Shown: piece by piece, positions 1 to 64,000 of the stretch
How positions within the stretch are numbered: the first letter of the stretch is position 1
Layout of the letters: each line of letters starts with the position of its first letter
Origin: Nitrospirota bacterium
GTDB lineage: Bacteria > Nitrospirota > Thermodesulfovibrionia > Thermodesulfovibrionales > UBA9159
Assembly: GCA_963699545.1 (NCBI GenBank)
Contig: CAVOUE010000004.1
Location: 128,001-192,000, forward strand
Length of the DNA stretch: 64,000 nucleotides
Direction of reading: 5' to 3'
The notes under the pieces: model-generated
Told to the model about the DNA's origin: nothing
Databases searched by the model: none
What the model saw: only the letters and a program-made list of their open reading frames with translations
Made by a program: the position numbers and the translations under genes

Positions 1-1
1 C

Positions 2-145
2 GCAATGAGAGGTACATTCATTGACTATGAAGGGATCAAGGTAATGCCCACCTTTCATCCTTCCTATCTCCTGAGAAATCCGAAAGACAAATGGCTTGTC
101 TGGGAGGACGCCCAGAAGGTCATCGGAATGCTGGGGGAAGGATGA
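2..145 (+). CDS. Uracil-DNA glycosylase family 4, 3' end (partial)
   Basis: Manual translation ...GIKVMPTFHPSYLLRNPKDKWLVWED...*. HPSYLLRNP is the family-4 UDG motif 2. Stop overlaps the next ATG (ATGA). Confidence 0.85.
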   Translation, partial: AMRGTFIDYEGIKVMPTFHPSYLLRNPKDKWLVWEDAQKVIGMLGEG

Positions 146-630
146 CCCAGCCGCTCTGGGCCCCCTGGAGGCTTCAGTATATTATTTCAAAAAAGGGACC
201 CGGATGTATCTTTTGCGAAAAGCATGTCCAGGCTGCGGACAGGGACAACCTCATCCTTTACCGGAGCACCGGTGGCTTTGTGATGCTGAACCTCTATCCT
301 TACAACAACGGCCACCTGATGGTGGTCCCGTACCGGCATGTGCACTCTATCACCGAACTTTCCGACGGGGAAGCCCTTGACCTCATGAAGATGACGCAGC
401 GATCGGTGCAGTGCCTCAGGGAGGCCTTCAGGCCGGAGGGGTTTAATATCGGTGTGAACATAGGCAAGGTCGCCGGTGCGGGAATCGAAGAGCATCTCCA
501 TTACCATGTCATCCCGCGATGGGTCGGGGATACCCACTTTATGGCGGTGCTGGGTGAGGTAAGGGTGATCCCCGAACATGTCCTGAGCACCTACGACAAG
601 CTCTTCCCCTTCTTCAATCCCATACAATAG
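142..630 (+). CDS. HIT-family nucleotide hydrolase / Ap4A phosphorylase-like
   Basis: LWAPWR, CIFC, NLYPYNNGHLMVVPYRH and the HLHYHVIPRW histidine triad. Confidence 0.9.
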   Translation: MTQPLWAPWRLQYIISKKGPGCIFCEKHVQAADRDNLILYRSTGGFVMLNLYPYNNGHLMVVPYRHVHSITELSDGEALDLMKMTQRSVQCLREAFRPEGFNIGVNIGKVAGAGIEEHLHYHVIPRWVGDTHFMAVLGEVRVIPEHVLSTYDKLFPFFNPIQ

Positions 631-835
631 CTTCCGATCCCGGTAGATTATCTCCCGCCGAAAGCAGTTCGCATGTTGGTTACCACTCCCGGGTGATCTC
701 GCTTTCCCGCTGTAACCTTTTGCTCGCCCGCTGCGTCTTTGTAGCAGAAGGAGGAACTGGTACAAAGAAATACCGCGGAATTCGTCCTGAAGGGAAAGAA
801 TGGCGTCTGAAAATCGAAAGAAAAGGGAGGTTCGT

Positions 836-1393
836 ATGAAAAAAGTACTTGCTGGTATGTTCCTTGGTCTTCTGTTCACGGTTCTTACACCCTATACCTC
901 ATACGGAGAGAAGTGTGGTTGTGCTGGTAAGATGGGCGGGGATATGCCCAAGATGGAAGGAATGAGAGACCGGCATATGGGAATGCATGGTGGCGAGCAT
1001 CGCATGTGGAGGGGTCTCAGAGGCCTCGGGTTGGATGAAAAGCAAAAAGAAGCGATAAAGGAGATCAAAAGCAGAGTGATGAAGGATACCATCAGGAAGA
1101 GGGCGGATATCCAGGTCGCCAGGATAGAATTGAGGGATATCCTTGATAAAGACGTTGTGGATATGAACGCTGCTGAGGCGAAACTGAAGCAGATATCATC
1201 GATGATGACGGAGATGCGCCTGTCCCACATAAAAACGATGGAGGAGGTCAAGGCAAGACTCACCCCCGAGCAGAGGAAGAAATTCAGGGAAAACCTTCAA
1301 AGGCACGGGAGCTGGGCAGGCGGCCGTGCCGGAATGAGCCCGTACGGGAAAAAGGGGGACAAGGAGCAGGCGAAGGGGCGTAAGGGCAATTAG
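836..1393 (+). CDS. Spy/CpxP-family periplasmic protein
   Basis: Signal peptide, Met/His/Gly-rich N-terminus, LGLDEKQKEAI and LTPEQRKKF motifs; GGGAGG RBS. Confidence 0.8.
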   Translation: MKKVLAGMFLGLLFTVLTPYTSYGEKCGCAGKMGGDMPKMEGMRDRHMGMHGGEHRMWRGLRGLGLDEKQKEAIKEIKSRVMKDTIRKRADIQVARIELRDILDKDVVDMNAAEAKLKQISSMMTEMRLSHIKTMEEVKARLTPEQRKKFRENLQRHGSWAGGRAGMSPYGKKGDKEQAKGRKGN

Positions 1394-1542
1394 GAAGTTT
1401 AAGGGACAGCATACGCAGCGTGTCGATGCCGGATCAGTCCGGAACGGCTGCGGCGAGGGATGATACGATGGCAAACGCGCAGGCCTGTTGTTACGTTTTT
1501 CATCTTGCCCGAACCGGTCCTAAGGCATTACAATTGAGCGAG

Positions 1543-2109
1543 ATGACCGCACCCGATGAGATGCCGGCCGATGAATACTTCATCAAAGCAGCTCTTTCAG
1601 GCGATGACGAGGCATTCACCGAGCTGGTGCGACGTCATAAGCGAAAGGTGTTCAGCATCGTCGCCAGGTTTGTGAGGAATTCCCATGAACTCGATGATGT
1701 CTGCCAGGAGACATTTATGAAAGTGTATCAAAGTCTGAGAAACTATCGGGGTGATGCCCCGTTTGAGCATTGGGTTTCGAAGATAGCGGTGAATGCGTGT
1801 TATGACGCACTTCGCAGGCAGCGCCGCAGGCAGGCCGAGGTGCCACTGGAAGATGTTGAGTTCTGGCTGAGCGAGCCCGCCTCAGATTCAGGCAACCCCT
1901 CCTGGCAGGAATCGTGGGAGGTTCTGAGGCGTGCGCTGGAGGCATTACGTCCCGATGACCGGCTGGTGATCACCCTGCTCAACCTGGAAGAGAAATCCGT
2001 GCGTGAGGTTTCGGCATTGACCGGATGGAGCGAGGCAAAGGTGAAGGTGCGTGCCTTCAGGGCACGAAAGGAACTTAAGAGAATGATGGAGGATGGCCAT
2101 GGAAAATGA
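1543..2109 (+). CDS. ECF RNA polymerase sigma factor
   Basis: GDDEAFTELVRRH, DDVCQETFMK, W..IAVNACYD, region 4 SVREVSALTGWSEAKVKVRAFRAR; start uncertain. Confidence 0.9.
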   Translation: MTAPDEMPADEYFIKAALSGDDEAFTELVRRHKRKVFSIVARFVRNSHELDDVCQETFMKVYQSLRNYRGDAPFEHWVSKIAVNACYDALRRQRRRQAEVPLEDVEFWLSEPASDSGNPSWQESWEVLRRALEALRPDDRLVITLLNLEEKSVREVSALTGWSEAKVKVRAFRARKELKRMMEDGHGK

Positions 2110-2407
2110 TCGGAATGGAGATGCGCTTGACAGGTTGTTTGCCGCTGCCCGCAAGGCTGAGCCTTACCGGTCCGGTGCGGAATACGGGTTTGAGACCCGT
2201 GTTATGGCAAGGATACGATCGCAGCGTGAAGGACAGATGCCTTTCCTCCTGTGGTCATGGCGGCTTATCCCGTTTTTTGTTTCTGTTGTTCTTTTTCTTG
2301 GGATCTGGACCTATACATCTGAATCTTATCCGCTCGTTGACATAAGCGCACTAACCGGGATCGGGAATGAGGAGACGACGCTTGTGGCTTTTCTGACAGG
2401 TGAATGA
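2099..2407 (+). CDS. Putative anti-sigma factor, single TM
   Basis: Overlaps the ECF stop; FETRVMARI motif followed by one hydrophobic helix. Confidence 0.6.
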   Translation: MENDRNGDALDRLFAAARKAEPYRSGAEYGFETRVMARIRSQREGQMPFLLWSWRLIPFFVSVVLFLGIWTYTSESYPLVDISALTGIGNEETTLVAFLTGE

Positions 2408-2408
2408 G

Positions 2409-2798
2409 ATGAAGAAGTGGAAAGCGATAGTGAGCATTGTCATCGTGTTCTTGCTCGGCGCACTGGCGGGCACCCTTGTGACGAATACTGTGTGCCAGCA
2501 AAGAACGGTGAACCTTATCAAAGGTGAAGCAAAATCAACGAGGGAATTCATTGTCCGGCGGCTGAACCTTGAGCTTCACCTTGATGCGGCTCAGCAGGAA
2601 CAGTTGCGCTCCATAGTGCAGGAAACACATGCCGAGATGAGGAACCTGCGCAGGCAGTTCAGACCTCAGACTGAAGAGATACTCGCACGTTCCCAGGAAA
2701 AGGTTCGGGCAATATTGCGGCCTGACCAGCTTGAAAAATACGAAAAGACAGTGGCAGAGCGCAGAAAGAAACGGGCGCATGAAGAAGACAGCAGATAG
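2409..2798 (+). CDS. Periplasmic heavy-metal sensor (ZraP/Spy-like)
   Basis: N-terminal TM, ELHLDAAQQEQL, ILRPDQLEKY; same operon as the ECF sigma. Confidence 0.65.
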   Translation: MKKWKAIVSIVIVFLLGALAGTLVTNTVCQQRTVNLIKGEAKSTREFIVRRLNLELHLDAAQQEQLRSIVQETHAEMRNLRRQFRPQTEEILARSQEKVRAILRPDQLEKYEKTVAERRKKRAHEEDSR

Positions 2799-2834
2799 TT
2801 CCGGAAGATTATAACAAACCTACAGGAGGTAGCT

Positions 2835-3539
2835 ATGCGAAAGACCGCAACGGGTAGATGGCTCAAGGCCTGGTTCCTTTTTTTTGGCGTCACGTTTCCC
2901 ATGCTTCTCAGTGGCTGTGGATCAAATGATTCTCTGCCAACGTGGAACATCACCGGCAGTTCGTTCATATACCATACGACAAACGGCACACCCGGAGAAC
3001 AAGGACCGGATCTCTTTGTGTTCACGCAGGCAGGTGGCAGCCTCTCCGGAACGACACCTCTGAACCAGCCTATCACAGGCAGTGTCAGCGAATCGACCGT
3101 TACTTTTTCCTGGGTTGGCAGCGATGGAGCTACGTATGATTATAACGGGGAAATAGAAACGAACGGGACCACGATGTCCGGGACGTGGACAAGCACCAAC
3201 GGGCAATCAGGGACATGGCACGCGATAGTGAATGCGTCCCCGGCGGTCGACATCACGGGGAACTGGAACACCTTTCATACGACAAACGGCACGCCCGGAG
3301 AACAGGGACCGGATCTCTTTGTGTTCACACAGTCAGGGAATGGTATTTCGGGGACAGCGATACAGGGCAGCCAGCTCAAAGGCACCATCAGCAGCCTGAC
3401 CATTACTTTTTCCTGGGTCGGCAGCGATGGAGCTACGTATATTTATACTGGGACAGTGAGTGGCGGGACGACGATGTCGGGCACATGGACAGCCACCAAC
3501 GGGCAAGCGGGCACGTGGCGTGCGACAAAGGGCAGCTGA
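2835..3539 (+). CDS. Lipoprotein with two tandem ~100-aa beta-rich domains
   Basis: Lipobox LLSGC; internal duplication with 303-bp period; AGGAGG RBS. Confidence 0.8.
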   Translation: MRKTATGRWLKAWFLFFGVTFPMLLSGCGSNDSLPTWNITGSSFIYHTTNGTPGEQGPDLFVFTQAGGSLSGTTPLNQPITGSVSESTVTFSWVGSDGATYDYNGEIETNGTTMSGTWTSTNGQSGTWHAIVNASPAVDITGNWNTFHTTNGTPGEQGPDLFVFTQSGNGISGTAIQGSQLKGTISSLTITFSWVGSDGATYIYTGTVSGGTTMSGTWTATNGQAGTWRATKGS

Positions 3540-3661
3540 GAAGAAAGAGCCGGGGAGGGAGGCATCGCAGGGCGGTCCGTGCAGGTGAGGGAGTGTCCCG
3601 CCTCCCTTCTTTCTGAAAAACGAAAAGCGAACAGTTCTGACCGTGGTTCGCAGCAAGCCTT

Positions 3662-4063
3662 TTAGATACTGTGGATCAGATAGATCGCGAGGAAGACCCC
3701 TATGGCCAGGACCGACATGGTGAGGAGTATGTCAAGGATCAGAGAGGGCCGGTAGGTATCTTCATCTATTTGCCGCTCGACCTTCTTGTACCGGATGAAA
3801 GAGAGCACGCCCATGAAGGTGCCGAGAAACACGAGGAATATTCCAAAGAATGAAGAATAACCTGTCGGCGGAGCCGCGGGCGTTTCTTTCCCGATGAAAT
3901 ACGACACCTGTTTGAGGAAGAGGGCGAACTTCTCCACAACGAAACCGAAAGCCATGATCCCTATGCTTGTCCTTATCCACGCCAGGAAAGTCCTTTCGTT
4001 CGCCATGTGAACACGGCGGTTAAGGACCTTCGGCGATTCTTTCCCTTCAGTTCTCACCGGCAT
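3662..4063 (-). CDS. DUF202 / YidH-family membrane protein
   Basis: HMANERTFLAWIRTSIGIMAFGF signature and 3 TM helices. Confidence 0.9.
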   Translation of the reverse strand: MPVRTEGKESPKVLNRRVHMANERTFLAWIRTSIGIMAFGFVVEKFALFLKQVSYFIGKETPAAPPTGYSSFFGIFLVFLGTFMGVLSFIRYKKVERQIDEDTYRPSLILDILLTMSVLAIGVFLAIYLIHSI

Positions 4064-4135
4064 ACTGGTTCTCCCCTGGATGTGCCATCCCCGACAACAG
4101 GAAGCTCTTGCCAAAGTGTCTGTAAGAGAATTATT

Positions 4136-5734
4136 TCATTGTCTCTCAAGGAGTGCATACCTTCCGTCCTCATCAAGTACATGAAAGCCCAATTGCGTAA
4201 GTCCCGCAACTTCTTTTGCCTTTGTGATCAGCAGCAATCTGCCGACCCGTGCAAGAAAGGGCTTCATCTCATCCCTGTTCCCGACCCTCACGATCCTCCG
4301 GTCCGAATAAAAGACGATGCTCGGATTGTTGATCCCGTAAACGATGATCTTCTCTTCCCTGTTCAGTCTCTCCCTGGCGTAAAGGCTGTATTTGTGCAGC
4401 GTGCCCTGAAGCTGTCGGTTAGCCATGGGCAAGGCCTTTACAGAGAGGAGCAGGAGGAAGGTGACCATCATCAGCGCTATGAGACCATAGAGCGCCCTCC
4501 CGGTAACAGCGGCGTACATGCAGATGAGTGCCAGGGCACAGGCCATAAGACCTGCGGGAAGTGTCCAGCCGGCATCGGAGATCCCGAATGTCATGAGATA
4601 TTTTTCAGAGATCAAGAAGGCAATGCCTATGGCAACCATTATAACAGCAATGCCGGCGTTTGCATATTTTCTCCACCTCCCGTTTGCTGCCATGCCTGCA
4701 GAGATGAGGATGACCGCAGCAGGTATCGCAGGGAGAATATAATTGGGGAGCTTTGTCGTTGACACGGAAAAAAAGAGGAACACGAAAGAGAACCATGTCA
4801 GGGCAAACAAATCTAGTGCCGCCCAATGATTGAGGAGCGAGGAGTTCTCTTCCGGCGGGCGCTTGACTGTCATCCGCAACTTGGTGCGGTCCTTCAACCC
4901 TTGTCTGATCCCCGCGGGCAGAAAGGCGACCCAGGGCAAAAGTCCCGCGATGAGGACGGGGACGTAGTAATAGAAAGCCCCCTTGTGGCCTGATATGACA
5001 CCTGTGTAGCGCTTGAAATGATGTTTGATGAGGAACTGCTGGATGAATTCATTGCCGTTTATTTTGAGCTGTGCAATGTACCATGGAGCCGAAAGCGCCA
5101 GGAAGAGGAGGACCCCCGGTGCGCTGAATACCCGTTTCGTCCCCTTCACCCCCTCTGTGAGCAACAGATATGCGACCGCGACCCCAAAGGGGAAGAGGAT
5201 GCCTATGAGCCCCTTTGTGAGAAAGGCAAGGGCCGAAAAGACATAGAGTCCGTAAATGTACCTGCGCGCACCTTCCCGTGATTCGAGCGAAAGGAAGAAA
5301 GAGAAAAGGGCGAGCGCTATGAAAAGGGCCAATGCCATATCCGTGACGGCTGCATGGGAATATACAAGAAAGCACACCGAAAGACTCAGGGAGAGGGCAG
5401 CGTAAGAAGCCCGTTCCGTGTCGCGGAAATGCCTGACAAAGAGGAAAAGTGTCAGACAGAGGAGAAAACCGGAGAGGGCAGAGGGAAAACGAGCACCGAA
5501 CTCGTTGACGCCGAAGACCTTGTATGAGACCGCCATCAGCCAGTAAAAGAGGATGGGTTTGTCATAGCGGTTCTCGCCGTTATACGTCGGGGTTATCCAG
5601 TCACCGCCTTCGACCATCTCCTTTGTTGCCTCGGAGAAGACAGCCTCATCAACATCAAAGAGGGTGGCGGAACCAAGCCCGAAAAAGGACATGAGAAGAG
5701 CGATGGCAACGAGAGGCAAGAGGAATTTTGTCAT
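4136..5734 (-). CDS. ArnT/GT83-like glycosyltransferase
   Basis: LFDVDEAVF, GDWITP..NG..RYDKPIL.YWL, LTKG, TKLPNYILP; multi-TM. Confidence 0.85.
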   Translation of the reverse strand: MTKFLLPLVAIALLMSFFGLGSATLFDVDEAVFSEATKEMVEGGDWITPTYNGENRYDKPILFYWLMAVSYKVFGVNEFGARFPSALSGFLLCLTLFLFVRHFRDTERASYAALSLSLSVCFLVYSHAAVTDMALALFIALALFSFFLSLESREGARRYIYGLYVFSALAFLTKGLIGILFPFGVAVAYLLLTEGVKGTKRVFSAPGVLLFLALSAPWYIAQLKINGNEFIQQFLIKHHFKRYTGVISGHKGAFYYYVPVLIAGLLPWVAFLPAGIRQGLKDRTKLRMTVKRPPEENSSLLNHWAALDLFALTWFSFVFLFFSVSTTKLPNYILPAIPAAVILISAGMAANGRWRKYANAGIAVIMVAIGIAFLISEKYLMTFGISDAGWTLPAGLMACALALICMYAAVTGRALYGLIALMMVTFLLLLSVKALPMANRQLQGTLHKYSLYARERLNREEKIIVYGINNPSIVFYSDRRIVRVGNRDEMKPFLARVGRLLLITKAKEVAGLTQLGFHVLDEDGRYALLERQ

Positions 5735-5742
5735 GAAGTGAG

Positions 5743-5913
5743 CTATTTCTCTAACTTCTTCTTATCTTCCGCAGGGTCTTCTTCCATTCCTTTCTTGAAT
5801 CCTCTTATGGCTTCCCCGATGCTCTTTCCAAGGGACGGAAGTTTACTCGGTCCGAACATCACAAGGGCGATGACCAAAACAACCACCAGTTCCGGTAATC
5901 CAAGGCCAAACAT
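5743..5913 (-). CDS. tatA: Twin-arginine translocase subunit TatA
   Basis: MFGLGLPELVVVLVIALVMFGPSKLPSLGKSIGEAIRGFKK; AGGAGG RBS. Confidence 0.95.
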   Translation of the reverse strand: MFGLGLPELVVVLVIALVMFGPSKLPSLGKSIGEAIRGFKKGMEEDPAEDKKKLEK

Positions 5914-6034
5914 ATATCCTCCTTTTCCACTGCGCGTTGGCAGAACGGCATGTTTAGTATACACGTTAAGGCGTTGCTATTGGCACAAAAAAAGTTCGGG
6001 AGTCTCTTTTCATGCCTGACAGTGAGGGTTCCCA

Positions 6035-8626
6035 TCAGTGGCAGTACCTCCCTTCCAGGAAATCCCTTGCATACCGTTCGGCGGTCCGGTCGTCGTGCAG
6101 TTCGGCATCCAGCTGCCGTGTATACGCGATAAGCCTGCCCAACTGGTCAAGGATGACTTCCATCTCCTCCTTTCTCAGGTTCGCGATGCGCGCGATGAGA
6201 AGATCCCCTTTGGCGCTCACAGAAAAGCCGTATTCTTTTAAGACAGTGGAGATAAGGCCCACCCTTCGGGATCGTTTCGTAATGTCCGTAGCGCCCCCGG
6301 CAAAGCGGAAATAGATGTGATTGTTTCTGGCAGTCTCACTGCAGAAGGAGTCTACGACCGTGAAATGGTAACCGAATCTCAGATTCAGGTTCGCATAGTC
6401 CTTTGACGCCACCGCCAGGTTGTATGGCGCGTGAGCTCCCGCATCCGTTACGATATCAGGCATCCTCATCATGCTTGAGAGAAAGTCGTTCACTTTGAGA
6501 GAGACCGTTGTGGACTTCCAGACGCCGGGGGAGATCAGGCCCGTGACAATCGCCCGCAAGGGAAGCGAAGTGATGCCATCAAGGGTCACACTGCTCTTCT
6601 TTTGGGTGTCCAGCGCCCCCCCGATATCGACGACCACGATCTCTGCAGGTACCGGAATATCAAGTCTTACTGCGATCTGACCGCGCACCTTTGGCTCCTG
6701 TGCGTTCTCGACGAGCTCTGTCACTGCCTTCTCATGGATGAACCGGATGATGTCGTGAATGGTTTTGCACCCTTCCGGAGTGAAGTCGTCCATCAATGGG
6801 TCTACAAGATTGAGGGGGGCGATATACCTGAGAATATATCTCTTCTTCCTGAACTCGTGGAGATTCTCCATTCTCGCAGAACGTGCGGCAGCGCTCTCAA
6901 GGAGTTCTTTTCTTATTCCCCGGTATAGTGCAGCGTTGCCTTCGTCGTCCGCATCAAGAGTGATCTCCTCTCCATGGACAAGGACGACCGTCGCGTTGCC
7001 GGTGTTCACCACAGTGGGGACCTTGAACTCCCTGCAGAGGGATGCCATATGGCTCGTGGGTGTTCCAATGTCGGTTACGATGGCCGAGACATAAGGCATG
7101 ACCCGCACATAATCAGAAGAATCGTGCGCCGCTACGAGTACCGCTCCTTTGGGGAACAGGTCAAGTTCTTCGGGATGTCTTGCGATGAAAACTTTGCCGG
7201 CGCCAATACCTCGCTGAATGACGACGCCTGGATCCCGGGTCAGAACCTTTGCATTGGAAGGGCCATCTGCAGTTTCATCCAGGCTGCCCCTCCGGGACAG
7301 CCGGAGAGCGGATAATGAAGAAACAGCCGTTTCGTCCACCTTCAGAGGCCGCGTCTGAAGGATAAATATCTTTCCTTCCCTGTCGACGGCCCATTCAATG
7401 TCCTGTGGCTTCCTGAAATGTCTTTCGATGAGGATCGCCTGCCTCGCAAGTTCTTTGGCCTGCTCCCGGGTCAGGCTCTGCCTCATCTTCAGGTCGTCGG
7501 GAGTTTGTATCGTCTCAATCCCCGATTCTTTCCCTTCGATTGTCATAACCTCTTTGCCACCCGTCTTACTGTCAACGATCTCAGGGTCCGCCGTCTTCTC
7601 CAGTACGTAAAGGTCTGCATCGGAACGCCCCTCAACTACGGTGGAGCCGAGTCCCCATGTGGCATTGATAAGCACCATGTTCGGATCGCCAGCCGGATGA
7701 GAGGAGTACATTACGCCGCTGGTCGCCGCATGGACCATGACCATGCATCCTACCGCCATCTTCATCTGTCCCAGGGGATAGCCCGATTGCCGCTGATAGG
7801 ATAGAGCTCTTGGAGAAAAGAGACTGGCCACTACCTGCCGGTACGCTTCAATGACCGCACTACGTTCAAGGGGAACGTTCAATCTTGTTTCGAACTGGCC
7901 GGCAAAGGAGAAGTCGGTGTCCTCTTCCTCAGCGCTGCTTCTCACCGCGAGAAAACAGTTTTCGCTGCAGCGCGCCTTCATTCCTTTCAGTGCCTGTTCG
8001 ATGGCGTTGCCCAATTGTGACGGGATTTCAGCAGTGAGGATGGAATCATGAAGTTCCCTTAGCGCAGCGTCAGTGGTTTCCTTGTCTGTGAGCGTCTCGA
8101 TCTTTCTGTCCAGGTGGTTGTGCCTCATGAATACGTCATAGGCAGCGGTTGTCAGAACAAAGGCCGCCGGAACGTCGAGGCGCAGGTAATTTCTTACCTC
8201 AGCAAGGTTGGCGTTTTTTCCCCCAACGGCGTGGCTGTTGTCCCATGAAATGTTGTCATAAAAAACGACCATTTCACCGGGGGATGGGATATCGAAGATC
8301 ATTCTTCTGATCCGGTCGTCGATACGGTCGACCGCGTCGTGAAGGTGGGGATATTTCTCTTGCGTGAGGAGATCGAAGTTGAGCAGGGAATCACCCAGCG
8401 CCGTGGAAAGTTCCGAGTAGGCCTTCTTTACATAGGAGATGTCAAAGAGATAATCTCCCCCGAGTTTATCACCGATATCGGTGATGATCTCCAGAGCACG
8501 GTTGTTCTTCTCAAGGACCTCCTTGAAATGCCCAAAGAGAAGGTCAAAGGGCAGGATACTCCCCCTCATGCGGCGTCCAGGCCACATCATCTTCTTCAAT
8601 CGCCCTGCAAACTTATTCACCGTCAT
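6035..8626 (-). CDS. PEP/pyruvate-binding (ATP-grasp) + phospho-His swivel dikinase-like protein
   Basis: VGGKNANL, AVRSSAEEED..SFAGQF, PQDIEWA, LQTRPL, TSHMASLCREFKVP; C-terminus does not look like the PpsA barrel. Confidence 0.8.
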   Translation of the reverse strand: MTVNKFAGRLKKMMWPGRRMRGSILPFDLLFGHFKEVLEKNNRALEIITDIGDKLGGDYLFDISYVKKAYSELSTALGDSLLNFDLLTQEKYPHLHDAVDRIDDRIRRMIFDIPSPGEMVVFYDNISWDNSHAVGGKNANLAEVRNYLRLDVPAAFVLTTAAYDVFMRHNHLDRKIETLTDKETTDAALRELHDSILTAEIPSQLGNAIEQALKGMKARCSENCFLAVRSSAEEEDTDFSFAGQFETRLNVPLERSAVIEAYRQVVASLFSPRALSYQRQSGYPLGQMKMAVGCMVMVHAATSGVMYSSHPAGDPNMVLINATWGLGSTVVEGRSDADLYVLEKTADPEIVDSKTGGKEVMTIEGKESGIETIQTPDDLKMRQSLTREQAKELARQAILIERHFRKPQDIEWAVDREGKIFILQTRPLKVDETAVSSLSALRLSRRGSLDETADGPSNAKVLTRDPGVVIQRGIGAGKVFIARHPEELDLFPKGAVLVAAHDSSDYVRVMPYVSAIVTDIGTPTSHMASLCREFKVPTVVNTGNATVVLVHGEEITLDADDEGNAALYRGIRKELLESAAARSARMENLHEFRKKRYILRYIAPLNLVDPLMDDFTPEGCKTIHDIIRFIHEKAVTELVENAQEPKVRGQIAVRLDIPVPAEIVVVDIGGALDTQKKSSVTLDGITSLPLRAIVTGLISPGVWKSTTVSLKVNDFLSSMMRMPDIVTDAGAHAPYNLAVASKDYANLNLRFGYHFTVVDSFCSETARNNHIYFRFAGGATDITKRSRRVGLISTVLKEYGFSVSAKGDLLIARIANLRKEEMEVILDQLGRLIAYTRQLDAELHDDRTAERYARDFLEGRYCH

Positions 8627-8988
8627 CTGATCAGTGCACGCCGTATGGAGGCCTTCAACTCCTTGATCTTGACGGGTTTTGGAAAGAAATCATGCACTTC
8701 CGCCCTCAATGCCTCTATGGCGGCGTCAAGATTTGCAAAGGCTGTTATCATGATGACCCTGGTTTCGGGGTAAAGTTGCTTCACTGTCCGCAGGACCTCC
8801 ATGCCGTCTATGCCCTTCATTTTGAGGTCTGTGACCACAACGTCAAATTTCTGATCCTTTAAGCGCGCAAGTGCCGGCTCGGCATTCACGAACGTTTCTA
8901 CCGTGTATCCGTCCTGCTCAAGTGACATCTTCGCCATATCACCTACGATTTTTTCATCGTCGATGACCATAATCCTGTACGTGCTCAT
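8623..8988 (-). CDS. Single-domain response regulator
   Basis: IMVIDDE, VVVTDLKM, MITAF, KP. Confidence 0.9.
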   Translation of the reverse strand: MSTYRIMVIDDEKIVGDMAKMSLEQDGYTVETFVNAEPALARLKDQKFDVVVTDLKMKGIDGMEVLRTVKQLYPETRVIMITAFANLDAAIEALRAEVHDFFPKPVKIKELKASIRRALIR

Positions 8989-8997
8989 CTTTTCCTC

Positions 8998-10391
8998 CTA
9001 AGTTTTAAGGACCGGCAGCTCGATGGTGAAAGCGGTTCCGGTTCCCACGGTGCTCTCCACCCTGATGGTGCCTTTATGATTTTTTATTATTCCGTAGCTC
9101 ACGGACAGTCCCAGGCCTGTTCCCCCCACGCCCTTTGTGCTGAAGAAGGGATCAAATACGTGTGGCAGGAACTCGGCGGGTATGCCTTTGCCCGAATCCT
9201 TCACCACCACCTCCACCGCTTCCCTGCTTTTTTCATATCGCGTTGCAACTGACAATTCTCCCCCGGGTGACATTGCCTGGACGGCGTTCACCATGAGATT
9301 TACGAGGACCTGCTGCATCTGGTGGTCGTCCACGCGGACCCGGGGCAGTGCCTGTTGCCAGGGACAATTTCGTTTCAATTTTGGAGATGTCGAGCATATT
9401 CTGCACCAGCGCAAGCCCTTTGCGTACGACCCCGTTGATGTCGGTTTCCTGCAGGTTCGCCTCTTTCGGCTTCGAAAAATCAAGAAGGTTTTTCACGATC
9501 TTCCGTATCCTCTCTGTTTCCCCCTCCACCTTGTCCATGAAATCGAGTCGCTCCTCCCTGCTCAGCCTGTCGTAGAGTTCACTGTATGTCTGCGCGACCA
9601 TCGAAATGTTGTTCAGGGGGTTGGTGAGCTCATGGGCAACGCCGGCGGTGAGAATGCCGAGAGACGCCAGCTTCTTGGACTGTATGATCTCCTCTTCCCT
9701 GTTCCTGAGTTCGTCGGACATGAGATTTATCGCCTTCATCACCGAGCCGAGCTCGTCGGCAGACCTGGGGTTCTCGATCTTCCTGAAATTCCCTTCAGAT
9801 ATCAACAGGGCGAGCCGCTCGATCTCTCTCAGGGACCGAACGATCTTCTGGGAAATCAGATGGCTGATAATGACCGCAGAGAAGAGGACGGCCCAGAAGG
9901 AATAGAACAATGTCTTCTTTGCACCCGAAATGATATCATTGACCCGTTTTCTTTCCAGAATGGTAATGGTCTCGGAGAACTCCTTCAGTTTTTTCCCCTC
10001 TTCCCTGAGCTTTGTTCTCCAGTTGGACGTTTTCCGCGTTTCTTCTCACGTCCTCCACCGTGTCGGAATATCTTCCCAGGTGCGCGAGCAGCTGCCGGAG
10101 ATTGTCTTCACCGATGGCCCTGGATATGTCGTCGCTCACCCCGCCGATCGACTCCCGCGTACTATTTATCTTGTTCTTTATGTCGAAGAGGGCTGATTCA
10201 TCCCGGTAGAGGAAATAGTTCTTTTCCGAAAGCCGCATCTCAAGAAAGGAGGCGTTCAGGTCGTCGGCGATCTCCACAAACCTCAGCTTTGTGAGGATGA
10301 GATTGAGGCTCTGTATGGCAAAGAGACCTATGAGCACGATGAGAGCCATATTGAAGATGTTGGAAAGTACGATCTTTCGTTCGATCTTCAT
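8998..10391 (-). CDS. HAMP sensor histidine kinase (frameshifted in this sequence)
   Basis: Three ORF pieces: sensor LEMRLSEKNYFLY, H-box AHELTNPLNNI, and HATPase NAVQA/DSGKGI/GTGLGL. Confidence 0.8.
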
Positions 10392-10395
10392 GGTC

Positions 10396-11661
10396 TTAGT
10401 CTTTCATCTCCGCGGGAACAGGGCACCGGGGGACCTCAGACTGCTCTCTTCTCACCGGCAGGTACCACAGTACCCCGTCCGCAGTCATGCATATGCCTGC
10501 CACAATGAGCAGAGAATCCAGCACCGTTAGTATGCTGAAGCCGAAATACTGCACAAGGCCGAGTCCAAGACTCAGGAAGGAGATGCCCGAACGGATTAAT
10601 GAGAGCCCGGTCCTTGCCCGGGACTGGAGCGTGCGATAACATGCGGCCACGGTGCGCTGCCCTGCCAGGACATTCCTCTCCCGGGCAAGATGGGTGCGCT
10701 CCCTGCTCGCAGGGGACGGGTAGAGTATGGTGGAGTGGCCCGCAAGAAAATCGCCAAGACGCCCGAGCATCGTCTTTTTTGTGGGGACTGCTGTGCCCGC
10801 CTGCTCGATAAAATGATAGTCTTCAAGGAAATGCAGGGTCGCTGCCGTGACTTCCACAAGGGTCTGATGCCCCGGCGGTCTCATTCTAGATCTCCTCACC
10901 TTGAGATAGACGAACAGGCCGTAAGCGCCGATGGAAAAGCCCGCAGCCATCAGCAGCCAGAAGAGAGAAGACGTCGGCAGCAGCCGGTGGGCGCGAACAA
11001 GGGTGTCAGCCATGGCGATCATGCCGAGTCCCCACCTGAGAAGTGCAAGGCCCGTTCTCCCCTTTGCAAGGTCGTTTCTGTAGCATGCGAGCCTGGTCCT
11101 CCACTGGGCCATCGTATTGCGCCAGAAGGCCAGAGCGGTTCTTTCAGTTCCTATGAGGCGTCCCGGTTTTGCATGGAGGAAATCCTGAATGAACCACTCG
11201 ATATCCTCTCCGAGGGCCACTGAGAATTCATACTTCCCTGCCTTGATCGACCTTTTGACCTCATCCCGTACCCCGGGATCTTCGGGATTGTTTGCAACAA
11301 TGACCACCATCTCCCCGTGCCTTATTAGCGGGAACCACTGGCTCATGAAAAGCCTGTCACTGTCAAGTCCCGATAACAGTCCTGGCGGTACCGGCATTCT
11401 CTCATCATATTCCACAAAAGGACATTGATGATGTTCTGAAAGTGCCTGCAGCAGGGCACGGCGGGGAACATGGCAGTCTTTCAAGAGTATCTTCTCAAGG
11501 TCAATCCCTCTCGCCGCAGCCGCATCTTCTGCCCCACGAAGCTCCTTCTCCGTCAGGATGCCCCGGTCCAGCAGAGGGAGAAACCTTTCCGCCTGGGCAC
11601 TCCAGGCGGTTTCCTCCTGGTGAATCCTCGCCGCAGTCCTTGTCACATCAAAGTTCTTCAT
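10396..11661 (-). CDS. T2SSE_N-like domain + 2 DUF202-like modules
   Basis: LLDRGILTEKEL...ALSEHHQCPFVE...WFPL...NPED, then two RTxLAxxR...RTGL..R.G + TM-pair modules. Confidence 0.7.
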   Translation of the reverse strand: MKNFDVTRTAARIHQEETAWSAQAERFLPLLDRGILTEKELRGAEDAAAARGIDLEKILLKDCHVPRRALLQALSEHHQCPFVEYDERMPVPPGLLSGLDSDRLFMSQWFPLIRHGEMVVIVANNPEDPGVRDEVKRSIKAGKYEFSVALGEDIEWFIQDFLHAKPGRLIGTERTALAFWRNTMAQWRTRLACYRNDLAKGRTGLALLRWGLGMIAMADTLVRAHRLLPTSSLFWLLMAAGFSIGAYGLFVYLKVRRSRMRPPGHQTLVEVTAATLHFLEDYHFIEQAGTAVPTKKTMLGRLGDFLAGHSTILYPSPASRERTHLARERNVLAGQRTVAACYRTLQSRARTGLSLIRSGISFLSLGLGLVQYFGFSILTVLDSLLIVAGICMTADGVLWYLPVRREQSEVPRCPVPAEMKD

Positions 11662-13303
11662 GGCGAAAAACCACCTTTCCCCAATCACACGTGGGTCGGC
11701 CGTAATCAGGGACAACAATCTCCATATCGCCGAAACAATAGGGAAACTGCCCTTTTATTTCGTCTGCCGGGACATGCCAGTGGAGCCCGTCCGCCACGAG
11801 CGCGAGCCCGGCTATGATCAGAAAAGAATCGAAGAGTGTCCATGCGATGTTCCCGGTGCCGAAATATGCCAGAAGTGCCAGCCCCACGCCGGATATGCTC
11901 ATTCCGGTCCTAATGAAAGCCATTCCTGTCCTTGAGCGGGCCATGACCGTGCGGAGTCGTGCCATCACGTTTCTCCTCTCCGCAAGGACGGTCCTTTCAA
12001 GGGCTAATCCCGTTGTTGCCCAGATGCCGGGTGAGCAGGGCCTTGTCAGGGGAAGTGGGGATGATATCCCTTCACCATCGTGTCTTTTGTGAGCAGCGGG
12101 AAAGACAACGTCCCAGATCGTTGTTTTCTCCCCTGTCCTGATGACCGATGCAAAGCTGTCCCTGCCTGCCCGCCGCCCGGGGAGATACCAGTAAAACCCT
12201 TCCATGAGCATCAAAGAGCCCGTAAGGATAAGGGCCGCATAGAAAATCGTCCAGAGGCCCCCGGGGAACTGCCTCAACAGCGCAATCCCAAGTCCGGCGA
12301 AAGCGATCCCCGTCCGTGTAAAAGCAAGTCCTGTGCGGGCGCGTGCCATGATTGTCCGGTAGCATGAAAGGCTTGTCCTTTCCTCAGCGAGATCGGTCCT
12401 GTCGCTGGCCAGGAACCTGCGCCTCATCACCGGTGAAAGATCGCGCCAGCCGGTGCGCAGTACATCTGCACCTTCCACCTGTTCTGTTCTGGTAAACACA
12501 GGGTCACTCCCGGGATTTGAGACTCCGAGGACAGTCGTGCCCCCTGTGGACTCGGTGGAAGCACAATAGAGTTTTTTCCCGGAGATCTTTCTGGCAGGGA
12601 CATACCAGACAAGGCCGTCGACAGTCATAACGACACCAGCCGCGAGAAGCAGGGCCTCAAATATGGTGAGATATCCGATCCCCAAGATTCTCAAGAGCAC
12701 AAGGGCGACTGCCATAAAAGATACGCCTGTGCGGATGAATGCAAGCCCTGTCCTTCCCTTTGACAGGGACGTCCGGTAACATGCCATGAGTGACCGCCTT
12801 TCCGCGAGGAATGTCCTTACCTTGGCGAGGGGCGTCCTGCCCCCCGAGGGAGGAAAATGGGGATTCAGATCATAGCTGTTTTCGATGATCCTGATGAGAT
12901 CAGAGGGCAGGGCAACAATGTAGTCGATCCGGCCAACCTGCAGGGTCTTTCTGATGTCCTCAACCACCAGAGGGTCATCCGGATCATATGTAATTACTTC
13001 AGCCCGTTCCTCCGTCACGGACAGCGGAAACCAGAGGGCGCTTTTTTGCCGCTCCATATCCATGCGTTTGGTGATGAAGTGGGAGGCCGCAATATTCTCG
13101 TCATACTCCATGAAGGGATAGCCGTAATACTCGGACAGGCAGAAGAGCACTTCATGTTTCGGGAGCCCGTGGCCGATCAACACGTCCTCGGGGTATTGCC
13201 CGGAATCTTCAGCTTCCTTCATCAGCCTTTCGAACTCCTCTGACGTAAGAAGTTCCTTTCTTAAGAGTCTTTCAAACTTCCTTTTTTTCATTGTGTTGCA
13301 CAT
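11648..13303 (-). CDS. T2SSE_N-like domain + 3 DUF202-like modules
   Basis: LLRKELLTSEEF...LSEYYGYPFME...WFPL...DPDD, then three RTxLAExR...RTG.AF.RTG + TM-pair modules. Confidence 0.7.
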   Translation of the reverse strand: MCNTMKKRKFERLLRKELLTSEEFERLMKEAEDSGQYPEDVLIGHGLPKHEVLFCLSEYYGYPFMEYDENIAASHFITKRMDMERQKSALWFPLSVTEERAEVITYDPDDPLVVEDIRKTLQVGRIDYIVALPSDLIRIIENSYDLNPHFPPSGGRTPLAKVRTFLAERRSLMACYRTSLSKGRTGLAFIRTGVSFMAVALVLLRILGIGYLTIFEALLLAAGVVMTVDGLVWYVPARKISGKKLYCASTESTGGTTVLGVSNPGSDPVFTRTEQVEGADVLRTGWRDLSPVMRRRFLASDRTDLAEERTSLSCYRTIMARARTGLAFTRTGIAFAGLGIALLRQFPGGLWTIFYAALILTGSLMLMEGFYWYLPGRRAGRDSFASVIRTGEKTTIWDVVFPAAHKRHDGEGISSPLPLTRPCSPGIWATTGLALERTVLAERRNVMARLRTVMARSRTGMAFIRTGMSISGVGLALLAYFGTGNIAWTLFDSFLIIAGLALVADGLHWHVPADEIKGQFPYCFGDMEIVVPDYGRPTCDWGKVVFRHEEL

Positions 13304-13531
13304 CTCTCGACGAAATTAGTCGGCAAAGAAGCAGAGTGGTCAGGAGGGGAAGGTCATAGCGGCTTTCCGATACCTGGTGCTGGTCCTTTGTGATTCTCTT
13401 ATCCTTCGATCACCGGGTCTGTATCGGGCTTATGTTCTATCGGGTCTTTTTCCTCTATCTGAAATGGTCTTTCTCAATCCCCTGATGCCCTTTCCAAGCC
13501 CCTCGCCGGGCGTGTTGTCAGCCCGAGGGGG

Positions 13532-14431
13532 TCACTTCACCACGAGGATGGGACAGGCGGCATGGGTAATTACCCGTTCTGTGCTGCTGCCCATGATCGC
13601 CTTGTTCACGCCGCTCCAGCCGCATGTTCCCATAACGATGAGATCATTTCCCTGCCTGCCTGCGGTCTCAACTATCTTGTCTCCGGCGTGTCCCTGTTCC
13701 ATGACCGTTGTTATGGACACGCCCTCTCCTGAGGCCAGCTCTTTCGCCTTGTCCAGAATCTTTTGCGCCTCCGCGTGAAGGCTTTTCTCTATGGAAGCGG
13801 TCCTGAAGAACTCCACCATCTCCTCATACCGGGGGATCACGTAGATCGCGGTAATCTCAGCACCATCGAGTTTCGAAAGCTCACAGGCCCTCTTAAGGGC
13901 CTTTTTGCTGAAGTCCGAGCCGTCAAAGGGGACGAGAATGGACCCGTATGTGCCCGTGCATTCAGTACAGGGCTTCTTCACCACGAGGACATCAGTGGTG
14001 GAATTGATAATGACATGGGACGTCACGCTGCCCATGAGGAGTCTGTTCAGTCCCTTCCTCCCGTACGTGCCCAATACAATAAGGTCCGCCTCTTTCCCCT
14101 TTGCGACATCAACAATGACCGTGGGCGGATCGCCCTCGCAGAGCAATGATTGCACTTCTACTCCCCATCCCGACGTGAGCATTTCCTTTGTCTGGACGCA
14201 GACCTTTTCTCCGATCTTGAGACGCTTGTCCAGCTGGTCCGGAGCTATTCCGAATTCCTCTTCATCAAAGAACACCGCATGCACGAGGATGATCTTCCCC
14301 CCGTGCCTCTTGATCCAGTGCGCGGCCTCGGTGAGCGCCGCCTTGCTGGAAATGGATTCATCAAAACCAACGACGATATTCTCATATATGGTGTTCACCG
14401 CTTTATCCACCTGCTGTGCAGATATTCTCAT
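13532..14431 (-). CDS. Tandem-domain universal stress protein
   Basis: NIVVGFDES, DLIVLGTYGR..LMGSV, ILVPFDGS, IMGSS...ACPILVV. Confidence 0.9.
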   Translation of the reverse strand: MRISAQQVDKAVNTIYENIVVGFDESISSKAALTEAAHWIKRHGGKIILVHAVFFDEEEFGIAPDQLDKRLKIGEKVCVQTKEMLTSGWGVEVQSLLCEGDPPTVIVDVAKGKEADLIVLGTYGRKGLNRLLMGSVTSHVIINSTTDVLVVKKPCTECTGTYGSILVPFDGSDFSKKALKRACELSKLDGAEITAIYVIPRYEEMVEFFRTASIEKSLHAEAQKILDKAKELASGEGVSITTVMEQGHAGDKIVETAGRQGNDLIVMGTCGWSGVNKAIMGSSTERVITHAACPILVVK

Positions 14432-14463
14432 TTTCTTCCGGGGTACGCAAGGGACCCTGCGTA

Positions 14464-15273
14464 TTAGTGCGCCCCGCCTCCTTTCCTGAATACCATGCCT
14501 ACACCGAAACCGGCAGCCAAGGCTGCCATGATCGAGACGATGCCATACAGCGCCCCGTTATTTCTTGCCATGCCCGCGAGGGACTTTACCATGCCGACCT
14601 GCTCCACAGAGACGTGGGTCTCTGCGGTTTCGACCACCTTGTGGTTCTTCACCGCGTATACGGTGATCGTGTAATCGTCCGGACGCGCCTGATAGGGCCA
14701 GTCCAGGAGCACGTAATAGTTCTGACTCCCGTTGTTTTCCGTCAGGTTGATCTTCCCGGATGTCACCGAGTAAAGGGATGACGACTCCTTGAATTTTACG
14801 AACTCACCAAACCACTTCTCTTTTTCTCCCGCATCGGCCACGGGTTCCATTTCAGCATGTTTCGCCAGGGCCGGGTACCCGATCACCTTCTTGTCCATCT
14901 CATCAGTGCTCAGGATGTCCTCGATCTTCCTTGTGCTGTGAAGGGAATAAAGGTTCGGCACCTTGTTAAAGGTCAATTGTCCCACATTCATCCATAACAC
15001 TCCTGCCACCTTGCCCTTCTTGCGCAAGGCCTGTTCCCCTTCAGCAGAAGCGATCTTGATGATAAGGTCAGTGCCGGGATCGGATACGCCTCTCACGCTC
15101 ACTGAACCCCCGTGGTAGAAAAAGTCGATCGAGATATGGTCATGATTTGCCTTTGCGGTGAGTTGCGCCGACGCCCTGTCGGACACGATGAACGTTGACA
15201 GCAGGCAAAGAATGACGGTGCTGAACCATAAAGGTACGTTGAACATTGAACGTTGAACGTTGCAGTTTTCCAT
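14464..15273 (-). CDS. TIGR02186-like exported/membrane partner of TauE
   Basis: ISIDFFYHG, LRKKGKVAGVLWMN, VPNLYSL, C-terminal TM and RKGGGAH; ATG overlaps the TauE stop (TAATG). Confidence 0.65.
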   Translation of the reverse strand: MENCNVQRSMFNVPLWFSTVILCLLSTFIVSDRASAQLTAKANHDHISIDFFYHGGSVSVRGVSDPGTDLIIKIASAEGEQALRKKGKVAGVLWMNVGQLTFNKVPNLYSLHSTRKIEDILSTDEMDKKVIGYPALAKHAEMEPVADAGEKEKWFGEFVKFKESSSLYSVTSGKINLTENNGSQNYYVLLDWPYQARPDDYTITVYAVKNHKVVETAETHVSVEQVGMVKSLAGMARNNGALYGIVSIMAALAAGFGVGMVFRKGGGAH

Positions 15274-16187
15274 TAGTGTCCTCCTCCCTGGTAAGAGCAA
15301 CGACGGGCTTAGGGTAAGATCAAAGACCATCTTTACAGTTACCAGAAGCACGATGCCTGCAAGGATTATCTTGAGCTGGTCTGCCTTGAGCTTCCGTCCG
15401 AAGACCGCGCCGACCTGGGCGCCTAAGGTTGAACCGATCAGAAGGAGTACTGCGAGGATAAAATCCACGCTGTGGTTCGTATAAGCCTGAAGAAAGGTGA
15501 CCTCAATGCAGTTAAAGAGGATCTGAAAAAGACTGGTGCCGACGACAACATGCATCGGCATCCTGAGGATATAGACCATCACAGGGACCATCAGAAAACC
15601 GCCTCCTACGCCCATGACAGCAGCAAGGATTCCGACAAAGCCTCCGAAGATGACCGGGACGAGCACGGAATGGGTGACCCCTGATTTTTCAAAACGGGTC
15701 TGCAGAGGAAGAGACTTAAGAAATTTCGCCATGCGCGATTCCTTCTCAGGTGCCGTGTCCTCGATCTTCTTTTTCTTCATGCTCTGAGGCTCTCGATAAA
15801 CATATAGGTGCCCACAATCCCGAGCATCAGCACATAGGTTATCTTTATGACAAAGTCCGCATTGCCCATGGCCTTGAGGATCTTTATGCCCTGGACGCCT
15901 GCAAGACCGCCGGCAAACCCCCCGACCAGGAGATAAAGCCCCATCTTGAAATCAACATTGCCGATCTTCCAGTGGGCATATGTCCCTGAGGTCGATGCAG
16001 CGACGATCTGGTTCGAATCCGTTGCAGCGGCAACGGTTGAGGGTATACCGAACATTATCAGAAGCGGTGTCATAAGAAAACCTCCGCCTACTCCGAAGAG
16101 GCCTGAGAGCAGACCGACTGCGAGGCCCAGCCCCACAGGGATTAAGACGTTAATACTTGTTAATGCTACCGGCAGATAAAGATACAT
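15273..16187 (-). CDS. TauE/SafE-family exporter (frameshifted near 15780 and 15290)
   Basis: SGLFGVGGGFLMTP and MGVGGGFLMVP halves; probable true end ...QGGGH*. Confidence 0.8.
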
Positions 16188-16209
16188 TTATATTCCTCCT
16201 TTTTTCGTT

Positions 16210-16700
16210 CTATGCGACATGCGCATTCTTTGCCATGGTGACAATCGGCCGTGACGCTGTTTTTACCAGCTTGTTAAGTACCTTTGCGTTGACATTCCCG
16301 TCATTGGTGACGCTCGGACTTAGAAGGACCATGTCGATTTTCGCGTTCTGTCTCAGGATATTTTTTATGGCTGAGATCGCGTCCATGGCTGCTGTGCTGA
16401 AATCAACGGCAATGCCTGACTTCGTGCACTTCTCTTTCAAAGGCCAATCTTCTTTTCATAGTCTTCGTTATTCTTTTTGTAGTCCTCACTGATCATTTCC
16501 CTTGCGGTTTTGTGCATGCCGGCCTCGGCAAAGGTGATTGCGGTCATCATGTCGTCGAATTTTTCGAGGACCTTCCTCTTGTAGATCAGCAGTATCTCGA
16601 TGCCGTCATTCATCGTCTTTGCGAGGTCCAGCGCATAGGAGAGACCGTCATCAAAGTTCTCGTCATGATACGTAACAAACAAAAGCTGATTTCTCTTCAT
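16210..16700 (-). CDS. USP-like protein containing the FAEAG helix (frameshift near 16440)
   Basis: LSYALDLAK..IEILLI..KFDDMMTAITFAEAGMHKTARE...ASRPIVTM. Confidence 0.6.
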
Positions 16701-16711
16701 TGTCTTCTCCT

Positions 16712-17131
16712 TTATGCTCCAACTACCAGGACAGGGCAGGGGGCCAGGTCAATGACTTTTTCGACGATATTTTTGCCGAACAGTCTGCTGAACCAGTTTG
16801 TCTTGTTGGTTCCCATGACTATCAGGTCGCATTTTTCATCTTCTGCAACCTCGACGATCTTCTCGGGGACCTCGCCTTCCTCCAGACGCGTCTTCACCAG
16901 GGCGCGTTCGGCCTTTGCAATATCACCTATTACGTGCGATCTCCTTTCTTGCCCCGTTGTCCAGCACGTCACCGATATTCCTGATACCGACAAGATTGAG
17001 ATCTCCCTCATTGGCGGGAACCACCTTTACCACAGTTACCCAGCATTTTTCGTCCTGGGCAAGCTTAATCCTTGGGTAAGGACGTCTTTTGAACCGTTTA
17101 CTGCTATAAGAATTTTTCTATAACCCTTCAT
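16712..17131 (-). CDS. Universal stress protein (frameshifted)
   Basis: MKGYRKILIAVNGS... (manual reading) joined to DLIVMGT...APCPVLVV; GAGGAGG RBS. Confidence 0.75.
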
Positions 17132-17164
17132 TTCGGCCTCCTCGCTAAATCTATGAGATGTAAT

Positions 17165-17181
17165 TGCAATGCTGATGCCAA
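17165..17181 (-). promoter_or_regulatory. sigma54 -24/-12 promoter
   Basis: TTGGCATCAGCATTGCA (GG-N10-GC) upstream of the USP at 17131. Confidence 0.85.
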
Positions 17182-17449
17182 GATGTAACTCTATGATTTA
17201 TAGTGATAAAGTTGATTATTGCCTGACTTCAGCGTTTCATATTGGAACTGCGTTGAACAGCTGCTGATCGAAGCTTTGACCGGGCTTCGGTTTAAAAACC
17301 TTTTCATACCGGTGACTTGGCGACGAGGAAGTTCACGCTTCAAAAGGCACTTTAGCGGAAGTTCTGCCAAATTACCGTTTCAATTATGAACATCGTCCTG
17401 TCAGCCGGAAGGGTTGAGTCACATGCGTGATCTACGATAAGATAGACAA

Positions 17450-17995
17450 ATGATCATGACAGGTTCGCAAGGAATTTTGAGGCGTGCGACTTCTCTTTTA
17501 TCCGGGATATGCGTAACCGTTCTCTGTCTGTCCTGTTCGCAGGGGATCGACAGGGAAAGATTTCGGAATGCCGACCGTGTTGCCTCTGACGTGCAGCGTG
17601 CGGTTGTCGATCCTGCCGGCTACCAGCAGGTCGAGGAATTGGTGCAAAGGCTCTCGGACGAGGTAATGGCGCTCCAGGCCAGGGTGAAGTCAAAGAAAGA
17701 GCAGGAGTTGGCAGGGGAATATTCGGCGCTCCTGGGTATGTACCGGGACGGGTTGACGCTGCGGAGGTACCAGACTGAATTCTCCGGCCACGACTTCGTG
17801 CCCAAGGGACTCATCTATGTGGGTCAGGACGTTGAGCCTATCGTGACGAAATACCGACTTCAGACGGAATCGCACGTATTCGGACCGACCCAACAACACT
17901 GGAAGAGCATATCAGAGGATTCGATCCAGGTGATCTGGTATAACGCGGACCAGCAGTTGAAGAGGATAGGGGCGCTCCTCAAGGGAGAAGGCTAG
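17450..17995 (+). CDS. Hypothetical putative lipoprotein
   Basis: 181-aa ORF with hydrophobic leader ending LCLSC. Confidence 0.6.
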   Translation: MIMTGSQGILRRATSLLSGICVTVLCLSCSQGIDRERFRNADRVASDVQRAVVDPAGYQQVEELVQRLSDEVMALQARVKSKKEQELAGEYSALLGMYRDGLTLRRYQTEFSGHDFVPKGLIYVGQDVEPIVTKYRLQTESHVFGPTQQHWKSISEDSIQVIWYNADQQLKRIGALLKGEG

Positions 17996-18087
17996 GGAGT
18001 GTTGATTTCTTTCGGTGACTATTCTTTGTGAGGCAACTCATTGCGACTAATATGTACAGATTTTCATTATTTGCTGTATAATATTGT

Positions 18088-18363
18088 ATGAAGTTCGCTT
18101 GGGATGCTCGAAAAAGCGTTGCCAATAGGAGTAAGCATGGCATTGATTTCGAAATCGCTAAAGCACTCTGGCATGACGAAAACAGGATCGAGATCGAGGC
18201 GCCGCATCCTGTAGAGGATAGAAGAATCCTGATCGGGCGTCTTCAGGAGAAGCTCTGGACCGCCGTGTATACTATTCGGGGCGCGTCCACCGTCAGGATT
18301 ATTTCGGTGAGGCGTTCGAGGGATAAGGAGGTTGCATTATATGAAAAAGGAAAGATTGGCTAA
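18088..18363 (+). CDS. brnT: BrnT-family toxin
   Basis: FAWDARKSVANRSKHGIDF...EDR..IG....RIISVRR. Confidence 0.9.
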   Translation: MKFAWDARKSVANRSKHGIDFEIAKALWHDENRIEIEAPHPVEDRRILIGRLQEKLWTAVYTIRGASTVRIISVRRSRDKEVALYEKGKIG

Positions 18364-18610
18364 GAGCGTAAGGGAGTTCGACCGGCGTTTCGATGCGGGC
18401 GAGGATGTTCATGAACTGATCGATATGGAGAAAGCAAAAGTAGTGCGGCACGGGAAGAAAGTCCGGCTGACGATCGACGTCGCAGAGTCCCTGGTGAATG
18501 AACTCGATGAGATACGTCAGAAGATCGGAGTGGACAGAGGCGCCTTAATAAAGATCTGGCTGCATGAGAGGGTGACGCAGGAAAAGGCGACGCGGAAAGC
18601 CAATACTTGA
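18341..18610 (+). CDS. CopG/BrnA-type RHH antitoxin
   Basis: EFDRRFDAGEDV...VRLTID...LD....GVDRGALIKIWLHER; overlaps brnT. Confidence 0.8.
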   Translation: MKKERLAKSVREFDRRFDAGEDVHELIDMEKAKVVRHGKKVRLTIDVAESLVNELDEIRQKIGVDRGALIKIWLHERVTQEKATRKANT

Positions 18611-18619
18611 CACTACATG

Positions 18620-18661
18620 GTTGGGAAATACGATTGAGAAAGTGGGATGTGTCCCCAGTTA
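18620..18661. repeat. 42-bp direct repeat, copy 1
   Basis: GTTGGGAAATACGATTGAGAAAGTGGGATGTGTCCCCAGTTA; 39/42 identical to 19799-19840. Confidence 0.9.
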
Positions 18662-18684
18662 ATTTACACTGCATTGTGGCACCA

Positions 18685-19779
18685 ATGAAAATAGATAATA
18701 TTAAGACCAATATCTTCTTCATTTTGCCAATTGCTATGTGGTCGGCATTTTGTGGAAGCCTTCTCAGGAAGCCAAGCCAATTCTCTTCCACAGCTACCCA
18801 TCGGAATGATGTCCTTTTCCCTCTCGTTGTTTTCGCAATAGTCCTGCTTCTCGCCTCTGTAATTGCGATTGGCTGGGCGGGACCTTCGGACGCAATCCAG
18901 AACCCTGGCGTTATCACTTCGCAGCCATCGAATCCGAAGGCAGAAGGCATGAATATAGAGGATGCGAAGCGTGTTCAGAAGTGTCGCGATAAGATTGACA
19001 AGCTGGAAGATCAGATCAAACAGCTCGAAAGAGGCATCGAGCACATGAAGAAGGTTGCGGAGAAGATCAAGCTTGTTGATCGTAAGATAGAAGAACTGCT
19101 GCCGATCATCATACCTATGGTCGGAACCGACCCGCAGAATGTCATGGGCAGGAAGCGCAAAGAGTTTGCAGATATGTTGGCCAACAAGCTGAAGATGGTG
19201 GGCATCAGGCTCGACCCGGGGCAGCTTGAGACCCTGACCAAGTCCATAATGCGCGGTGGTCAAAGCGGCATAGCTGATGCAATGTCTATCTGCTTCCAGA
19301 TTGCCGAGCTATCTGCCGTCCAGGCTATCAAGAACCAAGTCGCCGCGGACAGGGCTTCCGGCAAGAGGGGCGACAACTTCACCGAGGAAGACGCCAGAAC
19401 CGTCTCCGGCGCCATCGACCACTTCAAGAAGGAAGGCACGGTACGGGGTGACCATCGCAACGATCCAGCACACGCGGCCGGCGACCATACTTACGCCAGC
19501 CTGAACAATTCCAAGTCAACCGGTGATTTGGCTACCGCGCAAAAGGACGGCATTGAGATCAGGGGCTTCAGCATCTCACCCGCTGACATTAAGACCGCCT
19601 CAAATATGAGTGGCCAGGGCGCGGTGGTGTACGTATCCGGCGTCATGAACGGCCAGATGAAGGCGAGGCTCACCCAGGTCAACGATGCAATCGACAAGCT
19701 CAAGGGAGCGATTAAGAGCCTGCGCGGCGGGATCCGCAAGCTGGAGCAGGAAATCGAAGATATCGAGAAGGCCAAGTAG
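18685..19779 (+). CDS. Hypothetical membrane-anchored/secreted coiled-coil protein
   Basis: Hydrophobic segment PLVVFAIVLLLASVIAIGWA; heptad coiled coils near both ends; start uncertain (18685 or 18736). Confidence 0.65.
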   Translation: MKIDNIKTNIFFILPIAMWSAFCGSLLRKPSQFSSTATHRNDVLFPLVVFAIVLLLASVIAIGWAGPSDAIQNPGVITSQPSNPKAEGMNIEDAKRVQKCRDKIDKLEDQIKQLERGIEHMKKVAEKIKLVDRKIEELLPIIIPMVGTDPQNVMGRKRKEFADMLANKLKMVGIRLDPGQLETLTKSIMRGGQSGIADAMSICFQIAELSAVQAIKNQVAADRASGKRGDNFTEEDARTVSGAIDHFKKEGTVRGDHRNDPAHAAGDHTYASLNNSKSTGDLATAQKDGIEIRGFSISPADIKTASNMSGQGAVVYVSGVMNGQMKARLTQVNDAIDKLKGAIKSLRGGIRKLEQEIEDIEKAK

Positions 19780-19798
19780 GTAAAAAAGAGTCAGAATA

Positions 19799-19840
19799 GT
19801 TGGGAAATACGATCGAGAAAGTGGGATGTGTCTCTAGTTA
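19799..19840. repeat. 42-bp direct repeat, copy 2
   Basis: GTTGGGAAATACGATCGAGAAAGTGGGATGTGTCTCTAGTTA. Confidence 0.9.
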
Positions 19841-19947
19841 TTCTCTGAAACACGCGAGCCTGAAACAAGCGCCGGAGAATCGCGGGTCATGGCAGGCATA
19901 ACAATTTCTGCGGACGTTTTGAACACACCACTAAGGAGAGACAGATT

Positions 19948-20859
19948 ATGGGCATCTTGACTTCGAAATTATTTACAAATGCCGACCAAGCCACTGTAAC
20001 AAAGCTTGAGGATTGTGCAACCGGACAACCCAACGAGGCTCAGAGCCACTTCACGATCGGTCAGACCGGCGAGCACATCAAGAAGGTTCAAGAGGCGCTC
20101 AAATCGGTTCAAGAAGAAAATCCAGGCCTTGGTATACCGGAATTCTCAGTGAATGGAGTTTACGATCAGGAATTCGCCAACGCGATACGCGTCTACAAAA
20201 CGAAGAGAGATATCCGAAACTTCGCGAACCAGATTGACGACATTGTCGGCGTAAAAACGATCCGCAGCCTCGACGAGGAAAACAAGAGCGATCCGCCGAA
20301 AGTCAATCCAAGTCCATCACCGACGCCAAGGAAGCCGGGCGAATTTCCAAGGCCGCTCCCAAACTGTGTGCCTGATTCTGATTGTCCATCCTCAAGAGAC
20401 TTTGATGTGACCCTGTTAACCGGTTTGTCTGGAGGGGAGGTCGTGGAAATTGGTAAATTCTTTTTTACAATCCGAGATACAACGAACGGTTTATCTACAA
20501 CTTATCTCCTCATGGTTGGTGGTTTCGGGGCCGGTAGCCCAATCAGCGTGGCCGTTGGGGGCGGCACAAAGCACTTCACAACGAGCCAACCGGTTCGGGT
20601 CACCCGATTCGGACCATTTGGCAGCATCGGCTCCGCCACAAACGTTGCGGGAGTTCCAGTGAATTTTGCACTGCTAGTTTTGGGCTTTCATCCAGATGGC
20701 CTGGTTCCCCGCCCGACTGCACCGATAATGATCGATACGGGACCAATTCCAATACCAGGTGCCAGCATCCTCGCAGGACAATTGAAGATCCTAAGCCTTT
20801 GCAACGGGCAGCCCGGAGCAACGCGTCGGGTCCTGGGCATCAACGACCTTCCATCATGA
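19948..20859 (+). CDS. Peptidoglycan-binding-domain protein with unknown C-terminal domain
   Basis: GQTGEHIKKVQEAL...NGVYDQEFANAIRVYK...DDIVGVKTIRSLD; Pro-rich linker; AAGGAG RBS. Confidence 0.7.
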   Translation: MGILTSKLFTNADQATVTKLEDCATGQPNEAQSHFTIGQTGEHIKKVQEALKSVQEENPGLGIPEFSVNGVYDQEFANAIRVYKTKRDIRNFANQIDDIVGVKTIRSLDEENKSDPPKVNPSPSPTPRKPGEFPRPLPNCVPDSDCPSSRDFDVTLLTGLSGGEVVEIGKFFFTIRDTTNGLSTTYLLMVGGFGAGSPISVAVGGGTKHFTTSQPVRVTRFGPFGSIGSATNVAGVPVNFALLVLGFHPDGLVPRPTAPIMIDTGPIPIPGASILAGQLKILSLCNGQPGATRRVLGINDLPS

Positions 20860-20944
20860 CGGCAGCGTGAGGAGAGGATCGCTGCGCGGGTGCCAGTGCT
20901 CTTCGATTTGCAGGCAGGGAAAAACACTGAAGACAGAAGACCCA

Positions 20945-21068
20945 GCCCAACAAGCGGTTCAAGCCGACACGAACAAGCGGCGGGTTTTCGGCGTGCGAAG
21001 GTCTTTCGCTTCGTTGATCGTCTTTCGTGGTTCGCGCCGCTTGTCCGTGCGGCTTAACCTGGGCGCTC
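20945..21068 (+). mobile_element. attC-like integron recombination site (degenerate R' end)
   Basis: GCCCAAC R''; left arm GGTTCAAGCCGACACGAACAAGCGGCG pairs with right arm CGCCGCTTGTCCGTG-CGGCTT-AACC leaving two unpaired bases; GCT where GTT is expected. Confidence 0.6.
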
Positions 21069-21268
21069 CCCACTCGCTCCGCTCGTGGGGACGTATAAAC
21101 GCTGACTAGACACCGTTCGGTCGGATACTCTTATGAGCGACGAGGTCGATCTAGCGCTCAGGCGTGTCGCGGCGCATTTGAGCGAGACGCTGACGGCGCT
21201 CGACGGTCTCAACGACTTCTATCAATCTAGCGGACATTTTACTGGTAACTGAAAGGAGGAATATAACA

Positions 21269-22789
21269 ATGAGCATTGCCGCGCGTGCCTTCATGGATCC
21301 AAGGAACACGTACATCGTCGACAACAACGATCCTACAGCGTTCGACAAGTCGTTTGCGGGGATCACTGGTACCCATCCAGAGCAGCGGTGCTGCGGGGAC
21401 TGGGCACCCTACTGGAAGACCTTTAGCGGCCTTTACGTTCAGGTCCCAGATAGACCCGAGGCGCCATACTGGAAGCGGATCCCAGAGGGAGGATATGCTG
21501 AGCTTTGGTGTCACGAGTGCAGCACCGCCCTCGAAAGAGGGTGGTCGGAGTTCCTTGGCGGGCTTGAGTTCTCTCTCCAGCAGATAGCTCCAGCCCTCAG
21601 GGCCGTAGCGATGGTCGCCTCGTACATGCCCGGCGCCGGAACGGCCGTCAGCGTTGTCATCAACACGTCCCTGACCCTCGCGGAAGGGGGTTCTGTCGAG
21701 GAGGCTGCTGTAAGCGCCCTTCGAGGTGCCCTGCCAGGCCAGCCCGCCTCGGGTGCAGCCTTCGACGCGGCTCGCTCGATCGTGAGGGGTGACTCTATAG
21801 GCAAGATAGCCATCGACGGGCTCATCGGAGGGATTTCTAACGATCCATCCGTTAGGAAGCACATCGGTACTGCCATCGACATCGCCAAGGACGTGATCGA
21901 TGGGAAGCGTATAGACACCCTAGCTCTGGAGAAGATCAAGGAGAACCTTCCCGACTCGGCCAAGGGCCTGCTGGACGTGGCCCGATCCGTGGCCGAGGGA
22001 AAAGACGTAGAAGACATCGCCATCCGAGCGGCAGATGCGGCATCAGGGATCACGGGCGCGGGATCTCTGGAGGCCGCACAGGCTCTTCGTCGTGCGGCAG
22101 AAGAAGCGCGCAGCAAGGGACAGGCCGCCGTCGACCAGTTCATGGCTCAGGTAGCTTTCCATGGAGTGCTCAGCCAAGTGCCCGGAGCTTTCCGCGAGGC
22201 TGTCATGGCAGGCCTGATCACGGGCCAAACAGAGAAACTACAGTTTATCGGCACATTCGGATCGGTGCCCGAGAAGAACGTGCCGGTCAATGACAGCTAC
22301 TTTCAAACAGGGCAGAGGCTCATCGATTCGGGTGCGAAGTACAAGGGCAATCTCATCTCCGACATTCTCAACGGCGGTGTGTTCACCATCGACATCGACC
22401 AGCTCGATGCCCTGAATGGTGTGTGGGGCAAGCGAACGGTTACCTACAAGGCGAATGGGCCTTGGACTTCCAGTGAAAGGCCGTTGACGGACGCATGGCG
22501 CCGAGGCTTTACCATCGCCTTCGGAGTTTGCGATGGTTCGTCCGAGCGAGATCCCGGTCAAACGGCGGTCTACCAGACGATGGCCGAGGCGGGGGGGCGG
22601 GCCGGATTCGACGCCGGACAAGCGGTGCAATTTGCCCGTACCAAAGCCGCCGCCAACTCCATCATAGACAAGCTTCAGGCCCAAGAAGGGTTCGCGGCGG
22701 AACAAGCGGCCAAAACCGACCGTTCCGTCAGAGACAAGCTTAAGAAGTTCGGGGACCAACGTACCTCAGCCCGGAAAAAACCGCATTAG
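21269..22789 (+). CDS. Hypothetical 506-aa protein
   Basis: Long ORF with AAGGAGG RBS; Cys/Trp-rich N-terminus and Ala/Gly-rich hydrophobic helices. Confidence 0.75.
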   Translation: MSIAARAFMDPRNTYIVDNNDPTAFDKSFAGITGTHPEQRCCGDWAPYWKTFSGLYVQVPDRPEAPYWKRIPEGGYAELWCHECSTALERGWSEFLGGLEFSLQQIAPALRAVAMVASYMPGAGTAVSVVINTSLTLAEGGSVEEAAVSALRGALPGQPASGAAFDAARSIVRGDSIGKIAIDGLIGGISNDPSVRKHIGTAIDIAKDVIDGKRIDTLALEKIKENLPDSAKGLLDVARSVAEGKDVEDIAIRAADAASGITGAGSLEAAQALRRAAEEARSKGQAAVDQFMAQVAFHGVLSQVPGAFREAVMAGLITGQTEKLQFIGTFGSVPEKNVPVNDSYFQTGQRLIDSGAKYKGNLISDILNGGVFTIDIDQLDALNGVWGKRTVTYKANGPWTSSERPLTDAWRRGFTIAFGVCDGSSERDPGQTAVYQTMAEAGGRAGFDAGQAVQFARTKAAANSIIDKLQAQEGFAAEQAAKTDRSVRDKLKKFGDQRTSARKKPH

Positions 22790-22798
22790 CCCTGAGAA

Positions 22799-23320
22799 AT
22801 GAATATGAATACGATGAAATGCTGGCTGTGTGATCCAGCTCAATATGCCTGGCTTGAATATGGTGACTTGCGTGTCCCAAGGTTGCTATTCGAGGACGAA
22901 CATACTTTTGTTATCATCCCGCGTGAGTCCCATGTCAAGCATCATCTTCTAGTCGCTCTGAAAGAAAAGAGAGGACAGCACAGGCGGGGTTTGATTGACT
23001 GCTCAGCTGAAGAGTTGGCTTATCTTGGTTCAACAATCTCATATTGGTGTGTCGTTCTCAAAAGAATGAAATATGACACCATGTATGCTGGTTGCTATTC
23101 TGACGAGGGTCACATGCATTTCCATCTTATCCCGCTGAGTCATACAAAGGATAAAGGATCGGCTGGTAGCGCGATGCAATGGCTTGCTGAAAAAGAGAAG
23201 TTATCCGATCTTAATCAATTTACTGAGATGTCTGATGCTCAAAAACGAGAAAGACTAACCACCGTGGAAACGCTCGTATATGAAATAAAGAAGATTGAAA
23301 AGGGCGAATCGGTTGAGTGA
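22799..23320 (+). CDS. Divergent HIT-like protein
   Basis: CWLC, HHLLV, HMHFHLIP triad; visibly more AT-rich than the upstream gene. Confidence 0.7.
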   Translation: MNMNTMKCWLCDPAQYAWLEYGDLRVPRLLFEDEHTFVIIPRESHVKHHLLVALKEKRGQHRRGLIDCSAEELAYLGSTISYWCVVLKRMKYDTMYAGCYSDEGHMHFHLIPLSHTKDKGSAGSAMQWLAEKEKLSDLNQFTEMSDAQKRERLTTVETLVYEIKKIEKGESVE

Positions 23321-23629
23321 GCCGACGATGAGGAAAAGAACGCCACTTACGCAGGCCATTGCGAAGGAAGTTCTGGAGGATTTATATCTCGTCAAGGGCC
23401 AAATCTTTGGAAGATATCGCTCGTCAGTTTAACTGCACCAGACCAATGATCCAATTTATTATGGAAAAGCACGGCATCGAAAGACGCAGACGCTCTCAGG
23501 CGCGTGTTCTGGCAATAAAACATGAAGAACAGAAAAGGGGACAGGCTAGTTTATTTGAATGAATGATGGCAAGCGATGAGAAGACAGAGAATCACGAGGA
23601 ACTGTCACCGCAACTACTGACTATTGAGG

Positions 23630-24961
23630 TTATTCCTCCTTGAGCAATCTCCAGAGGCTCGTTCTCGATATACCGAGGATCTCTGCCGCCTTTGATCTGT
23701 TGCCACCGACCGTCTCAAGGATCTTCTCGGCATAGTCCTTGTTCAGTTCGTCAATAGTCAGCACCTGGCCCGGCTCGCGAGTTTCGATCTGGAACATGGT
23801 GAGGCTCTGGGGCAGACTCTCCGGTGTGATCACAGGGGTCTTCTCCAGTATTATCGCCCTTTCGATGATATTCTCCAGTTCCCTCACGTTGCCGGGGAAG
23901 CTGTAGCGCATGAGGATCTCCATGGCCGGTTTCGCCATGCCCGTTATCTTTTTGCCCGACTTGGGAATGTGTTTCTGGAGCAGGTACGATGCAAGGGGTT
24001 CGATGTCGTCTTTTCTGTCCCTCAGTGCGGGAATGAATATCTCCATGACGTTCAGTCGGTAATAGAGGTCTTCCCTGAACCTGCCCTCTGAGATAAGGTT
24101 CTTTACCGGCTGATTCGTGGCAGCGACGAACCGCACATTCACCCTGATCGGCCTGGTCCCGCCCACTCTGTAGAATTCTCCCTCTTCGATCACCTTCAGG
24201 AGCTTTGCCTGGAGGTTCGGCGCCATCTCGGATATCTCGTCAAGGAAGAGGGTCCCCTGATCAGCGATCTCCACCAGTCCCTGTTTCGTCCTCACCGCGC
24301 CGGTGAAGGCCCCTTTTTCATGCCCGAAGAGCTCGCTGGCGAGGAGGTCTTCCGTCAGGGTCGCGCAATTGATCGAGAGGAAGGGCATGTTCTGCCTTCT
24401 GCTGGTAAAATGTATGATCTTGGCGAGGAGGCTCTTGCCGACCCCTGTTTCGCCGGTGAGCAGCACATTGCAGTCCGAGTCCTTTATCCCTTCAATGACC
24501 TCCAGGATCTTCTTCATGCTCTCGCTCTTGGCGATGACGGAGATCGTCTTGTTCATTCCGAAGTAGGCCTTCAATGCCACGTTTTCTTTCCTCAGGACCT
24601 TTCGCTCGTGGATGTTCTTGACCTTCAGGATGAGTTCGTCAAGGTCAAAGGGTTTGGTGATGTATTCGTAGGCGCCTTTTTTCATCGCCTCCACCGCCGC
24701 ACCGATGCTGCCGAAACCGGTCACGATCATTACCTCGATCTCCGGGTCTTTTTCCTTCGCCCTTTCGAGCAGTTCGATCCCGTTCATCTCGGGCATCCTG
24801 ACATCAGTGATGAGGACGTCGAAATCATCGCGCGTGATCTGCTCAAGGGCCTCACGTCCGTTGCGGGTGCCCGTCACGTCGTATCCTTCTCTCTTGAGAG
24901 TGTTGACGAGGTGCTTGAGGGTTATTTCCTCGTCCTCAGCGATAATTATCTTGAAATTCAT
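23630..24961 (-). CDS. NtrC-family sigma54 response regulator
   Basis: REC, GETGVGKS, GAFTGA, FPGNVRELEN, HTH. Confidence 0.95.
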   Translation of the reverse strand: MNFKIIIAEDEEITLKHLVNTLKREGYDVTGTRNGREALEQITRDDFDVLITDVRMPEMNGIELLERAKEKDPEIEVMIVTGFGSIGAAVEAMKKGAYEYITKPFDLDELILKVKNIHERKVLRKENVALKAYFGMNKTISVIAKSESMKKILEVIEGIKDSDCNVLLTGETGVGKSLLAKIIHFTSRRQNMPFLSINCATLTEDLLASELFGHEKGAFTGAVRTKQGLVEIADQGTLFLDEISEMAPNLQAKLLKVIEEGEFYRVGGTRPIRVNVRFVAATNQPVKNLISEGRFREDLYYRLNVMEIFIPALRDRKDDIEPLASYLLQKHIPKSGKKITGMAKPAMEILMRYSFPGNVRELENIIERAIILEKTPVITPESLPQSLTMFQIETREPGQVLTIDELNKDYAEKILETVGGNRSKAAEILGISRTSLWRLLKEE

Positions 24962-26528
24962 TACGGCCTTTCCCCCGACGGCAGCACGATGGTGAATGTT
25001 GTCCCCTTGCCCTCCGTGCTCTCCGCCCTGATGTCGCCCCCGTGCTTTTGTATGACGTTGAAGACAATGGCGAGACCGAGCCCCGTGCCTTTGTCTCTTG
25101 TAGTATAGAACGGCTCAAATATCTTTTCTATGGTGTCCGACGGGATTCCCGCGCCTGAGTCGGACACCCTGATTTCGACCACCTCTCCTTTTCGCTGCAC
25201 CGCAACCTTCAGTTCCCCGGAGCCGGACATGGCAGCGACGGCGTTCGTGAAGAGATTGATGAAGACCCTCTCCAGCTGCTCGCGGTCAGCAGAGACTCGT
25301 ATCCCTTCAGGCTCAGTTCTCCATGGTGAACGTTACCCGATAGGTGTCTGTGGCGGTACTGACAAGCTTGTACGCCCCCATGATCAGCTCGTTCAGTTCC
25401 ACTTCCACGAAGACAGGGTTCCTTCCCCTGGCGAATTCCAGGAGGTCGCCCACAATGCCCTTTACCCTGATGGTCTGGCCGACAATGTCGCCCACTGTCT
25501 CCCTGATCACGGGAGAGGGGGTCTCCCCTTGTTTCCCGGGCAAGTATCTGGGCCGAGATATAGATGTTATTGAGGGGGTTGTTCAACTCGTGGGCAACCC
25601 CTGAGGCCAGGGTCCCGATGGCTGCCAGTTTCTTGGTCTGGAGAAGTTCCTGGTTCTTCTTCTCTATCTCTGCCTCTCTCTCGGAGAGCTGCTCTTCCAT
25701 TCCATTGAATTTCCTCATCAGCATTCCCACCTCGTCACGCCCCGAGGGAACGGGCATTCTGGAGAAGTCCCCCTTTCCGGTCCTTTCCACCAGATCGATC
25801 ACTTCTCTCAGACGTTTTACCACATTGTTGCTTATCACAAAGAGCGTGCCGATCCCGAGTATCAGGAAAAAGGGGAAGAAGATGAGAATGGCGACCTGCG
25901 AGATGCGGATAACCCTTTCGACGTTCTCCCTCGCGACCTTATCGAGTTCCTTGGAAAAGACCAGGATGTCTTCGCCGTACTTTCTGAGGACGATTATGTC
26001 CGAATCCAATGTCCTCAGCGCTGTCAGCGTCTCATGATCGGGAGCGAGGGTGAAGACTTCTTTCAGGAACTCTTCAACCTTAAGGGGCTGTTCCAGAAAC
26101 GTTGATTCAAGGAGAGGAAAGACTCTGGCGTAACTCTTATGCGTTACCCTGAGATTCCGGAAATGTTCCGAGACACCCGCAGCGAGCAGCTCAATATGAT
26201 TAAATCGCCACTCATATTCGTGCAGGCTTTTCTTTAGCTGTGACAATTCGCCGGACTTATCCATGAAAAGATTTTCATTGATGATGCTGTTCAGCTCTGC
26301 GAGGTATCGGTGAAGTGCCTGTGATTCTCCCGGGGCAGGGCCGTAGAGGAAGAAATTCTTTTCATGTCTCCTGAGCTGAAGCGATTTGCTTCTTATGGTG
26401 TCAGTGACCTCCAGATACCTTATTTCGTTCCTGATCTCGATAAAATTGATGTATTCGAACACTGCAAGGGCGCCTATGACGAATGCACTGATGACAAAGC
26501 TGAGAGCTATCTTCTTCTTAAGTGACAT
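24961..26528 (-). CDS. HAMP sensor histidine kinase (frameshifted)
   Basis: LQLRRHEKNFFLY, AHELNNPLNNI, DSGAGI, GTGLGL spread over three or more frames. Confidence 0.8.
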
Positions 26529-26589
26529 AGGATTCAGAGTCTCCGCACGCTATTTTATACCATTTCTCCCTGTAAAGTATAAGCAGGGC

Positions 26590-27243
26590 TTACCGGGACG
26601 CCCTGCGTGCGTACCTGATGTATCTGAAAAGGAAGTAGAGCGCCAGGAAGGTCACGGCAAGGAAAATCGCAACGTGTTCAATTCGGGAGATGTCCTTTTT
26701 AATGATCTGGAGACTGTTCCCTCCCATGTAGCCGGCACCGACCATGAGCGCGATAGTGAAGGATGCGGAGACAGCGTCTGTCAACAGGAATTTCAGTACG
26801 GACATCCTCATCACTCCCGCCGCGAGAAGTATCTGGGCCCGTAACCCGATGAGATGCCTCCCGAAGAGCACGACAAGAACTCCTCTTTTCGTAAACTTCT
26901 TTTCCAGGAACGAAAGCTTTTCAGGGGATATGATCTTCTGGAACCGCTTATGGGTGACGATCATGCGGCCGTATTTCCTTCCCACGAAATAGAGGAGGAG
27001 ATCGGTGAGCAAGACCCCGGCATAGACGACAAGCAGGGCAGGGGCCGGTCTTACCACATCAGTGGATATCAGAAATCCGCACAGAATGAGGGTCGTATCT
27101 TCCGGAAAAGGAAACCCGATGCCTCCGAGAACAAGAAGGACAAGAAGTCCCAGATACGGGAATTGCTCGATGATGGGTGTAAGCTGAAGCATGGGAGCAG
27201 CACAGTCGCCTGCAACAGGAACCGCGACGCTTGTTGCAGGCAT
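26590..27243 (-). CDS. DedA-family membrane protein
   Basis: GIGFPFPED, D...YFVGR.YG, FGR.LIGLR...AG. Confidence 0.9.
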   Translation of the reverse strand: MPATSVAVPVAGDCAAPMLQLTPIIEQFPYLGLLVLLVLGGIGFPFPEDTTLILCGFLISTDVVRPAPALLVVYAGVLLTDLLLYFVGRKYGRMIVTHKRFQKIISPEKLSFLEKKFTKRGVLVVLFGRHLIGLRAQILLAAGVMRMSVLKFLLTDAVSASFTIALMVGAGYMGGNSLQIIKKDISRIEHVAIFLAVTFLALYFLFRYIRYARRASR

Positions 27244-27247
27244 TATT

Positions 27248-27697
27248 TCATTTTCTCACGACGAGCACAGGTATCTTGGCGTCTTTATGCAGCACGCCGT
27301 AGGTCACGCTTCCGAGTACTGCTGCCCTCATGGCCCCCCTTCCGCGGGAACCAAGGACGATGAGGTCGGCCTTTGATTTCATTGCCTCCTTGACGATTTC
27401 ATCCACCGGGTGTCCCGACCTGATAACTTTCCTGAATCTGACGCCGCTCCTTCTACACAATTTTTCAGCCCTTTCCAGGTACGCCTCTGCAGCCTGTCTC
27501 AAGTAATCTTCTACCGGCTCTATGAGCCTGGTCGGTGCAGAAACGGCGGGGATTGACTGGGTCAATAAAGGACTTCTGTCGATCACGCTGAGCACGGTGA
27601 TCGCGGCGCCTGCCTCGTTCGCAAGCCCGACTGCATATTTGACCGCTTTCCATGCGGTTTCAGAACCGTCTGTTGCTGCGAGTATTTTAGAAATCAT
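27248..27697 (-). CDS. Universal stress protein
   Basis: KILAATDGSE, DLIVLGSRGR..VLGSV, PVLVV. Confidence 0.95.
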   Translation of the reverse strand: MISKILAATDGSETAWKAVKYAVGLANEAGAAITVLSVIDRSPLLTQSIPAVSAPTRLIEPVEDYLRQAAEAYLERAEKLCRRSGVRFRKVIRSGHPVDEIVKEAMKSKADLIVLGSRGRGAMRAAVLGSVTYGVLHKDAKIPVLVVRK

Positions 27698-27777
27698 ACA
27701 TCCTCCTTTTGCTGCGGCAATACTCTTCCTCCTTTAGTCACTGTATCACAAACAGAGACTCCGTCAAACTGTACCTT

Positions 27778-28290
27778 TCAGAGGGAATTCCTCTCCAGAC
27801 GTTTTCCCATGGTCCGTATGCCGCCCATGGAGCCCAGTTCCTCAAATCCGAGCTTTTTCCAAAATGAGATGGACGGATGATTATCAGCTTTGATCGAGAC
27901 GACAAGTTTCTTTATGAATGAAGAACGCCAAAGGTTTGTGGTAAACGCGGTGTAAGCCTTACCCCCGTATCCATGACGCCTGTCTCGGCTGTCGGATACG
28001 ATGAGGGTGATCTCAGCAGATTCCTCGCCTAGATTATAGAGTCCGATGAAGCCTATGCACTTTGATTCAACTTCTATGCAGAACAGGATCGTATACGTTC
28101 TTTTCAGCCACCACCAGACCGAAAGACACCCTCCTGACAGCAGCTTTCCCGGTCCGGCAGTCCTCAAGACATCTTCACTGCATAACCACTCCCGGATGAG
28201 AGGAGCGTCAATGATCTTCAGAGGCCTCAGTCTGACGCCGTCATGCTCAATGCGTCTCGGGATCCTGAAAGAGAGAAGTGGCGGTCTCAC
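27778..28290 (-). CDS. GNAT (RimJ/RimL-type) acetyltransferase
   Basis: VRLRPL, IGFIGL, RRHGYG, NHPSISFWKKLGF. Confidence 0.8.
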   Translation of the reverse strand: MRPPLLSFRIPRRIEHDGVRLRPLKIIDAPLIREWLCSEDVLRTAGPGKLLSGGCLSVWWWLKRTYTILFCIEVESKCIGFIGLYNLGEESAEITLIVSDSRDRRHGYGGKAYTAFTTNLWRSSFIKKLVVSIKADNHPSISFWKKLGFEELGSMGGIRTMGKRLERNSL

Positions 28291-28296
28291 CCCGAA

Positions 28297-29151
28297 CTAC
28301 GACCTTACCACCAACACCGGACAGGGTGCATGACCGATGACCTTTTCAGCGACACTTCCCATGAGGAGTCTCTTCAGCCCGGTCCTGCCGTGAGAGCTCA
28401 TGACAATGATATTCACACCCTCTTTTTTCGCAAGGTCAGTAATGATCTGGTACGCGTCGCCTTCTCCCACAAAGCTCTCCGCCTTTATTCCCTCCGTTTC
28501 TGCCTGGAGCCTGATATCCCTAACATACCCCTTTGCCTTGCTGATCATCTCGTCCACGGCATTGGGGGCCTCCGCGTAAAACTCGGAAGGGACATCAACT
28601 ACTGACACCACCCTCAGTTCACCTCCATAAGACCTCGCAAAGTCAATGGCCCTCTCTGCCGCAATCCTGCTGTACCGGGAACCGTCAGTGGCGATGAGGA
28701 TCTTTTCCCATCCGACACGTGAACCATTGGGAACGACGAGGACATCTCTCTGACTGTGGCCGATGACCCTTGCCGTGACGCTGCCCATCAGAGATTTTTC
28801 GAGATGACGCGTCCCTTTTCTTCCCATGATGACCAGGTCGCAGTTCTCAGCATCCGCGAGGTCAACAATCCTCTCGTAGGGCTCGCCTTCTTCTTCGATG
28901 GATTTTATCAAAGCCCTCTCGGTATTCGCGATTTCCTTCGCGACCCCAAGGGCCTTTTCAAAGGGTTGTCTCAGGGCTGTCCGTATATCCGGCACGCCCA
29001 CAAGTTCCAGGTCCCCCTCGAAGGAGGGTATCACCGAGACGACAGTGATCCAGCTTTTCTCGTTGGAAGCAAGCTTAAAGGACTCCCGGAGAGCGTGGAG
29101 GCTGGATTCTGAGCCGTCCACGCCAACGAGTAGCTTCCGGTATCTTCCCAT
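28297..29151 (-). CDS. Tandem-domain universal stress protein
   Basis: Two USP domains: VGVDGSE and ATDGS; LMGSV twice. Confidence 0.95.
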   Translation of the reverse strand: MGRYRKLLVGVDGSESSLHALRESFKLASNEKSWITVVSVIPSFEGDLELVGVPDIRTALRQPFEKALGVAKEIANTERALIKSIEEEGEPYERIVDLADAENCDLVIMGRKGTRHLEKSLMGSVTARVIGHSQRDVLVVPNGSRVGWEKILIATDGSRYSRIAAERAIDFARSYGGELRVVSVVDVPSEFYAEAPNAVDEMISKAKGYVRDIRLQAETEGIKAESFVGEGDAYQIITDLAKKEGVNIIVMSSHGRTGLKRLLMGSVAEKVIGHAPCPVLVVRS

Positions 29152-29154
29152 GCC

Positions 29155-30243
29155 TTATATCTTACCATGCTCCAGAACTTCCTGTGCCGCCTGACGCTCC
29201 GCCCTGCGTCCCTGCCACATGGCCTTCAGGATTATAAAGGCTCCGGAAAGGAGGGCAAATGCCATTATAGCAAAGCTTGTGCTCTTCAATATTTTCACCG
29301 CAGACTCACTTAGTGTCCCTATGATCCCCAGTTGTGACATATAAACCGGTACCATCAATCCGCGGCTGAAAAGAACAATAACCATTATTACGCCCATGAC
29401 CATTTTAATCATGACGGGCTTTACGTAAGTGGTTCCCATGGCGCCCAACTGGATGCCGAAGAGAGAGCCTGCCAGGATGATCATGGCGAGTCTGATGTCG
29501 ACCAAACCATGCATAGCATATTTGAATGATCCCCCGAGGCCCATAACAAACGCTATCACCAGTTCCGATGCAGAGGCCATCAAACTTGGCGCGCCAAGGA
29601 CATAAATCATGGCGGGGACGCCGATGAAACCTCCCACCGCAATGGTCGCTGCCAGCATGCCTGTTGCGAAACCGAGAGGTATAGTAAAGAGCACGGAAAT
29701 CTTCGCATTCAAGCACTTGAAATAAACCATAGTGCCGGGAATATTTATGGACTGCACCCAGTGCGCCAGTTTGGTAACCGTTTCTTCCTCATGCGAGGTT
29801 CCTGACCTGTTGGTCTTCCATGCATCCCGAAGCACAAAGCCGCCCACAACCGCCAGTATCACGACGAAAGCCGCGCTCACGTAAAGGTTTGAGCCTGCTT
29901 CTCCAAATGCCTTCTTGATGCTCTCCTGGATATGGGCGCCATAGAGAACGCCTGCCTCAGCAGAAATGCCGAGGACTATGCCCATCTTGACGTCAACCTG
30001 TCCGTATTTTGCGCGCTTGAGAGCACCGATAAGCGCTTTCGGGAACTTATGGCACATATTACTTGCCACGGCTACAAGTCCGGGCACGCCCATGCTCATC
30101 ATCGCAGGCGTGAGAACAAAAGCGCCACCTGAGCCGATAAATCCACTCACAAGACCCCCGACGAATCCTACGAAGAAAAGGTAGATGATATGTGCGGTAT
30201 CGAGATTGATGAAATTGGATGCCTGATTTACTATGTCGTGCAC
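29155..30243 (-). CDS. TauE/SafE-family exporter
   Basis: SGFIGSGGAFVLTP, AVGGFIGVP; multi-TM. Confidence 0.85.
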   Translation of the reverse strand: MHDIVNQASNFINLDTAHIIYLFFVGFVGGLVSGFIGSGGAFVLTPAMMSMGVPGLVAVASNMCHKFPKALIGALKRAKYGQVDVKMGIVLGISAEAGVLYGAHIQESIKKAFGEAGSNLYVSAAFVVILAVVGGFVLRDAWKTNRSGTSHEEETVTKLAHWVQSINIPGTMVYFKCLNAKISVLFTIPLGFATGMLAATIAVGGFIGVPAMIYVLGAPSLMASASELVIAFVMGLGGSFKYAMHGLVDIRLAMIILAGSLFGIQLGAMGTTYVKPVMIKMVMGVIMVIVLFSRGLMVPVYMSQLGIIGTLSESAVKILKSTSFAIMAFALLSGAFIILKAMWQGRRAERQAAQEVLEHGKI

Positions 30244-30244
30244 G

Positions 30245-30490
30245 TTATTTTACCTCCTTTCTCTTTTTTGAGGCCTCGATACCCAAAACTGTCCAGAAAT
30301 TGCCTGTAAATGAGCCATGAAAGAAAGAGAAGATGAACGCCGTCAGGACCGGCAATATGGCATATAATCCGCCCCTGCCGACATATTCATTCACAAGATC
30401 TTGCTTCACTAACAGGATTGTGTACAGCGCTAATGAAATAACCCCCATAAGTATCAACTTGCCTATGGGCTTTTTCTTTGTTCTTCCCAT
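30245..30490 (-). CDS. Small 2-TM membrane protein upstream of TauE
   Basis: AFIFSFFHGSFTGNFWTVLGIEA; AGGAGG RBS. Confidence 0.75.
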   Translation of the reverse strand: MGRTKKKPIGKLILMGVISLALYTILLVKQDLVNEYVGRGGLYAILPVLTAFIFSFFHGSFTGNFWTVLGIEASKKRKEVK

Positions 30491-30539
30491 GTCTGCCTCC
30501 TTTTAGTTATGGCACTGAAAGTGCCCGATTTATTTTTTC

Positions 30540-31009
30540 TCAGACACTGTCAGCCACAACTACCAGCGGGCACTGGAGATTCCGCCATGCATCGGAAAGC
30601 CCTGTGCCTTTCCCCTTGCAGTCAACCTCCAGGTTCTCTGTCGACTCGATGACCGCAAAGAGGATCTCTTTTTCAACGCGGTGTAGTCGATGATCGCCTG
30701 TTTCAGACACCCGCTTCTCTGAACCAGCCGGTGGCTGATCCCTTCTTTCCCTAATTCTGAGATGCATTCATCAAACGCCGTGTCCGGAGCATCGGTGGAT
30801 GAGACATACAGAATATCCAGACCCGCTCCGATCCTTTTACAGGTATTCATGGCGTATCTGAATGTTCTTCTGTCCACCTGCCCTTTCATGAGCGCGAGCA
30901 GGACCCTTCTCTCGTCCTTCAGGAATTCCCTGGCTGTTTCAAACTCCCCTTCCTCTGCAAAGGAAACCGCAGACATCAGGTCTTCTATCTTCTTCTTCAT
31001 GCTCCTCAT
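30540..31009 (-). CDS. FAEEGE-helix + USP-like protein (frameshift near 30680)
   Basis: KIEDLMSAVSFAEEGEFETARE...YAMNTCKRIGAGLDILYV...CPLVVV. Confidence 0.65.
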
Positions 31010-31017
31010 GGTAGCGG

Positions 31018-31191
31018 TTACCTTTTCGCTCCGGGTGCCGAAATCCGTGCCGTTTTCCGTGCAACCTGGGTATCACGCTTCCGATCCCTTGCCTCCTCCC
31101 GCATGATTTCCCTGGCTGTTTCAAACTCGCCAGCCTCCGCAAAGGTGATTGCTGTGAAGATCTGTTCAAATTTCTTTGTGAATCCTTTCAT
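31018..31191 (-). CDS. 57-aa FAEAGE peptide
   Basis: MKGFTKKFEQIFTAITFAEAGEFETAREIMREE...; AGGAGG RBS. Confidence 0.75.
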   Translation of the reverse strand: MKGFTKKFEQIFTAITFAEAGEFETAREIMREEARDRKRDTQVARKTARISAPGAKR

Positions 31192-31227
31192 TATCTTGTT
31201 CCTCCTTTTACTGATTACCTTTCTTAT

Positions 31228-31244
31228 TACATGTTTCGTGCCAA
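31228..31244 (-). promoter_or_regulatory. sigma54 promoter (variant -12)
   Basis: TTGGCACGAAACATGTA: perfect -24 element, GT in place of GC at -12. Confidence 0.65.
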
Positions 31245-31554
31245 GCGCGTTCACAGACCTAACCAGCTGAAATTAAGTGGATATTATCTTCTGTCAGACG
31301 TGAGCAGAAAATCTTGGAAGATGCAAAGTGCAACAGGAATAAGATCGCGGTGAGAGGATGGCGCCATAAATCGGCCTGCGGGCTACCGGCAGGACCAAAA
31401 AATATACTGTTGATATTTGCAATGGCAGCAGACTATATGAAACGCCACGGGAGAGAGAGACCAAATCTTGTTCAAGACGGAGAACATGATACAATTGGGT
31501 AGTAAACTCCAGGAACAGGAAAGGGCAGGTTCCTTTATGCCGCATGCCGGATTA

Positions 31555-31983
31555 ATGGATGAGAGTGCCATGGGACCAGAGGAAGGACCGTTACAGCGGG
31601 CGAGACTTCACATTCGGGGTGGCAGGAGAAGGTTGCGACAGGGGAAGCTGCCCGCCGGAATTGTCACCCTTTACGATGCAGTTTGTTCGGCCCTCGAATG
31701 GTATTTTGCATCCCCCGGGCGAAGGGAGGGGCTGATTATCAATGAAGATGATGACCTCCGGGATGATAAAACCCTTTATGAGATATTAACTCGCTCCGGG
31801 GTGCTCGACGGTCGTTTTGATTACAAAGCGTTTAACAAGCTGATAGAAAGGGTGTTGTATACCGACTCTGTGGATTTTGATCACCAGGAGATGTTGCATG
31901 AAGTTGAATCCTTCATGACCCGGCTTGGCGTCATGCCCTTTGATGAAGGAGAGCTTCCCCCGGAGGACCCCTCAACGTTCTAA
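31555..31983 (+). CDS. Hypothetical helical protein
   Basis: Coding-like ORF ending VMPFDEGELPPEDPSTF; start uncertain. Confidence 0.65.
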   Translation: MDESAMGPEEGPLQRARLHIRGGRRRLRQGKLPAGIVTLYDAVCSALEWYFASPGRREGLIINEDDDLRDDKTLYEILTRSGVLDGRFDYKAFNKLIERVLYTDSVDFDHQEMLHEVESFMTRLGVMPFDEGELPPEDPSTF

Positions 31984-32013
31984 GGAATCCAGGAGTTTCT
32001 CCGGCATATACAA

Positions 32014-34014
32014 TCAGTTATTGCCCAGGACCAGTGCAACAGCTTCCTCAATCCTGTCCACCAGGTGGATTGAGATATCTCTTCTGACATCTTCGCCGAG
32101 GCTGTCGATATCGGCCTTGTTCCTCAACGGGAATACCACGGTTCCTACTCCTGCGCGCCGCGCCGCCAGTATCTTTTCCTTAACCCCTCCAACGGGGAGT
32201 ATACTTCCGCTCAGCGTCAATTCACCGGAAATTGCTACGTCCCTTCTTGCCTGTTTTCCCATGAGAAGGGAGAGGAGTGCTATGGCGATGGTGGCTCCTG
32301 CGGAGGGACCGTCCTTCGGGGTCGCTCCGGCAGGGACATGAATATGGATATCGTGGGTATCAAAGAAATCATCCCTGATATGGAAAAAGGAGGCATTGCT
32401 CCGTATATAGCTCAGCGCTGCCTGGGCCGACTCCCGCATAACGTTCCCCAGAGAGCCGGTCAGGATGAGTTCCTTATTCCCCTTCATTTTCGCCGCTTCC
32501 ACAAAGATAATATCTCCCCCTACGTCGGTCCGCACGAGACCTGTGGCAACCCCGATCCTGCCGGTTTCATCAGCAACTTCAAAGAAATATTTTCTCGGAC
32601 CGAGGAATTTCTCCACTTCCTCAGAGGTGACCGTGATATTCTCTGCGGCTTTGTGGTGGACGAATTGAGAGGCGATCTTGCGGCAGACCGTGGCGATCTG
32701 TCTCTCAAGGTCTCTGATGCCTGCCTCCCGGGTATGTTCCTGGACGATTTTCAGAAGGGCGTCGGCGGTGAACTCGGGCGGATAATCCGCCAAACCCTGC
32801 TCCCGTATCTGCCTTGGCACAAGATACCCCAGAGCGATCTTTACCTTTTCATCCTCGGCATAGCCGGTGAACTCCATGATTTCCATGCGGTCTCTGAGAG
32901 GGTCTTGAATAACGTCAGGGATATTCGCAGTTACGATGAACAGAACGTTTGAGAGATCGAAGGGAACGTCGAGGTAATGGTCAATGAAGCTGTGGTTCTG
33001 TTCCGGGTCAAGCACCTCCAGAAGGGCAGAGGCAGAATCACCCTTGAACTCCTGCCCGATCTTGTCCACCTCATCCAGCATGATGAGCGGATTGATGACC
33101 TGAGAGCGGCGTATCTCCTCAATGATGCGTCCCGGCATCGCCCCGGCATAAGTCCTCCGGTGACCCCGTATCTCAGCTTCGTCCTTTATTCCGCCCAGGG
33201 AAATACGGGTGAATTTTCTTCCCAGGGCATCGGCCACGGCCCTCCCCAGAGAGGTCTTCCCTGTCCCAGGGGGTCCCGCAAAGCACAGGACAGAACCCCG
33301 TGAGGATATGGTGGATGTTCGTTTGCTCACGGCCTCCCTGACCGTCCCTCTCACCTCGTCCAGTTTAAAGGGCTTCGTGATGTAGTGGAATGCCCCTTTC
33401 TTCATAGCCTCGACAGCCGAATCCACCGTTGCATACGCGGTTATCATGATGACCTTGGAATCAGGGTATCGAACCCTCGCTTTTTCGAGAAGTTCGACCC
33501 CGTTCACCTTCTCCATTTTCAGGTCGGTCATGATAACATCGAAATCCGAGGTGCGCATTCTTTCCAGGGCTTCCATGCCATTGGCCGCAGTGACAACAAC
33601 GTAGTCCTCTTTCTTCAGTATGTGTTCCAGATTCTTTCTTGCAATCTCCTCGTCATCAACCACCAGGATCCTGGGTTTCTTGTTCGCTATCAATATCTTC
33701 ACTGCGAGATGATCCAGAATTCGTTCCTTGATCCGGTCCAGACCGTAATGCCGCTCATTCAGGATCCTCTCCGCCCTGCCGATGTCCAGATTGTCTTCCG
33801 TCTTCTTGTTCCAGGGAATGCTCAGGAGATATTCGAGATAGGTGAGCCCAATGGCATACTCCGCCGCAGATGGACTTATCTTCGACAGAGTCTCAAGTTC
33901 CCTGTGGGCGATCTGGAGGACACGGTCGGGCATTGCCGACGAGGTGAACATGTCCCTCAGCCCGTCGATGGTTGATGCCGGGAGTTGTTCCCCTGTCTTT
34001 TTAAAGAAACTCAT
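32014..34014 (-). CDS. lon: Lon protease lacking the N-domain, with an inserted receiver domain
   Basis: HYGLDRIKERILDHLAV, REC at about 33325-33675, GPPGTGKT, HRRTYAGAMPG, LDEVDK, PKDGPSAG, VGGVKEK. Confidence 0.9.
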   Translation of the reverse strand: MSFFKKTGEQLPASTIDGLRDMFTSSAMPDRVLQIAHRELETLSKISPSAAEYAIGLTYLEYLLSIPWNKKTEDNLDIGRAERILNERHYGLDRIKERILDHLAVKILIANKKPRILVVDDEEIARKNLEHILKKEDYVVVTAANGMEALERMRTSDFDVIMTDLKMEKVNGVELLEKARVRYPDSKVIMITAYATVDSAVEAMKKGAFHYITKPFKLDEVRGTVREAVSKRTSTISSRGSVLCFAGPPGTGKTSLGRAVADALGRKFTRISLGGIKDEAEIRGHRRTYAGAMPGRIIEEIRRSQVINPLIMLDEVDKIGQEFKGDSASALLEVLDPEQNHSFIDHYLDVPFDLSNVLFIVTANIPDVIQDPLRDRMEIMEFTGYAEDEKVKIALGYLVPRQIREQGLADYPPEFTADALLKIVQEHTREAGIRDLERQIATVCRKIASQFVHHKAAENITVTSEEVEKFLGPRKYFFEVADETGRIGVATGLVRTDVGGDIIFVEAAKMKGNKELILTGSLGNVMRESAQAALSYIRSNASFFHIRDDFFDTHDIHIHVPAGATPKDGPSAGATIAIALLSLLMGKQARRDVAISGELTLSGSILPVGGVKEKILAARRAGVGTVVFPLRNKADIDSLGEDVRRDISIHLVDRIEEAVALVLGNN

Positions 34015-34190
34015 CCTTCACCGGATTTCATCGTTATTCCGCTGCATGCCTTCTATAAGAATAGCATTGTTTCTCCGTGTATTCCAGCGACGAGGTTCTT
34101 TGTCTTGTGCGTGAGACAATTGTCCCCTGCATTGTTGCATGAGTTTTACCTGATGTTGCTTATTGCAATATCACCTGTTAGAATAAAAAT

Positions 34191-35714
34191 ATGCTCAGAT
34201 ATCAGTCGAGTATCCGGCAAAAGATAACTCTCGTATACTACGGCACGGTTGCCGTTGTTGTTGGTCTCTCTCTTTTTGCCTTCCTTGAACTCAGGTTCCT
34301 GGAAAAAAAGATAATGTTCGGAGAGGTGATTTCGGAATTCTTTGATACGACATTGGAGGTCAGAAGATTTGAGAAGAACTTTTTTCTCTACGCGAAGCAG
34401 GACGACTACCGGGAAAATGCCCGCTATGTGGAAAAGGCCCAGGAACTGCTCGATAAGAATCTGAAGGGTCTGAGCACCATTACCGAGCTTGGGCAGATCA
34501 TCTCTCTGAGAAGCGACCTCAGACGCTATCAGGATCTCATGAGAGAATACGCGTCCGCCGTTCCTGAGGTGGTGAGACCAGCACGGGGCGGCGGTCCTGA
34601 ACAGCACGGAATGGAGAGAACGATCCTGGAGGGAAAAATAAGGGAAACGGGCAAGAACATTATAGCGGTCTCAGAAGAGATATCGAAGACCGAGCGGAAA
34701 AATCTTCAATCCATACTCTACAAGTCCCAGAGAATGCTCATTCTCTCCATTTTCTCCCTTTCACTTCTGGCCCTTCTCATCGGCCAGGTGTTATCGAGGA
34801 TGGTTGTGCGGCCCCTCAAATCCCTGGAAGAGAGCATGAGTCGGATTGCCGAGGGAAGGTTTGAGAAGGTATCCATACATTCCCATGACAGGGAGATCGT
34901 ATCCCTCGCCACCGCCTTTAATAAGATGCTCAAGGAACTGGAGTTGAGGCAGAAACATCTTGTCCAGTCAGAGAAACTGGCATCCCTTGGAACGCTCCTC
35001 TCCGGGGTGGCCCATGAATTGAACAACCCCCTGTCGAACATCTCCTCGTCATGCCAGATACTTATGGAAGAGATCGGAGAGGCTGACGGGGAATATAAGA
35101 AGGAATTGCTCTCACAGATCGATGAGCAGACGGACAGGGCCCGGAACATCGTCCGTTCCCTGCTTGAGTTCTCGCGGGAAAAGGAATTCAGGAAAGAGAC
35201 GCTGCCGCTCAAGAGTCTTTTCGAAGAGACCCTCCGGTTTGTGAAAGGTCAGGTGCCGACGAAGATTTCGGTCACCCTCGATATTCCCGAGGATATCGCC
35301 ATACGTGCGGACAAACAGAGAATTCAGCAAGCATTTCTCAATCTCGTGAAGAATGCCATAGAGGCGGTTGCTGACGAAGGAGAAGTGGTCATCAGGGCGA
35401 AGAAACACAGGGCCATGGATAAGACCGGGGAAACAGCTGAGCTCTACAGCACCATGAAATATCGCGGCAAGTGCACCATCGAAGGAGATACCGTTGATAT
35501 CGAAATAAGGGACACCGGTGCCGGGATAGCCCCGGAGATCCTTCACAGGGTCTTTGATCCGTTCTTCAGCACGAAGGATGTGGGGAAGGGATCCGGTCTT
35601 GGGCTCTTCATCGTCCACGAGATCATAGAAGAGCATGATGGTTGTATCGCCGTGGAGAGCGAAAGGGGAAAGGGAACGGTCTTTTTTATAAGTCTTCCGA
35701 CCAGGGTCGAATGA
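34191..35714 (+). CDS. HAMP sensor histidine kinase
   Basis: LEVRRFEKNFFLY, 2 TM, AHELNNPLSNI, GSGLGL. Confidence 0.95.
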   Translation: MLRYQSSIRQKITLVYYGTVAVVVGLSLFAFLELRFLEKKIMFGEVISEFFDTTLEVRRFEKNFFLYAKQDDYRENARYVEKAQELLDKNLKGLSTITELGQIISLRSDLRRYQDLMREYASAVPEVVRPARGGGPEQHGMERTILEGKIRETGKNIIAVSEEISKTERKNLQSILYKSQRMLILSIFSLSLLALLIGQVLSRMVVRPLKSLEESMSRIAEGRFEKVSIHSHDREIVSLATAFNKMLKELELRQKHLVQSEKLASLGTLLSGVAHELNNPLSNISSSCQILMEEIGEADGEYKKELLSQIDEQTDRARNIVRSLLEFSREKEFRKETLPLKSLFEETLRFVKGQVPTKISVTLDIPEDIAIRADKQRIQQAFLNLVKNAIEAVADEGEVVIRAKKHRAMDKTGETAELYSTMKYRGKCTIEGDTVDIEIRDTGAGIAPEILHRVFDPFFSTKDVGKGSGLGLFIVHEIIEEHDGCIAVESERGKGTVFFISLPTRVE

Positions 35715-35782
35715 GCAGGGCGGCCATAAGGTATCGTGGGATGGATGTGCGAATGTACCTCAGAAGACATCGGAAATAAGGA

Positions 35783-37156
35783 GTGATGCGAATGCAAAAC
35801 GGTGCAAGAATATTGATCGTGGACGATGAAAAGATCGCCCTCAGGAACCTCGAACATGTAATGAAAAAGGAGGGCTATGCAGTAGCGGCCACGCAGAGCG
35901 GCCAGAATGCCCTCAAACTCCTGGAAGAGCAGCAGTTCGATGTTGTTCTCACCGACCTTAGAATGGAAAAGGTCGACGGGATGCAGATACTGAAGAGATG
36001 TCGCGAACTCTCTCCGGATACCGAGGTGATCATGATAACAGGCTTTGCCACGCTGGAGTCGGCGGTGAATACAATGAAGCACGGGGCCTTCTTTTACATA
36101 GCAAAACCTTTTAAGTTGGACGAGGTGAGGAAAGTGGTGAGGGAGGCTGTGGAAAAAGTGAGGCTGAAGACCGAGAACAGACAGCTGAGAGAGCAGCTCG
36201 AGAAGTATCAGGGGAAGGTGAAGATCATCACCCAGGATGCCAACATGGAGAGACTCCTGGATACGGCGCGGCAGATCGCTCCCACTGACTGCAATGTCAT
36301 CATTACGGGAGAGAGCGGCACGGGCAAGGAACTGTTTGCCCGATACATTCATTTCAACAGTAAACGTTCTGAGGGCCCCTTTTCTGCAATAAATTGCGGG
36401 GCGTTTACTGAAGAACTTCTGGGGAACGAGCTCTTCGGCCATGAAAAAGGCGCTTTTACCGGCGCCTCCACGATGAAGAAGGGATTGATAGAGACAGCCT
36501 CGGGAGGCACGCTTTTTCTTGACGAGATCACAGAGATGCCCCCTTCCATGCAGGTGAAACTGCTGAGGGTGGTGCAGGAGAGGGAGGTTCTGAGGCTTGG
36601 CGGAACAGAGCCGGTGCGCGTGGATGTGAGATGTATCGCTGCGACCAACAGGGATCTGCAGGACGCGACAAGAACGGGGCACTTCAGACAGGACCTCTAT
36701 TTCAGACTGAATGTGGTGTCGCTGCATATACCGCCCCTTTCGGAACGGAAAGAGGACATACCCCTGTTGGGCTACTATTTCCTGAAGAAGTATTCCTCCC
36801 TGATGAAAAAGAATGTCACGGAGATATCCCCTGAGGTGATCACGCTCCTCATGAACTACGGTTTCCCGGGGAATGTGAGGGAACTGGAGAATATCACAGA
36901 GCGGGGTGTTGCCCTTTCCAACGGGACGACCATTGAGGCGGCACATCTCCCCGAAGACCTGAGGGAACTCAGCATTCGGACATTCAGGAAGAGAGAGGGG
37001 AAGATCCCTTCCCTGGAAGAGCAGGAAATGGCGTATATCCAGTGGGTGTTGAATGAGGTGGGTGGCAACAAGACACTGACCGCCCAGATACTGGGAATAG
37101 ACAGGGTCTCCCTCTGGAGGAAGCTGAAGAGGTACGGATTAGAGTCCCAGCTGTAA
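35783..37156 (+). CDS. NtrC-family sigma54 response regulator
   Basis: REC, GESGTGKE, GAFTGA, HTH. Confidence 0.95.
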   Translation: MMRMQNGARILIVDDEKIALRNLEHVMKKEGYAVAATQSGQNALKLLEEQQFDVVLTDLRMEKVDGMQILKRCRELSPDTEVIMITGFATLESAVNTMKHGAFFYIAKPFKLDEVRKVVREAVEKVRLKTENRQLREQLEKYQGKVKIITQDANMERLLDTARQIAPTDCNVIITGESGTGKELFARYIHFNSKRSEGPFSAINCGAFTEELLGNELFGHEKGAFTGASTMKKGLIETASGGTLFLDEITEMPPSMQVKLLRVVQEREVLRLGGTEPVRVDVRCIAATNRDLQDATRTGHFRQDLYFRLNVVSLHIPPLSERKEDIPLLGYYFLKKYSSLMKKNVTEISPEVITLLMNYGFPGNVRELENITERGVALSNGTTIEAAHLPEDLRELSIRTFRKREGKIPSLEEQEMAYIQWVLNEVGGNKTLTAQILGIDRVSLWRKLKRYGLESQL

Positions 37157-37175
37157 AAGACCAGGCGCAGATCCC

Positions 37176-37961
37176 TCAGACCGGGTGGACGAGCACAAGC
37201 GGTTTGTTCGTGACCCCCGGCTCCCTGTCCGAGAGGATAGCTGCGGCTTTGCTCAGTTCTGACGGTTCGTTCCCTCCTGCCGGCATGATGATCATGGAGA
37301 CGGAATATCCGTCTGCGACCCTCAGGATCTCCTCGTCGGGATACCCGGAGCGGATGACCTCTTTTGTCTCGACCTGCCGCTCGGTGAGGTTCTTTTTTAC
37401 TTGTTTGACGAGGACAGAAGTTTGCCGTTTGACCTTCTCCAGTTCTGTCTTCTCCCCTGCGCTGTAAATGTGTATCGGCACTATGCCCAGAAGAATGACC
37501 GCTGAACCGGTAGCCTTCACCTCTTCCGAGATAAGATCCAGCGTGGCCGGTGGAACATCCGTATTGTCCAGCGGAACAAGAATGTTTCCAGGGATGATTG
37601 AGACCGGGCAGGGCGCGCTTTTCACTATCGATTTGTATCGGGGAGGAGAGAAGATGATATCCGCGTTTTCCGCGCCTGCCAGTTTTACGATCTCCTCGGC
37701 GGGGTCGCCGTCCTCGACAACGATGCGGCTCTTTGTGTCTGCCGCTCTTTCAAGGACCCTCCGTGCATCTTCCACATACCGTGCAGACTCTATTCGTGCC
37801 ATCTGCTCCGCTCCCGGACCTGCATCGTAGTCAACGAACATGTTCGCGTTGAATACATGAAGCACAAGAAGTTCCCCTCCCTGTTCCCTCACTTTTTGTA
37901 TCCCGTACTTCAAAGCTGTTTTTGAATTCAATGATCCATCATACGCCACCAATGCCTTCAT
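37176..37961 (-). CDS. Tandem-domain universal stress protein (atypical)
   Basis: KALVAYDGS, APCPV, ILVPLD; lacks the G-x2-G-x9-GS ATP motif. Confidence 0.8.
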   Translation of the reverse strand: MKALVAYDGSLNSKTALKYGIQKVREQGGELLVLHVFNANMFVDYDAGPGAEQMARIESARYVEDARRVLERAADTKSRIVVEDGDPAEEIVKLAGAENADIIFSPPRYKSIVKSAPCPVSIIPGNILVPLDNTDVPPATLDLISEEVKATGSAVILLGIVPIHIYSAGEKTELEKVKRQTSVLVKQVKKNLTERQVETKEVIRSGYPDEEILRVADGYSVSMIIMPAGGNEPSELSKAAAILSDREPGVTNKPLVLVHPV

Positions 37962-37994
37962 ATCACACCTCCATGATGAATATATGACTTACAA

Positions 37995-38011
37995 AGCATA
38001 GACTGTGCCAA
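37995..38011 (-). promoter_or_regulatory. sigma54 promoter
   Basis: TTGGCACAGTCTATGCT. Confidence 0.85.
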
Positions 38012-38026
38012 AATAAGAATGAGCAA

Positions 38027-38091
38027 TATCAATGAGTTGTTCCAGACATGCAGCCGTTTCACTGCAAAGCAGCATGCAAGGAATTACTGCG
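38027..38091. promoter_or_regulatory. IHF site + paired bEBP enhancer-like sites
   Basis: TATCAATGAGTTG matches WATCAANNNNTTR; TGCAG-N8-CTGCA (38049-66) and TGCAAG..TTACTGCG (38075-91). Confidence 0.6.
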
Positions 38092-38278
38092 CTCCTCAAT
38101 TTTCGACCGCTTGGGGCAATAATAAACCAATAGGCAACATATAGTTGCATCAGAGTTTTCTTGATGACCTCGTAATGTCGCTCATTTTCTTTGCAATTAG
38201 CGAAATAATGTGCATCAATAAATTGCTTCATAGCCGCCCTTGCAGACAATATATGTTTCAAAAACAATATGTTGTACG

Positions 38279-38295
38279 CTGGCATGGCTATTGCC
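38279..38295 (+). promoter_or_regulatory. sigma54 promoter
   Basis: CTGGCATGGCTATTGCC. Confidence 0.75.
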
Positions 38296-38339
38296 ATTAA
38301 TACATATGGTTCTCATTCTTTCTCATGCGGAGGGCGGAA

Positions 38340-38555
38340 ATGATAGAACACTGGTTATCAGATTCAAGACTTATAATTCTTATTGCCATGACTTTCATGA
38401 GCTATTTGGCCTTTCCGGGAATTTCTGCGGATCTTTGGCAGGGTCTCAGGGGGAATTTGACCGCGCGCAGAACAAAGAAGATCTGCAGAAGGAAAAAAGA
38501 GAGAGAAGAGAGGCTGAAGAAATACTGGGAGATCGACATGAGGAACTTCAAGTAA
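38340..38555 (+). CDS. Small membrane protein with basic tail
   Basis: One TM then K/R/E-rich helix; GGAGG RBS; lies downstream of a sigma54 promoter. Confidence 0.55.
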   Translation: MIEHWLSDSRLIILIAMTFMSYLAFPGISADLWQGLRGNLTARRTKKICRRKKEREERLKKYWEIDMRNFK

Positions 38556-38757
38556 GCCTGTAGGACACGATGTAGAGGAGATAAACCAGGAGGGCCACGG
38601 GAGAAAAGCTGTAGAAATAGGGTGCAATGAACGCTGCAAGCCTGCCGAAAATGTTGTGCTTCCTCAGTATCCCTTGAAACAGGATGGACATGCCCAGAAG
38701 CATCTGAAGAGCTGCCACCGCAAAACTGCCGTTCGTTGAAAAATCATGATCCATCAT
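38548..38757 (-). CDS. Small 2-TM protein
   Basis: Hydrophobic ORF with GGAGG RBS. Confidence 0.55.
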   Translation of the reverse strand: MMDHDFSTNGSFAVAALQMLLGMSILFQGILRKHNIFGRLAAFIAPYFYSFSPVALLVYLLYIVSYRLT

Positions 38758-38820
38758 CGCTGCCTCCGTATATCTCTCATTGCGTAAGGGCAGCCTTAAG
38801 GGGCTGCCCTTATGTTTCCT

Positions 38821-39258
38821 TTAGTGAACTGAGATCACTGCCATCTTCAGTTTTTCTGTCCCGTCAAGGATGGTATTCTCGGTTGCCTGTCTTCCCCGGT
38901 CCTCCGCCATCCTCCTGAATCTCTTTATAATTGATCTATATCGGGGCGGGCAGAGCAGTACGTCTACATCTCTGTCCGTCGCAAACCGTATGGTCGCATC
39001 TTCCGGGTCACCCTCTCCGGCAAACAAACTCGCCTTCACACCCGACTCCTTCATAAGGTGTTTTGCCTCCTCCATTTGCCTGGCGGATTCCCTCCTCGCC
39101 GCCTCAACCGCACCCGCAACATCATAATCGACAAATTGAGCACTGTTGAATATATGGAGGGCAAGAACTTCTCCCCCGTTTTCCTTCACTTTCTCCATCC
39201 CGTATCTGAGCGCTTCCTTTGCCTGCAATGTCCCATCATATGCTACTAATACCTTCAT
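38821..39258 (-). CDS. Universal stress protein (atypical, paralog of the 37961 N-domain)
   Basis: MKVLVAYDGT..ALRYG.EKV...GGE.L.LH.FN...FVDYD...PPRY.SI. Confidence 0.85.
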   Translation of the reverse strand: MKVLVAYDGTLQAKEALRYGMEKVKENGGEVLALHIFNSAQFVDYDVAGAVEAARRESARQMEEAKHLMKESGVKASLFAGEGDPEDATIRFATDRDVDVLLCPPRYRSIIKRFRRMAEDRGRQATENTILDGTEKLKMAVISVH

Positions 39259-39305
39259 CGATCCGTCCTCCTTATAAAGTATTTTTTGATTCCTGACCAT
39301 ACTAA

Positions 39306-39322
39306 AGCATCTGCCATGCCAG
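39306..39322 (-). promoter_or_regulatory. sigma54 promoter
   Basis: CTGGCATGGCAGATGCT. Confidence 0.8.
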
Positions 39323-39360
39323 AAAATAGTCTCAATGATTTCCAATGGTTACAATAAGGG

Positions 39361-39403
39361 TGCAGTATTTGGACTGCAGAGGGACACGCAAGTTCTTACT
39401 GCG
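39361..39403. promoter_or_regulatory. Paired bEBP enhancer-like sites
   Basis: TGCAGTATTTGGACTGCA + 8 nt + CGCAAGTTCTTACTGCG; same layout as 38049-38091. Confidence 0.6.
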
Positions 39404-39426
39404 GTTTTCTCAGGGAAGGGGTAATT

Positions 39427-40819
<1,393 letters not shown>

Positions 40820-40827
<8 letters not shown>

Positions 40828-42480
40828 TGACCGGCAGCCTCACGATGAAGGTCGAACCCTTGCCGACGGTACTTTTCACCTCGATATCCCCCCCATGCTT
40901 CTTAATAATACCATAACTCACCGCCAGACCGAGTCCTGTGCCTTTGGTCGAATCTTTTGTGGTGTAGAAGGGATCGAATATCTTCCCGATGTATTCCTCC
41001 GAGATGCCGCATCCAGTGTCCGAAATGACGATCTCGACGAAATCTCCGGCGGCCCGGGTAGCGATCCCGATCTTCCCGGGCGGGGAGATGGAGTGGATGG
41101 CGTTTAACAGAATATTCAGAACGACCTGTTCCAATTTGATCGGGTCTGCAGAGATCTCCGGGAGACTCTCTGAAAAAGAGAGATTGACCTCGATATCGCT
41201 GAACAGGCCCTGCGCTGAGAGGGTGTCTATCATCTCGTTGATAGGACAGTTGATATTTGTCTTCACCTTCTTCAACTTCGTTTCCTTTGCAAAGCTGAGA
41301 AGCTGGCGCACGATAATTCTCGCCCGCTCCGTCTCCCTCACCATCATCTTTAATTTTTCCCGGCGGGTGTCGTCCTCGGGCATCTGCTCGAGCATGAGAT
41401 GGGAAAAGGTAAGAACCGAGGTAAGCGGGTTGTTGATCTCATGGGCTATCCCCGCCGCGAGAATCCCTATGGACGCGAGCTTTTCCGCCTCGATAAGCTG
41501 TGCCTGTTTTTCATGGAGATTCTTCACCGCATGTTCCAGGGAGTTCATGGTGTCCTTCAATCTGTCCTCCATCTGGTTGAACGAGATATCTCGAGTGAGG
41601 TGAGTTCGTCCCTTCCCTTTACCTCAATGACTTCTGAGAAGTCCCCCATGGCGACCTTCTTCGTCACCTTTTCGAGCTCCCTGATAGGGGCGGCGATGCC
41701 CCTGGCGAGTTTGACATTGATGATAATTCCCACGGCCACGATGACGAGCAAGGCGATAAGGAGCATGTTCATGGACAGCTTCAGAGTATCATTGATCTTT
41801 GACCGCTCCCGCTTCGAAAGCTCTTCCGTGAAAGACTGGATTTCACGCGCCCTCAGCCGCATCTTCTCCACCGCATACTTTTCGTCCCGGAAAAGCTCGA
41901 ACACCCTCTCCACGAGGACCCGGTACTCCCCGGCCTCCCCCTCGGCGGAGAGCGACGAGAAGGTCTTCATAAAGGTGCCGTACGTTGTCTGGTCCCGGTA
42001 CAGCAGCAGGTTCTTTTCGTACCTCCTGAGTATCAGAAATATCCGGAGATCGTTTCCCCTGAGGTTCTTTTCGATATCCCTTCCCGTGTCTCTCAGCCGA
42101 GCAACGATCTCTTCCTGTGATTTGAAATTCAGCGCGATCCTTTCGATGAGGAATTCGTACTCGGTGATGGCGTTCTTCATCATCGTATAGTTATCGGTTC
42201 CTATCTGGCGTACGATCTCTGTGCTGATGTTCGCGGTGTGTTCTTTCAGGGTGCCGAGATATTTCTTCATCTCCTGAAGGCTCGCGCTGTCCTTGTAGAG
42301 AAGGAAATTTTTTTCAAATCTCCTCACCTCGAGGATGGTGTTGGTCGCATCATCCGCAACTTCAACCAGGGCAAGCCCTGTTGTGATCGTACGCAGTTCA
42401 TTATAGGAGAGGGCTCCTGCTACTACGGCGAGGAACATATAAAGGCCGAAACCGAAGAAGAGCTTGTGGCGTATCTTCAC
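40820..42480 (-). CDS. HAMP sensor histidine kinase (frameshift near 41580)
   Basis: LEVRRFEKNFLLY and LRRYEKNLLLY, AHEINNPLTSV, GTGLGL. Confidence 0.85.
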
Positions 42481-42725
42481 CCGACGGCATCCTTCTTAAC
42501 GTTGAATGATGGTAAGAGAGGGGATGGACAGGAGCCGAGGTTCCGATAGCGCGCTGCCGCAGATGGTCTGTACCAGTATTCCATGTCAGATAATTGTAGC
42601 CTACAAGGGCCGGAAAAGTTAAGACTTTTTCGGGGGGATCAGCCTTGGTTGCCTGATCCCCCCGGAGAGTACGTCTTGAAAGGTCCTCTCGAATACGGAG
42701 ATATTGAACCTTACGGGCTTGGCGG

Positions 42726-43437
42726 CTATGCTTCTTTTTTCACCTTTGCCTTTTTCATGCTCAGGCCTATACCCTCGAAAAGGTAGAATATAGCGTATCC
42801 CCACCACATCGTGTAAACGACGTAGAACACGAGAAGCCCTGACATCATGCCGGCATGTTCGCTTACTTTGTTGGCATCGATCTGATAGAAGTTATAGCCG
42901 GGTTCAACGGCCTTTTTCGTCACATCGGCGACCGCTTTAGCCTCAGCTACTTTTTTCTCTTTCTTCATTCCCTTTTCTATCTTCCCCAGGGCCTGCCACC
43001 AGTTCTGCATCACTTTTTTCTCGTCATACCCATAACGTTCCGAGACAGCTTTTCCATTATTTTTGTACATTGCGTCTGCGTCCCTAAGGGCGCTCTGGAG
43101 AACCGAGCCGATGTTCTCCTTCCACAGCGAGCTCCTTGTCAGTTGCAGTGACTTTCGCACCTGCCGTGGTGAAAAGCTTAGCAGTGACCTGGACGTCCTC
43201 TGCAGTATCCATCTTTACAAGAGCAGAAAATGGCTTTCCCGTGAATTTTTCCACGGACTTGGATATCTTCGGGATGAAGTACGACGACCCTTTGGCTAGT
43301 TTATTAAAGCTCTCATCCGCGAACTCAAGCCCGTTCTTCCCCATGAAGACCTGGGAAAAGATGAGCAGCAGTACCCCAAGGAATGATATGGCGAAAATGA
43401 CCCCGACACTGAACGGTTTTTTATTTCTTACCAACAT
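42726..43437 (-). CDS. Membrane partner protein of TauE (frameshift near 43110)
   Basis: N-terminal TM, FNKLAKGSSYFIP, VEPGYNFY, C-terminal TM YTMWWGYAI. Confidence 0.65.
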
Positions 43438-43438
43438 G

Positions 43439-44755
43439 TTATGCCTCCTCCTTTGCAAGCACGGGGTTTTTCTGTTCTTCCTCTCCCCTGAGCGTGTTCA
43501 GGTTGATGAGGAATTTGCTGATAACCCACATCGCAAAAAAACTTACCACGATCCAGAAAATGACGTTGCCGGCGGTCTCTATGCCTTTCACAACTGGCTT
43601 TGAAAGGTCGATGACCTCCAGTTCCACCAGTTTTTTCGGCAGGGTCGCTGCCCTGTTGATGAACCCTGCGAGGATCGACACGGCATAAAACCCGCGGATA
43701 TGTATGCCCTTGACCACCTTGGTGGTGAGCGCTCCGACCTGAATGCCGATGAGGGAGCCAAGGAGCATCCCCATGGCCAGGGTATAGAAGACGTAACCAT
43801 AGATGGCGTACTGTGAAATGGCGGCCAGACCCGCGGTGAAGATGATCTGGAGGATGTCAGTTCCGACCGTTGTCATAGAGGACACCCCGAAGACATAGAC
43901 GAACATGGGGAAGGTGATGAAGCCTCCTCCCACACCCATGATGGCGGCCATAAGACCAACGATGACGCCCCCCATCGCTACGATCACACCGGAGATCTTC
44001 TTTCCGCCTTCGACGTAATCTTCATCAAACCGTATTGCAGGCGGGATGTTCAGTTTCTGGATCTTGAGGGCAAGGTCCGTGGTCCCTGAACTTCCGCCAT
44101 GTGCATCTCCCGTATCCGCACTTTTCCGTGCTTTGAGAAAATCCGCAAGGGCATAAAAACCGAGAAAGCCCAAAAGGACTGCATACACGAGGCTGATGAA
44201 GGCCTCGCTGAGAAGGGGGTCATAATCGTAGAGGGCCTTGTTGAGGGCGCCTCCGATGAAGGTGCCGCCTGCAGAACCCACGAGAAAGGCCATGGCAAGC
44301 TTCAGGGAAACATTGCCGAGCTTCTTATGGACTGCGGTTCCCATGATCGCCTTTGCAAAGATATGAAAGAGATCCGTTCCTACCGCGAGTATTCCCTTTA
44401 CCCCTGCCGCCATGAGTGCCGGAGTAATGATAAAGCCTCCCCCCGCGCCGATGCATCCCGTGATCAGCCCAGCGCAGAGACCGATGGCTATGGATACGAG
44501 GAATATGCCGGTCGAGTAAAATGCGGGAGCGTATGCCGTTTTCCCGCCGAGCATATCCCCTGCCTCCAGGAGCGACACCCCCAGTATGGGAACGAGCATG
44601 GCCAGGAGAATCAGCATTTTTTTCCGGTTCTTGAGAATCGACATCGAGACTTCATAATCCCATCTGGCATGAGCCATAGAACTCAACTTAAGAAACTCGA
44701 AAACCCTTCTTGTGATACTCATTTTCAAAAACCTCCTTTTTGGTATATTTGCCAC
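43439..44755 (-). CDS. TauE/SafE-family exporter
   Basis: TGCIGAGGGFIITP, MGVGGGFITFP. Confidence 0.85.
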   Translation of the reverse strand: MANIPKRRFLKMSITRRVFEFLKLSSMAHARWDYEVSMSILKNRKKMLILLAMLVPILGVSLLEAGDMLGGKTAYAPAFYSTGIFLVSIAIGLCAGLITGCIGAGGGFIITPALMAAGVKGILAVGTDLFHIFAKAIMGTAVHKKLGNVSLKLAMAFLVGSAGGTFIGGALNKALYDYDPLLSEAFISLVYAVLLGFLGFYALADFLKARKSADTGDAHGGSSGTTDLALKIQKLNIPPAIRFDEDYVEGGKKISGVIVAMGGVIVGLMAAIMGVGGGFITFPMFVYVFGVSSMTTVGTDILQIIFTAGLAAISQYAIYGYVFYTLAMGMLLGSLIGIQVGALTTKVVKGIHIRGFYAVSILAGFINRAATLPKKLVELEVIDLSKPVVKGIETAGNVIFWIVVSFFAMWVISKFLINLNTLRGEEEQKNPVLAKEEA

Positions 44756-44761
44756 AGTCTG

Positions 44762-45505
44762 TCACCTGATCTTTTCAAATTCTGTCTGGATCTTATACTT
44801 TCTTCCGCTTCCGAAAAGCCGCGTATATGCGAGCGGGACCCTGTCATGGCCGATCAGAAGCCGGTGCAGAAGAAGTACGGGCGTTCCTTCCTTCATTCGC
44901 AGGAGAGCGGCACTGTCGCCTTTGATTTCGGTGACTTCCAGGGTCTGCACGACCTTATGAATTTTTCTCTTGGACTGCGTCTGTATTAAGTCATATAATG
45001 AATGACGGCAGAAATCCTCAACCTGGATATCGGGGACCACAAATAACGGTATAAAGGACTCCTCCAGGTATGCAGGCTCATCTTCGGCGAGCCGTTTACA
45101 AAGCACATAGTAAACGTCGTCATCGAAGCCGAAATACGTTCTGATCTCCTCTGAAGATTTCTTAACGCCCCTCCACACTATCTCTTTCTTTACTCTCACC
45201 CCCTCTCCCAACATGTCTTCGGTTAATCTTGTCTTCATGGCTATGCCAGAGTAATTGGGCAGGGAGTAAGCAACAAAGGTACCCTTGCCCTGCAACCTTC
45301 TGAGATAGCCGTCCCTTGCCAACTCGGAGACGGCGAGCCTTACCGTAGCCTTGCTCACATCATAGGTCTTGCAGAGTGCGTCTTCTGTAGGAATCTGGGT
45401 GCCGGCCAGCCATTCCCCCTTTTCTATCCTTGTCTTAATAATGGCGTACATCTGCACGTAGAGTTTTTGCTGACTTTCCCTGTCCACCACACTTTCTGTC
45501 CACAT
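44762..45505 (-). CDS. GntR (HutC/UTRA) regulator
   Basis: IPTEDALCKTYDVSKATVRLA...QGKGTFV plus UTRA-length C-terminal domain. Confidence 0.9.
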   Translation of the reverse strand: MWTESVVDRESQQKLYVQMYAIIKTRIEKGEWLAGTQIPTEDALCKTYDVSKATVRLAVSELARDGYLRRLQGKGTFVAYSLPNYSGIAMKTRLTEDMLGEGVRVKKEIVWRGVKKSSEEIRTYFGFDDDVYYVLCKRLAEDEPAYLEESFIPLFVVPDIQVEDFCRHSLYDLIQTQSKRKIHKVVQTLEVTEIKGDSAALLRMKEGTPVLLLHRLLIGHDRVPLAYTRLFGSGRKYKIQTEFEKIR

Positions 45506-45572
45506 ATAGTCATCCTCTCAGGTCTTTATAATGATAGGGCTGAAAAAAATATGCGAAGCCCCGATATATTCC

Positions 45573-45725
45573 TCAGGCGGTTTCTGTTCCTTCCTCCTGA
45601 GCCAGCGGTCCCTCGTCCTCACTCGCCACTTCTGCCGACATTTTCTTTGCCATTTCATATTCGCCCGCCTCGGCAAAGGTCACAGCCACCATGAGGTCCT
45701 CAAACTTCTGTAGCAATCTTTTCAT
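45573..45725 (-). CDS. 50-aa FAEAGE peptide (absent from the ORF track)
   Basis: Manual translation MKRLLQKFEDLMVAVTFAEAGEYEMAKKMSAEVASEDEGPLAQEEGTETA*; AGGAGG RBS. Confidence 0.8.
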   Translation of the reverse strand: MKRLLQKFEDLMVAVTFAEAGEYEMAKKMSAEVASEDEGPLAQEEGTETA

Positions 45726-45764
45726 GGTATCCTCCTACGTGGATTTCTTACCTCACGGGATAGA

Positions 45765-45781
45765 AGCAACAGGTATGCCAA
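45765..45781 (-). promoter_or_regulatory. sigma54 promoter
   Basis: TTGGCATACCTGTTGCT. Confidence 0.85.
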
Positions 45782-45914
45782 ATATATAACTAATGGAAAA
45801 TAAATAAAAGATGTGGAAGTGTGCAAGCTATGGTGCAAGTAAATGATGCGCTATTGTAGGTAATTGCAGGATAGTTTACTCATTATGGTGCAAACTTAAG
45901 TTGCAGCCGAGAAC

Positions 45915-47217
45915 TTATGTCGTAATCTTGAGGCTCTTGATCTTCCTCTGGAGCTGCTGCCGGTAAATGCCGAGGGTTGCTGCGGCGTGTGAAATATTTC
46001 CTCCCGCTTCCGCTAATGCCTCCACGATCAATTCCCGTTCAAGCCGAACAATGGCGTCTCTAAGCCGTAGTGTGGAGTTTCTGGTCCTGGGAGGGGAATC
46101 AAGAAGGAATGAAGGCAGATCAGAGGCCAATATCTCAGAGCTGTTCGTAAATGATATCGCCCGCTCGATTATGTTCTCCAACTCCCTCACATTGCCCGGG
46201 TACGTATGATTCATCAGGATATCCACCGCATCCTGGGTGATGCATTTGATCATGATATCCTTCCTCTTTGCCGCGTGCTTCTTCATGAAATGCTTAACCA
46301 AGGAGGGGACGTCCTCCGTCCTGTCCCGCAGCGGAGGGAGGTGGATATTGATGACATTTAGCCGGTAAAAAAGGTCTTCCCTGAATGTGCCGTTCCTGCA
46401 TGCGGTCTTCATGTCCTTGTTTGTAGCAGCGATGATCCTCACATCGACCTTTATCTGACGCATGCCCCCGATGCGCATGATTTCCCCTTCCTGCAATACC
46501 CTGAGAATCTTGATCTGGAACAGCGGAGACACATCGCCGATCTCATCGAAGAATACCGTTCCCCCGTCGGCAAGCTCAAGCAGCCCTTTCTTGGTATAGT
46601 TCGCACCGGTGAAGGAGCCTTTTTCAAAACCGAACAGCTCGGATTCAAGGAGGGTATCAGGGATGGCGCTGCAGTTAATGGTCATAAAGGATTTGTCATT
46701 CCTCGGACTCCAGCGGTGGATAGCCCTGGCCACAAGCTCCTTGCCGGTGCCGCTTTCCCCGGTGATGAGAACGTTGCTTTCGCTGACTGCAGCCTTCTTG
46801 ATAAGGCCGAACACCTCCTGCATCGGCGCACTTGTGCCGATGATCTCATCAAACCCGTACTTGTGTGTAAGGATCTTCTTCTTATATTTTGCGATGACAC
46901 CGCTCACTATTTCACTTGTCAGCGGTTTTACCAGAAAATCACTTGCTCCCAGCTTCATAGCTTCAACAGCCTCTTTCATGTCGGGCCCGGAAAAGGCTAT
47001 GACGGGCATCTGGAGGCGTAATTCCAGCAGTTTCTGCTGCCAGTCCCTGATACCGAGATCAAGGAATGCGATATCGTACTTGCTGAGCTCTTCGAATTCT
47101 CTCTCTAGGGAAGTGTCTATCTGCGTTGCATCCTGCGCGTGGAAGGTATAACCGCTTGATCTGAACAGGGAGTATATAGCCCTTGCTTCATCGGGAGACG
47201 ATCAGTAAGTTCAGCAT
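45915..47217 (-). CDS. sigma54 activator with divergent receiver domain (frameshift near 47193)
   Basis: MLNLLIVS/DEAR...IAFLDLG...FLVKP, GESGTGKE, GSFTGA, HTH. Confidence 0.85.
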
Positions 47218-47338
47218 GCTCTATTGTAAAGAGAATCAGATGAAAAAACAAAGAATTTTTCGCCCTGTCCCGGCGCCACCGTGACGCTGGAAATGATGAA
47301 CACCCAGAGAGGCTACCCGTCACCCGAGAGGCGTTCTG

Positions 47339-48235
47339 TCACGTCGTCTTGACTATGAGCACAGCGCAGGGTGCAAGGCCGATCACCCTCTCTGTCACAC
47401 TTCCCATGAGGAGCTTCTCAAGGCCGGTCCGGCCATGGCTTCCTACTACAATGAGATCGATATTCTTTTCAGTGGCCGCATTGACTATGGCCTCGTAAGG
47501 TTTTCCCTCCTGGATCAACCCCTCTATACCTATCCCCTCTTTTTCAGCAAGACCTTTTATGTTCTGTATGTTGCACTCAGCCGCTTTCTGCTCCTTGTCC
47601 GCAATAAGTCCCCTCTGCATTTCTGAATGGACGATGTCGAAGGGAGAGATGGATTCAGATGGGACGACCGATATCACCGTGAGTTTTGCTCCGCAGCGTT
47701 TCGCAATGCTCACGGCTTCCCTGGCCGCAGCATCGCTATGACGCGAACCATCGGAGGCAACGAGGATACTCTTCATCTCCACTTTGGCAGCTTTGGGAAC
47801 GACAAGCACGTTGCAGGGAGCATGCCCGATGACCTTTGCGGTCACACTGCCCATCATGAGCCGCTTGAGGCCGGTGCGTCCGCGCCTCCCCATGATGATC
47901 ATATCGGCATGTCTTTTTGCCGCCTCGTCAACAACATACCGGTAGGAGTCCTCACCCTGATGGATGCTGATTTCGCAATTCACCTGTTCCTTGGATGCCC
48001 GGTCCCTGACCGCCTCAAGATATGTCCTTGCCTTTTCGATCTCCTTTTCCACCAGTTGAGGAGCGATCGTCTCGTATTCAGGATTTGTCTCCACGACCGA
48101 CAGAGCAAAGAGCCTGCTTGAACATGTTTTCGCAAGGCTGATGGCCTCTCTCACGGCTCCTTCGCTGAATTCGGAGCCGTCCGTGGACAGGAGCAGGTTC
48201 TCAATTTTTGCTATGGGACATGCCTGACCGTTCAT
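47339..48235 (-). CDS. Tandem-domain universal stress protein
   Basis: TDGSE, MGRRGRTG..MGSV twice, APC. Confidence 0.95.
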   Translation of the reverse strand: MNGQACPIAKIENLLLSTDGSEFSEGAVREAISLAKTCSSRLFALSVVETNPEYETIAPQLVEKEIEKARTYLEAVRDRASKEQVNCEISIHQGEDSYRYVVDEAAKRHADMIIMGRRGRTGLKRLMMGSVTAKVIGHAPCNVLVVPKAAKVEMKSILVASDGSRHSDAAAREAVSIAKRCGAKLTVISVVPSESISPFDIVHSEMQRGLIADKEQKAAECNIQNIKGLAEKEGIGIEGLIQEGKPYEAIVNAATEKNIDLIVVGSHGRTGLEKLLMGSVTERVIGLAPCAVLIVKTT

Positions 48236-48652
48236 TTAGTGTCCTCCTGCTCTGAGGATGCCTGACGCCGCGAGCGCCAGGACCAGCACTTCAAGCACCG
48301 CAATGATACCGTATACCGAATCCTTCTTCCTGAAAAGGATCGGGATAACCCTCATATAGCAGAGGATGGTCACTCCCGCGAGAAAGGCTATGCCGATAAA
48401 GTTGAGGAAGTCCCCCTTGCCGACCATCCAAAGCCATGACCAGCCGGGATGGATATGGGTCGCTTCGAGATATTCCTTCACCGGCATGGCCCAGTACCGC
48501 GGAAGATCGTTCACCGGGACATGGGGGGCAAGGATGCCTGCGGCGTATATAGAAAATGTGACGACGAGAGCGAGCAATCCCGCCTTCATTCCCTTGTCAA
48601 GGAGACGTGCATAAGCGATCTGCTCTTCGGTTGCTTTTACCCTTTTTTCCAT
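48236..48652 (-). CDS. DUF1634-like membrane partner of TauE
   Basis: 3-TM; EEQIAYA, GWSWL, GDFLNF.GIAFLA, ends AGGH. Confidence 0.65.
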   Translation of the reverse strand: MEKRVKATEEQIAYARLLDKGMKAGLLALVVTFSIYAAGILAPHVPVNDLPRYWAMPVKEYLEATHIHPGWSWLWMVGKGDFLNFIGIAFLAGVTILCYMRVIPILFRKKDSVYGIIAVLEVLVLALAASGILRAGGH

Positions 48653-48743
48653 TTCGTTCCTCCTTTAATTAGCTGACGGTACATGATGCATAGCTCATGA
48701 GCCAACGAATAAACTGCGAGCCATGAGCGATCAACTCGCCATT

Positions 48744-49748
48744 TCAATTCCAGATGCCGAGACCTTTCAGCAACGCCCTGAGGCCCGCAAAGAGCAGCAT
48801 GACGATGACGATGTAGCGCACCGCCGCAGGTTTTGTCTTCGTGAGTATCTTGACACCGACGATGGAGCCGAGCATGATGCCGATGATCGACGGAACAACC
48901 ATCATCGGCAATACCGCGCCGTTGTTAACGTAGATCCATGCAGCCGATGTATCGGTTATGGAAAGCAGGAACTTGGACGTGGCAACAGATACCTTTAAGG
49001 GAGCACCCATCATGAGATTCAGCACCGGCACGTTTGCCCATCCGGCGCCAAGTCCGAACATACCCGCCATGACGCCGATCAGGATGAAGGTCGCGAGCCC
49101 CTGGGGAGTCCTGTGGATCTTCCAGTTCACCTCATGCCCCGTGGATGCCTCGTGGTAGATACCGTTTATCCTGAGGGCGGTGGAGAGGGCGTCCGCCTGT
49201 TTTACCTCGGGATACTCAGATTTCCTTGCCACGAGCATGATGGCGACAATGCCGAGTATGGTGGCGCCCAATGCTGTATTGACGACCTTGGCGGGAAGGG
49301 CGAGTCCCAACATTGCGCCGACAATGGCACATGCCGAGGCGATAAGCGCAACCGGGAGGGCGAGTCTCAGGTCAGCCATACCTTTTTTCAGAAGGCCCGG
49401 TCCTGCCGCAAGAGCACCCGAAAGGGCGACGAGAAGCCCTGCTCCCCTCACAAAGTCGATGTGGAACGGGAAGAAACCTCCTATGATGGGGACAAAAAGG
49501 ACCCCGCCGCCCACCCCTCCCAGTACCGCCACAATGCCGAGGAAAAAGGTGACCACAAATAAGACGAGGGGCCAAACCCACCAGGGTGTAGACGACCCGG
49601 AGGGCGCGGGAACTGCGGTCGATCCGGTTGATGCAAATGCCGAACTGAGGCACAAGAGCAAGACACACGCTACGGAGATGAAAGCCATCAGGTTCGTGAG
49701 CTTTGCATTCCGGTTCTTGTTTCTTGAGGGTATCGATACCATGTCCAT
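48744..49748 (-). CDS. TauE/SafE-family exporter
   Basis: LGGVGGGVLFVP, MFGLGAGWANVP, KVSVATS. Confidence 0.85.
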   Translation of the reverse strand: MDMVSIPSRNKNRNAKLTNLMAFISVACVLLLCLSSAFASTGSTAVPAPSGSSTPWWVWPLVLFVVTFFLGIVAVLGGVGGGVLFVPIIGGFFPFHIDFVRGAGLLVALSGALAAGPGLLKKGMADLRLALPVALIASACAIVGAMLGLALPAKVVNTALGATILGIVAIMLVARKSEYPEVKQADALSTALRINGIYHEASTGHEVNWKIHRTPQGLATFILIGVMAGMFGLGAGWANVPVLNLMMGAPLKVSVATSKFLLSITDTSAAWIYVNNGAVLPMMVVPSIIGIMLGSIVGVKILTKTKPAAVRYIVIVMLLFAGLRALLKGLGIWN

Positions 49749-49771
49749 GATCCTTTCTTCAAAAGAAGTTA

Positions 49772-50533
49772 TTAGCGTATCTTTTCAAATTCAGTCTGGA
49801 ATTTATACCGGTCGCTTCTGCCGAGGAATCTGGTATAGGCTACCGGAGTATTGTCGGAACTGAGAAGAAGCCTGTGAACGACAAGGACAGGGACACCGCT
49901 CCGAACTTCGAGCTGCTTTGCGTTCTCCCCGCTCACCGGCGAGATTTCGACGGTCTGAACAACCTTGAATATTTTCTTTAATCCCATTTCCTGAAGTACC
50001 GAATAGAGGGAGTGACGGGAAAAATCGACTTTTTCTATGCCGGGCACCATTCGATAGGGAACGAATGATTCCTCAAGGTACACCGGTTTTCCGCTGACTA
50101 CCCGTTTACTGAGGATAGAGTATGTTTTGTCAGCGGTCCTCAAGTACCCGCTTGCATCAGGGGGAGGCGTCTTTTTCCCCTTGTAGAGGATCTCTTTCTG
50201 CACCTTCACTTCTTTCCCGAACATTTCCTCCGTGAACCTTGTCCTCATGGCAAGGCATCCCTCCGGCAGGACACCCGTGACAAATGTTCCCTTGCCCTGA
50301 ACCTTGAGCAGATATCCTTCCTCGGCGAGATTGAGTATCGCCTGGCGAACAGTGATCTTGCTGACGTGGTATTCCCCGCAGAGGTCTTCTTCGGTGGGAA
50401 TTCTTTGGCCCGGCGGCCATTTGCCCGAATTAATTTCTTCCAGGAGAATTCGTGTGAGTTGGATGTAGAGCTTCTCCCTGTTGAAGCGGTCGATAGTTCT
50501 ATTATGCAACTGCGCCGTTTCTCTTTGCATCAT
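49772..50533 (-). CDS. GntR (HutC/UTRA) regulator
   Basis: IPTEEDLCGEYHVSKITVRQA...QGKGTFV; paralog of 44762-45505. Confidence 0.9.
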   Translation of the reverse strand: MMQRETAQLHNRTIDRFNREKLYIQLTRILLEEINSGKWPPGQRIPTEEDLCGEYHVSKITVRQAILNLAEEGYLLKVQGKGTFVTGVLPEGCLAMRTRFTEEMFGKEVKVQKEILYKGKKTPPPDASGYLRTADKTYSILSKRVVSGKPVYLEESFVPYRMVPGIEKVDFSRHSLYSVLQEMGLKKIFKVVQTVEISPVSGENAKQLEVRSGVPVLVVHRLLLSSDNTPVAYTRFLGRSDRYKFQTEFEKIR

Positions 50534-50539
50534 GTCGAT

Positions 50540-50568
50540 ATGATATTATAATGATATGATCGAGTCAA
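50540..50568 (-). promoter_or_regulatory. sigma70-type promoter of gntR (possibly leaderless)
   Basis: TTGACT-N17-TATCAT, 6 nt before the ATG at 50533. Confidence 0.55.
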
Positions 50569-50617
50569 GAAAATATCCCATGAATCTTTTTTATAGGTGA
50601 ATTACGGGAGAACTGTG

Positions 50618-50647
50618 TTGACACTTCCCCGCGTCTACTGCTATAAA
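50618..50647 (+). promoter_or_regulatory. sigma70-type promoter of ilvE
   Basis: TTGACA-N18-TATAAA with extended -10 TG. Confidence 0.6.
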
Positions 50648-50656
50648 TATAGGCCT

Positions 50657-51571
50657 ATGATCGAAAAGACCGAAAAAATATGGATGGACGGTGAATTCGT
50701 GGCATGGGAAAGCGCCAGCGTCCATGTCCTTACCCATTCGCTTCATTACGGTCTCGGGGTGTTCGAAGGGATCAGGTGCTATGCCACGGAAAAGGGCCCA
50801 GCAATATTCAGGCTCAAAGAACATGTGGACAGGTTGTTCAGCTCAGCTCACATCTTCCTTATGAAGATTCCTTTCACGGAAAAAGAGATTATGGAGGCCA
50901 TCATTAATACAGTGGCGGTCAATAAGATCAGGGAGTGTTATATAAGGCCCCTCGTCTACATCGGCTACGGCGCAATGGGGCTTTATCCCAAGGACAATCC
51001 CGTGAAGGTTTCCATAGCCGTATGGCCCTGGGGAACCTATCTCGGGGAAGAGGGAATTGCCAACGGCATAAGGATCAAGGTCTCTTCATTCATACGAGGC
51101 CATGTCAACTCCAACCTTTCGCGGGGAAAGGTCTGCGGGTATTATGTGAATTCCCAGCTGGCAAAGAAAGAGGCGGTATCCTGCGGATACGATGAGGCGC
51201 TTCTGCTCGATACGGAAGGATATGTTTCCGAGGGGAGCGGCGAAAACATTTTTATCGTAAGGAACGGGGTTCTCAAAACCACTCCCCTGACCTCCATACT
51301 GGAAGGTATCACGAGGGACAGCGTTATGGAGATCGCACGGAATGAGGGTATCGCTACGGTTGAAGAACGATTTACAAGGGATGAACTCTATATTGCCGAG
51401 GAGGCCTTCTTTACGGGAACCGCCGCCGAGGTTACCCCGATCCGCGAAGTGGACGGAAGGATCATCGGTAACGGAAAGCCGGGGAAAATCACCAGGAAAT
51501 TGCAGGCTCTCTTTTTTGATGTGGTCAAGGGAAGAAACAAAAATTACAGTTCCTGGCTGACGCACGTGTAA
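50657..51571 (+). CDS. ilvE: Branched-chain amino acid aminotransferase
   Basis: [45 protein letters not shown]. Confidence 0.95.
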
Positions 51572-51595
51572 AGAGACAACCGGGTTCAGACAATA

Positions 51596-51632
51596 AATAA
51601 AAAAGGCCCGAACCATTCGGGCCTTTTTTATT
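51596..51632. terminator. Bidirectional intrinsic terminator
   Basis: AATAAAAAAGGCCCGAA-CCA-TTCGGGCCTTTTTTATT between convergent genes. Confidence 0.9.
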
Positions 51633-51646
51633 GTAATTCAGTCAGG

Positions 51647-51961
51647 TTACTTCTTGTGGCACTTTCCACAATTTGCCGCATCACTTGACTTAAATGCCTT
51701 TGTACCGTTATGGCACTCACCGCAATTCTTGCCTGCGTTCATGTCGGCCATGGTGATCTTCGCAGCCTTCTTCATCTGGAATATCTTCGTGTGGCAGTCA
51801 TTGCATTTCAGGCCCTTGTCTGCGTGGATCTTACCGTCAAATACAACCTTGCCTGCTGCACCGCCCGCATATTCAACGGTCTTTCCCGGAGGTACTGCCA
51901 TTGCGCTGCCGATAAACACCACCGCGATGGCTAATGTTAATAAAACGGTTAGTAACTTCAT
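51647..51961 (-). CDS. Periplasmic triheme c7-type cytochrome
   Basis: Signal peptide; CNDCH, CGECH, CGKCH; VVFDGKIH; ITMADM. Confidence 0.9.
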   Translation of the reverse strand: MKLLTVLLTLAIAVVFIGSAMAVPPGKTVEYAGGAAGKVVFDGKIHADKGLKCNDCHTKIFQMKKAAKITMADMNAGKNCGECHNGTKAFKSSDAANCGKCHKK

Positions 51962-52008
51962 CTTCCTTCACCTCCTTTCATATGAGATTGTTGTCCTTCG
52001 GACAAATT

Positions 52009-52025
52009 AGCAATATTAATGCCAT
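52009..52025 (-). promoter_or_regulatory. sigma54 promoter of the cytochrome
   Basis: ATGGCATTAATATTGCT. Confidence 0.75.
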
Positions 52026-52474
52026 TGATCAAGACGACAAGCTAGTCCGGAAGTTCCCTTATTTTTCCTTTTGTTTATCCCGGCCTGTATTCGTCCCGTA
52101 TTTCGAGCCGCCTCATTCGCATGTACCATTTAGGGAATATCTTCCTTTTTAGGGAACATAAGGCCGAGAAACAGTAAGAACTATAATAAATTCCGGCACG
52201 TATGTCAAGTCAATGTGGCGGCCGTCAGAGAAGAACGCTGAGTGATTACCGTGCAAATCGAGACATCATGAACGATGACCGGCGATCTTCTTCTTGAGGG
52301 TCAGGAGGCAAGTGGGTGAAACCCCTGTTTTACGACCGGCCAAACCAAAAGGAGAGGGGACTGAAATTCCGAAAAATGTACGAATGTGTGATAGAATATT
52401 TCCGATATTGATGGGTAGTCATGATGGAGCGGACAATTTCCTGCGGCTGGAAGGCAGAGACGATCGCGGCTGAA

Positions 52475-53935
52475 ATGTCGAGAACAGTGAAAATAGTTAA
52501 CATTGCTGTCTTTTGCATATGGATCTCTCTGCTCGCTCTCCTGCTCTACAGGCAGCATGCCGGCGGGCCCCTGGAAAGGCAGGAGGCATTGAAGGGAACT
52601 CTCGGCAAAGCAACTTACTGGTACGACATTTATTCGGGCCCGAAAAAGATAGGGTTTGCCCGTTACACGTTTGAATGGGTAGGAGATGAGGTTATTATCA
52701 GGCATGAACGGGAAGTGAGGGTTAAGCAAGAGGATGGAGAAAAACTCCTTAACGAAAGCTACCGATGTCTCAGTAATTCCAATTATGCGATAAAATCCTT
52801 CGAGTATTCGTCCCGTTACAATGACAAAGAAGGGATAAGGGTCGCCGGTGAAGTGGGTTCGGATGAGATCGTCTTTTTCCTCGAGTCGCCGGAAAAAAGG
52901 AAAACCTTCAGGAGATCAATAAGAGGGAAGGCCGTTTATGTCCCCACGACATTTATTCCCGCCATTATCCAGCAAAACCCGTCTCCCGATTCCTTCTTTA
53001 TCATCCCTATGTTGGACATGGGCAATCTTTCCGTCAATAACGCCAGCGTCATGGTGGAAGAGATCAGGCCGGTCAAGGTGGGCACGGAGGTGGTCAGTTA
53101 CTACAAATTAAGATTGGGAAATGACATTTTCTGGAGCAACAACAGAGGAATTAGCGTGAAAGAGGAATATCCTTCGGGAACGACCCTTTATTCACAGATC
53201 GAGGCAATAGCAAAGGACCCTCAGGACAGGGTCCTGTTCGATTATCTTTCGCTGCCGTACCTGAGATCCGACAAGATTGTGAAGGACGCGGAGGACCTGA
53301 AATTGCTTAAGGTGAGGATCAAGGGATTCCCTCTGGACCCGAAGCTTTATGAGAACAGTCTTGTTACGCTCACGAACGATCTCCTCAACATTCAGAAAGG
53401 AGATGCGGAGGAGATCAAGAAGAAAAGCTATTCATTGCCCTCTAAAGATCATGCAGTGAGCAATTATCTTGGTGCGGATGAATTTGTTCTTACTTCTCAC
53501 AAGTCAGTAAGGGGAAACGCGCTGAACATGGCCACGCTGGAAAAGAATGATGCATTTCGTCTGGCAAAATACCTGAATTCCAACCTCTATTTAACGATAA
53601 AGACAGCCCCTCTGTTCGTGCTTACGAATTCTCTGGATACGTTCAAATCTCACGTGGGCGATCATCTGCAAAGGACGGTCATGTTCACTTCCTTTGCGCG
53701 AGCTGCCGGGCTTCCCACCCGTCTCATCGGAGGGCTTGTTTACCGGGAGGGCTACTTCTATTTTCATACATGGCCGGAGGTCTGGTTCGGCAGGTGGATA
53801 CCCGTGGATCCAACCCTTGCCCAGTTCCCTGCCGATGTGACCCACATCCCCCTGAAGGAGGGAACACTGAAAGACGTTGCTTCGATGGCGAACGGTTTTA
53901 AATTGCTCAACCTTGAGATCCTGGAGGTTTTATGA
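52475..53935 (+). CDS. Transglutaminase-like membrane-anchored protein (catalytic Cys absent)
   Basis: GDHLQRT..F..FARAAGLPTR..GGLVY....FHTWPEVW...WIPVDPT. Confidence 0.85.
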   Translation: MSRTVKIVNIAVFCIWISLLALLLYRQHAGGPLERQEALKGTLGKATYWYDIYSGPKKIGFARYTFEWVGDEVIIRHEREVRVKQEDGEKLLNESYRCLSNSNYAIKSFEYSSRYNDKEGIRVAGEVGSDEIVFFLESPEKRKTFRRSIRGKAVYVPTTFIPAIIQQNPSPDSFFIIPMLDMGNLSVNNASVMVEEIRPVKVGTEVVSYYKLRLGNDIFWSNNRGISVKEEYPSGTTLYSQIEAIAKDPQDRVLFDYLSLPYLRSDKIVKDAEDLKLLKVRIKGFPLDPKLYENSLVTLTNDLLNIQKGDAEEIKKKSYSLPSKDHAVSNYLGADEFVLTSHKSVRGNALNMATLEKNDAFRLAKYLNSNLYLTIKTAPLFVLTNSLDTFKSHVGDHLQRTVMFTSFARAAGLPTRLIGGLVYREGYFYFHTWPEVWFGRWIPVDPTLAQFPADVTHIPLKEGTLKDVASMANGFKLLNLEILEVL

Positions 53936-54678
53936 TAGAAATACTTGACTGCACAAAGAGATACGGTGAGCTCGTTGCGGTGAATAACCTCTCCCTCAGG
54001 GTTGGGGAGCAGGAGATTTTCGGACTTCTCGGGCCCAACGGTGCAGGGAAATCAACGGCCATCAAGGTGATGGTGGGCCTGTTGAGACCCGACTCGGGGA
54101 CCATAAGGATTGGAGGGTATGATGTCGGCCAGGACCCTGTGAACGCGAAAAGAAATCTGGCATATGTCCCGGAAAAAGGGTATGTTTATGACAAGCTGAC
54201 TGCCTGGGAATACCTCACCTTTATCGGCGGGTTATACGGCATGGACGAAGGGACGTTCAGTAACGCTGCTTCCGGATATCTCGAGTTGTTCAGCCTTTTG
54301 GAGTGGAAGGATGAGATGATCAGCAATTTTTCCATGGGAATGAGGCAGAGGCTTCTGCTTTCTGCCGCATTCATGAGGAGCCCCAGGGTGATCATACTGG
54401 ACGAACCCCATAATGGCCTTGACCCCAAGGGGGTACGGCTGCTGAAGGATGTCCTGTTCAGACTGCGTGATCAGGGTGCCGCGATTATCCTCTCCACGCA
54501 TATCATCGCTATCGCAGAAGAGATCTGCGATAAAATCGCCATCATCAATAAAGGGGCGGTCATTGCACAGGGCACAAACGAAGATCTGAGGCATTACGCG
54601 CGGTCTTCGGACAAAAACCTCGAGGACATATTCCTCCGTCTCACATCGGATTACGGGGGCCAAAAGGAGCTTCTGTGA
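53932..54678 (+). CDS. ABC transporter ATP-binding protein
   Basis: GPNGAGKST, FSMGMRQR, ILDEP. Confidence 0.95.
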   Translation: MIEILDCTKRYGELVAVNNLSLRVGEQEIFGLLGPNGAGKSTAIKVMVGLLRPDSGTIRIGGYDVGQDPVNAKRNLAYVPEKGYVYDKLTAWEYLTFIGGLYGMDEGTFSNAASGYLELFSLLEWKDEMISNFSMGMRQRLLLSAAFMRSPRVIILDEPHNGLDPKGVRLLKDVLFRLRDQGAAIILSTHIIAIAEEICDKIAIINKGAVIAQGTNEDLRHYARSSDKNLEDIFLRLTSDYGGQKELL

Positions 54679-56411
54679 AAGGTCTCGCTATCCTTATGGC
54701 GCCTGTTCTCTGGTCCGTAAAAAACGATGTCATCCGTTTTAACCGCTCTTTCTACAGGAACGTATTCTTCTGTGCCGCTTCGAGCGGTCTTTTTTTGTTC
54801 CTCAGTACAAAGATGCTGAATATCGGCATGACAAGATTGCAGAGTTTGTCTCCCGATGTTTTCAGGATACTTCTCATTAAAGGCTACTCCCTTTTTTTTA
54901 TGATCATTTTCTTTTCGCAGATGGTGAACGGGATTGTCATTTCGTTCAATACCTATTACCAGTCAAAGGAGATGGAAATCCTCCTGACATCCCCGATCGG
55001 CAGAACGCCACTATTTTTTTCGAGACTTCTGGAGACTCATATGAGGGCATCATGGATGCTTGTGGTTTTTGGATTCCCCTTGCTCGTTTCCTGTGGTCTT
55101 CTTTACCACGCAAACCTCTTTTACTACGTTTACGCGTTGGTGCTCTTTGGAGCCTTTTCGACCCTCTCGGTGAATATTGGTGTCGGTCTCACCATTATTC
55201 TTTCGAGCATTTTTCATGTCAGGAGATTAAAGAAGATGTTCTTCTCCGGTGGTGTCGTTGTCGTTGTCTTCCTGGTCATTCTGATGAGGGTATTTAAACC
55301 TGAACGGCTTGTAAATCCGGAACTGTTTGCAAACCTTGCGCTCTTCATCAACGAGATGAAAAGGCCTTCCTTTATCCTGCTGCCTAACCGCTGGCTGAGC
55401 GAGTCCCTCTTTAATCTGCTGGGAAACGCGTTCAACGCGAATACCCTCATCTACGTATCTCTCCTCGTTCTGACGGCCTATGTGACCACAGTGCTTTCAA
55501 TGGTAACCTTCGGGAGATATCATTACAGAGGGTGGGCGCTCTTACAGGAAGGGGGTATCATTCATCGGAAGGAAGCGCTCCTTGATTCACCGCTTACCCG
55601 CCTTGCAAGAAAGATAGCGTGTTCACGGCCGGTGCAGACACTTTCACGGATGTTGGGAGAGGAAAGCAGAACGATGATAATGAAGGACTTCTTGTTTCAG
55701 ATAAGAGATGTGAAGACCGTTCATCAGATGATCATCGTTTTGTCATTGATCATTATCTATCTCCTCAGCGTCGCTGCGTTGCCGCTGAACTGGGAAGGAT
55801 ATGCGGTGCAACTCAAGTACCTCATTTCATTCTTTAATCTCGGGCTGATCCTCATCATTGTTGCCTCTCTCTGTTCACGTCTTGTGTATCCCGCTGTGAC
55901 CTCGGAGGGGACCTCGTTATGGATGGTGAAGACATCCCCCATTACGCCAAAGCGGTATATTGTGACGAAATACCTTTTCTTTGTCATTCCCATAGTTCTC
56001 ATAGGGCAATTGCTTGCCATATCATCTTCACTTATGATCGGTGTTGACGGGACTTTTACCCTCTTGAAATCTGTCACGACTGCCCTGCTCAGTCTCTCCC
56101 TCTCGGGGTTGGCGGTGTTCTTCGGGACCTCTGACATGAGGCACGCAAGAAGTGAGACCCATCGGACGGAAGGCAGGACCGAGAGCACGGCCTTCATGCT
56201 TGTCTCGCTTTTCCTCATATTCTTCACACTGGCGCTGGAGATTGCTCCTGCATTCCTCTATTTCCTCAAGGAATCACAGATGAGCGGCTTCACCACAAAG
56301 GCATGGCTGGTGATCGGAGGGACAACCATTTTCTTGCTTCTCATGAATCTCTCTGTCACCGTCTTTTCTCTCAGATTGAGCATCAAGAAGGTCGAAGAAC
56401 TTCAGGTTTGA
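54675..56411 (+). CDS. ABC exporter permease
   Basis: About 12-14 TM; SKEMEILLTSPI, EGTSLWMVKTSPI. Confidence 0.8.
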   Translation: MKGLAILMAPVLWSVKNDVIRFNRSFYRNVFFCAASSGLFLFLSTKMLNIGMTRLQSLSPDVFRILLIKGYSLFFMIIFFSQMVNGIVISFNTYYQSKEMEILLTSPIGRTPLFFSRLLETHMRASWMLVVFGFPLLVSCGLLYHANLFYYVYALVLFGAFSTLSVNIGVGLTIILSSIFHVRRLKKMFFSGGVVVVVFLVILMRVFKPERLVNPELFANLALFINEMKRPSFILLPNRWLSESLFNLLGNAFNANTLIYVSLLVLTAYVTTVLSMVTFGRYHYRGWALLQEGGIIHRKEALLDSPLTRLARKIACSRPVQTLSRMLGEESRTMIMKDFLFQIRDVKTVHQMIIVLSLIIIYLLSVAALPLNWEGYAVQLKYLISFFNLGLILIIVASLCSRLVYPAVTSEGTSLWMVKTSPITPKRYIVTKYLFFVIPIVLIGQLLAISSSLMIGVDGTFTLLKSVTTALLSLSLSGLAVFFGTSDMRHARSETHRTEGRTESTAFMLVSLFLIFFTLALEIAPAFLYFLKESQMSGFTTKAWLVIGGTTIFLLLMNLSVTVFSLRLSIKKVEELQV

Positions 56412-56434
56412 CATTTCCACTTGCAGCAGGGGCT

Positions 56435-58571
56435 TCACTTCTTTTCTTCGATCTTCTTGAGAAACTGGTCAATGCTGCCCTGTAAGGCATTGTTCCCTTT
56501 TACCAATGATTTTGCATGAGAAAGATATTCCTTCGCCTTTTCACTCTCGCCGATATTAAAATATATTTTGCCCAGATTGAACGCTGCAAACAAGTTATTT
56601 GGATCAAGATCAAGGACACGCTCGTAATACTGTGCCGCCTGCTGATATTTGTTCATGGCCATGTAACAGATCCCAATATTTCCTATCGCTCCTATATTGT
56701 CCGGCTTCAAAAGAAGAGATTGTTCAAACGCATGAATTGCCTCTTCGTATTTGCTCACATTGACATAAACGTTTCCCAGGTTGTACCAGGCGTCCCATGC
56801 AGCAGGATTAAGTCCCAACGATTTTAGATAGAATTGTTCCGCCTCGGTATAGAACCCGAGCTCATAGAGAAATGCGGCAAGGTTTGACTGTGAGACCGGG
56901 TTCATCGGCTCAGTCGATGCCGTATTTCGAAGGTCATCCAGTTTTGGCAACAAACGTTCCCTGATACGATGTACCCCTTCTGTCGCCTTTTTCGAGTATT
57001 CGTTGAGGGGGTCCAGGCTTTTTGTCGTAAATACCTTTCGATAGTGCTTCAGTGCGAGCATATCCGATCCCGTTTTTTCATATGCCTCAGCAATGAAGAG
57101 GTGCGCTTCTTTCAGGGCACTCGCTCCTTCCTCCAGCGCCTTTTGATACGCCGCGAGGGCTTCGGGGTACCTGCCTGACTGGAAAAAATGTCTTCCAAGG
57201 AAAAGGCTGTAATTATAGCTACCGGTCCTTTCCCGCTCCTCTTTAAGATAGGCCAGGGCTTTTCCACGTTCTCCCATGTTCCACAACGCTGTAGCAAGAT
57301 TGCTTCTGTCCATGTCCGGATTGACTGATATGGCCGCCTCTAATATGGTCACATCTGAACGCCAATCGAGATTTCTCATAAAGCTCATGGAACTCCACAC
57401 CACTATTATTCCCCATGCGAGGAACAGGAATGCTCTCCTCTTTGTTAGGGCAATCTTCAGGAGAGGAGCAAGTATGAGCCCAAACCCCAAAACCGCCAGG
57501 TATGCGTATCTATCCGCAACCATGGGACTGGTCGGAAAGATATTGAGTACGGGTCCCAATGAAAAAAAGGACCACAGCGCTCCCAGAGCCGGCAAACGAT
57601 GTCCTTTTCTCCAGCACACGGCCATGAAGACTACGGTCAGAACAACTATGGATAAGAGAAAAGAGATGAATACAGGCCCTCCTGATTCAAAAGATACGGG
57701 GTAATCAGTGCTCAAGGGATAAGGAACAAAGAGCTTCTTCAAATAGAAGAATGGTATCTGTAATGCCTTCTTGGACACTATGATTATATTGGATGTCCCA
57801 TAACGGAAAATGCTTTGGTTCAAAACAGTTGTTGCCGAGGCTATCTTGAAATGGAGAACAGATCGCAATACCGTTGATCGCAAAAAATAAAAGCAGTATG
57901 AGCGACTTTTTTCTCAGGGAAATGATCTTTTTGGGAATGAGCATAAAGACCACGGTGAGAAAAAAGGGATAAAATATGGCGCTTGCCTTTGAGAGGAGCG
58001 ATAGAATAAAGAGGAATGCCGACAGATAAAGAGAATAATTCTTTTTCCCGTAAACGCCATCGATGCACACATTAAAAGAGAGGAACAGAAAAAGAGCCGC
58101 AAGGATATTATTGCGTGCTGCAACAAAATTAACGACTTCCGTATGCAGGGGGTGGACGGCAAACACAAGCGTACCCCAGAAGGCTATAAAATCTCCTTTT
58201 TCTTCCCCCACGACGTCAGAAAGGTTCTTAAGCATCTTGAACAGGAACATCAGGCTGGCCAGATACAAAAGGAGGTTTGTCAAATGGAAACCAAAGGGTC
58301 TCATACCCCAGATTCGGGCGTCGAGGGCCAGGGTAATATCCCGGACAGGCAAATATTCAAAGGAATTGGCTTTTGATAGGAATATCCTTGTGAGGTCAAA
58401 GGACCTGTAGACCTCATTGTAAACCATTAAGATCCAGTCATCGCAGACAAAACCATTTCTTAACGAATTGAGGAATATGATCGCAGTTAACGCGAGAATG
58501 GGATAGATGCTGTTCGAAGACAGGGCTCCCTTGATGTCACCCAGTTTCTTAATGAGTCTGTGTTCCGTCAC
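56435..58571 (-). CDS. TMTC-like GT-C/TPR membrane protein (frameshift near 57850)
   Basis: NGFVCDD, FHLTNLL, VHPLHTEVV..R, SK, ADRYAYL, C-terminal TPRs. Confidence 0.8.
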
Positions 58572-58628
58572 TCGTTGTGCTCCTCATCTGTGAGGGTCAT
58601 TGTTAATGGTCTCTTTGTCGTTACTACG

Positions 58629-60398
58629 TTATTTGGTGGTTTCCAGTTTTTGCAGCCATTTCTTTAGTATCGGATTTCCCGGGTCCCTCTGGTAAGCCAT
58701 TGCAAATGCCTTTTCAGCATCGGCTCGTTTCCCCATTTTATAGAAGACCTTCCCGAGAGTTATGAGGTAATAGGGATTTGCCTTGTTCTTTGTCGCCAGG
58801 GCGGAGGCCTGAATGATGATCGTGTCCAACGCCTCTGCTTTGTCTTTGGCAAATTGACGGAGGATCGGCAGATTCTCCTCAGTGTTCCTCAAAAAGATCA
58901 GGGCGAGGTGGTCCCTGTAAATCAGTACCCAGTCATCCCGTTCAAGGAGCTCCTCCACAAGAGGAACAATATCACCCCTTGGTAACAGGGTGGGAATAAT
59001 GATGTAGGAAAAACGGTACTTGCTCATGATGCCCTCCCAGGAACAGCCCTGTTCGTCTTTTGCCAGCACCATAATGTTATGTTCCTCGTATACGTCGGGT
59101 TCCAATGACCTTCCGTCAATGAACACCTTTTTCTCCGGATAGAGCCGCCAGAGGAGATAGCCGCCGATACCGTATTCGTTAAACATGTTGCCCTGGATCT
59201 TCAGGGGAGCGATAAAATCGGCTGCATCCTTTGGCGCGGCAAAGGAGGTATCTGCCCTGAACGTATGGCTTGCAAGGGAAGGGATGGAGAAGAAAACAAG
59301 GGAGACTCCGATAAGGAAGGTGATGCCGTACAGGATACCCTGCCTCCGTTCCAGGAACAGGAGAGGTCTTCGCACTATCGTCTCCTCTCCCGCATACAAA
59401 AGGATTCTCCCGATGACCGGCGCAGCGGCGCACATATAGAAAATGAGGTGCCTGATCGCGGTAAAACTCATGAGGGTGAAAACCGACAGGACCAGGAGGG
59501 GTGTAAGCCCGATTTTCTTCAGGTAGCGGAGGGCCCCCAGGGAAAGGAGGAGAAAGAGAATATAGGAATAATCAACAGGCTTGAACATCCCTCGGTACAT
59601 TGAAAAGGGGGACATAAATTCCACGATGCCCTCGCTATGCTGTCCAAGGGAAAGAGCCCCCCCGAAAACATCGGTACCCACAGGATTCACGAGGGAAAAG
59701 ATCATTGACAGAGCCCATACTGCAAGGAGGGTCCGGAAGTTTCTTTCCCCGGCGTCCTTCCTGAGAACGGAGAGGATACCTTCACCAACCACATAGAGGG
59801 AGATCAGCAGGATACAAACGATATGTCCGGCATGCAGATTTGAGAGCACCAGCGTGAGGACCGGGACCAGGAATATTGTTTTCGTTCTATGAACCCTGAA
59901 ATCCTCCAGAAGGTACAGGATGATGGAAAAAAAGAGAAAGGTGAACAACAGCGGGCGTTCTCCGAGATAGTTTTTGGAGAGGACAAAGACCACCGACACC
60001 ACTATCAGCGAGGGCAGATCGGATACGCCTTGTCTCTTGAGGGTGCGGAAGACAAAAAAGAGGAACAGCAGCATCAGAAGGGCCTTCAATACGATGATTC
60101 CCTTGAGATCCCAGAAACGGTACACTTCATAGAAGATCACCTGGGCAAGCCAGTTGCCCTTCAGTACCATGGACTTCCATTTCGACGGGGTTTCGTGGGA
60201 GGTGTAGGAAAAGGGATCGTTCTGGGGCACGGAGCCGTGCTCTACGATATACTTGCCGGTGGCGAGATGCCACCAGAAATCAGAATTGTTCACGTACCGT
60301 TGGAGAAATGAGGCGAAAAAAAACAGAAAGAAGATGAACACCGCCAGGAACTTCATCACAAGAACAGGTCTTAAGGAATCTCTCAGCAGGCGTTGCAT
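58629..60398 (-). CDS. GT-C-like polytopic membrane protein with C-terminal TPR
   Basis: DFWWHLATGKYI...DPFSY, WLAQV, RP, NLHAG, NP, FNEYG.GGYL, FIDGR. Confidence 0.75.
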   Translation of the reverse strand: MQRLLRDSLRPVLVMKFLAVFIFFLFFFASFLQRYVNNSDFWWHLATGKYIVEHGSVPQNDPFSYTSHETPSKWKSMVLKGNWLAQVIFYEVYRFWDLKGIIVLKALLMLLFLFFVFRTLKRQGVSDLPSLIVVSVVFVLSKNYLGERPLLFTFLFFSIILYLLEDFRVHRTKTIFLVPVLTLVLSNLHAGHIVCILLISLYVVGEGILSVLRKDAGERNFRTLLAVWALSMIFSLVNPVGTDVFGGALSLGQHSEGIVEFMSPFSMYRGMFKPVDYSYILFLLLSLGALRYLKKIGLTPLLVLSVFTLMSFTAIRHLIFYMCAAAPVIGRILLYAGEETIVRRPLLFLERRQGILYGITFLIGVSLVFFSIPSLASHTFRADTSFAAPKDAADFIAPLKIQGNMFNEYGIGGYLLWRLYPEKKVFIDGRSLEPDVYEEHNIMVLAKDEQGCSWEGIMSKYRFSYIIIPTLLPRGDIVPLVEELLERDDWVLIYRDHLALIFLRNTEENLPILRQFAKDKAEALDTIIIQASALATKNKANPYYLITLGKVFYKMGKRADAEKAFAMAYQRDPGNPILKKWLQKLETTK

Positions 60399-60404
60399 CT
60401 TACG

Positions 60405-62606
60405 CTACTTTTTCTCCGTGCGACGTAGTGCCCCGCATGCCTCTTCGCTTCCCAAATGACACGCTTTCTTAAAATCAGAAACAGCAAGTGCCTTATCACC
60501 TTTCCTGAGATAGAATGCTCCACGGCTATAATAGAGCGTGGCCGAGTTTTGATTCAAGCTGATTGCTTTATTAATGTCTTCTAACGCTCTGCCATGTTGA
60601 CCAATCAACGAATAGGTCAATCCGCGGTTTCTGTATGCGTAAGGATAGGTTGGATTTATGGCAATGGATCGATTAAAATCTGCTATTGCTTTGTCGAATA
60701 GACCGGCCTTACTATATGACCCCCCCCGACTATCATAGGCCCTAAAATAAGAGGGATCCAAAGCAATTGTCTTGCCGAAGTCCTTGATCGCCCTATCGAA
60801 CTGCCCCATCTTATCAAGAGCTACGCCTCGATTATAATACGCCGGATAGTAAGAGGGATTCAAAGCGATCGTCTTATCGAAGTCCTCGATCGCCTTGCTG
60901 AGCTGCTCCAGTTCGCCAAGGGCCGTGCCCCGATTATAGTACGCCAGATAGTAAGAGGGATTCAAAGCGATCGTCTTATCGAAGTCCTCGATCGCCTTGC
61001 TGAACCGGCCCATTTCGCCAAGAGCCGTACCCCGATCATAATACGCCAGATAGTAAGAGGGATTCAAAGCGATCGTCTTATCGAAGTCCTCGATCGCCTT
61101 GTCGAGATGACCCATTTTGCCAAAGACCGTACCTCGATTAAAATACGTTTTAAAGTAAAATGGATTCAAAGCGATCGTCTTGTCGAAATCCTCGATCGCC
61201 TTGCTGAACTGACCAGTTTTGTCAAGGGCTACCGCCCGATTATAATAAGCGAAGGGGATCCTTCGGGGCTCCTGTTCAATAACATAACTCCACAAGACAA
61301 TACTGTCTTTCCATATGCCTATTTGTTTAGAAGTTAAGTAGGTTATAGAAACCAGCACGCAAGTAACTATGGCAAAACCGGCAAGCCTGTAAACCTGAGC
61401 TCCCTTTCCCAAGATAGCTCCGTTTTCAGAAGCCCATGCGATAAGCAGGCCCGTGACCAGGAATGGTCCAATACTCGGCAAATACGTGTATCTGTCAGCC
61501 ATTGACTGGCCTCCTATCTGAACAATACCGATCACGGGAATCAGAGTAATAATATAGTAACCCCAGACTGACAACCATAGTCTCTGTTTTCTTATGAGAA
61601 GAACACAGGTTGCTGTAATTCCGAAGGCGAGAACTATTGCCAAAAGACACTTTAGAGATAACAGTGAGACATCTTTTTGATAGGGATAGAACGGCATGAG
61701 CTTCAGAGGCAACGTCATCTTCCAAAGATATGCCATAAGAGATGTAACCGCTGTAAGCAATCGTGTTGATATGGGGACAGCCTCCATGGATGTTATGGCC
61801 CCTCCGGACCTCTGAGCCAGAACGCTCACCAGCGATGAGACAAGACCGAGTATGATAAAGGGAAGCTTCCCTGTAAGTGCAATCCAAAATGTCTTAAGGG
61901 ACTGTATCCTTTTGAAGGGATACCAGTCTAAAATCAGCAGAACAGCGGGGAAACTTACCGCCATGGGCTTGCTGAGCAAGGCAAAGGTGAAAAACATGAA
62001 AGCAAGCAGATAGTTCTTTTCCGAGAAGAGTGACAGTGAATTATTGTGTGCCGTATCCTTGTCCGGAAGACCCACGTGTCGCGCATACATTGTGATACTG
62101 AGGAGGAAGAACAGGGCGCACAGAAGGTCCTTCCTTTCCGCAACCCACGCCACTGATTCCACATGCAGGGGGTGAAGGCCAAACAATATGCCTGTAAATC
62201 CTCCCGTTATGAGCATCGCCCTTTCACTCAGGACCGGTGACGGCTTGTCTTTCGCTCTTCTTTCTCTCAACATGTCCATGAGCCTTATCACCAGGAGCAC
62301 CACCAAGAAAGTGTTCCCGGCATGGAGAATGATATTGGTCAGATGATGCCCCAGAGGATTCAATCCCCATACGGCATAATCCAGGGCGTGGGATATCCAT
62401 GTGTAGGGATGCCAGTTGCCCAGGGAGAAACCCAGGAACGCCCATTTGAAAAAAGCCGTATTCAAAGAACGGATAAAAGGATTGTCAAGAAGATAAGGAA
62501 TATCATCCCAAACGAAATCGTTGTAAAGAGACGGGCAATACACCACAAATGTGATGAGTGAGACTGAACCCGCAAGGTAGTATCTAACGTGCTGTGTTCT
62601 TTTCAT
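60405..62606 (-). CDS. TMTC-like GT-C/TPR membrane protein
   Basis: FVWDD, NWHP, HPLHVESVAWVAERKD, SKPMAV, ADRYTYLP, many TPRs. Confidence 0.9.
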   Translation of the reverse strand: MKRTQHVRYYLAGSVSLITFVVYCPSLYNDFVWDDIPYLLDNPFIRSLNTAFFKWAFLGFSLGNWHPYTWISHALDYAVWGLNPLGHHLTNIILHAGNTFLVVLLVIRLMDMLRERRAKDKPSPVLSERAMLITGGFTGILFGLHPLHVESVAWVAERKDLLCALFFLLSITMYARHVGLPDKDTAHNNSLSLFSEKNYLLAFMFFTFALLSKPMAVSFPAVLLILDWYPFKRIQSLKTFWIALTGKLPFIILGLVSSLVSVLAQRSGGAITSMEAVPISTRLLTAVTSLMAYLWKMTLPLKLMPFYPYQKDVSLLSLKCLLAIVLAFGITATCVLLIRKQRLWLSVWGYYIITLIPVIGIVQIGGQSMADRYTYLPSIGPFLVTGLLIAWASENGAILGKGAQVYRLAGFAIVTCVLVSITYLTSKQIGIWKDSIVLWSYVIEQEPRRIPFAYYNRAVALDKTGQFSKAIEDFDKTIALNPFYFKTYFNRGTVFGKMGHLDKAIEDFDKTIALNPSYYLAYYDRGTALGEMGRFSKAIEDFDKTIALNPSYYLAYYNRGTALGELEQLSKAIEDFDKTIALNPSYYPAYYNRGVALDKMGQFDRAIKDFGKTIALDPSYFRAYDSRGGSYSKAGLFDKAIADFNRSIAINPTYPYAYRNRGLTYSLIGQHGRALEDINKAISLNQNSATLYYSRGAFYLRKGDKALAVSDFKKACHLGSEEACGALRRTEKK
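60760..61240. repeat. 102-bp tandem TPR-coding repeats
   Basis: GATTCAAAGCGATCGTCTT recurs at 60857, 60959, 61061 and 61163. Confidence 0.9.
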
Positions 62607-62639
62607 CCTTAGAATCCCATGTGCCCTAATGTCGTTATC

Positions 62640-64000
62640 TTACCTGCTGTCCTTCAGTTTTTGCAGCCATTGGGTTATGATCGCGCTGTTCGGGTCCCTG
62701 CGACGGGCCATTTCAAATGCCTTTTCAGCATCGGCACGTTTGCCCATTTTATAGAAGACCTTCCCGAGGGTTATGAGGTAATAGGGGTTTGCCTTGTTCT
62801 TTGTCGCCAGGGCGGAGGCCTGAATGATGATCGTGTCCAACGCCTCTGCTTTGTCTTTGGCAAATTGACGGAGGATCGGCAGATTCTCCTCAGTGTTCCT
62901 CAAAAAGATCAGGGCGAGGTGGTCCCTGTAGATCAGTACCCACTCATCCCGTTCAAGGAGCTCCTCTACAAGAGGGATAATATCACCCTTTGGAAACAAA
63001 GGAGGGGCAATAACGTAGGAGATATTGTACTTCCTCATAATGTCCTCCCAGGAACGGCCCTGTTCATTGCCTGCCATGGCTATAATATTGCATTCCTCGT
63101 ATACGTCGGGTTCCAATGACCTTCCGTCAATGAACACCTTTTTCTCCGGATAGAGCCGCCAGAGGAGATAGCCGCCGATACCGTATTCGTTAAACATGTT
63201 GCCCTGGATCTTCAGGGGAGCGATAAAATCGGCTGCATCCTTTGGCGCGGCAAAGGAGGTATCTGCCCTGAACGTATGACTTGCAAGGGAAGGGATGGAG
63301 GAAAAAACAAGGGAGACTCCGATAAGGAAGGTGATGCCGTACAGGATACCCTGCCTCCGTTCCAGGAACAGGAGAGGTCTTCTCACTATCGTTTCTTCTC
63401 CCGCATACAAAAGGATTCTCCCGATGACCGGCGCAGCGGCGCACATATAGAAAATGACGTACCTGGTCGCGGTAAAACTCATGAGGGTGAAAACCGACAG
63501 GACCAGGAGGGGTGTAAGCCCGATCTTCTTCAGGTAACGGAGGGCCCCCAGAGAAAGGAGGAGAAAGAGAATATAGGAATAATCAACAGGTTTGAATTTC
63601 TTTGCATAAGCCGTAAAGGGAGGTATAAATTCCACGATGCCGGCGCTATGCTGTCCAAGGGAAAGAGCTCCCCCGAACACATCGGTACCCACAGGATTGA
63701 CGAGGGAAAAGATCATTGACAGAGCCCATACTGCAAGGAGAGTCCGGAAGTTTCTTTCCCCGGCGTCCTTCCTGAGAACGGAGAGGATACCTTCACCAAC
63801 CACATAGAGGGAGATCAGCAGGATACAAACGATATGTCCGGCATGCAGATTGGAGAGCACCAGCGTGAGGACAGGGACCAGGAATATTGTTTTCGTTCTA
63901 TGGATCCTGAAATCCTCCAGAAGGTACAGGATGATGGAAAAAAAGAGAAAGGTGAACAACTGCGGGCGTTCTCCGAGATAACTCATCGAGAGGACAAAAA
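62640..64000 (-). CDS. Near-identical paralog of 58629-60398 (5' end outside window)
   Basis: Colinear nucleotide match at offset 4011 bp. Confidence 0.9.
   Translation of the reverse strand, partial: FVLSMSYLGERPQLFTFLFFSIILYLLEDFRIHRTKTIFLVPVLTLVLSNLHAGHIVCILLISLYVVGEGILSVLRKDAGERNFRTLLAVWALSMIFSLVNPVGTDVFGGALSLGQHSAGIVEFIPPFTAYAKKFKPVDYSYILFLLLSLGALRYLKKIGLTPLLVLSVFTLMSFTATRYVIFYMCAAAPVIGRILLYAGEETIVRRPLLFLERRQGILYGITFLIGVSLVFSSIPSLASHTFRADTSFAAPKDAADFIAPLKIQGNMFNEYGIGGYLLWRLYPEKKVFIDGRSLEPDVYEECNIIAMAGNEQGRSWEDIMRKYNISYVIAPPLFPKGDIIPLVEELLERDEWVLIYRDHLALIFLRNTEENLPILRQFAKDKAEALDTIIIQASALATKNKANPYYLITLGKVFYKMGKRADAEKAFEMARRRDPNSAIITQWLQKLKDSR

Follow-up and report, generated by a model that had tools for sequence, protein, structure and literature searches.

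DUF202/YidH is a large bacterial family without known function, and the only relatives with a characterised role are those that line the pore for polyphosphate in the eukaryotic VTC complex. In VTC, Vtc1 (three copies), Vtc3 or Vtc2, and Vtc4 bring together five DUF202 units on five chains (PDB 7YTJ, 8I6V). The units are not identical and occupy fixed positions, each has heptad-spaced basic residues on its first helix, and attached regulatory domains control the cytoplasmic entrance. The complex also has SPX and TTM polymerase domains. In the sections of the VTC reports that deal with the pore, each subunit has three membrane helices, and K24 and R31 of Vtc1 form two pore rings that are required for polyphosphate accumulation (PMC9911596; bioRxiv 10.1101/2023.01.27.525886). 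The bacterial DUF202/YidH proteins are single small proteins of three helices. In the passages of PMC10299036 that mention it, YidH is a screening candidate only and D-alanine levels were not lowered. The literature on DUF202/YidH, MshEN-type domains and Vtc1 homologues that was searched gave no description of an MshEN-DUF202 architecture or of a bacterial DUF202 function. Two further systems are relevant. The c-di-GMP receptor domains of MshE, PilF and PilB carry a c-di-GMP motif and are followed by an ATPase. The SLAC1/TehA anion channels have five helical hairpins of a single chain around one pore.

In an uncultured relative of sulfate reducers, two overlapping genes on the minus strand encode uncharacterised membrane proteins that join an MshEN-type domain to tandem DUF202 hairpins. 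The pair is the clearest bacterial test case for DUF202, as its five units are a fixed set, 29 of its arginines are invariant and its regulatory partner can be identified. The reading that we favour, at a little short of an even chance, is that the two proteins form a 1:1 five-hairpin, arginine-lined cationic conduit for an anion or polyanion, capped by the MshEN domains and likely gated by a receiver. If the ring and conduction are true, the pair would define a new class of bacterial channel, regulated and carrying anions or polyanions, DUF202 would have a function, and the VTC pore design would be older than eukaryotes.

The gene pair and its N-terminal domains

The genes and N-terminal domains are listed below. 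The window is the whole stretch of DNA that was analysed, 64,000 nucleotides in length, and all positions refer to it.

11648..13303, minus strand: gene 1, 551 aa, an MshEN-fold domain and then three arginine-ladder DUF202 hairpins (ORF, Pfam, AlphaFold)
10396..11661, minus strand: gene 2, 421 aa, an MshEN-fold domain followed by two arginine-ladder hairpins (ORF, Pfam, AlphaFold)
11648..11661, minus strand: 14-nt overlap of the gene 1 stop and the gene 2 ATG, with a ribosome-binding site at 11671-11680
12869..13291, minus strand: gene 1 N-domain, residues 5-145, MshEN/GSPII fold, c-di-GMP motif lost
11173..11598, minus strand: gene 2 N-domain, residues 22-163, MshEN fold, c-di-GMP motif lost

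Both reading frames are present and overlap as the original prediction had stated, and the three peptides that it quoted are all found in the translations. Orthologues of gene 1 are about 547 aa long. For gene 2 the automatic ORF call starts at a TTG at 11718; the ATG at 11661 was taken instead, which has a GGAAAGGTGG ribosome-binding site 9 nt ahead and gives the protein of 421 aa. The overlap and the ribosome-binding site are read as translational coupling, by which the two proteins would be co-produced.

It had been predicted that each protein carries a GspE/PilB-type N-domain without an ATPase, and this holds for both. MshEN (PF05157, cut-off 23.1) is matched with 30.1 bits by gene 1 and 31.0 bits by gene 2, and Pfam finds no ATPase domain in either protein. 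The fold of both N-domains is that of the MshE, PilF and PilB receptor domains. Compared with MshE (5htl_B), the gene 1 domain gives Z 13.9 (rmsd 3.3, 138 aligned), with Foldseek as a further line of evidence, and the gene 2 domain gives Z 14.3 (rmsd 3.4, 139 aligned), and the gene 1 domain also matches a PilF profile (E 8e-11). TIGR02538 is matched at positions 4-137 of 564 only, with 22.3 bits against a cut-off of 675, and the C-terminal T2SSE ATPase domain that characterises T2SS/T4P assembly ATPases (GspE/PilB) is absent. NF053729 gives 15.6 bits for gene 2 against a cut-off of 38, and no match for gene 1.

Unlike MshE, PilF and PilB, the two proteins have also lost the c-di-GMP motif, which had been described as degenerate. 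The tandem 24-residue motif, RLGxx(L/V/I)(L/V/I)xxG(L/V/I)(L/V/I)xxxxLxxxLxxQ (from PMC5013675), was sought in its strict and relaxed published forms, and neither is found in any of the 128 gene 1 or 127 gene 2 orthologues, so that 0/255 match even the relaxed form.

Arginine ladders, membrane hairpins and the relation to VTC

The five modules, and a canonical DUF202 protein that is also encoded in the window, are as follows.

12581..12838, minus strand: gene 1 module 1, residues 156-241, Arg 156/163/170/177/184/191, then a two-helix membrane hairpin
12128..12433, minus strand: gene 1 module 2, residues 291-392, Arg 295/302/309/316/323/330, then a hairpin
11747..12013, minus strand: gene 1 module 3, residues 431-519, Arg 437/444/451/458/465, then a hairpin
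10882..11148, minus strand: gene 2 module 1, residues 172-260, Arg 174/181/188/195/202/209
10441..10701, minus strand: gene 2 module 2, residues 321-407, Arg 322/329/336/343/350/357
3662-4114: the window's canonical DUF202 protein, with three hydrophobic stretches

The predicted division into three modules in one gene and two in the other is upheld by Pfam, by alignment and by AlphaFold. Gene 1 matches DUF202 (PF02656) in three stretches with 47.6 bits (cut-off 23.4). Gene 2 matches in two stretches with 17.4 bits, which is under the cut-off, but both of its modules align with the three of gene 1 and the PF02656 label is precomputed on many of its orthologues. Gene 1 module 3 is the best DUF202 stretch, with R451, R458 and R465 on profile positions 1, 8 and 15, and the last three arginines of every ladder align to these same positions. 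The modules have the family signature of the E-R-T-x-L-A-W-x-R-T type running into the first membrane helix. Gene 2 module 1 is the most divergent of the five.

Arginine recurs every seven residues to a depth of 6, 6 and 5 in gene 1 and 6 and 6 in gene 2. All 29 ladder positions are 99-100% Arg in the alignments of 128 gene 1 and 127 gene 2 orthologues, a conservation that, judged from these alignments, is far beyond chance. In gene 1 module 1 all six ladder arginines are 100% conserved and are followed in phase by A/T198 and by R205 (92%); in module 2 they are 99-100% conserved and are followed by G337 (99%) and R344 (98%). Across the five modules the ladder face beyond the last Arg has small residues at +7 and then R (92%), R (98%), V, R (93%) and H (55%) at +14; R223 is, like R205 and R344, one of these in-phase arginines. 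In the AlphaFold single-chain models each ladder runs without a break into the first membrane helix, as single helices at 156-207, 291-345 and 431-481 in gene 1 (pLDDT 85.8, pTM 0.80) and at 172-223 and 321-373 in gene 2 (pLDDT 82.1, pTM 0.65). Thus the claim that Arg recurs every seven residues and runs into a membrane hairpin is confirmed. Both models have two membrane helices per module, and the periplasmic loops are 4-7 residues long.

The homology to DUF202 and VTC that had been claimed is well founded in its first part and less so in its second. PF02656 is matched by gene 1, and the five-module profile aligns with the window's canonical DUF202 protein (hhalign probability 89%, E 2e-6, same register); in this alignment the ERT-x-LA-W-x-RT at the start of TM1 in bacterial DUF202/YidH pairs with the last three ladder arginines. 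When the canonical protein is compared with the PDB the four best matches are Vtc1 chains, with weak E-values (0.08-0.8), and it is from these and from common Pfam membership that a link to Vtc1 is suggested. The two alignments agree in register, and ladder positions -14 and -7 would therefore correspond to Vtc1 K24 and R31. These equivalents are Arg in all five modules (99-100%), by way of a Vtc1 match that is itself weak (E 0.08). A direct path to VTC, by profile or by fold, had also been proposed, and here PF02656 was reached but VTC was not. No VTC chain was listed by Foldseek with the gene 1 model or by VIA-align with either single-chain model, and none was found by PDB profile searches with the gene 1 family or the five modules. 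This counts against the conduit, although the fold searches are in themselves neutral, as the helical parts gave only generic helical-repeat matches (Z 11.8 or less), under the noise level quoted for helical proteins. Two PDB matches of the five-module profile were dismissed as chance. TehA (3m71_A) matches the gene 1 model with Z 7.3 (165 aligned, rmsd 4.2), within the noise for helical proteins; SLAC1/TehA is an analogy of design, with tandem hairpins of inner and outer helices, but has no sequence relation to the pair and no arginine ladder.

The pair and VTC thus have in common the Pfam family, five units (a likeness of count alone), heptad-spaced basic residues on the first helix of each unit, units that differ from each other, and attached domains, which in the pair are of the MshEN fold. 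They differ in several respects. The five units of the pair are on two chains, 3+2, rather than on five. Each has two membrane helices, whereas those of VTC and of canonical DUF202 proteins have three, which is a second point against the conduit. The pair has five or six basic rings to the two of VTC, reaching about 3 nm past the VTC-equivalent region. Pfam finds neither SPX nor TTM polymerase domains in the pair, which has the MshEN-fold domains instead. Compared with bacterial DUF202/YidH, the units of the pair are in tandem, the third helix is lost, the ladder is lengthened from three arginines to six, and only the pair has the MshEN-fold fusion.

The fixed set of five modules and the proposed conduit

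The pair family is common in Thermodesulfovibrionales, where it is present in 26/151 sampled genomes, and it is also found in some Desulfobacterota. More than 250 species pairs were counted. The expectation that homologous pairs keep a total of five modules is borne out. An adjacent 3+2 pair is found in 69/79 loci; of the other ten, five have one more paralogue with three hairpins, and five are interrupted by a contig end or a frame break. An intact pair with any other module count was not seen in the 79 loci. The total for a locus is not always five, because five loci hold the second three-hairpin gene. Gene 2 adjoins gene 1 in 77/78 loci, and the sole exception stops at a contig edge. In a module tree of 23 species four of the five module classes are separate clades and the fifth is paraphyletic to gene 2 module 1 only, which indicates that each module has been kept as a distinct position.

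Longer and shorter relatives were also found. A search for longer ones gave a single protein, P0391 (1646 aa, with a CHAT domain), which has two modules. Among the best 150 cluster representatives none has more than three modules, so a natural five-module fusion was not seen, although a blank of this kind is weak evidence. An apparent fusion of gene 2 and the kinase at one locus (L084) was rejected, as it is due to a frame break inside module 2. Single-hairpin DUF202 relatives (the metagenomic P0296, P0316, P0323 and others) have 12-20 R-T-x-L-A-x-x heptads, and some are fused to a receiver (REC) domain. They share with the pair the heptad, the hairpin and the link to receiver domains, but have one hairpin per chain, much longer ladders and no MshEN domain. 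With one hairpin per chain they must homo-oligomerise. These relatives, those fused to REC included, count in favour of the conduit. The REC domain of P0296 is 46% identical to the receiver of the operon, barely above the 37-44% of unrelated receivers, and so the fusion was rejected as evidence of orthology and links domain types only.

Five copies of the VTC helical unit with unbroken arginine ladders therefore point, probably, to a regulated, positively charged conduit. The gene 1 and gene 2 proteins would form a 1:1 complex in the cytoplasmic membrane, and every terminus would be on the cytoplasmic side. The five hairpins may form a ring like that of the five DUF202 domains of VTC, in which the five long ladder-plus-TM1 helices would be the inner ring and the TM2 helices the outer ring. 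With Arg at position a and Leu/Ala at d/e of the heptad, up to six Arg rings could be stacked on one face, which we infer to be the face towards the lumen. Two of these would be equivalent to the K24 and R31 rings of Vtc1. Of the others, one would lie deeper in the membrane, and three would reach about 3 nm farther out on the cytoplasmic side. Within the membrane the Arg face would be continued by small residues, and after them by an incomplete ring of Arg and His. The outcome would be a cationic conduit through which an anion or polyanion might pass. The MshEN-fold domains would be connected by joints of about 10 residues to the cytoplasmic tips of two ladders (in gene 1, residue 145 is the last of the N-domain and residue 156 the first of the ladder helix) and, having no c-di-GMP site, could act as caps or docking sites. 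The most likely docking partner is the orphan receiver, in its phosphorylated form, from the neighbouring two-component system, and this receiver may gate the conduit.

Do the five hairpins form a single ring? They could instead be in separate bundles, in a 2:2 assembly of ten hairpins or in homo-oligomers, with the number five an accident of duplication. Each protein alone gives a confident compact model (pTM 0.80 and 0.65), the gene 2 helices are similar to four-helix bundles (Z at most 9.9), the single-hairpin relatives must form homo-oligomers of some kind, and the second three-hairpin gene in five loci also counts against the conduit. On the other hand, the two genes are strictly adjacent and overlapping, each module is conserved in its own class, and intact pairs have no other count. 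An arrangement without a single ring is considered rather unlikely.

Operon partners, signalling and cargo

The neighbouring genes that recur with the pair are given here.

8998..10391, minus strand: sensor histidine kinase, a membrane sensor with HAMP, HisKA and HATPase_c
8623..8988, minus strand: orphan receiver, REC only, 121 aa, 75-89% identical among pair-carrying genomes
6035..8626, minus strand: PEP-synthase-like dikinase, with ATP-grasp and swivel His domains and no pyruvate-binding domain
13532..14431, minus strand: tandem universal stress protein, an upstream operon member (34/63 loci)
14464..16187, minus strand: TauE/TSUP anion permease and Alph_Pro_TM protein, upstream operon members, frames disturbed in this assembly

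The kinase is directly downstream of the pair in 54/64 loci with enough flanking sequence, and kinase and receiver are both directly downstream in 53/64. Of the 151 genomes of the order, 22 have the pair and a receiver orthologue, four the pair only, one the receiver only and 124 neither. The pair is co-inherited with the kinase and the receiver. The kinase is in three frames in this assembly and intact in relatives; contigs from three runs cover the region in part, from relatives that are 90-99% alike, and do not span the kinase frame breaks. The dikinase is a frequent member of the operon (37/53 loci with enough flank), TauE is present in 36/63 loci and Alph_Pro_TM in 34/63.

The association with signalling genes has led to an alternative in which nothing crosses the membrane. 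The pair would be a signalling device that works with the adjacent histidine kinase as its co-sensor or as its output partner, and the Arg-striped helices would be a rigid stalk. This stalk would sense or bind its signal (anionic lipids, a cytoplasmic polyanion or the membrane potential) and relay it to the kinase/receiver pathway. The widely conserved partners are all signalling proteins, and the operon also includes the universal stress protein and the dikinase, whose C-terminal part looks GHKL-like (a lead only, score 0.93). The ladder hairpin is fused to REC in relatives, and MshEN-type domains dock proteins in pilus and secretion ATPases (PilB-PilZ and EpsE-EpsL are among the structural matches). 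With periplasmic loops of so few residues the pair has little outside surface. However, a signalling role alone would leave unexplained why there are exactly five hairpins in five distinct classes, why the Arg face runs through TM1 with small residues, and why the modules are homologous to a domain whose sole characterised role is to line a pore. There are also loci with the pair and no adjoining kinase or receiver (L037 and L088, for example), and the four genomes with no receiver orthologue. A purely signalling role is unlikely, though it deserves more weight than any other alternative to the conduit. If the Arg helices were a stalk and not a pore, the pair would still be a new kind of membrane signalling element.

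The cargo of the proposed conduit is a separate matter. The original prediction saw in the pair a possible VTC-like polyanion channel. As a true analogue of VTC, the pair would be a translocation channel that exports or sequesters polyphosphate from a coupled enzyme. The DUF202 family, the count of five and the conservation of both VTC basic rings, with extra rings, agree with this, as do a Ppx/GppA-family gene in the genome and the dikinase, which uses ATP and has a phospho-histidine swivel domain. Polyphosphate as cargo has lost ground, however. In this genome (86.9% complete) searches for PPK1, PPK2, VTC and CYTH domains (PF09359 and PF01928 included) gave nothing, and among genomes of the order PPK1 was found in 1/41 and PPK2 in 0/41, irrespective of the pair. 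Neither protein has an SPX or polymerase domain, and the Desulfobacterota loci have no dikinase and no phosphate-related neighbours. We consider a true VTC analogue quite improbable. It has also been considered that the pair and the dikinase might be the bacterial counterpart of the whole VTC machine under dedicated two-component control. In that case the dikinase would synthesise, independently of PPK, a polymer of phosphate or another anionic polymer and feed it into the five-hairpin arginine tunnel. This would be a very long shot.

The conduit that we favour may carry another anion. In one genome (G040) the operon is otherwise conserved but has a second TauE anion permease where the pair would be. 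This replacement counts in favour of the conduit and against polyphosphate, as the TauE family is named for sulfite/sulfonate export, and the context suits an inorganic or sulfur oxyanion no less well than it does polyphosphate.

Architecture and conservation of the pair

The pair consists of two overlapping genes:

11648..13303, minus strand, gene 1 (open reading frame, 551 aa)
10396..11661, minus strand, gene 2 (421 aa; the open reading frame itself is 10396..11718)

The start of gene 2 was set at the ATG at 11661 because it sits 9 nt downstream of GGAAAGGTGG, as read from the sequence. Its 14-nt overlap with the gene 1 stop suggests coupled translation, of which it is a usual sign. The original prediction described an MshEN-like N-domain without an ATPase followed by three modules in one protein and two in the other, each module being a DUF202-type membrane hairpin preceded by a ladder of heptad-spaced arginines. 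This description was borne out by Pfam and NCBIfam, and the module peptides it quoted are present in the translations. MshEN (PF05157) scores above the cut-off in both proteins, the NCBIfam PilB model is covered over its first ~135 positions only, and no ATPase was found in either protein in the NCBIfam search. Gene 1 has three matches to DUF202 (PF02656), at 47.6 bits against a cut-off of 23.4; the two in gene 2 stay under that cut-off at 17.4 bits. The five modules are 25-49% identical to one another.

Close relatives of both proteins are numerous and almost constant in length (gene 1 relatives ~547 aa, gene 2 relatives 400-420 aa), and their names in the sources do not go beyond "DUF202/YidH" or "type II secretion protein". 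The search returned 285 clusters at E <= 0.001 among 1.84 billion cluster representatives, and therefore the family is narrow. In family alignments of 128 gene 1 and 127 gene 2 sequences, the window protein counted in each, there are 29 arginines at strict seven-residue intervals, each conserved at 99-100%. Six fall in each of the first two modules of gene 1, five in its third and six in each module of gene 2; the heptad is R-T-x-(L/M)-A-x-x. Inside the membrane helix the in-phase +7 residues of the five modules are small (A/T, G, A/S, A and S/G), and those at +14 are R (92%), R (98%), V, R (93%) and H/Q/R. The arginine-ladder pair is real and strongly conserved.

It had been asked whether homologous pairs keep a total of five modules, and they do. 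A module profile was applied to 78 loci from one-genome-per-species contigs and to the window. A three-module gene directly followed by a two-module gene was found in 69 of these 79 loci, and no intact pair among the 79 has any other count. Two loci are truncated at a contig end (L025, L054) and three have frame breaks (L052, L066, L084). Five are 3+3+2: four have an additional three-module paralogue immediately upstream of the 3+2 pair (L029, L030, L051, L083), and in one the second long gene is frame-broken (L028). Vtc2 and Vtc3 are alternative subunits in yeast, and by analogy the extra paralogue may be one here. No protein with more than three modules was found among the best 150 representatives. 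A tree built from 115 modules of 23 species resolves four of the five classes as clades (support 0.97-1.0), and the fifth, that of gene 1 module 1, is paraphyletic with respect to gene 2 module 1 alone. It follows that all five positions have been maintained, each as a position of its own.

Relation to VTC and the predicted conduit

Within a few kilobases on the downstream side of the operon, the window encodes a canonical DUF202 protein:

3662..4114, minus strand, small three-helix DUF202 protein (Pfam E 1.6e-20)
4136-5734, minus strand, adjoining PMT_2 glycosyltransferase

The same small gene occurs near the operon in L018, one of the 69 loci, where it is unrelated to the 3+2 pair and lies 6 kb off (69% identical), and in G040 (80% identical).

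The predicted similarity to DUF202 was confirmed by the Pfam score of gene 1 and by hhalign, which aligns the five-module profile with the small protein in unchanged register (probability 89%, E 2e-6). The four top PDB matches of the small protein are Vtc1 chains (8i6v_A, 7ytj_A, 9umg_A and 9umg_B), all weak (E 0.083-0.77). Its R34, R41 and R48 pair with Vtc1 K24, R31 and N38 in this weak match, and with R451, R458 and R465 of gene 1, where the Pfam coordinates agree. DUF202 is annotated on VTC subunits in PMC7283521. As described in PMC9911596 and bioRxiv 10.1101/2023.01.27.525886, the VTC pore is lined by five TM1 helices, Vtc1 K24 and R31 form two positive rings with their Vtc3/Vtc4 equivalents, and polyphosphate (polyP) accumulation requires both. 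From these alignments, every ladder therefore includes both VTC rings; besides these it has a ring placed deeper in the membrane and three placed further out. The relation to VTC holds by way of the small protein; no VTC chain came up when gene 1 or the modules themselves were used as profile queries against the PDB.

Confident AlphaFold2 single-chain models were obtained with the family alignments (gene 1, pLDDT 85.8 and pTM 0.80; gene 2, 82.1 and 0.65). Each module is modelled as a helical hairpin in which a continuous 51-55-residue helix (ladder plus TM1) is followed by one of 29-41 residues, giving two membrane helices per unit whereas VTC has three. Matches of the helical parts are to generic repeats only (three repeats of a designed toroid, Z 11.8; TehA, Z 7.3; syntaxin-like bundles for gene 2), within the noise for helical proteins. 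The heptads place Arg at a and Leu/Ala at d/e. In designed alpha-helical barrels such a pattern fits wide bundles with a lumen, not tight two- to four-helix cores, and by analogy it would suit a wide, lumen-bearing bundle here. A VTC-like cationic conduit whose five units would close a five-fold ring is the best available reading of the pair, predicted from sequence and tentative, at a little less than an even chance.

Both N-domains adopt the MshEN fold, with Z 13.9 for gene 1 and 14.3 for gene 2 against MshE 5htl_B. Only ~10 residues separate them from the first ladder arginine, and therefore they must sit at the cytoplasmic ladder tip. The tandem 24-residue c-di-GMP motif, published in strict and relaxed forms (PMC5013675), was judged degenerate originally, and this held: even its relaxed form is matched by 0/128 gene 1 and 0/127 gene 2 family members. 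The NCBIfam motif model gives 15.6 bits on gene 2 (cut-off 38) and zero matches on gene 1. The N-domains are therefore not canonical c-di-GMP receptors.

Operon, cargo and relatives

The genes of the operon follow a conserved order: first the TauE permease, the Alph_Pro_TM protein and the tandem USP, next gene 1 and then gene 2, and after them the histidine kinase, the orphan receiver (REC) and the PEP-synthase-like dikinase. Further features of the window are:

6035-8626, minus strand, dikinase (863 aa)
8998-10391, minus strand, histidine kinase in three frames (shifts near 9990-10012 and 9350-9492)
14464-16187, minus strand, region with TauE, split near an A-run at ~15786; the second half continues into the Alph_Pro_TM gene

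Genes 1 and 2, receiver, USP and dikinase are intact. The kinase, TauE and Alph_Pro_TM genes are intact and separate in relatives, and one related strain's contig has an additional A behind 15786. The shifts in kinase and TauE are probably homopolymer indel errors of assembly; conceivably, both are real pseudogenes.

Neighbours of the pair at loci with sufficient flank
Histidine kinase: 54/64
Receiver (>= 60% identical): 55/64
Kinase and receiver together: 53/64
Dikinase: 37/53
TauE: 36/63
Alph_Pro_TM: 34/63
USP: 34/63

Of this operon, Desulfobacterota loci keep just the pair, in most cases accompanied by kinase and receiver, and their remaining flanks are unrelated. Among 151 genomes of the order Thermodesulfovibrionales, which are related and not independent, 22 have the pair and a receiver orthologue (75-100% identical), four the pair only, one the receiver only and 124 neither. 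No copy of the pair was found in the sole receiver-only genome (G040, 99% complete, from another family of the order). Its operon (L095, G040:C2:37000-54000) is otherwise complete, with TauE, Alph_Pro_TM and USP as well as kinase, receiver and dikinase, and a second TauE occupies the exact position that genes 1 and 2 would take:

10347-11255 of L095, minus strand, TauE paralogue (63-69% identical)

A TauE in this slot hints that the pair has a transport-type job or is an exchangeable membrane module of a signalling operon. Similarity of the dikinase to PEP synthases is confined to its ATP-grasp and swivel-His domains, and no PEP/pyruvate-binding domain was found in it; over the final 300 residues it looks like GHKL (HATPase_c_2) proteins, as a lead only (language-model atlas 0.93).

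The proposal of polyP as the cargo did not fare well. The host assembly (3.04 Mb, 13 contigs, 86.9% complete) falls in Nitrospirota/Thermodesulfovibrionales by the source labels of the closest homologues. Searches of it turned up neither PPK1 nor PPK2, and neither the VTC catalytic domain nor CYTH; a Ppx/GppA gene is present. Among 41 genomes of the order (G000-G040, most >90% complete), PPK1 occurs in one (88% complete, 6% contamination) and PPK2 in none, pair-bearing or not. The order seems to be without the usual polyphosphate kinases, and polyP is therefore unsupported; as the specific cargo it is quite improbable, although a novel synthase could conceivably make it. The TauE neighbourhood points to sulfur oxyanions as much as to polyP.

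In the literature searched, which did not extend to the supplements of PMC5013675, no description of an MshEN + DUF202 ladder architecture was found. Seven single-hairpin DUF202 relatives from metagenomes (P0316, P0323, P0328, P0330, P0372, P0296 and P0310) have 12-20 uninterrupted R-T-x-L-A-x-x heptads before the hairpin, followed in the last two by a REC domain. The REC of P0296 shares 46% identity with the receiver of the operon, barely more than the 37-44% of unrelated receivers. P0391, a 1646-aa protein from a single metagenome contig, resembles gene 1 at its start (40% identical), with a partial MshEN domain and two ladder hairpins, and then runs on through a long stretch that has a CHAT protease-like domain at its end.

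Follow-up and report, generated by a model that had tools for sequence, protein, structure and literature searches.

AAA+ proteases normally rely on separate adaptors or on substrate availability to steer regulated proteolysis. RssB and CpdR, each acting with ClpXP, are cases in which a phosphorylatable receiver (REC) domain controls regulated proteolysis in trans, and in activators of the NtrC1/DctD/NtrC type it is ring assembly that is controlled by phosphorylation. The described system closest to the locus reported here is DVU3303-DVU3304-DVU3305 of Desulfovibrio vulgaris Hildenborough, which has been called a 'three-component system' (Rajeev et al. 2011, PMC3333781; Kazakov et al. 2015, PMC4641369; Trotter et al. 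2023, PMC10102598). DVU3303, the first gene of the DVU3303-3305 operon, is described in these papers as an 'RR ... containing a lon protease' and as 'ATP-dependent protease La, truncation', and orthologues were reported in Thermodesulfovibrio (PMC3333781; PMC4641369; PMC10102598). The three-component proposal was published together with the stress induction of DVU3303-3305 and with the palindrome of the DVU3305 activator, GTTGC-N5-GCAAC (PMC3333781; the pattern used below was taken from its Tables S7 and S9). The genes show cofitness above 0.9, including the DVU3303:DVU3305 pair (PMC10102598), a likeness that could stem from polar insertions since DVU3303 heads the operon. With chlorate, loss of the signalling genes was beneficial and loss of the target DVU3299 was harmful in D. 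vulgaris (PMC10102598).

The protein described below (REC-Lon) is a member of a widespread family already noted in Desulfovibrio, and both its architecture and the idea of phosphorylation-gated proteolysis have been in print since 2011, which limits the value of the finding. The preliminary description of the locus knew of no characterized example; this holds for biochemistry, as we found in the literature, DVU3303 included, no biochemical evidence for phosphorylation altering a REC-Lon, but it does not hold for the architecture and the hypothesis.

Domain organization of REC-Lon

The window, by which we mean the whole 64-kb stretch of DNA that was analyzed, carries at positions 32014..34014 of the minus strand a single uninterrupted ORF of 666 aa for a response-regulator Lon protease of the DVU3303 type. 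The analysis confirmed that this ORF encodes a LonA-type protease without the N-domain and with a complete REC domain inserted before Walker A. No upstream extension of the frame is possible, and the relatives are likewise about 666 aa long. A Pfam search identified Response_reg (PF00072) at residues 116-225 (E 1.9e-30), AAA at 243-382, Lon_lid at 405-458 and Lon_C (PF05362) at 462-663 (E 7.5e-78), and detected no match to LON_substr_bdg (PF02190), the PUA-like N-domain; Sigma54_activat (PF00158) and HTH_8 likewise had no match at E 0.01 or better. Residues 1-113 (33676..34014, minus strand) were assigned by structural alignment and modeling to the Lon N-terminal helical region, and residues 114-236 (33307..33675, minus strand) by Pfam, alignment and modeling to the inserted REC domain with the pocket D120, D121, D164, T192 and K214. 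The AAA+ module and lid occupy residues 237-460 (32635..33306, minus strand), with Walker A K253, Walker B D314/E315 and pore-loop Y289, and the Lon_C protease domain with S571 and K614 occupies residues 462-663 (32026..32631, minus strand). The motifs are VVDDEE at 118, IMTDLKM at 161 (D164), MITAY at 190 (T192) and ITKPF at 212 (K214) in the receiver, GPPGTGKT at 247, RRTYAG at 286 and LDEVDK at 313 in the ATPase, and PKDGPSAG at 566 (S571) and VKEKIL at 611 (K614) in the protease domain. The preliminary description had claimed a Lon lacking the substrate-recognition N-domain, a complete receiver ahead of Walker A, intact Walker A/B, RRTY, PKDGPSAG Ser and KEK Lys motifs, and one continuous frame, and each of these features was found.

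Residues 14-113 of REC-Lon correspond to residues 249-348 of 7p6u_A, and residues 237-663 correspond to residues 350-775 of the same chain; since both flanks align contiguously on it, the REC domain has been inserted cleanly at one point and adds about 123 residues. The N-terminal helical region also matches residues 10-103 of 3m6a_A. The TIGR00763 'lon' profile matched REC-Lon in two stretches with 694.9 bits (cut-off 608.05), and the score with the NF008053 profile was 552, below the cut-off of 891. Comparison with canonical LonA (endopeptidase La, TIGR00763, MEROPS S16; 3m6a, 6u5z, 7p6u, 7fd4) showed that the AAA+, lid and Ser-Lys protease domains align end to end (E 1e-150 to 1e-161) and that the pre-AAA+ helical region is also kept, whereas the PUA-like N-domain and the long helix of canonical LonA are absent from REC-Lon and the 123-residue REC insertion is skipped by canonical LonAs (L050-L068). 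No REC domain was found in solved Lon chains in the PDB comparison.

A canonical LonA with an N-domain is also encoded by the source genome, on contig C9, and is the sole PF02190 match of that genome. Its retention argues that REC-Lon is an extra, specialized Lon, and the earlier suggestion that REC phosphorylation replaces the recognition of substrates and adaptors by the N-domain gains no support. The canonical lon gene on C9 is frameshifted in the assembly.

In the structure model of REC-Lon the N-terminal 113 residues form five helices. This refines the earlier statement that the protein begins at a three-helix bundle: the bundle is there, and the five include the helices leading into the AAA+ core. 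The model shows the (beta-alpha)5 pattern of the receiver fold and puts the REC domain immediately after the last pre-core helix (93-111) and immediately before AAA+ strand 1 (242-246), with REC helix alpha5 (218-239) running on into that strand, a domain placement that is uncertain because the pTM is only 0.60.

The REC domain is of the subtype found in the NtrC1/DctD/NtrC activators (the NtrC1 receiver 1zy2 matches at E 5.8e-21), and in these activators, as in REC-Lon, it lies immediately N-terminal of the AAA+ core. REC-Lon differs from NtrC-type activators in that its AAA+ core is of the Lon type and not Sigma54_activat, and in having no DNA-binding domain; its alpha5-to-AAA+ link consists of a few residues, unlike the long coiled-coil linker of those activators. 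The resemblance is an analogy of the 'works like' kind and not membership in the NtrC family, since only the REC domain is of the NtrC type. Whereas RssB and CpdR are separate adaptor proteins, REC-Lon carries the REC domain within the protease polypeptide, and the CpdR model NF046022 gave 64.7 bits on REC-Lon against a cut-off of 180, which reflects generic REC similarity only.

The kinase, the activator and the sigma54 operon

Divergent from lon, the plus strand of the window encodes a membrane sensor histidine kinase (HK) of 507 aa (HAMP-HisKA-HATPase_c, 34191..35714) and a sigma54-dependent response regulator of 457 aa (REC-Sigma54_activat-HTH_8, 35783..37156). Among 51 REC-Lon loci, many of which are short contigs, a close orthologue of the activator was present in 29, the kinase (counted as a close orthologue at 300 bits or more) in 23, and both in 22; the count left out L008 and L066, whose lon frame is in pieces, L069, which is cut after residue 106, and L050 (REC match from an unrelated activator). 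Of the 27 loci that span at least 12 kb, 13 had both partners. L016, L032 and L048 have alternative partners, namely a single-domain REC and a kinase of about 570 aa.

Among the 31 REC matches of the genome, the Lon REC has its nearest paralogue in the adjoining activator (142 bits, 58% identity); the next best gave 113 bits and 48% identity. When Lon REC and activator REC were compared in 25 genomes, no co-evolution or gene conversion was detected: identity was 0.560 for same-genome versus 0.559 for cross-genome pairs, and 1647 of 5000 permutations of the pairs reached the observed value. There was also no signal in helix alpha1 only (0.589 versus 0.594) or in alpha1 plus the beta5-alpha5 loop (0.680 versus 0.685), which were chosen as presumed contact positions. 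Since same-genome pairs show no excess of likeness, co-evolution gives the assumption of a shared kinase no support.

The minus-strand operon adjoining lon begins with a small ORF of 57 aa that has the N-terminal motif FAEAGEFETARE (31018..31191). It is followed on the same strand by hyp149 (30560..31009), in which the N-terminal motif of the small ORF is joined to a weakly USP-like body, by an 81-aa membrane protein conserved in the operon (30245..30490), by a TauE/SafE-family anion exporter (29155..30243) and by a tandem universal stress protein (USP; 28297..29151). Among the 51 loci, TauE was a neighbor of REC-Lon in 22, USP in 24 and hyp149 in 29. The helix FAE(A/E)GEFETARE is common to the 57-aa protein and hyp149, and Pfam and NCBIfam searches of the small protein, hyp149, mem81 and hyp171 returned nothing significant. 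The hyp149 gene is frameshifted in the assembly relative to its homologues. A complex prediction with full-length REC-Lon and the 57-aa protein gave a score of 0.00 and a mark of 0.32, which speaks neither for nor against an interaction. A second USP gene lies at 37176..37961 on the minus strand, and the sigma54-type site TGGCACAGTCTATGCT (1 mismatch) precedes it at 37995-38010.

A sigma54-type promoter, TGGCAC-N5-ATGTA (31228..31243, minus strand), is located 36 nt upstream of the small ORF. When the upstream regions were aligned and the -12 element was relaxed, the position of this promoter was conserved in 30 of 38 regions, where about 0.1 would be expected, a count that is descriptive only because the relaxed pattern was derived from the sequences counted. 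The -12 element at REC-Lon loci is mostly TTGT/TTGA, not TTGC as in the D. vulgaris system, and a scan in which GC was obligatory at -12 found only 14 sites near genes across the loci. Over the whole window the strict sigma54 consensus was not enriched (31 matches versus 27.5 expected), and no sigma54-type site was found in front of lon in the window.

The divergent intergenic region between lon and the kinase gene contains GTTGCTTATTGCAAT (34155..34169), which matches the DVU3305 palindrome with 1 mismatch and lies 22 nt before the HK start and 141 nt before the lon start. A second match, GATGCAAAGTGCAAC on the plus strand (31320..31334), is upstream of the minus-strand operon, about 80-90 nt from its sigma54-type -24 element. 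The window has 4 matches to GTTGC-N5-GCAAC versus 1.46 expected, with both expected regulatory regions covered, and 53 related stretches have 77 sites versus 16.6 expected, nearly all of them intergenic and upstream of lon, HK or the small ORF. The D. vulgaris DVU3303 module and the window locus are alike in this palindrome in their regulatory regions, in having a histidine kinase and a sigma54 response regulator next to the Lon-containing response regulator, and in the adjoining sigma54-dependent operon, whose products are hypothetical, membrane and UspA proteins; they differ in that lon in the window is divergent from the kinase-activator pair, whereas DVU3303 opens a single operon. Judged by the papers' descriptions and by the synteny and DNA motif common to both, the window locus is the counterpart of DVU3303-3305.

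Proposed function of the receiver and alternative readings

We consider it likely that the three genes for the kinase, the sigma54 activator and REC-Lon make up a conserved stress-signalling module, in which REC-Lon is the protease arm and is tuned by phosphorylation. The membrane kinase would phosphorylate two paralogous receivers, and the activator would then turn on the sigma54 operon for the small protein, the USP-like protein, the small membrane protein, the TauE exporter and the USP. In REC-Lon, phosphorylation of D164 would alter the alpha4-beta5-alpha5 face of the REC domain, and the changed face could tune ATPase activity or ring assembly, and hence proteolysis, since alpha5 is modeled as one helix into AAA+ strand 1, near Walker A; the direction of this effect and the substrates we only infer. 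The earlier proposal that proteolysis is the output of a response regulator is a reasonable reading because of the conserved pocket, the adjoining kinase, the paralogy with the activator REC and the D. vulgaris cofitness. With a conserved phospho-receiver built covalently into the protease, a sensor kinase would be able to exert direct control over protein degradation, in parallel to transcription, and if an activator-derived REC does switch the Lon ring, REC-Lon would be the first case in which an AAA+ protease is shown to act as a direct output of a response regulator. DVU3303 makes the family accessible to genetics, and the idea lends itself to a direct test by clear and inexpensive biochemistry.

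A more specific scenario, which we offer tentatively and with some doubt, is that the REC domain and its pre-AAA+ position were copied from the neighboring sigma54 activator onto a headless Lon. Phosphorylation might then assemble or switch on the protease ring as in NtrC1/DctD, so that one kinase would command a transcriptional and a proteolytic arm, and the two FAE(A/E)GEFETARE proteins could be dedicated substrates or adaptors.

REC-Lon could instead end the response, the phosphorylated protease degrading the activator, the kinase or the induced stress proteins. Its co-location with the kinase and the activator and the REC type that it has in common with the latter would fit such negative feedback, the palindrome 22 nt before the kinase start (window, L001, L002, L008, L013, L017, L034, L045 and L047) would suit autoregulation, and the odd D. 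vulgaris fitness signs show the circuit to be something other than a simple cascade of activation. However, cofitness above 0.9 means that the Lon mutant resembles the kinase and activator mutants and does not behave as their opposite, and although polarity could explain this resemblance, we regard the feedback role as unlikely.

Single-domain RECs acting as phosphate sinks are common, and the receiver in REC-Lon might mainly be a docking or competition module, either a sink for phosphate from the kinase or a platform that binds substrates or adaptors in place of the lost N-domain, with proteolysis not gated by phosphorylation. The missing N-domain is in keeping with such a role, as are the two conserved proteins with a common N-terminal motif that are encoded beside lon at most loci. 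Nevertheless, it would not require the full Lon catalytic set to be kept along with the D-D-D-T/S-K pocket, and both are intact in all 43 full-length family members: D120, D121, D164 and K214 are kept in 43/43, at position 192 there is T in 40 members and S in 3, and the AAA+ residues K253, D314/E315 and Y289 as well as the Ser-Lys dyad of S571 and K614 are invariant in 43/43. The rigid alpha5-to-AAA+ connection of the model also suggests allosteric coupling, and a receiver that serves for docking without gating appears quite improbable.

Distribution and origin of the REC-Lon family

That the ORF is an assembly chimera or a decaying pseudogene is refuted, for although frameshifts occur elsewhere in the assembly (hyp149 and the canonical lon on C9), its frame is uninterrupted over 666 aa, every functional residue is conserved, the same architecture recurs in hundreds of relatives from two phyla, and both junctions are bridged without joints by contigs of two independent studies (X2 record 15 and X3 record 17). 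The preliminary description had named a fusion lacking reads or homologues as the mark of a chimera, and the bridging contigs and the homologues in two phyla clearly speak against one.

A search for the REC-in-Lon architecture and its gene neighborhoods, as had been suggested earlier, found 119 database relatives that share it and revealed the kinase/activator synteny. PF00072 was found in 120 of the 120 relatives listed and Lon_C also in 119, the exception being P0012, a 455-aa piece on a 2-kb contig. Among the 150 representatives listed at the 50%-identity level, 17 match REC-Lon across both junctions in one stretch; long multi-stretch matches among the representatives, considered as other REC/Lon arrangements, were rejected as tandem-AAA+ Lons without REC. 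Of 401 genomes sampled in each of two phyla, 68 in its own phylum and 47 in the second encode REC-Lon; anaerobic Nitrospirota and Desulfobacterota of the sulfur cycle commonly have the family (about 12-17% of the genomes sampled). The Desulfobacterales relatives are L003-L012 and L036. In a tree, 53 REC-Lons were set apart from 14 canonical LonAs, including that of the source genome itself, with an SH-like support of 0.97, which points to a single origin of the REC-Lons.

Architecture and conservation of the receiver-containing Lon protease

The lon reading frame at 32014-34014 on the reverse strand encodes, without interruption, a protein of 666 aa (REC-Lon). A Pfam search recognized four domains: residues 116-225 match a receiver (REC, E 1.9e-30), 243-382 an AAA domain, 405-458 the Lon lid and 462-663 the Lon_C protease domain (E 7.5e-78). 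The substrate-binding N-domain of LonA (PF02190) was not matched. The NCBIfam model of endopeptidase La, TIGR00763, scored 694.9 bits against a cut-off of 608.05, its match being split over two stretches. When REC-Lon was aligned to solved structures, residues 14-113 corresponded to residues 249-348 of 7p6u_A and residues 237-663 to residues 350-775 of that chain; the alignment to 3m6a, a B. subtilis fragment, agreed. Because both flanks align collinearly to solved LonA chains, the alignments define REC as a clean single-point insertion of about 123 residues, the remainder being a collinear LonA that begins at the helical region past the N-domain. The domain search and the structure alignments thus bear out the preliminary description of a Lon that lacks the N-domain and carries a complete REC ahead of Walker A, and every motif quoted there was found at the position given.

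An AlphaFold2 model (input alignment of 79 sequences; mean pLDDT 82.8, pTM 0.60) has five N-terminal helices and a standard (beta-alpha)5 receiver, whose long alpha5 (218-239) leads straight into the first AAA+ strand (242-246), ahead of Walker A (247-254). As modeled, the helical link from alpha5 to the AAA+ core is rigid. Foldseek matched the model to ordinary LonA chains only, and neither the sequence nor the Foldseek search found a REC in a solved Lon.

The possibility of a chimeric assembly, raised in the preliminary description, is contradicted by contigs of two independent studies that bridge both REC junctions without a joint (X2 record 15, 33119-34200; X3 record 17, 32900-33815) and by abundant homologues. 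Among the best 120 database relatives of residues 1-300, the first being the window's own protein, PF00072 was present in all 120 and Lon_C in 119, the exception being a 455-aa piece on a 2-kb contig; the best 120 relatives of REC-Lon are mostly about 666 aa long and 67-94% identical. Among 150 representatives listed from a 50%-identity clustered library, 17 span both junctions in one stretch; further fragments cross one. Of 401 genomes sampled from the window's phylum, 68 (50 of the 328 high-quality ones) have a continuous match from the helical region through REC to Walker A, with a patchy distribution (35/64 in one family, 0/75 and 0/28 in two others); so do 47/401 genomes of a second phylum, that of the Desulfosarcina widdelii locus L036. 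The database relatives, representative library, genome surveys and independent contigs establish that REC-Lon is real.

Conservation was scored in 43 full-length sequences (the window and 42 loci). Invariant in all 43 are D120, D121, D164 and K214 of REC and K253, D314, E315, Y289, S571 and K614 of the Lon part; at position 192, 40 sequences have Thr and three have Ser. A FastTree of the AAA+/protease part set 53 REC-Lons apart from 14 canonical LonAs with an SH-like support of 0.97, a result that fits a single origin of the insertion, within a quick tree that had a small outgroup sample and no root test.

Two other kinds of protein appeared in the searches. Residues 3-300 of REC-Lon were matched in one stretch, at 35-46% identity, by proteins of about 380 aa (P0140, P0145 and P0193, 375-382 aa) and by G350:C11:7409-8194; these lack Lon_C, match AAA weakly at best, and may represent a shortened branch of the family that has no protease part, as opposed to pieces of contigs. 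Tandem-AAA+ Lons with two or three modules (889-1379 aa; P0136, P0143, P0146, P0151-P0154, P0164, P0190 and P0212), including P0164 with N-terminal ankyrin repeats and P0212 with a LON N-domain, are unrelated to the window.

Neighboring genes and regulatory DNA

Two genes diverge from lon: one (34191-35714) encodes a membrane histidine kinase with the domains HAMP-HisKA-HATPase_c, the other (35783-37156) a sigma54-dependent response regulator, the activator. Over 117 residues, the RECs of the activator and of Lon share 58% identity (E 7e-42); among the 31 REC matches in the genome, that of the activator is the best non-self match to the Lon REC (142 bits; the next, 113). The lon gene is followed, on its own strand, by an operon encoding a 57-aa protein (31018-31191, reverse strand, unannotated, with a strong ribosome-binding site), hyp149 (30560-31009, reverse strand), an 81-aa membrane protein, a TauE/SafE exporter and a tandem USP; a second USP gene is located past the activator. 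A 171-aa ORF convergent with lon (31468-31983, forward strand) has no family match and occupies the same place in locus L002 only (216 bits). The window region is rich in two-component genes, with at least three further receiver-domain genes (24617-24952, 8629-8976 and 40462-40812); among these, a gene of about 494 aa has a REC 48% identical to that of Lon.

The neighborhood was surveyed in 51 related REC-Lon loci, many on short contigs, with score thresholds that we set for close orthologues. Such orthologues were found for the activator in 29 loci, the kinase in 23, both together in 22, TauE in 22, USP in 24 and hyp149 in 29; Desulfobacterales loci mostly fell below the thresholds, since these were fitted to close orthologues. 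In some relatives (L016, L030, L032, L033 and L048), genes for a single-domain receiver of 126-129 aa and for another kinase, about 570 aa long, come after REC-Lon, in place of the kinase-activator pair or alongside it.

Rajeev et al. 2011 (PMC3333781) describe a D. vulgaris module of a Lon-containing response regulator (DVU3303, annotated 'ATP-dependent protease La, truncation'), a histidine kinase (DVU3304) and a sigma54 activator (DVU3305) that recognizes the palindrome GTTGC-N5-GCAAC. Among the reported findings, the activator acts on the operon that encodes it and on DVU3302-3298, which code for hypothetical, membrane and UspA proteins, and the module genes are induced by high pH, heat and stationary phase; Lon-RR orthologues with the conserved site are noted in other Desulfovibrio species, Thermodesulfovibrio yellowstonii, Thioalkalivibrio and Dechloromonas. 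The same regulon is tabulated by Kazakov et al. 2015 (PMC4641369).

Allowing one mismatch, we counted four copies of this palindrome in the 64-kb window (1.46 expected), and five of 100 shuffles reached four. Two of the sites are placed as expected: one, at 34155-34169, is in the lon/kinase intergenic region, and the other, at 31320-31334, precedes the small-ORF operon promoter by about 80-90 nt. The 53 related stretches together contain 77 sites where 16.6 would be expected, and nearly every one is intergenic, upstream of lon, the kinase gene or the small ORF; the Desulfobacterales loci have them ahead of lon as tandem pairs with a spacing of about 87 bp. The palindrome is fixed at 22 nt before the kinase start in nine loci (the window, L001, L002, L008, L013, L017, L034, L045 and L047), where it could serve autoregulation of the kinase-activator pair besides activation of the divergent lon.

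A sigma54-type element, [TC]GGCA[CT]-N5-[ATG]TG, lies upstream of the small ORF in 30 of 38 regions (30/35 loci; about 0.1 expected), a count that is descriptive only because the relaxed pattern was derived from those same sequences. The window copy is at 31228-31243, and the -12 element of the conserved promoter is mostly TTGT or TTGA instead of TTGC. The sequence TTTCAA-N4-TTA, which often precedes this promoter, resembles an IHF site, and an IHF-like element lies at most 45 nt ahead in 18 of the 30. The second USP gene is preceded by a near-consensus site, TGGCACAGTCTATGCT; no sigma54-type site was found in front of lon itself within the window. Taken together, the palindromes and sigma54 promoters identify the locus as the counterpart of the D. 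vulgaris module, DVU3303 itself being compared through its published description. The two differ in that DVU3303 heads its operon, whereas the window lon is divergent from the kinase-activator pair.

Possible control of proteolysis and candidate partners

Phosphorylation-gated proteolysis by REC-Lon, as put forward in the preliminary description, is plausible from these sequences and is not a new idea. The kinase would phosphorylate both the Lon and the activator receivers; once D164 is phosphorylated, ATPase activity or assembly of the ring would change, and with it proteolysis, alongside induction of the operon. The observed parts of this scheme are an intact conserved receiver inside an intact conserved Lon, a neighboring kinase, a paralogous activator receiver, activator sites and a sigma54 promoter. 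Of the two main rivals, one holds that REC-Lon is a feedback protease that removes components of its own pathway, and the other that REC is a sink or docking platform and proteolysis is not gated. A test for co-evolution of the Lon and activator RECs was negative. Trotter et al. 2023 (PMC10102598) give a pairwise cofitness above 0.9 for DVU3303:DVU3305, genes detrimental in chlorate, and report that the target DVU3299, a putative anion transporter, is needed in chlorate. The cofitness may be a polar effect, since DVU3303 heads its operon, and chlorate phenotypes of these signs are not what a simple activation cascade would give. REC-Lon belongs to a known kind that is biochemically uncharacterized: a full-text literature search, with most subscription journals outside its coverage, found no biochemical or structural study of a protein of this type. 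A clean experiment on gated proteolysis could establish REC-Lon as the first AAA+ protease to be a response regulator in its own right.

The genome also encodes a canonical LonA with an N-domain on contig C9 (G000:C9:186000-189600, locus L092), which a frameshift in the assembly splits into two overlapping ORFs, one of 233 aa with the N-domain and one of 622 aa. The hyp149 gene is likewise frameshifted relative to its homologues (30500-30660): past '...IIDYTALKK', the conserved C-terminus (…EILFAV…CPLVVV) is read in a different frame. An assembly indel error is more probable here than a real pseudogene, and the C9 lon frameshift is a second sign of such errors in the 13-contig assembly.

The small protein and hyp149, for which no Pfam or NCBIfam family was found, head the induced operon beside lon and are candidate substrates or adaptors of REC-Lon. 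The small ORF is conserved in about 35 related loci; in its product, an FAEAGEFETARE helix is N-terminal and the tail is basic, with RKELRA(D) or LRAPG at its end, and the protein shares with hyp149 the N-terminal helix FAE(A/E)GEFETARE.
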